Part shown: piece after piece, positions 1-15,752 of the stretch
How the letters are laid out: each line of letters opens with the position of its first letter
How positions within the stretch are numbered: the stretch's first letter is position 1
From: Opitutia bacterium
Lineage (GTDB): Bacteria; Verrucomicrobiota; Verrucomicrobiia; Opitutales; T3Sed10-336
Length of the DNA stretch: 15,752 bases
Assembly: GCA_050506795.1 (NCBI GenBank)
Contig: JBJHCF010000069.1
Coordinates: forward strand, 1-15,752
Direction: 5' to 3'
Notes under the pieces: model-generated
The model's input: only the letters and a program-made list of their open reading frames with translations
What the model was told of the DNA's origin: nothing
The model's database searches: none
Made by a program: the position numbers and the translations under genes

Positions 1-202
1 CGTCTGTGTGGCGTGCGGACGGTTGGTCCGGGAAAGGAAGACTCCGGCTTGAAGCACGGAGCTACGGGGAAGCTCGGATGCCGTAGCGCCCTGCTTCAGC
101 GGGCGTCTGTGTGGCGTGCGGACGGTTGGTCCGGGAAAGGAAGACTCCGGCTTGAAGCACGGAGCTACGGGGAAGCTCGGATGCCGTAGCGCCCTGCTTC
201 AG
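1..202. repeat. 103-bp-period tandem array of paired, oppositely oriented GTAG-REP hairpins (BIME-like); runs off the left edge
   Basis: 1-99 is repeated exactly at 104-202. Each unit has REP-A on the minus strand (40-65, 143-168; GTAG-CTCCG-T-GC-TTCAA-GC-CGGAG-TC) and REP-B on the plus strand (83-107; GTAG-CGCCC-T-GC-TTCA-GC-GGGCG-TC). The second REP-B (186-202) is interrupted by the IS. A GTAG foot followed by an imperfect hairpin is the established REP signature. Confidence 0.9.
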
Positions 203-229
203 ACAGGCAATAAGAGCAAGTGGAAAAAT

Positions 230-1435
230 TCAGACATTTTCGCTTCTAAATTCGAAGGGTTTTTCGTCGATGAGCACGGAAACGATGCGACGTAGGTTCT
301 TGCGCATTAGGTCGATGACAACCTTCTTGTGGTGATCGCCTTCGGCTTTCTTTTTTTGATAGTAAGCGCGCAATTGAGGGTCGTGGTTGATAGAACAGAA
401 GCTGGCTTGATAAAGGGCTGTGCGGGCAGCTTCTATGCCTCGCTTGGAAAGCTTTACCTTGCCCTTGTGTGTTCCCGATTCGCGTCTTCTGGGATCAAAG
501 CCGAAGAGAGCCTGTATTTTGCGGACGGTTTTCTTTTTAGTGGGCGCCCATTCCTTGATGTCGGGCGGAAGGAACGCCGCCAGGATTGGCGTGGAGACTT
601 TGCCAAAGCCGGGACAGGAGCGGATGAGCGCCTCGGTTTTGCGCAGGGAGGGATCTTTTTGGGCGGCCTCTTTAATGGCGTGATCAAGAGCGTCGATCTG
701 GGCCGAGAGACTCTCAATGGCTTCGAGCATGTGCACGAGCGCTTGCGAGCAGGCTGTGGCAATACTTTCGGGCGTTATCGAGGCGGCGGCGGCTTTTTGG
801 AGCTCTTTCGCCTTTGCTCCCAGGCTTTCATGAAGAGCTTCCTCGGAAATCCCGGCTATTTTCCCCGGGGTCGGAGCTTTTCGTAAAAGGCCTCGAAACG
901 CGGTGCTGGTGAGCTTGAAACCGAGCGGTTTGGCCTCGGGAAAAACCAGATCGAGGAGGTCTCCGGCGGACTTGAGCAAATTGGTTCGCTGAATGCGAAT
1001 GGCGGTACGCGAACTCACCAGAGTTTGGAGTTGGATTTTGTTGTTTTGCCCGCGGTAAGAAAAGCGTACCAGTGCCTGAGCATGGATACGTCCGATCTCG
1101 CAGAGGGTGTGAGCGTCGATCCGGTCATCCTTATTGTCGCGAATCGCATTGTCAGAAGAATGCAAGCGTTTGGTCATTAAAGGATTAATTGAATAAACCT
1201 TGAATCCTTCCTCATGGAGGCGTTCGCACCAGGGCAAATGATGCCGCCCGGTGGCCTCAATGACCACAGAAGTACGTTCGGGAACGAGCCCATGGCTCGA
1301 ACAGAGCTCTCGGAAGGCGCGCCAGCCTTCCATCCGCTTGACGGCCCGGCCTTCGGCCAGTTTGGCGCCGGACTCGTTTTGGATTTGATAATAGATGCCT
1401 TTGCCGTCAGTATCGATACCGATAATCCAGTTCAT
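230..1435 (-). CDS. IS110-family transposase/recombinase (DEDD RuvC-like N-terminal domain + Transposase_20-type C-terminal domain), 401 aa
   Basis: Motifs IIGID (D), VVIEATG (E), INP, KDDRIDA (D,D), CPGFG, FGFDPRRRESG (conserved Ser of the ESG motif), LSKRG...RTALY. Strong SD AAGGAGG (1441-1447 minus) 5 nt before the ATG. Confidence 0.96.
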   Translation of the reverse strand: MNWIIGIDTDGKGIYYQIQNESGAKLAEGRAVKRMEGWRAFRELCSSHGLVPERTSVVIEATGRHHLPWCERLHEEGFKVYSINPLMTKRLHSSDNAIRDNKDDRIDAHTLCEIGRIHAQALVRFSYRGQNNKIQLQTLVSSRTAIRIQRTNLLKSAGDLLDLVFPEAKPLGFKLTSTAFRGLLRKAPTPGKIAGISEEALHESLGAKAKELQKAAAASITPESIATACSQALVHMLEAIESLSAQIDALDHAIKEAAQKDPSLRKTEALIRSCPGFGKVSTPILAAFLPPDIKEWAPTKKKTVRKIQALFGFDPRRRESGTHKGKVKLSKRGIEAARTALYQASFCSINHDPQLRAYYQKKKAEGDHHKKVVIDLMRKNLRRIVSVLIDEKPFEFRSENV

Positions 1436-1448
1436 TTTATCCTCCTTC

Positions 1449-1710
1449 GGTGGGACAGGTTAACAAGGGATCCGGCGGCTTAGGCTTATGGCCAAGTAAA
1501 CTCAGCACGAGTGTCAGGCGATAAAAACACGCCGGATAAAGGGACTCCCTCCGGGTTTTGTCTAAGGCCAACAGACGTGCTGTTCGGGCGAAACTAAAAC
1601 ACCAGAGGGAAAAACCTTTTAGCCTGTCCCACCCCTTCAAGGCAAGGGCCGGACTTCGCCGAGCTACACCCCTGCGGGGCTCCACTCGTCCGGCCCTCCA
1701 CCTCATTGTG
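1449..1710 (-). ncRNA. Putative IS110 bridge RNA (5' hairpin + target-binding loop + donor-binding loop)
   Basis: Stems seen by eye (plus-strand coordinates): 1645-1654/1688-1697 (10 bp perfect); 1449-1459/1623-1633 (11 bp perfect closing stem); 1546-1554/1602-1610 (9 bp, one G-U); 1470-1477/1530-1537 (8 bp perfect); inner hairpin AACAG/CTGTT. Loop segments match the target (CGCCCG) and donor (GCCTG, CATAAG). Ends are approximate and expression is inferred. Confidence 0.8.
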
Positions 1711-1716
1711 GGGGGA

Positions 1717-1722
1717 ACCTTA
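1717..1722 (-). promoter_or_regulatory. -10 half (TAAGGT) of a putative circle-junction promoter; -35 half (TTGCTC) at 214-219
   Basis: Joining the two ends over one CT core gives TTGCTC-ttattgcctgtCTtatg (17 nt)-TAAGGT, directed into the non-coding end. Junction promoters are established for IS110 circles. Confidence 0.6.
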
Positions 1723-1726
1723 CATA

Positions 1727-1833
1727 AGCGGGCGTCTGTGTGGCGTGCGGACGGTTGGTCCGGGAAAAGGACTCCGGCTTGAAGCACGGAGCTACGGGGA
1801 GTGCAGAACTCGTAGGGTCCTGTTTTAGCCCGC
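1727..1833. repeat. Continuation of the REP array after the IS: rest of REP-B (1729-1736), linker, REP-A (1770-1795 minus), degenerate REP-B (1812-1833)
   Basis: 1733-1800 is nearly identical to 1-70, with a small difference in the GGGAAAGGAAG tract. GTAGGGTCCTGTTTTAGCCCGC matches REP-B at 16/22 positions and has similar CTAC-to-GTAG spacing (16 vs 17 nt). Confidence 0.85.
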
Positions 1834-1919
1834 AACCCTTTTGGCCGGATACTGTCGGAGAGATCGGGTATTTTCTTTTCAGCCAGCCACTTTTCCCTCA
1901 TACAAGGGGAACCACTCCT

Positions 1920-3803
1920 ATGTTCATCTTTAAACTCCATAAACTTGGCAAGATCCTTCGGGGCAAGGCCAACGCCTTCCAACTCATTTCCGCGGCGGTT
2001 CTCGGTTCCCTCCTTGGATTTATGCCCGGCTTCAGCCAGGCCTGGGGATTGATTGCCGCGTTGCTGCTGGTGTTGATCATTCTCAACGCCAATTTGTTTT
2101 TCGCCGGTCTGATCACCTTGCTGGCCAAAGGGGTGTCGCTCCTGATCACCCCGGTGAGTTTTGCCGTGGGCCGATTTCTTCTGGAAGGCCCGACCGAAGG
2201 GCTGTTCCGTTCCATGGTCAACGCTCCGGTTCTGGCGTTTTTCGGTTTGGAATATTATGTGGTGACCGGCGGACTCCTGGTCGGCCTGATCTTCGGCCTG
2301 ATTGTCGGCGTGGGCACGGTTAAAGCGCTGAAATCCTACTGGCGGAAGATGGCCCACGCCCAGAAGGATTCCGAACGCTATAAAAAATGGTCGTCCAAAA
2401 GATGGGTCAAAGTGGTTTCCTGGATTTTCCTGGGACCGGCCAAAAAAGACACCTACGAGGACACTTTGGCCAAGGGAAATATCGGCAATCCTATTCGCAT
2501 GCTGGGCGTGGTTTTCGCCGTCCTGGTCGCAGTAGTGGCGTTTTCATTGAATCTGCTTTTTGCCGATGAAATCGTGACCCAGGCGGTGCGCGGCGGTCTG
2601 GAACGGGCCAATGGCGCCACCGTCAATCTCGAGCGAGGCGAATTGAGTTTTCGCGAGGGCCGCCTGACTCTGAACAATCTGGCGATGGCCGACCCCGATG
2701 ACCTGGGTACGGATCTCTTTCGGGCGGCGTTGATCCAAGCCGACATCGACACCCGCGACCTCCTGCGCAAACGCTGGACCATCAACCGCCTGGTCATCAG
2801 CGAGGGCCGGCAGGGTGAGCCTCGAACCTTTCCCGGGATACTGACCCAACCACGGCCGCGTCCGGCTCCCGATCCCGATCTGGACCCGGATGAGAAGACG
2901 ATCGAGGACTATTTGCGGGACGCTCAAAAATGGCGGGAACGCCTTGCCCAGGTGCGTCATTGGCTGGATGTGCTTTCCGGGCCGGACGACGAGGAGTTGG
3001 AGCTTCCTCCCGATGTCGATCCGGAGGACGTCCCTATGCGCGAAACGCGGCGGGAGCGCATTGCCCGCGAAATTCGTGAAAAAGGTTACGATCAGGTGAT
3101 CGCCCGTCATTTGATCGAGGACAGTCCGCGCCTCCTGATTAGGGATATGACCGCCGAGCGGGTGCGGACGCGTCACCTGGAAGACGATACCCTCGACATT
3201 ACCGGCCAAAACCTCTCCACCAATCCCCGGTTGGTGCCGGAAGCACCGCGCCTCTCCATCCGTTCCAGCAGCGGGGACCTGGTTTTCGACCTGGCGTTGG
3301 GTGCCGCCGCCGCCCTGCGGGCCTCCAACGACCTGGAACTCGTGTACCGGAACCTGCCTTCCGATTTGATCGGCCGCCAACTGGCCGTTTCGGGCGAATC
3401 GCCGGTTTCCGGCGGCACCTTCGACTTTGAGACATCGGGACGTTTGAGCAAAATCGACAGCGACCTTCCGGTGCGGGTCACCCTCAAAAACACCACCCTG
3501 ACCATTCCCGGGGTGGGGCAAACCGACATCGACGAACTGACCCTGCCCATCGGCATCCGGGGAGCGATTGACAATCCTAGAATTTCCTTCGACGACCGCG
3601 ACCTGGCCGACGCTCTCGCCGCCGCCGGTCGCCGCGAGCTGGAAAGCCGTCTCCGGCAGGAATTGTCCGACCGTATCGGCGGTGACGTGGAGGACCGGGT
3701 GCGCGACGAAATCAGGGACCGGGTCGGTGAGGAAACCGAGGAACGGGTACGCGACGAAGTTGAAGAGCGCGGCCGTGACCTCCTCGATCGATTCCGGCGT
3801 TGA
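1920..3803 (+). CDS. Membrane protein: TIGR03546/DUF2062-like N-terminal domain fused to a TIGR03545/AsmA-like domain, ~627 aa
   Basis: Start moved to ATG 1920 (SD-like AAGGGGA at 1904-1910) because the longer ORF begins inside the REP array. Hydrophobic N-terminus (QLISAAVLGSLLGFMP...LNAN...MVNAPVLAFFGLEYYVVTGGLLVGL), then IRMLG...GLERANGATVNL...LAMADPDD...DLLRKRWTINRLVI, which resembles AsmA-like N-termini. Family assignment is from recall. Confidence 0.7.
   Translation: MFIFKLHKLGKILRGKANAFQLISAAVLGSLLGFMPGFSQAWGLIAALLLVLIILNANLFFAGLITLLAKGVSLLITPVSFAVGRFLLEGPTEGLFRSMVNAPVLAFFGLEYYVVTGGLLVGLIFGLIVGVGTVKALKSYWRKMAHAQKDSERYKKWSSKRWVKVVSWIFLGPAKKDTYEDTLAKGNIGNPIRMLGVVFAVLVAVVAFSLNLLFADEIVTQAVRGGLERANGATVNLERGELSFREGRLTLNNLAMADPDDLGTDLFRAALIQADIDTRDLLRKRWTINRLVISEGRQGEPRTFPGILTQPRPRPAPDPDLDPDEKTIEDYLRDAQKWRERLAQVRHWLDVLSGPDDEELELPPDVDPEDVPMRETRRERIAREIREKGYDQVIARHLIEDSPRLLIRDMTAERVRTRHLEDDTLDITGQNLSTNPRLVPEAPRLSIRSSSGDLVFDLALGAAAALRASNDLELVYRNLPSDLIGRQLAVSGESPVSGGTFDFETSGRLSKIDSDLPVRVTLKNTTLTIPGVGQTDIDELTLPIGIRGAIDNPRISFDDRDLADALAAAGRRELESRLRQELSDRIGGDVEDRVRDEIRDRVGEETEERVRDEVEERGRDLLDRFRR
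3669..3764 (+). repeat. Imperfect 48-nt (16-aa) tandem duplication in the charged C-terminal tail
   Basis: DRIGGDVEDRVRDEIR / DRVGEETEERVRDEVE; DNA GAGGACCGGGTGCGCGACGAA vs GAGGAACGGGTACGCGACGAA. Confidence 0.7.
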
Positions 3804-4090
3804 GGAATCAGTCGCGCCGATCTTTAGACGGGCCGAACCGGCCGAGTGATCAAGAACGTTTCCCGAATACAAAGTTCTTCCAAGAGCCCGATCGGCGACC
3901 CCGCGCCATTTTCAGTAATCAAAAACCGGTTTTTTGTTATTGACATTTTTCTGTCCGATACACGAAATGCTGATCGTGACAATTCGGCGGGCTTATATCC
4001 TTTTGTCGTAAGGACTGGGTCCCCGGGCGGTTTATCCGCCCCAGGAGCGGTTTCTCTGATCCTACACCAACAACCGACATTTTTGTTGTT

Positions 4091-4612
4091 ATGAGATCCC
4101 TCATTCGCCTACCGGCGCTTTTACTCGCGGGGTTATTCGGCTCCGCGGCCGTCGCTTCGGCGGCCATTGTTGTTTTTAATTTCGAACTGACTCCGGAGCA
4201 GGAGACCGCGACGGTGGTTTCGGATGGGTTTGGATTCGCTAATGTGACCTTGGACACCGACACGAATGAATTGACCTGGGAAGTCACCTTTCAAGATTTG
4301 ACCTCAGGACTGACGGCAGCCCACTTTCATGGACCGGCGGATTTTGGCGAGGACACAGGGTTTTTCGTCAATATGAACCCCGAAACGGGAGTGACATCCG
4401 GGGTGCTCTTGGGATCAGATTTCATCTCGGAAACCGAGGCGGGATGGATTCTCGACGGTATGACTTACATCAACCTGCACACGGAGATGTTCGGCCCCGG
4501 TGAAATCCGCGGTCAGGTCGTTCCTGAACCGCGGACCTACGCTCTCGTCGCCGGGATTCTCGCTTTGGGCGGGGCCATTTTCTGGCGCCGCCGGAGAGCC
4601 CGACAGGGGTGA
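4091..4612 (+). CDS. Exported CHRD-domain protein with PEP-CTERM sorting signal, 173 aa
   Basis: Signal peptide ending ...VASA; CHRD motifs LTPEQE, TAAHFHGPA, YINLHTEMFGPGEIRGQV; C-terminal VPEP + TM helix + RRRR. Confidence 0.93.
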   Translation: MRSLIRLPALLLAGLFGSAAVASAAIVVFNFELTPEQETATVVSDGFGFANVTLDTDTNELTWEVTFQDLTSGLTAAHFHGPADFGEDTGFFVNMNPETGVTSGVLLGSDFISETEAGWILDGMTYINLHTEMFGPGEIRGQVVPEPRTYALVAGILALGGAIFWRRRRARQG

Positions 4613-4653
4613 TGGTTTTAGTGTGAGTGCAAGGGGGTGCGACCAAGAGAAGG

Positions 4654-4690
4654 AAGCGGCGCGGTTTTGAGTCCGCGCCGCTTTTCTTTT
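4654..4690 (+). terminator. Intrinsic terminator between convergent genes (possibly bidirectional)
   Basis: AAGCGGCGCGG (4654-4664)/CCGCGCCGCTT (4673-4683) stem followed by TTCTTTT; purine-rich run on the other side. Confidence 0.8.
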
Positions 4691-4723
4691 CCGGGAGCGG
4701 GCCGCTTCCCGCTTTTCCGCTCC

Positions 4724-6217
4724 TCATTTCACCGCCAGCACCACTACGGATTTCGGGGGAATGACGGCGTGGAGTTTGCCGTCCCGGAGGGAGGCGTTTT
4801 CGAAGGTGGCGGGTTTCACTTTTTCCGGATCCTCAAAGGTGTTGTGATCGGAGAGCGTTTCCGCGGTCAGGATGGCGCCGGTGACTGCTTGAGGCGCGGC
4901 GCCTTTGAGTTCGACCGAGATCTCGGAGGGTTGATGGGGGTCGATGTTGACCAGGGAAACGTGCAGGACGCCGTCGTCGTTTCTCGACGCGCAGGCGCTG
5001 AGGGCCGGCAATCCGCCGCCGGCGCGGGAGTAGCGACCGCAGCGCAGGTTGATCGGCAGCAGCTGGGCGTCGTGGTGGACCTGATACATGTCGAAAACAT
5101 GGTAGGTCGGGGTCAGCACCATTTTTGGGCCGTCGGTCAGGATGGGCGCCTGCAGGACGTTGACCAGTTGGGCGATATTGGCCATGCGGATACGGTCGCA
5201 GCGGGCGTTGAAATAGTTCAGCGAAATTCCAGCCACGAAGGCGTCGCGCAGGGTGTTCTGCTGATAGAGGAACCCGGGGTTGGTGCCGGGTTCGACGTCG
5301 AACCAGGTGCCCCATTCGTCCACCACCATGGCGACTTCCTTCTTCGGGTCGTAGCGGTCCATGATGGCGATGTGTTTGTCGATCACCCGTTCGATGGCCA
5401 GACAGCGATCCAGGGTGTCGAAGTACCCGTCTTCGTCGAATCCGGTGGCCGGTCCTTTGTTCTCCCAATCGGTGGTATAATGGTGCAGTGAGAGACCCCA
5501 CATCATGCGCGCCGGGATGTTTTTCATCAGCACTTCGGTCCAGTTATAGTCGTCCACATTGGCGCCTCCGGCGATCTTGCGAATCCGGTGCTCGCCGTAG
5601 CTGCGGGCGAAGGTGGCGTAGCGCCGGTAGAGGTCGGCGTAATACTCGGCGCGCATGTTGCCGCCGCAACCCCAGTTTTCGTTGCCGATGCCCCAGTAGG
5701 TGACGTTCCAGGGGGCGTCGCGACCGTTTTCCTGGCGGAGATCGGTCATGGGACTCTTGCCGTCGAAATTGACGTATTCCACCCATTTGGAAATCTCCTC
5801 CACCGTCCCGCTGCCGACGTTGCCGACGATGACCGGGTCGGTTTCGAGTTGGGCGCAGAGGTCGAGAAATTCGTGCGTGCCGAAGGCATTGTTCTCGGTG
5901 ACGCCGCCCCAGTGCGTATTGATCATGGTCGGACGTTTTTCCCGCGGCCCAATGCCGTCGCGCCAGTGGTATTCGTCGGCGAAACACCCGCCCGGCCAGC
6001 GCAGGTTGGGAATCCGGATCTTCTTCAGCGCCCGCACCACGTCACTGCGAATGCCCCGTACGTTGGGAATGGGAGAGTCCTCGCCGACCCAGAGACCGCC
6101 GTAGATGCAGTGCCCGAGATGTTCGGAGAAATGGCCGTAAAGGTGACGGCTTATGACGGGTCCGGGAGATCCGGCGTCGATGTTGATGCGGGCTTGTTTG
6201 TTTTCCGATGTGCTCAT
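4724..6217 (-). CDS. abfA: Alpha-L-arabinofuranosidase, GH51, ~497 aa, no signal peptide
   Basis: [46 protein letters not shown] (acid/base Glu), VVDEWGTW (nucleophile Glu), [12 protein letters not shown]. Start placed at MSTSENK (6217); the longer ORF overlaps the divergent thioesterase. Confidence 0.95.
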
Positions 6218-6347
6218 GGGTGCTTCGGTGAAAAAATTGCGGACAGGTTTGCAACAGTTTCTATGCCCTATCCGGAGCGCCGGGCAAGGGAATTGCGGGC
6301 GTATCAATGGGCGTGACAACGGGGACGGGCTGGTGGAAGATCCCGGT

Positions 6348-6794
6348 ATGTCGAAGCCATTCACCTTCACTCGCCGGGTGCAGTTCGCCGAGACCGACAT
6401 GGCGGGGATTGTCCATTTTTCGGCGTTTTTCCGTTACATGGAGGAAGCGGAAACCGCGTTCTGGCGATCGTTGGGGTTGTCGATGATCCTGCGGGAAAAG
6501 GGTCTGGAAATTGGTTGGCCTAAGGTTCGGGCGGTTTGTGATTACCGGCACCCCGTAAAATTCGAGGACCTCCTGGAGGTCGATTTGACCGTGGCTGAGA
6601 TCGGAACGCGGTCGTTGCGATTCGGTTTCGTCTTTCGTTGTCCGGAAGGTTCCGGCGAGGATGGGGTGGATGAGGTGGCCCGGGGCGAAATGACCGTGGT
6701 TTGCCTGCCGCTGAATTTTTCGGACAAACCGCGCGCCATGGTTATTCCCGAGGCGATTCGCGTCAAATTGGAGGCGGCGCGTGATGGGGGTTGA
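6348..6794 (+). CDS. Acyl-CoA thioesterase, hot-dog fold (4HBT/YbgC family), ~148 aa
   Basis: [26 protein letters not shown]...[15 protein letters not shown]...IGTRSL; start placed at ATG 6348. Confidence 0.9.
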
Positions 6795-6841
6795 CGTTGC
6801 GGGTGCCGGGGGTCCGTCGCCGGGGCGATCGGCCGAAACCG

Positions 6842-7609
6842 TCAGTGCCCGAGGGCGCCGAAACGCAGCACGGTGTGGCTGGCGCGTCCGGATCGCAGGC
6901 AGGTCAGGTCGGTGAGCGCCTCCTGGGCGCTTTCCTGCGGCAGTTGAAAGTGGAAGCGAAACCGGTCGTCCAAGGTGCGCCGGTAAAGACTTCCCAGGTT
7001 CATACGGCCGGGGCGGGTGCGTTCGATTCCGCTTTCGCGGGCGTAGGGAAACGGGAAGTTGATGTTGTGCACTTCCGTTTCCCGGTTGTCTCCCCCGGCC
7101 AATTGACCGGCGATTTCGGCGGCGGTCTCGCAGGAGGCTTGCAGGGTGAGTTCGGTTTCGGGGGCCAGGGGAAGCGGCCGGGATTTGAGGAGCTGGAACT
7201 GTTCCGGAGGCAGTTGCAGGGAGAACGCCGCCGCCGGGAATCCGAGAAGGGCGCCCTCCAGTGCCGCCGCTACGGTGCCGGAACTGAGAATCAACGGCAG
7301 ACTGGCGTTGAAGCCAATGTTGATGCCGGATACCACCAGGTCGGGGTTGCGCGGCAGGAGGTGCCCGACGGCGAGGTTGACGCAATCGGCCGGAGTACCC
7401 TCCACCCGCCAGGCGGCACAGGGAAACCCCTCGGCTTCTTCCAGCCGGATGTCCCGGTGCCGGCTCATCGCCTTGCCGATCCAGCTTTGTTCGCCTGCCG
7501 GGGCGGCTACATAGACTTCGGCCTGCCGATCGAGTGCGGAAACCAGCGCGCGCAGGAAGGGGGCGTCAATGCCGTCATCATTGCTGACCAGAATAAGCGG
7601 GCGAACCAT
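6842..7609 (-). CDS. surE: 5'/3'-nucleotidase SurE, 255 aa
   Basis: ILVSNDDG, VAAPAGEQS, GTPADCV, DLVVSGINIGFN, SSGTVAAALEG motifs. Confidence 0.96.
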   Translation of the reverse strand: MVRPLILVSNDDGIDAPFLRALVSALDRQAEVYVAAPAGEQSWIGKAMSRHRDIRLEEAEGFPCAAWRVEGTPADCVNLAVGHLLPRNPDLVVSGINIGFNASLPLILSSGTVAAALEGALLGFPAAAFSLQLPPEQFQLLKSRPLPLAPETELTLQASCETAAEIAGQLAGGDNRETEVHNINFPFPYARESGIERTRPGRMNLGSLYRRTLDDRFRFHFQLPQESAQEALTDLTCLRSGRASHTVLRFGALGH

Positions 7610-7626
7610 GGGAAAAGGGTGTACGC

Positions 7627-8334
7627 CTATTTGATAAATACGGCGATGGCGGTGGCGTTGTCACGGCCTCCGCGTTCGTTTGCCAGGGCGATCAGCTTAC
7701 TCACGGCTTCCTCCGGCGTATCGGCCTGTTGAATACTCTCGTGAATCTCGTCCGGGGTAATGGAAAGGGTTACGCCGTCGCTGCAAAAAAGGAGCCGGTC
7801 GCCGGCGGAAATCGGAGCGGAATAGGTGTCCACCATCAGATCTTCGATTTGGCCGAGGCAGCGGGTCAAAACGTGGCTGTGGCGGCGGGGTATGGGAATG
7901 CGGGGATTGAAGTCCGGCCGGTTGCGAATCTCCTGCTCCAGGGTGTGATTCATGGTGAGCTGTTTCCAGTCGTCCTTTCGGAAGTTATAGATCGCGGTGT
8001 CCCCCACGTGGGCAATCCGGAGTTGATCTCCCTCGATCATCCCCACGGTGAGAGTGGTTCCGATACCCGTTTCGGGACTCAGTTGTTGCCCGAGGCGTTG
8101 GATTTCGGTGTTGATTCGTTGAAAGAGCGCGGTCAGGTCGCCCGGCCCGTTGTCGTCCACCAGGGCCTCCTCCAGCATGGTGATGGCTTTCGAGCTGGCC
8201 AGCGCGCCGTCGGGCAGGCCGCCCAGGCCGTCGGCCACCGCGAAGACGGCGCGATAGCGGTCGACCAGAAAGGAGTCCTCGTTGCGTCGGCGCGTGCGGC
8301 CGACGTCGCTTATCCCGTGACTTTCAAATTGCAT
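7627..8334 (-). CDS. PP2C/PPM-family Ser/Thr protein phosphatase (PrpC/Stp1-like), 235 aa
   Basis: SDVGRTRRRNEDS, AVADGLGG, GTTLT, AHVGDT, HVLTRCLG, LFCSDGV, GGRDNATA. Only 17 bp from surE, so probably co-transcribed. Confidence 0.95.
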   Translation of the reverse strand: MQFESHGISDVGRTRRRNEDSFLVDRYRAVFAVADGLGGLPDGALASSKAITMLEEALVDDNGPGDLTALFQRINTEIQRLGQQLSPETGIGTTLTVGMIEGDQLRIAHVGDTAIYNFRKDDWKQLTMNHTLEQEIRNRPDFNPRIPIPRRHSHVLTRCLGQIEDLMVDTYSAPISAGDRLLFCSDGVTLSITPDEIHESIQQADTPEEAVSKLIALANERGGRDNATAIAVFIK

Positions 8335-8490
8335 GAAGAGATCCCGTTGAGATGCCGGCGGAAAGCCGGTTGGCGAAAGACGTCATGGGATCGTTATGGA
8401 GTCGCATTGTCAATGGCTTGCGAAGGAGAAATCTCCGGAAAGAGCACGGCGGTGGGACCCCGGGAGCGAATTACGAGGCGATTGGCGACG

Positions 8491-9816
8491 TTAATCGTCC
8501 TGGGTGGTCTCGCCGATCGCCACAAATCGGTATTCTTGTTCGAACTGGAAGACCACTCCGTCGTCCGCAACCTGGTGCAGGGTGACCCCTTCGAATTCAT
8601 CGCCGACCTGGAGGAGTTCCCCGTTGACCACGGCTTCGTTGGTGGAGAGTAGGACCGTTTGCACATGCAGCACGGGCCAGGACGGAGGGGCGGGCTGGGT
8701 TTCCGGTTCCGCGGTCACGGCTCCCGGTTGGGCGGGAACGTCGGCGGGTTCCGGTTGCGGTGGCGGAGCGGTTTCGGCGATGATGGTTTCGCCCATTTGC
8801 CGCGCGTCGTCGACGGAGATGGTGGCGGTCAGGGTGACCGTGTCGTCGCGTGCTTCGGCACGCAGGTTTTGCATGAAACCGGGAGCGCCGTCGCCCTGCG
8901 CGGCCGCCATCATTTGCAACATCGGAACGATGCTTTCGTTCAGGAATTCCTGTACGGTCCGGGCGTCTTCGGCGGAACCGAATGCCAGGGCCAACTGCAC
9001 CGCCAGGGACTGGTTGGCGCGAAGGCTGATGCCGGTGCGGTGCAGGGATACGACGGCATCACCCGCTGGCCCGAGCGGGAAGGGGGCGGCTCCGATCAAA
9101 TCCCGCAGGCCGGCCTGCATTGCGGGCGAGAGGACTACCACCAGCCAGCCGTGACTCTCTGCGATCATGGAGTCCTTGCCGGCGAGAATACCGTCGGGAA
9201 GGGTTTTCTCCCGTCTCGATTCGAGTTTGGTAATGGTGTTCCGCAGGGCGTCCCCGGCGCCGAAGTAGAGAGTCGCGCCGCCGTCCTCGCGTTCGAAAAC
9301 TGTCAATTGGACTGTGAGGCCGAGATCGGGAACCGGGAATTCCAGGATATCCCGGTTGCTCAACGTGCTCTGGCGGACAGTGGCGTTGTTGTCCAGATTG
9401 GCTCGCAGGGCCGATTCGATCTGCGGCAAGGTCACTATGGTGGAAAGCCTCACCGCCGCGGAAAGGCCCGCCTGGGCGAACCTTTCGCCCTGCAGCGCGG
9501 CGAGATCGCGAATGGCGATCAATCCTTCGATGACGTCGTCTTCGTTCAGGCCCAAGCTCAGGAGGAAATCGGAGAATTCGTCGGCATAAAGATCTTCCGC
9601 TTCGCTGTCCGCCATGGCCCGGCCGAAGGCGGACTGGTTCATCGCCTGGAAATTGACATAAAGAACGGCGTCCGCTTCCTCCGGGACGGCGGCTTCCACC
9701 GCCCCTTCGGATCCTTTCCCGAAGTAGAGGTAGAGTCCGTATCCGAGGGCTCCCATGGCCACCAGAAAAAGAATTAGAAGGATGCTGTCCTGCAGCTTGT
9801 GCTTTCGTGTCTTCAT
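8491..9816 (-). CDS. Hypothetical bitopic membrane protein with Pro-rich linker and small C-terminal beta domain, ~441 aa
   Basis: Basic N-terminus MKTRKHK plus a TM helix, an acidic extracytoplasmic domain, APPPQPEP...PAPPSWP linker, and terminal AVVNGELLQVGDEFEGVTLHQVADDGVVF. Start uncertain (9816, or upstream at 9876). Confidence 0.75.
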   Translation of the reverse strand: MKTRKHKLQDSILLILFLVAMGALGYGLYLYFGKGSEGAVEAAVPEEADAVLYVNFQAMNQSAFGRAMADSEAEDLYADEFSDFLLSLGLNEDDVIEGLIAIRDLAALQGERFAQAGLSAAVRLSTIVTLPQIESALRANLDNNATVRQSTLSNRDILEFPVPDLGLTVQLTVFEREDGGATLYFGAGDALRNTITKLESRREKTLPDGILAGKDSMIAESHGWLVVVLSPAMQAGLRDLIGAAPFPLGPAGDAVVSLHRTGISLRANQSLAVQLALAFGSAEDARTVQEFLNESIVPMLQMMAAAQGDGAPGFMQNLRAEARDDTVTLTATISVDDARQMGETIIAETAPPPQPEPADVPAQPGAVTAEPETQPAPPSWPVLHVQTVLLSTNEAVVNGELLQVGDEFEGVTLHQVADDGVVFQFEQEYRFVAIGETTQDD

Positions 9817-10049
9817 GAAACGTCGGGTGTCGTGGGTGTTTCCTGCCGGTCTGGCGTCGAAGTCCTTGGGGTCCATACAAAGGCGATTGCGGCGGGCGGA
9901 CAATAAAAAAGCGTTTCCCGGGTTGACCCGGGAGAAACGGGTTTCCCGGTTCTTTGAAATCTGCAAAGGGGGTTTGACCTGTGACCGGTATGCTTCATGA
10001 TGCGAGAAGTGGGACCGTGCGAAAATTTACCCCGTCCCGCCTGCGACTT

Positions 10050-11783
10050 ATGAAGTTCCCGTTCCTCCGTAGAGTTTCTCTTTTTATCCTCGGTGCCTTG
10101 CTCCTTTTGCTGGCGCTCACCTTCGTCTACGCTCACCTGAACGAGGTTTTTGGAGAATATCCTCTGGTGTTTTTCCTCCTCGGTATGGCCGTGACCGCGG
10201 GCTGCGGAGTTCTGCTGCTCAAGCGGGCGATGCGCAATGACGATTATCTGACGCGCCGGCACGAACGCTATTTCCTGGTGTTATCCACCCTGGCGGCGTT
10301 TTTGCTCAGTTTTATTCTTCTGTTTGGGGTGGTTCCCTCGGTTCGATGGGGGGAGTGGGGGTACATCCTTTTCGGCTATGTGCCCATGGGGCTGGCTCTG
10401 CTGTATCTGGTGGCCGCCGCCATTCGCTTCAAAGAGGCCGGCGAACTCCCGATCGATTATCCGGAGCTCACCGAAAAGCAAGTGCAGGCGCGTACCCGTG
10501 AGGTACGGACCGAATGGGCCTTATCCGCGGGAGCGATCCTGGTGGCGGCGGTTTGCCTTTATCAGGTGCTTCCGGACCCCCTGCCACTGGCTGAAGCCGA
10601 GGAATGGGAGGAGCGGACCGATCGCATGGCTCGAATTCCCGAGCACCTGCGGGACAACTGGGACTCCCTGGAGTTCCTCTCCCTGGCCGCCAATATGGGC
10701 GATGTCGAGGCCCAGTACCGTCTGGCGATAATTTATTATGATGATACCCACCCGAGCTTCTGGAGAGATCCACGCCGGGCGGTTCACTATTTCGGCCTGG
10801 CCGCCGATCAGGGACACGTCGACGCCATGCTGCGGTTGGGGCACCTTTTCCGTCAGGGGTACGGGAATTATCAGGATTTTTCCCGCGCGGCGGGTTATTT
10901 TGAACGGGCGATGGAACACGGCAGCGCCGAAGGAATGACCGAACTGGCCAAACTCCATCAGGCCGGTCGCGGGGTGGCCCGCGATGAGGAGAGGGCCTAC
11001 CGGCTTCTGCGGCAGGCGGCCGAGCAAGACTATCCGGAGGGCCAGAAACAATTGGGAGAGTTTTACCAGCGAGGGCTGGGAGTGGAGCGTAACGATGAGC
11101 GCGCCTACCACTGGTTTTCCCTGGCGGCGCGCAACGGCAGCGCCGCGGCGCAGAACGACCTCGGACTCATGTACCTGCGGGGGGTTTCGGTGGAGCAGGA
11201 TCTGGAACAAGGGGTTTACTGGTTGGATCAGTCTGCCTCCCAGGGGTTCCAGGTGGCGATCTTCAATATCGGCATGCTCTACTACCGCGGCACGTATTTT
11301 CCGGTCGATTACGAAGTCAGTTACCACTACCTCTCCCGGCTGGCCAATTCCGGTCACGTCCTGGGGCATTTTTACCTGGGAACGCTTTATTACGACGGAT
11401 TGGGCGTGGAACGGGACTATGAACGAGCGTTCGAGCAGTTCGAGTCCGCGGCCAACCGGGGTTATATTCCGGCGGTTTTGAATGTCGGAGGCATGTACCT
11501 CGATGGGGCCGGTACCAGCCGGGATTTCGAGCGCGGTCTGGCGTTTATGACTCATGCCGCCCAAAACGGATCCGGCGAGGCTCAGTGGCGCATGGGGGTC
11601 ATTTTTGATGAGGGCGAGTTTGTGCTCCGCGATCCGATGGAAGCACTCAAATGGTGCCTGATGGCTCAACATTCCGGATACGAGGGAGACGAGGCGATCA
11701 TCGCCCGGCTGAGGGAGGAATTGACCGAGTCCGAGCAGCGAACAGCGCAGAGTCTGGCCGGCCTCGGCGGGGTCAGCAACTGA
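10050..11783 (+). CDS. Sel1-like-repeat protein with N-terminal multi-pass membrane domain, ~577 aa
   Basis: About five hydrophobic segments followed by about ten SLR units (e.g. AADQGHVDAMLRLGHLFRQGYG, AARNGSAAAQNDLGLMYLRGVSVEQD). Start uncertain (9981-10050). Confidence 0.92.
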   Translation: MKFPFLRRVSLFILGALLLLLALTFVYAHLNEVFGEYPLVFFLLGMAVTAGCGVLLLKRAMRNDDYLTRRHERYFLVLSTLAAFLLSFILLFGVVPSVRWGEWGYILFGYVPMGLALLYLVAAAIRFKEAGELPIDYPELTEKQVQARTREVRTEWALSAGAILVAAVCLYQVLPDPLPLAEAEEWEERTDRMARIPEHLRDNWDSLEFLSLAANMGDVEAQYRLAIIYYDDTHPSFWRDPRRAVHYFGLAADQGHVDAMLRLGHLFRQGYGNYQDFSRAAGYFERAMEHGSAEGMTELAKLHQAGRGVARDEERAYRLLRQAAEQDYPEGQKQLGEFYQRGLGVERNDERAYHWFSLAARNGSAAAQNDLGLMYLRGVSVEQDLEQGVYWLDQSASQGFQVAIFNIGMLYYRGTYFPVDYEVSYHYLSRLANSGHVLGHFYLGTLYYDGLGVERDYERAFEQFESAANRGYIPAVLNVGGMYLDGAGTSRDFERGLAFMTHAAQNGSGEAQWRMGVIFDEGEFVLRDPMEALKWCLMAQHSGYEGDEAIIARLREELTESEQRTAQSLAGLGGVSN

Positions 11784-11865
11784 ATCAACGGGTGACCGGG
11801 GGCGGGGCGGCAGGAGTACCTGTATCACTGGTCGGGAACTGAGTTGGGGGGCTCCGGCCTCCCGT

Positions 11866-13560
11866 TTATTCGTCGGTTTCCAGGGGCGCCACGTAGCGGC
11901 CGCGCTTTTTCTCTTTTAAACGGAAGAACGGTTGTTGCTGCTCCGCGGCGATGGTCCGGCAATGCCGAACCATGCGGTCGCAGGTGAGAACGTATTCGCT
12001 CAGCAGCAATCCGGCCGCCGGGGTAATTTCGTGTTCCGCGACCCGTGAGTCCAGTCTCTCGCGAACGCGGGTGCTGGTTTCGATGTAGGTGTCTCTGGCG
12101 GCGAGGATTAACGCGGCCGCCTGATTGAAGGCATCGTCGCCGGCGTTGACGTTCAAGGCTTTTTCCAACGCCTCCAGGGCCTCGGCCGCCTTTTCGTGCA
12201 ATTCCCTCAGGAGCCGACCGTTTTCGCCGGCGAGGGGCGGGTTTTTGCCCGGCCTGCCCAGGGGTGAACTCAGACTCGCCAGATGCTCGATGTGGTCGCC
12301 GATCCGTTCCACATCGTCGATAATGTTGTTCAGGTATTTGGCCAGCAATGCCTGGCGCCTGGAAAGGCGGCGCCGGGCCAGGGCGGAGAGATAGTTTTTG
12401 AGGGCCGCCTTGATCTGGTTGATCGCTTCCTCGTTCCGTCGGATGGCTCGGACTTTCCGTTTGTCGGCTCCTTCGAGCAACCCCCGGGCGAGCGCCAGGC
12501 TCTGGCGACAAAGCCCGGCGGAGCGCCCCAGTTCATCGATGGCGGCCCGCAATCCGTCTTCCGGGGTATCGATCAGTTGACGATCCAGGCGCGTACCGGG
12601 AGTTTCCGGTTGTTTGGATGGCGTCAGACGCTCGATGAGGCGCGCGCAGACAACGGGGAAGGGGAGGAGAATGAGCGCCGCCACGGCCATCACCGCGGTA
12701 TGAAGATTGGCCGTCTGATGCACCAGACTGTCGGCGGTGAGCGGAATGATCCGGAGAAAAAGCGGCGCTGCGATCGCGGCCAGGGCGGTATTGAACAGGT
12801 TGAAGAACAGATTGCCCAGAGCGGCCCGCCGGGCCTCCATGCCGACGCCGATGCTGGCCAGCAGCGCCGTGGCCGAGGTCCCGATATGCGCTCCCAGCAC
12901 GATGGGGTACACCTGTTCCAGACTGGTGAACACGCCGGCCGAGATCAAAACGAAACACATGCCGATGGTGGCGCCGCTGCTTTGGATGACCGCGGTCACC
13001 AATGCCGCGCCGGCGATTCCGATGAGGAGTCCGCCCCAGGTGCCGCCGTCGATTCGTTCCAGCCACGGACGCAGAATTTCCTGGTGGGGCTCGATGGCGC
13101 CGCTCATGAGTTCCATCCCTAAAAACAGGATGCCGATGCCCATCACCGCCTGGCCGGCGTCGCGTATTCCCGCCCTTTGGGGCGCCATCCTCAGGGCGAA
13201 ACCGCCGGCGATGGCGACGAAGGCGAGGTCGGTCAGTTGCAGGGAAATCAGCTGCATGGACAGCGTGGTCCCCACATTGGCCCCGAAAAGTATCGGCAGG
13301 GAGCCCGCCAGCCTGACCAGGCCGGCGTTCACCAGTCCGACCGTCATGGCCGAAGCCGCGCTGCTGTGAATGAGAAAACCGAGCGCCGTCCCCAGCGAGA
13401 GACCTGCCAGCCGGTTGCGGTTGGCCAGAGCCAGTGCCCCCCGCAATCTCTCGCCGGCCACCGCCCGCAATCCCGCGGTCATCAGGCTGATCCCGAACAG
13501 GAAAAGAGCGAGCCCACCGAGGGTCACGAGAATCAAGGTTATGGATTCTTCAGCGGACAT
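11866..13560 (-). CDS. Na+/Pi cotransporter family protein (NptA/YjbB-like) with C-terminal PhoU-like helical domain, 564 aa
   Basis: GGLALFLFGI; twin repeats IHSSAA...GANVGTT and IQSSGAT...GAHIGTS; C-terminal DDVERIGDH motif. Confidence 0.93.
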   Translation of the reverse strand: MSAEESITLILVTLGGLALFLFGISLMTAGLRAVAGERLRGALALANRNRLAGLSLGTALGFLIHSSAASAMTVGLVNAGLVRLAGSLPILFGANVGTTLSMQLISLQLTDLAFVAIAGGFALRMAPQRAGIRDAGQAVMGIGILFLGMELMSGAIEPHQEILRPWLERIDGGTWGGLLIGIAGAALVTAVIQSSGATIGMCFVLISAGVFTSLEQVYPIVLGAHIGTSATALLASIGVGMEARRAALGNLFFNLFNTALAAIAAPLFLRIIPLTADSLVHQTANLHTAVMAVAALILLPFPVVCARLIERLTPSKQPETPGTRLDRQLIDTPEDGLRAAIDELGRSAGLCRQSLALARGLLEGADKRKVRAIRRNEEAINQIKAALKNYLSALARRRLSRRQALLAKYLNNIIDDVERIGDHIEHLASLSSPLGRPGKNPPLAGENGRLLRELHEKAAEALEALEKALNVNAGDDAFNQAAALILAARDTYIETSTRVRERLDSRVAEHEITPAAGLLLSEYVLTCDRMVRHCRTIAAEQQQPFFRLKEKKRGRYVAPLETDE

Positions 13561-13900
13561 TTATTGCTTTCAGGTCGAACGGTACTCGATTAACACCTCT
13601 TTCGGGAGCGAATTCGCAGATGGCGGCGGCATCGCCGAAACCCGCAGGTTATCAATCCTTTCAATCCCACCGGCCGAAGAGAAAAGCCGGAGCGAGGCGA
13701 TTTCAAGCCAAACCCCGGCCCGGGAACGGGTCGACTCGCGAAAGATGCCGCCATGACCTCGGCTCATGGCCGGGATTAGGGTCGCAGGGGATTTACCGTC
13801 CCATAAATTTCGCTCTTGAAGCGGTCGAGTGATTTACCGAACATCGTCCTGATTTGCGTCCGTCGCGATACGGCCGCGTTAACGAAACTGAGAGGACAAG

Positions 13901-14953
13901 ATGAAGATTAACGAGATTGAAGCGTTGCTGGGAGATGAGGCCAAGAGCCTTCTGGAGCACAAGAGCACGACGTTTCCCAAGGAAACGCTGCACTTGCCGG
14001 GACCGGATTTTGTCGACCGCGTCTACACCCAGACCGATCGCAAACCACCGGTGTTGCGCAGCCTGGCGCAAATGTTCAACCACGGTCGCCTGGGCGGTAC
14101 CGGTTATCTGTCGATCCTGCCGGTGGACCAGGGAATCGAGCACTCCGCGGGAGCCAGCTTCGCGCCGAACCCGGAGTACTTTGACCCGGAAAACATCGTC
14201 AAACTGGCGATCGAGGGTGGCTGTAACGCCGTCGCCTCGACGTTGGGTGTCCTGGGTGCGGTCTCACGCAAGTACGCGCACAAGATTCCTTTCATGGTGA
14301 AGCTCAATCACAACGAGCTTCTCAGCTATCCGAACACCTTCGACCAGATTTACTTCGGTCAGGTGGAGCAGGCTTACGAAATGGGCGCCGCCGCCATCGG
14401 GGCGACGATCTACTTCGGTTCGCCCGAATCGCGCCGTCAGATCCAGGAAACCAGCGACGCTTTCCAGCGCGCGCACGAATTGGGCTTGGCGACCGTCCTG
14501 TGGTGCTACGTCCGCAACAACGCCTTCAAAACCGACAAGGATTATCACGACGCCGCGGACCTGACCGGTCAGGCCAACCATCTGGGCGTGACCATCGAAG
14601 CCGACATCATCAAGCAGAAGCAGCCGCTGATCAACGGTGGGTTCGAGGCATTGAAGTTCGGCAAGACGCACAAGGACGTTTACAGCAAGCTGTCCAGCGA
14701 CAACCCGATCGACCTGACCCGTTTTCAGGTCGCCTGCTGTTACATGGGCCGCGCCGGTCTCATCAATTCCGGCGGCGGATCGGGCAAAAACGATCTGGCC
14801 GAAGCGGTGCGCACCGCTGTCATCAACAAGCGGGCCGGCGGCACCGGACTGATCTCCGGCCGCAAAGCCTTCCAGCGTCCGATGAAGGAAGGCGTCGAAC
14901 TCCTCCACGCCATTCAGGACGTTTATCTGGCCAAGGAAGTCACCGTCGCCTGA
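13901..14953 (+). CDS. fbaB: Class I fructose-bisphosphate aldolase (DhnA/FbaB family), 350 aa
   Basis: [44 protein letters not shown] (Schiff-base Lys), [14 protein letters not shown]-like GAGGA upstream. Confidence 0.97.
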
Positions 14954-14976
14954 CATTGCTTTAAAACAATCAACCC

Positions 14977-15011
14977 AAAGCCCCGCCGGCCCATCCGGCG
15001 GGGCTTTTTTT
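14977..15011 (+). terminator. Rho-independent terminator of fbaB
   Basis: AAAGCCCCGCCGG-CCCAT-CCGGCGGGGCTTT (13-bp stem) ending in a T7 run, starting 24 nt after the stop. Confidence 0.93.
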
Positions 15012-15032
15012 GTTTCACGCACCAAACCCCGT

Positions 15033-15290
15033 GTGACCCGTTTCATGCAGAAGCTGGGCACGGCTTACACGGTATATTATAACCGGCGTCACCGGTGGCA
15101 TGGGCATCTCTTGGACGGTCGATTCAAGGCAAAGTTGGTGGAAGAGGATGAGTATCTGTTGAAGCTGTCTCGTTACGTTCATCTGAACCCGGTGCGGGTG
15201 GGGCGCTGGAAGAAGCGCTCGGTATCGGAACAAATCGCGTATTTGCGACGGTATCGCTGGAGCAGTTATCTGGATTATATCCAGAATACG
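15033..15290 (+). pseudogene. Fragment of a Y1 (IS200/RAYT-like) tyrosine transposase lacking the N-terminal HUH half
   Basis: RFMQKLGTAYTVYYNRRHRWHGHLLDGRFKAKLVEEDEYLLKLSRYVHLNPVR...YRWSSYLDY is the typical central RAYT-like block with catalytic Tyr (YVHLNP, 15174). The upstream frame runs into the fbaB terminator with no HxH motif; downstream, similarity appears to end near the 15303 inverted repeat. Confidence 0.85.
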
Positions 15291-15302
15291 GGTGAAAGCG
15301 GG

Positions 15303-15374
15303 CTCACACGGAGCCACAAAGACACGGAGAAATCAACTGGACTAATCTCCGTGGGCTCCGTGACTCCGTGTGAG
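15303..15374. repeat. Long imperfect inverted repeat built of three CACGGAG-like heptamers per arm
   Basis: Left arm CTCACACGGAGCCACAAAGACACGGAGA (15303-15330), right arm TCTCCGTGGGCTCCGTGACTCCGTGTGAG (15346-15374), 15-nt loop. Confidence 0.85.
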
Positions 15375-15416
15375 AATCTTCGCCAGTTCAGCAATGCTTT
15401 AAAATCGGGCCTTCTT

Positions 15417-15611
15417 CTATCCGTTCTTCTTGATGGTATCGTAGGCGCGCAGGGCTCTCTGGCGCGCCTGGGCGTGATCGACGACCGGCTGGGGATAATC
15501 TCTGCCCAATATGACTCCGGCATTTGACAGGACCTCGGCCGGAGCTTCCCAGGGGGAATGTATCCACTGGTCGGGAAGTTTGGTCAGTTCGGGAACCCAT
15601 TGACGTACGTA
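15417..15611 (-). pseudogene. phrB: 3' end (64 aa) of a deoxyribodipyrimidine photolyase/cryptochrome gene, detached from its 5' part
   Basis: My translation: YVRQWVPELTKLPDQWIHSPWEAPAEVLSNAGVILGRDYPQPVVDHAQARQRALRAYDTIKKNG*, the classic FAD-binding-domain C-terminus. Upstream the frame reads *PLPAVP instead of the expected FDPxGxY. Not in the ORF track. Confidence 0.9.
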
Positions 15612-15643
15612 AGGAACGGCAGGAAGGGGTCAGGCTTAAGCAC

Positions 15644-15751
15644 CTAAGTTCGTATTGATGAAAGTCGTCGGGCATGGGAACTGGCTTGCCTTGTCCTGTC
15701 TTTTTCATAGGCACGAATATTCTTGCTGACATTTTGCGGGTGACCCATGTG
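15644..15751 (-). CDS. C-terminal 35 aa of an ORF entering from the right edge; possibly a Y1/RAYT-like transposase tail
   Basis: Open frame HMGHPQNVSKNIRAYEKDRTRQASSHARRLSSIRT*. It resembles, from memory, the 'L-x-M-G-x-x-x-x-V-S' HTH-like tail of long Y1 transposases and is followed by GCCTGACCCCTT. Too short to be sure. Confidence 0.4.
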   Translation of the reverse strand, partial: HMGHPQNVSKNIRAYEKDRTRQASSHARRLSSIRT

Positions 15752-15752
15752 C

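Follow-up and report, generated by a model that had tools for sequence, protein, structure and literature searches.

Thirteen REPs in the genome of an Opitutia bacterium hold 2–9 nt of the ends of an IS110-group element, each at the core into which the one assembled copy of that element is inserted. These scars almost certainly derive from the element, and the view that the 13 REPs are former insertion sites is strongly supported. The initial annotation of this DNA had considered scarless excision possible, and a precise exit would indeed leave nothing to count; loss is nevertheless often imprecise, and the scarless description is incomplete. The best overall explanation for these observations, to which we assign a probability of about 0.6, is that the element inserts by RNA guidance and is then lost through a copy-out gap that is closed at microhomologies.

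The window, i.e., the whole stretch of DNA that was analyzed, comprises 15,752 nt and is contig C69 of a 4.94-Mb assembly in 82 contigs; it starts at the contig end (C69:1), where 89 nt overlap with contig C13. A 40% homologue carries the name Pelagicoccus mobilis, which suggests an Opitutales-like host. It opens with a 103-nt tandem unit composed of two inverted GTAG palindromes. A-type REPs (a GTAG-CTCCG hairpin) lie on the minus strand at 40–65, 143–168 and 1770–1795, the last in the array, and an intact B-type REP lies on the plus strand at 83–107 and reads GTAGCGCCCTGCTTCAGCGGGCGTC. A further plus-strand B-type REP is split: 186–202 is identical to the first 17 nt of the intact REP and ends in a copy of the core (201–202), and 1727–1736 is identical to its last 10 nt and begins with the second core copy (1727–1728). 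The first part is the right target of the element and the second its left target. Direct sequence comparison confirmed the claim that deleting 203–1728 rebuilds the REP base for base; removal of 201–1726 or 202–1727 restores it equally well, and the insert is 1526 nt long. The core was also correctly read as CT on the element strand, at both boundaries, and the insertion point was correctly placed on the 3' arm of the hairpin beside the loop; in E. coli W, IS621 is instead inserted in the CTAC foot. The description of empty and occupied sites side by side holds only in that an intact REP adjoins the split one; this REP is a tandem paralogue, with a spacer that differs by an indel, and not an empty allele.

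Mis-assembly of the junctions was considered and rejected. A single unbranched contig from sequencing run X1, which may be the source sample, covers 173–1756 including both junctions, and variants that end at this right junction were found in runs X2 and X3 of another study; mis-assembly is therefore unlikely. Depth in run X1 was 17.8 over the insert contig and 14.2 over the flank, i.e., near single-copy. A second insertion was seen at the right end of contig C72, where another B-type REP copy runs into the core and 9 nt of the left end before the contig breaks. Joints of a circle or of an empty site were absent from four sets of contigs, which is a weak test.

The repeats have the features of GTAG REPs and REPINs: a GTAG start, a palindrome, inverted doublets, many intergenic copies and a Y1 transposase flanked by the same REPs. 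The transposase gene (C27:309-551, one of 16 Y1 hits) has 11 copies of these REPs around it, arranged in arrays on both sides within C27:1-1300, and is likely the RAYT of these REPs. A subfamily of REPs (e.g., C3:8858 and C6:70948) has an arm that starts with AC after the core and a left arm that compensates; it could descend from a two-base conversion by the element. Elsewhere in the window, a fragment at 15033–15290 resembles a REP-associated Y1 transposase and is fused to unrelated sequence right behind a terminator. It has no Pfam hit but contains an HLNPVR motif, which we take to be a sign of such transposases. A CHRD-domain protein is encoded at 4091–4612, and its tail is presumably PEP-CTERM-like.

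Judged by its sequence, the insert is an IS110-group bridge recombinase element. The minus strand encodes a recombinase of 401 amino acids (230–1435) in which PF01548 (69 bits) and PF02371 (55 bits) both score over the cut-off, and in which the N-terminal DEDD and C-terminal serine domains characteristic of the IS110 family are both present. Among 46 sequences, residues D8, E60 and D104 are invariant and D107 and S320 at least 90% conserved. As in other members of the family, a short core flanks both boundaries; no end-to-end inverted repeat was present among the longest 25 of the 115 listed, and the ends were also read directly. The right end, which is conserved in relatives, has 27 nt (203–229, minus strand), of which the last 7 nt are the left donor, and the left end has 291 nt (1436–1726, minus strand) and contains the predicted RNA, which is the layout of the IS110 group and not that of IS1111. 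A -35-like hexamer in the right end (214–219) and a -10-like hexamer in the left end (1717–1722) would stand 17 nt apart across the predicted circle junction.

The left end is predicted to encode a bridge RNA that directs a circular copy of the element to the CT core in GTAG REPs of the host. It folds well beyond shuffled sequences (z -5.5) into a 5' stem-loop (1646–1696) and two stems with internal loops, all on the minus strand, and two-sided changes occur at 10 of 48 consensus pairs among seven sequences. The first internal loop, the putative target-binding loop (1547–1609), has a left guide (1584–1590) and a right guide with handshake (1560–1567); it contains CGCCCG, the six bases that precede the core in the REP, and UUAG, which pairs with the core and the next two bases and, through a G-U wobble, can read both common REP variants. 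The second, the putative donor-binding loop (1470–1537; left guide 1514–1522, right guide and handshake 1483–1491), matches the junction of right end, core and left end, and changes together with the ends in two relatives (L070 and L072). In the first of these (genome G016) the core is TT and both donor guides are changed to match. The handshake bases would form one pair before strand exchange and three after it. A long-range stem (1623–1633 with 1449–1459, minus strand) encloses both loops and adjoins the ribosome-binding site (1441–1448); folding or processing of the RNA at this stem (1441–1459 with 1623–1633) may thus couple to translation of the recombinase. Rfam gave no match in window positions 1–2000.

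The guides were compared with their targets in metagenome and genome loci from the same order, whose ends are conserved and whose guides vary along with the flanking sequence. The right guide pairs with the element's own target in every one of the 14 elements tested (permutation p 5e-5), and the left guide scores 58 on its own target compared with 49.9 when shuffled in 10 elements (p 1.5e-4), the elements in both tests being kin and not independent. Loci with a missing end or another core were omitted (L025, L027, L059, L061, L069 and L070). In this genome, 100 of the 134 sites that fit both guides are REPs. Relatives at 54–80% identity insert beside the loop and those at 35–41% next to the GTAG foot; when flanks were mapped by eye, 13 of 19 were in a GTAG-type REP or a clear hairpin. 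A GTDB scan with the single recombinase protein gave 22 loci, all distant (best segments 23–49%, full-length 26–28% identity), which were left unused.

The scars were found by examining the REP left halves, of which the genome has 341. The normal C follows in 313 and another base in 28, one of which is the element; 8 of the other 27 run on into ACAG, with which the right end begins, before reverting to REP or spacer (binomial P 6e-9). In four more REPs the core is preceded by the last 4–8 bases of the left end, and one, on contig C17, keeps both cores with ACATA between them, and hence pieces of both ends; both cores are also retained at C50:8734. When aligned to the nearest intact paralogues, the joins fall at short shared words (CAAT, GG, GGC, AG, ACA and CTT), and microhomology of at least 2 nt (2–4 nt) is present in 9 of 13 joins, with 0.17 expected per join. 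For this genome, both the scars and the microhomologies were assessed by eye, and two pairs have a join in common. The net deletion from the occupied site, scorable in 12 of 13 cases, is 1519–1528 nt (mean 1523.8, SD 2.6), compared with an element of 1526 nt. Five altered REPs (C7:138688, C23:27536, C29:57558, C9:50260 and C2:172838) had been dropped before counting, since a simple deletion, one substitution or decay suffices to explain them. Non-autonomous mini-elements at split REPs were also rejected: normal REP spacer resumes after 2–9 nt, and exact matches to the element elsewhere in the genome do not exceed 19 nt.

Twelve of the 13 scars are in REPs with a CCGG arm, which fits the left guide of the element poorly, compared with 144 of 278 intact REPs (Fisher p 0.004). 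The left target guide fits B-type REPs, and the donor-loop handshake (1483–1484) fits CCGG-arm REPs, as do these 12 scars; this mismatch suggests either that the guide was switched recently or that a sister element has been lost.

Five related genomes also have scars, in two of them at a different REP position, the insertion point of a sister element. A survey of 12 family genomes for the right-end scar pattern gave hits in G002 (3), G004 (5) and G006 (1), all of which bear such REPs, along with an element end in G001; the pattern was absent from the seven family genomes with at most one such REP. Several of these family scars are only 1–3 bases off an intact REP and are weak singly. They are located at CTTNAG, and the scars of G167 and G271, in which the sister element inserts after GTAGGAG, are located at GTAGGAG; of the 13 hits there, 8 proved to be scars and 5 element ends. 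In the order as a whole (401 genomes), more than two pattern hits occurred only in G167 and G271, and none of 30 background loci checked was in a REP pair. G224 has 56 such REPs and gave no hit, and one more scar-like case was seen in G400, in which the clade's transposase was not found. The left-end pattern was too loose over five relatives (control counts were higher), and three REP-linked cases (L163, L194 and L195) were kept by inspection. In total, G167 (95% complete) has six scars and G002 four. Longer remnants exist in other genomes: the truncated L025 (G001) and the internally deleted L027 (G004) both still end in REPs.

Imprecise loss of IS110 elements extends to IS621. The form of an IS621 scar, a join at a shared CAG, was predicted from the IS621 ends beforehand; no such join occurs in E. 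coli W, Sakai, 2013C-3264, WEC or JNU, and two were found in E. coli FORC_028. At the prpE-codB site, three alleles with identical flanks were found: empty (14 nt), occupied by IS621 (1293 nt, two strains) and scarred (15 nt). Occupied and scarred alleles with both flanks in common were also found at rhlE, and the IS621 scar deletion is 1278 nt for an element of 1279 nt. Of 5426 E. coli genomes, 188 contain a particular scar 30-mer, at 555 places in all and up to nine per genome; a second is found in 181 E. coli genomes and full IS621 in 1636. The listed carriers are mostly of serogroups O26, O111 and O103, so these counts are not independent; O39 and other lineages also carry several. Fifteen E. 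coli loci were retrieved, with four records searched for scars and four for iee, and the left-end scar pattern gave no hits in E. coli W01–W04. In FORC_028, the rhlE scar is followed by ybiE-side sequence (L224), compared with the ybiA side in L230 and L231, which suggests a larger rearrangement at a scarred REP. A 33-nt remnant of the IS621 right end lies outside a REP, just behind a 5S rRNA terminator, in E. coli R32_14_1F (L219), and many E. coli that lack the element have one 78-nt segment that is 92% similar to the IS621 left end.

How the scars arise is best accounted for by a copy-out gap with a microhomology switch, a step that we consider somewhat better than an even proposition. The recombinase would peel off only the top strand as a circle, leaving a 1.5-kb gap with its ends still held together. 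Usually the gap would be refilled and the element would stay. Sometimes, the free 3' end at the left target would be trimmed, or extended into the left end, by a few bases, and would re-pair through 1–4 matching bases beside the far junction; the element would be lost, with 2–9 nt of its ends left behind in the REP. The switch may be performed or boosted by a host polymerase that seeks microhomology, such as IEE; this is the least certain step. Two preprints report release of the top strand only for IS621 and CazIS110, with the donor gapped or intact. The opposing cut-out model draws on precise IS621 post-excision (empty) junctions detected in E. coli.

An unlikely alternative is that both strands are cut out without resealing, and that the host joins the chromosome ends by microhomology. 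The cut positions of IS621 (top strand after the core, bottom strand 4 nt earlier, as read here) predict a +4 scar, which is seen at C50:8734, L107 and L081; IEE has reported end-joining activity, and such a model has been proposed for it. However, two-strand cutting at these positions would leave at most two right-end donor bases and no left-end bases, and would yield only the +4 type, whereas all three types of scar would arise from a gap that has the bottom strand as template and a free 3' end at the left target. The remnants of the left end, kept in 5 of 13 scars, and right-end remnants of 5 nt exceed the yield of such cuts, several scars keeping 3–5 unshared right-end bases. No Ku gene was found in a search for one.

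It is also quite unlikely that the whole element was never present, as would be the case if one strand of the donor circle had joined to the REP, and replication or repair had copied a few donor bases before a switch back. Such abortive insertion would be consistent with the dominance of top-strand insertion that is reported for CazIS110, with the excess of scars in the poorly matched CCGG-arm REPs, and with the three scars that keep the register of the empty site. It fits poorly with the two scars that keep both cores, one of them with both ends, and both scarred E. coli sites that were checked carry the whole IS621 in other strains. The CCGG bias is explained equally well by a sister element with that guide (L051, G001).

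Replication slippage independent of the recombinase, in which the REP doublet hairpin would loop the element out as a bulge, is very unlikely. Nearly precise excision of Tn10 offers a likeness for loss through such a hairpin bulge, and slippage, needing no special enzyme, would fit the scarred genomes in which IEE was not found. An inverted REP lies within 130 nt of each of the 13 scars, but 278 of 310 intact REPs also have such a partner; as this is about 90% of intact REPs, the comparison is uninformative, and a hairpin-aided host route keeps a small probability. Slippage also fits poorly with the IS621-rich E. coli W01, W03, W09 and W10, which are unscarred by the right-end pattern, while the 188 genomes that hold one scar form often do so at several sites. 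Deletions of this kind for IS30 fell 1000-fold without transposase, according to bioRxiv 2023.06.07.543989. Finally, although six cases (C19, C38, L077, L080, L085 and L087) are only 1–3 bases off intact REPs and the five set aside are ambiguous, the reading of the altered REPs as ordinary variants, alike by chance or spread by the REP transposase, is exceedingly improbable given that the same four bases occur at two different positions in two REP families, in both cases where the resident element inserts, that the null probability is so small and that the three-allele E. coli site already contradicts it.

The role of IEE as the main helper is put at slightly less than an even chance. The genome has an IEE homologue, an AEP-plus-helicase gene 37–39% identical to IEE (C2:142143-144562) that is in two frames, being frameshifted in the assembly; it adjoins an antitoxin-RES pair and a type I methylase gene. 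An iee gene was found in four of six scarred relatives, namely G000 (this genome, frameshifted), G004, G006 and G271, and IEE was not found in G002, G167 or G224. In E. coli, iee was present in three of four scarred strains tested, the exception being W11, which has one scar, and was absent or interrupted in three of three unscarred IS621 carriers tested. The 60 scar genomes listed and the 24 iee genomes listed have three in common, compared with 0.27 expected if the two were independent and 2.1 if all scar genomes carried iee, the listings not being random. IS621 is reported not to excise even with iee in bioRxiv 2023.06.07.543989; that assay scored a restored resistance gene, so scars would have been missed. 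The broadest form of the proposal, that IS110 bridge elements including IS621 leave by one-strand copy-out and that IEE short-circuits gap repair and so cures REPs with 2–9 nt scars, is tentative and somewhat more likely to fail than to hold.

Papers of 2025–2026 disagree on whether IS110 elements leave by cut-out or by copy-out, and the family is under development for scarless editing. As natural traces of defined length and register, scars provide direct in vivo evidence on the fate of the donor site. They can be searched for in genomes already sequenced by means of a 15-nt pattern, mark former insertion sites after the element is lost, point to a host factor earlier scored negative for IS621, and are one way in which REP sequences diversify. 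If the proposed route is correct, scars would preserve, in thousands of genomes, a fossil record of earlier insertions, and a host route could make 'scarless' bridge editing imprecise.

The element was annotated as an independent case of an IS110 element using REPs as multicopy targets. It is an IS110 element with a CT core, REP targets and an origin apart from IS621, but it reveals no new principle: IS621, ISPpu9, ISPpu10, ISPa11 and ISRm19 are already known in REPs, so the targeting seen here adds only a new member. The recombinase is 28% identical to that of IS621 over 159 amino acids (401 compared with 326 amino acids in length). As described in the IS621 papers (Durrant 2024 PMC11208160; Hiraizumi 2024 PMC11208158; PMC13626964), IS621 likewise has a DEDD and serine recombinase, a CT core on both sides, a REP target, a left-end RNA with target and donor loops, a junction promoter (here predicted) and a handshake that grows from one pair to three; it differs in using the CTAC foot and not the site beside the hairpin loop. 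It is described there as excising scarlessly, which contrasts with the scars found both here and at IS621 sites. ISPpu9, ISPpu10, ISPa11 and ISRm19 share insertion in REPs, a 2-nt core and hairpin targets, but belong to other hosts and REP families; they are known from descriptions, and the portions available mention no end scars (Tobes and Pareja 2006 PMC1525189; PMC12288879; bioRxiv 2026.03.19.712850). The literature compared also includes bioRxiv 2025.10.25.684509 and bioRxiv 2026.08.31.748434. The search, with supplements (which may hold junction reads) and most subscription papers outside its scope, returned no paper on IS110 scars, footprints or imprecise excision.

The closest parallel is ISApl1, of the IS30 family, for which Snesrud 2018 PMC5821093 and bioRxiv 2023.06.07.543989 describe deletions of about element length between 2–4 nt microhomologies, with remnants of the ends, and explain this signature by a template switch during copy-out in which the ends are held together. 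The deletions average 1069.8 nt (SD 2.4) for an element of 1070 nt, and here 1523.8 nt (SD 2.6) for 1526 nt; deletions of near-element length (12 of 13) and microhomologies of 2–4 nt (9 of 13, by eye) are thus both found. ISApl1 differs in having a DDE transposase and inverted repeats and in not being RNA-guided, and the portions available of those sources hold no such loss for IS110. IEE is known to act on the IS3, IS1 and IS30 families (Calvo 2023 PMC9943667), and its link to IS110 is a correlation with exceptions. IS110 loss is thus often imprecise, in a manner known only for DDE copy-out elements.

Follow-up and report, generated by a model that had tools for sequence, protein, structure and literature searches.

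The insertion sequence described here raises the question of whether the long non-coding stretch ahead of its recombinase gene encodes a bridge RNA, as had been proposed in an original prediction made from the letters of the DNA. The bridge-RNA mechanism has been known since 2024, and thousands of such RNAs were predicted in that year. The element lies near the start of contig JBJHCF010000069.1 of an Opitutia bacterium (assembly GCA_050506795.1, an environmental metagenome-assembled genome), and all positions given below are those of the window, that is, the whole stretch of 15,752 nucleotides that was analysed. The sequence comparisons presented here indicate that the flagged stretch is very probably a genuine bridge RNA gene of an intact IS110 element, with a predicted structured RNA of about 250 nt. 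From analogy with characterized systems we infer the pairing of its guide strands, the binding of the RNA by the recombinase, its transcription and the activity of the element.

The element, its recombinase and the host repeat

The boundaries of the element are exact, because units of the host repeat that it interrupts could be compared with uninterrupted ones (Table 1). The body of the element occupies positions 203–1726 on the minus strand, with a core-to-core length of 1526 bp, and the two CT cores are found, on the same strand, at 1728–1727 and 202–201. The junction sequences are GACGCCCG-CT-TATGTAAGG on the left and TTATTGCCTGT-CT-GAAGC on the right, and the target and donor junctions of the original prediction are borne out by the uninterrupted repeat copy next to the element. 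The left end is far longer than the right end (291 against 27 nt) and CT is present at both junctions, which is the anatomy of the IS110 group, and no long inverted repeat of the element ends was reported in the repeat analysis of the window. The ends CT-TATGTAAG and GCCTGT-CT are common to this element and its relatives, and GCCTGTCT is present at the right end in all 15 elements examined. The window thus contains, at 203–1726 on the minus strand, an intact IS110-group insertion sequence, which is present in one copy in the 4.94-Mb assembly.

Table 1. Coordinates of the element, of the predicted parts of its RNA and of the surrounding host repeat, in window positions
Feature	Positions	Strand	Remarks
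Two 103-nt units of a REP-like tandem repeat with the target hairpin	1–202		exact repeats 1–99 and 104–202
Empty site GACGCCCG-CT-GAAGC, with the 13-nt target CGCCCG-CT-GAAGC	93–105	minus	in the neighbouring repeat unit
IS110-group insertion sequence, both CT cores included	201–1728	minus	interrupted versus uninterrupted repeat units
Right end, 27 nt, stop codon to core	203–229	minus	terminates in TTATTGCCTGT, the left-donor sequence
Recombinase (transposase) ORF, 401 aa	230–1435	minus	DEDD RuvC-like and Ser domains intact
Start codon	1433–1435	minus	
Left end, 291 nt, putatively encoding the bridge RNA	1436–1726	minus	first bases TATGTAAGG, the right-donor sequence
Ribosome-binding site GGAGG	1441–1445	minus	
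Closing stem, 3' arm	1449–1459	minus	ends 3 nt ahead of the ribosome-binding site
Donor-binding stem-loop	1470–1537	minus	compensatory pairs: basal stem 4/12, apical hairpin 1 (in 3 sequences)
Putative donor-loop handshake guide C	1484	minus	complement of the target G before the core; AUAAG-C in 12/12 donor loops
Right donor guide CAUAAG	1485–1490	minus	exact reverse complement of CT-TATG; AUAAG invariant in 8/8 aligned sequences
Left donor guide UUAUCGCCUGAC	1513–1524	minus	10/12 identical to TTATTGCCTGTC; same two mismatched positions in all relatives
Target-binding stem-loop	1545–1611	minus	outer stem 1602–1611 with 1545–1554, plus continuing helices; 4/14 outer-stem pairs compensatory
Putative target-loop handshake guide AC	1560–1561	minus	complement of the donor GT left of the core; AG-AC in 12/12 target loops; GT-CT at 15/15 right ends
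Right target guide GCCUUAG	1562–1568	minus	antisense to CT-GAAGC; 5 Watson-Crick pairs, 1 G-U, 1 C-A mismatch
Inner hairpin AACAG/CUGUU	1570–1584	minus	between the two target guides; 1580–1584 with 1570–1574
Left target guide CGCCCG	1585–1590	minus	sense, equal to the 6 nt left of the core; then AA where the target has CT
Closing stem, 5' arm	1623–1633	minus	inverted repeat; 3/9 pairs compensatory
5' hairpin	1645–1697	minus	10-bp basal stem (1688–1697 with 1645–1654) and inner helices; 5/9 basal pairs changed on both sides; 98.3% of cells paired
Third, partial repeat unit, after the element	1729–1800		

The recombinase is recognized by two Pfam domains, PF01548 (69 bits, cut-off 29) and PF02371 (55.4 bits, cut-off 21.3), and aligns with the IS621 chain 8wt6_A with an E-value of 2.2e-17. 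In this alignment E60, D104, D107 and the serine of the ESG motif, S320, fall onto the residues of IS621, whose catalytic set is D11, E60, D102, D105 and S241, with a 2-residue offset in the chain numbering that we infer rather than read directly, and D8 is placed by motif only. Among 46 homologues D8, E60 and D104 are invariant, and D107 and S320 are present in at least 90%. The Pfam domains, the IS621 alignment and the homologues therefore agree with the earlier claim that the DEDD and Ser residues are intact.

The insertion site of the element is a hairpin that recurs in the host genome. The exact target 13-mer, CGCCCGCTGAAGC, has 66 copies in the 4.94-Mb genome, where about 0.15 would be expected by arithmetic from the genome size, and these copies belong to REP-like arrays whose tandem units measure about 91–105 nt and which occur on at least 30 contigs, often at contig ends. 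Each repeat unit consists of two inverted, related hairpins, of which hairpin A, CGCCCG-CT-GAAGCAGGGCG, is the target of the window element, and hairpin B, CTCCGG-CT-GAAGCACGGAG, found as 37 exact 13-mers, is the target of the closest relative used, L029. To judge by its right flank, hairpin B is probably also the target of a same-genus fragment, L026. It thus appears that each sister element is adapted to a different hairpin of one repeat, A for the window element and B for L029. In the clade of the window element the core lies in a hairpin, at the boundary of stem and loop, with the pattern GC-TRAA-GC. For each of the nine reconstructed targets a GC-rich hairpin is predicted, located at the core or next to it, with z-scores of −0.8 to −1.9 against mononucleotide shuffles (the L031 row having been built on a wrong right end), so that target hairpins as a general feature of these sites are suggestive only, as predicted folds.

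Relatives and the fold of the left end

Relatives of the element were sought in several collections. A scan of reference-genome contigs returned 22 loci, with near-full-length matches of 26–28% identity and short segments of up to 49%, none of which was used. Among 61 related genomes five matched at E ≤ 1e-20, including that of the window itself, and the other four gave two full-length relatives (30–36% identity) and two C-terminal fragments devoid of a left end; from these genomes only the right flank of L026 entered the analysis, and L025, L027 and L028 were left out. A phylum sample of 401 genomes gave, at E ≤ 1e-60, only the genome of the window. A large protein collection contained 90 relatives at E ≤ 1e-30 among the 7,999 proteins scored, the nearest being 62% identical and most lying on contigs of 1.4–2 kb, and a profile built from 46 of these proteins retrieved 17 metagenome loci. 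The loci used were L029 (75% protein identity), L030–L035 (57–61%), L038 (41%, lacking the left terminus) and L040–L042 (35%), together with L037 and L039, which like L026 served for their right flanks only; L036 and L043–L045 were dropped as too short or too distant. In viral contigs a donor-loop 16-mer had 24 exact matches, none of them with the right-donor-guide motif, and these were taken as chance; a protein-profile scan of the same contigs found no relative.

The minimum free energy predicted for positions 1436–1727 is −130.1 kcal/mol, against a mean of −101.6 for shuffled sequences, which corresponds to a z-score of −5.35 for the left end, with none of 200 shuffles folding as well; the check by folding that accompanied the original prediction thus comes out in its favour. 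The predicted order of parts is 5' hairpin, target loop and donor loop, with both loops inside the 11-bp closing stem, and the inner hairpin, the closing stem and the 10-bp stem of the 5' hairpin are all present as first described. The structure was also examined on an alignment of eight left ends, from the window and seven relatives with 57–75% protein identity, in which the mean column identity is 70%. Here 93.5% of the 462 alignment cells are paired, compared with 31–53% when the partners are slid by one to three columns, and 18 of the 64 pairs show changes on both sides, compared with 1–5 when slid. The observed pairing, compensatory counts and covariation score were reached by none of 500 shuffles. 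Conservation of the stems in homologues had been named as a further check on the prediction, and these compensatory changes show selection on a folded strand. In the more distant L040 a closing stem of unrelated sequence, GGGGUAGUG with CACUACCCC, is found at the same place in the MFE fold, and a partial one is present in the MFE fold of L042.

The inner hairpin between the two target guides deserves separate comment. Its variable pair, in ACRG/CYGU, was read by eye as A-U in three of the seven relatives, G-C in two and G-U in two, and on the uncorrected alignment A2 the same pair is AU in three, GC in two, GU in one and other in one. Between the window element and L029, positions 1581 and 1573 show a compensatory change from A-U to G-C. 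RNAalifold proposed an alternative inner helix, GUCUG with YAGAC, in which the right target guide would be buried. This helix was rejected because the C found in L029 and L035, which keeps ACGG/CCGU paired, breaks GUCUG/YAGAC, giving two C-A cells in columns 169/179. A search of window positions 1–2400 against Rfam 15 returned no matches at E-values up to 1.

Guide segments and their DNA partners

The original prediction had read four guide segments in the two loops, CGCCCG, GCCTTAG, TTATCGCCTGAC and CATAAG, and all four are there on the minus strand (Table 1). To estimate their chance level, the 291-nt left end was shuffled 20,000 times at the mononucleotide level, and a match anywhere was counted. 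The 6-mer of the left target guide was matched in 10.6% of the shuffles, the 10-of-12 match of the left donor guide in 1.0%, and CATAAG in 4.1%, and all four matches were found jointly in one of the 20,000. A 6-of-7 pairing to CTGAAGC with G-U allowed, as for the right target guide, occurred in 94.5% of the shuffles, and for this reason that guide is not significant in the window sequence alone. Its position and its pairing are as first described, the match by itself is at chance level, and support for it comes from its position and, as far as sequences can indicate, from the relatives.

For the left target guide the relatives are informative. We compared the 14 nt before the inner hairpin with the 12 left-flank bases of each element followed by CT, and the longest sense matches between guide region and own flank in nine elements are 6, 6, 7, 4, 6, 3, 6, 5 and 5 nt, the match being weak in two of the nine (4 nt in L032 and 3 nt in L035). 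The sum of 48 was reached in 2 of 100,000 random re-pairings of the nine elements and, when L042, whose target is the same as that of L041, is omitted, the corresponding sum was reached in 4 of 40,320 exact re-pairings; since the relatives are kin, these permutation figures overstate the independence of the elements. The comparison with L029 points the same way, as the two left ends are 93.3% identical, with 20 differences, though the proteins are only 75% identical. The target stem-loop accounts for 12 of these differences and the donor stem-loop for two. The targets of the two elements, CGCCCG and CTCCGG, differ at two bases, and exactly these differences recur in the guide, at positions 1589 and 1586. 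These results show that the left target guide covaries with the left flank of each element.

The right target guide varies together with positions +1 and +2 of the right target. In the close clade GCCUYAG stands opposite CT-RAAGC, with a conserved C-A mismatch at +3, and UYAG is found opposite CT-RA in all eight close relatives, the variable pair being C:G in three, U:A in three and U-G in two. In the distant clade GGAG stands opposite CT-CC in four of four elements. Covariation of the right target guide with these two positions is therefore shown as well. The original prediction had called for covariation at all four guide segments, and this is what was found for the two target guides, at +1/+2 in the case of the right one, whereas the donor guides are invariant. 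The donor guides can give no covariation in this set, because both they and the donor ends are invariant: both strands of the donor loop are the same in the eight sequences. Across these sequences it is the target loop that varies, the donor loop being constant, and between the window element and L029 most differences likewise fall in the target stem-loop.

Pairing to the core differs among the four guides. Both right guides carry AG opposite the core CT. The left target guide is followed by AA in the window element and L029, by C and a base other than U in seven of ten elements, and by CU only in L031. After the left donor guide the first base is C, A or G and the second is A, so that at most the core C could be paired; the base opposite this C varies (C, A or G) and is therefore probably unpaired. 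Pairing of the core by all four guides is consequently not found, the left guides being those that fail. Within the left donor guide, a conserved A opposite donor position 7 agrees with the mismatch tolerance published for IS621 at that position.

In IS621 each right guide is followed on its 3' side by two bases that, after strand exchange, pair with positions 6–7 of the non-cognate DNA, and handshake bases that pair with the cognate DNA block exchange (PMC11208158). In the window element the AC next to the right target guide cannot pair with the element's own target, CG, and the last left-flank base is G in all nine elements with a left flank. Both putative handshake positions thus fit the IS621 model in all elements seen, as judged by analogy. 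On the same analogy, the recombinase would excise the element as a circle, joining TTATTGCCTGT-CT-TATGTAAGG, and after exchange of the top strand the AC of the target loop would pair with the donor GT, and the C of the donor loop with the target G that adjoins the core.

Activity, other readings and known systems

It is improbable, though the likeliest of the other readings, that this is a genuine IS110 element with a bridge RNA gene whose present copy is weakly active or inactive, a single relic with its left core unpaired and a mismatch on the right. It would account for one copy being present against 66 exact target sites, and for AA standing opposite the CT core, as IS621 strongly prefers core pairing on both strands (PMC11208160). 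A sigma-70 scan gave two weak matches, 1463–1434 and 1416–1388, both at or inside the gene start and neither upstream of the RNA, and no convincing sigma-70 promoter was found in the left end or across the joined ends of the window element. Read by eye, these joined ends offer only TCCACT-18-TATGTA, with a weak −35-like hexamer (3/6), which also favours a relic, and those of L031 and L040–L042 read TTGACT-17/18-TATGTA. None of the sequencing runs listed is recorded as RNA, and no circle-junction joint was found among the contigs of four DNA runs. However, the ORF is intact, as are the catalytic residues, the relatives have identical ends, and L029, although it shares the AA, matches all 6 nt of its own target, which is not that of the window element. 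Moreover, among the matches listed, soda-lake metagenome contigs about 95% identical to the element cover 244–1734 and match the left flank of the element in the window only through CGGGCG (1729–1734), beyond which they diverge; from their sequence, they represent a separate insertion at a different site, which has CGCCCG-CT and shares with the window flank exactly the six nucleotides of the guide. In a run that is possibly the source of this DNA, the depth is 17.8 for the contig with the element and 14.2 for a flank contig, a weak argument against a relic, with one figure per contig.

According to a second reading, which we regard as very unlikely, the left end would do no more than give the recombinase mRNA a structured 5' leader that controls its translation or stability, and the guide-like matches would be internal repeats of the element's ends, bound by the protein as DNA sites. 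The closing stem does end 3 nt from the ribosome-binding site, and the donor-like segments are as invariant as the ends, so that, taken alone, protein-binding repeats would fit them as well as guides would. Sites for a protein on DNA, however, would not vary with the flank, as the left target guide does, and the compensatory changes in the stems likewise speak against a mere leader. Base pairing between the terminus of the left end and the region of the start codon, of the kind that would protect against read-through, was rejected as inconsistent, with z below −2 in one of nine elements and above 0 in three, which also counts against a leader. Finally, an IS1111-type element with a seekRNA guide in the right end and an unrelated structure in the left end can practically be set aside, since that group has the same recombinase family and guide logic but carries its RNA in a long right end, with a short left end and subterminal inverted repeats of 7–17 bp (PMC11208160), whereas here every guide match lies in the left end and only 27 nt separate the stop codon from the core, an anatomy that already contradicts this reading.

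Read as a bridge RNA gene, the left end can be set beside that of IS621 from Escherichia coli, an IS110-group recombinase with a 177-nt bridge RNA (PMC11208160; PMC11208158; PDB 8wt6). In the parts of the description consulted, the IS621 RNA consists of a 5' stem-loop, a target loop and a donor loop, with the left guides in sense and the right guides in antisense, a variable first loop and a conserved second one, and a core paired by all four guides, this pairing being strongly preferred; a mismatch is tolerated at left-donor position 7, and the targets include REP elements (PMC11208160). The window element shares the DEDD and Ser recombinase, the CT core, the long left and short right ends, the order of the RNA parts, and the variable target loop with a conserved donor loop. 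Its 5' loop strands are likewise in the sense of the left half and its 3' strands antisense to the core and right half, the handshake bases follow directly 3' of the right guides, the target is of the REP type, and left-donor position 7 tolerates a mismatch, so that the IS621-type layout claimed for this RNA agrees with the published one. For IS621 itself, RNA supplied in trans has been shown to support recombination of a minimal donor of about 22 bp.

There are also differences. The similarity of the recombinase to that of IS621 is detectable per domain only (at the E-value given above), the left end measures 291 nt against 191 nt, and the structured RNA about 250 nt against 177 nt; the earlier statement that the RNA is longer than that of IS621 is therefore correct, although its length is at the top of the published range of 150–250 nt (PMC11208160) and not beyond it. 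Unlike in IS621, an 11-bp helix closes both loops, the 6 nt of the left target guide are followed by AA where CU would match the core, and the core T is left unpaired by the left donor guide. The right target guide extends over 7 nt, against 4 nt in IS621, and is interrupted by a conserved C-A mismatch.

Since diverse bridge-RNA structures across the IS110 family have already been reported by Durrant et al., in the parts of that work consulted (PMC11208160), the element is classed with the known systems and is a further example of them, not a new kind; multi-loop RNA structures have been reported there for the IS1111 group as well. We consider only tentatively, and as somewhat doubtful, that this element and its relatives with 35–75% protein identity make up a separate structural subclass within the IS110-group bridge RNAs. 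Such a subclass would be marked by a long-range helix that closes both loops into one multi-branch junction by the ribosome-binding site, by left guides neither of which reads the core on the bottom strand, by a right target guide fixed on the loop of a GC-TRAA-GC hairpin, and by rewriting limited to a guide of about 6 nt. If this were true, the sister elements would move between the two variant hairpins in a single REP unit, with CGCCCG as the target here and CTCCGG in L029.

Bridge recombinases are compact RNA-programmable tools for the insertion, inversion and excision of DNA, and well-delimited natural orthologues widen the pool available for engineering. The natural record is unusually complete in the present case, with known ends, an adjoining empty site, 66 identical targets and a sister element with two tracking guide substitutions. 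Among the rules of IS621, core pairing by the left guides may be dispensable; the rules kept are those for the handshake positions and for mismatch tolerance at left-donor position 7.

A target stem-loop has also been described as a specificity element for ISPpu10, an IS110 element of Pseudomonas putida (bioRxiv 10.64898/2026.03.19.712850). As far as the portion of that report consulted goes, ISPpu10 has a GC-rich stem-loop at the target next to the base-paired site, as is predicted for the targets reconstructed here, and the two differ in that the core would lie within the hairpin here, whereas in ISPpu10 it lies 3' of a 5' extension. In the portion of the Durrant et al. supplements consulted (PMC11208160) the donor-loop 11-mer of the window element is absent, and its right-donor-guide 14-mer occurs three times, in other orthologues.

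The repeat family at the insertion sites

The target of the window's element, an IS110-group insertion sequence, lies in the first hairpin of a REP-like repeat, whereas the closest relative, L029, and a fragment from the same genus, L026, are found in the second hairpin, CTCCGG-CT-RAAGCACGGAGCTAC. Therefore, this REP-like family is common to the hosts of the three elements, and the two hairpins of the unit appear to be split between the window's element and L029.

In the window and genome-wide, the family forms tandem arrays of units of ~91-105 nt, each comprising two related, inverted hairpins with the top GC-T(G/A)AA-GC and then a short segment of variable sequence. Many assembly contigs terminate in these arrays.

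Coordinates of repeats, insertion sites, junction sequences and the neighbouring gene
Feature	Location	Strand	Remark
REP-like repeat	window 1-202 and 1729-1800
REP-like arrays elsewhere in the genome (examples)	G000 contigs C27 55453-55960; C23 27563-27995
Flanks in second REP-like hairpin	L029 1-22 and 1543-1570
Second REP-like hairpin at the fragment	L026 780-810
TTGACT/TATGTA junction sequences	L040 1640-1690; L041 1930-1975; L042 1715-1760; L031 2700-2745
Gene directly past the insertion	window 1740-3803	+	likely start near 1921

Conservation of the RNA and protein genes

Between the window and L029, conservation is higher in the bridge RNA gene than in the recombinase gene: the non-coding left ends (window 1436-1726) are 93.3% identical, and the recombinases (window 230-1435) 75% identical at the protein level.

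Neighbouring genes and the joined ends

The gene directly past the insertion encodes a product of ~630-690 aa with a hydrophobic N-terminus, for which no Pfam match was obtained at E <= 1e-5; the window ORFs 6791-7732, 7729-8652 and 8659-9777 also gave no Pfam match.

No good -35 was found across the joined ends of the window's own element. In L031 and the more distant relatives L040-L042, the junction of right end and left end would carry TTGACT and TATGTA across the core, separated by 17-18 nt, a predicted junction promoter such as has been described for IS110 circles.
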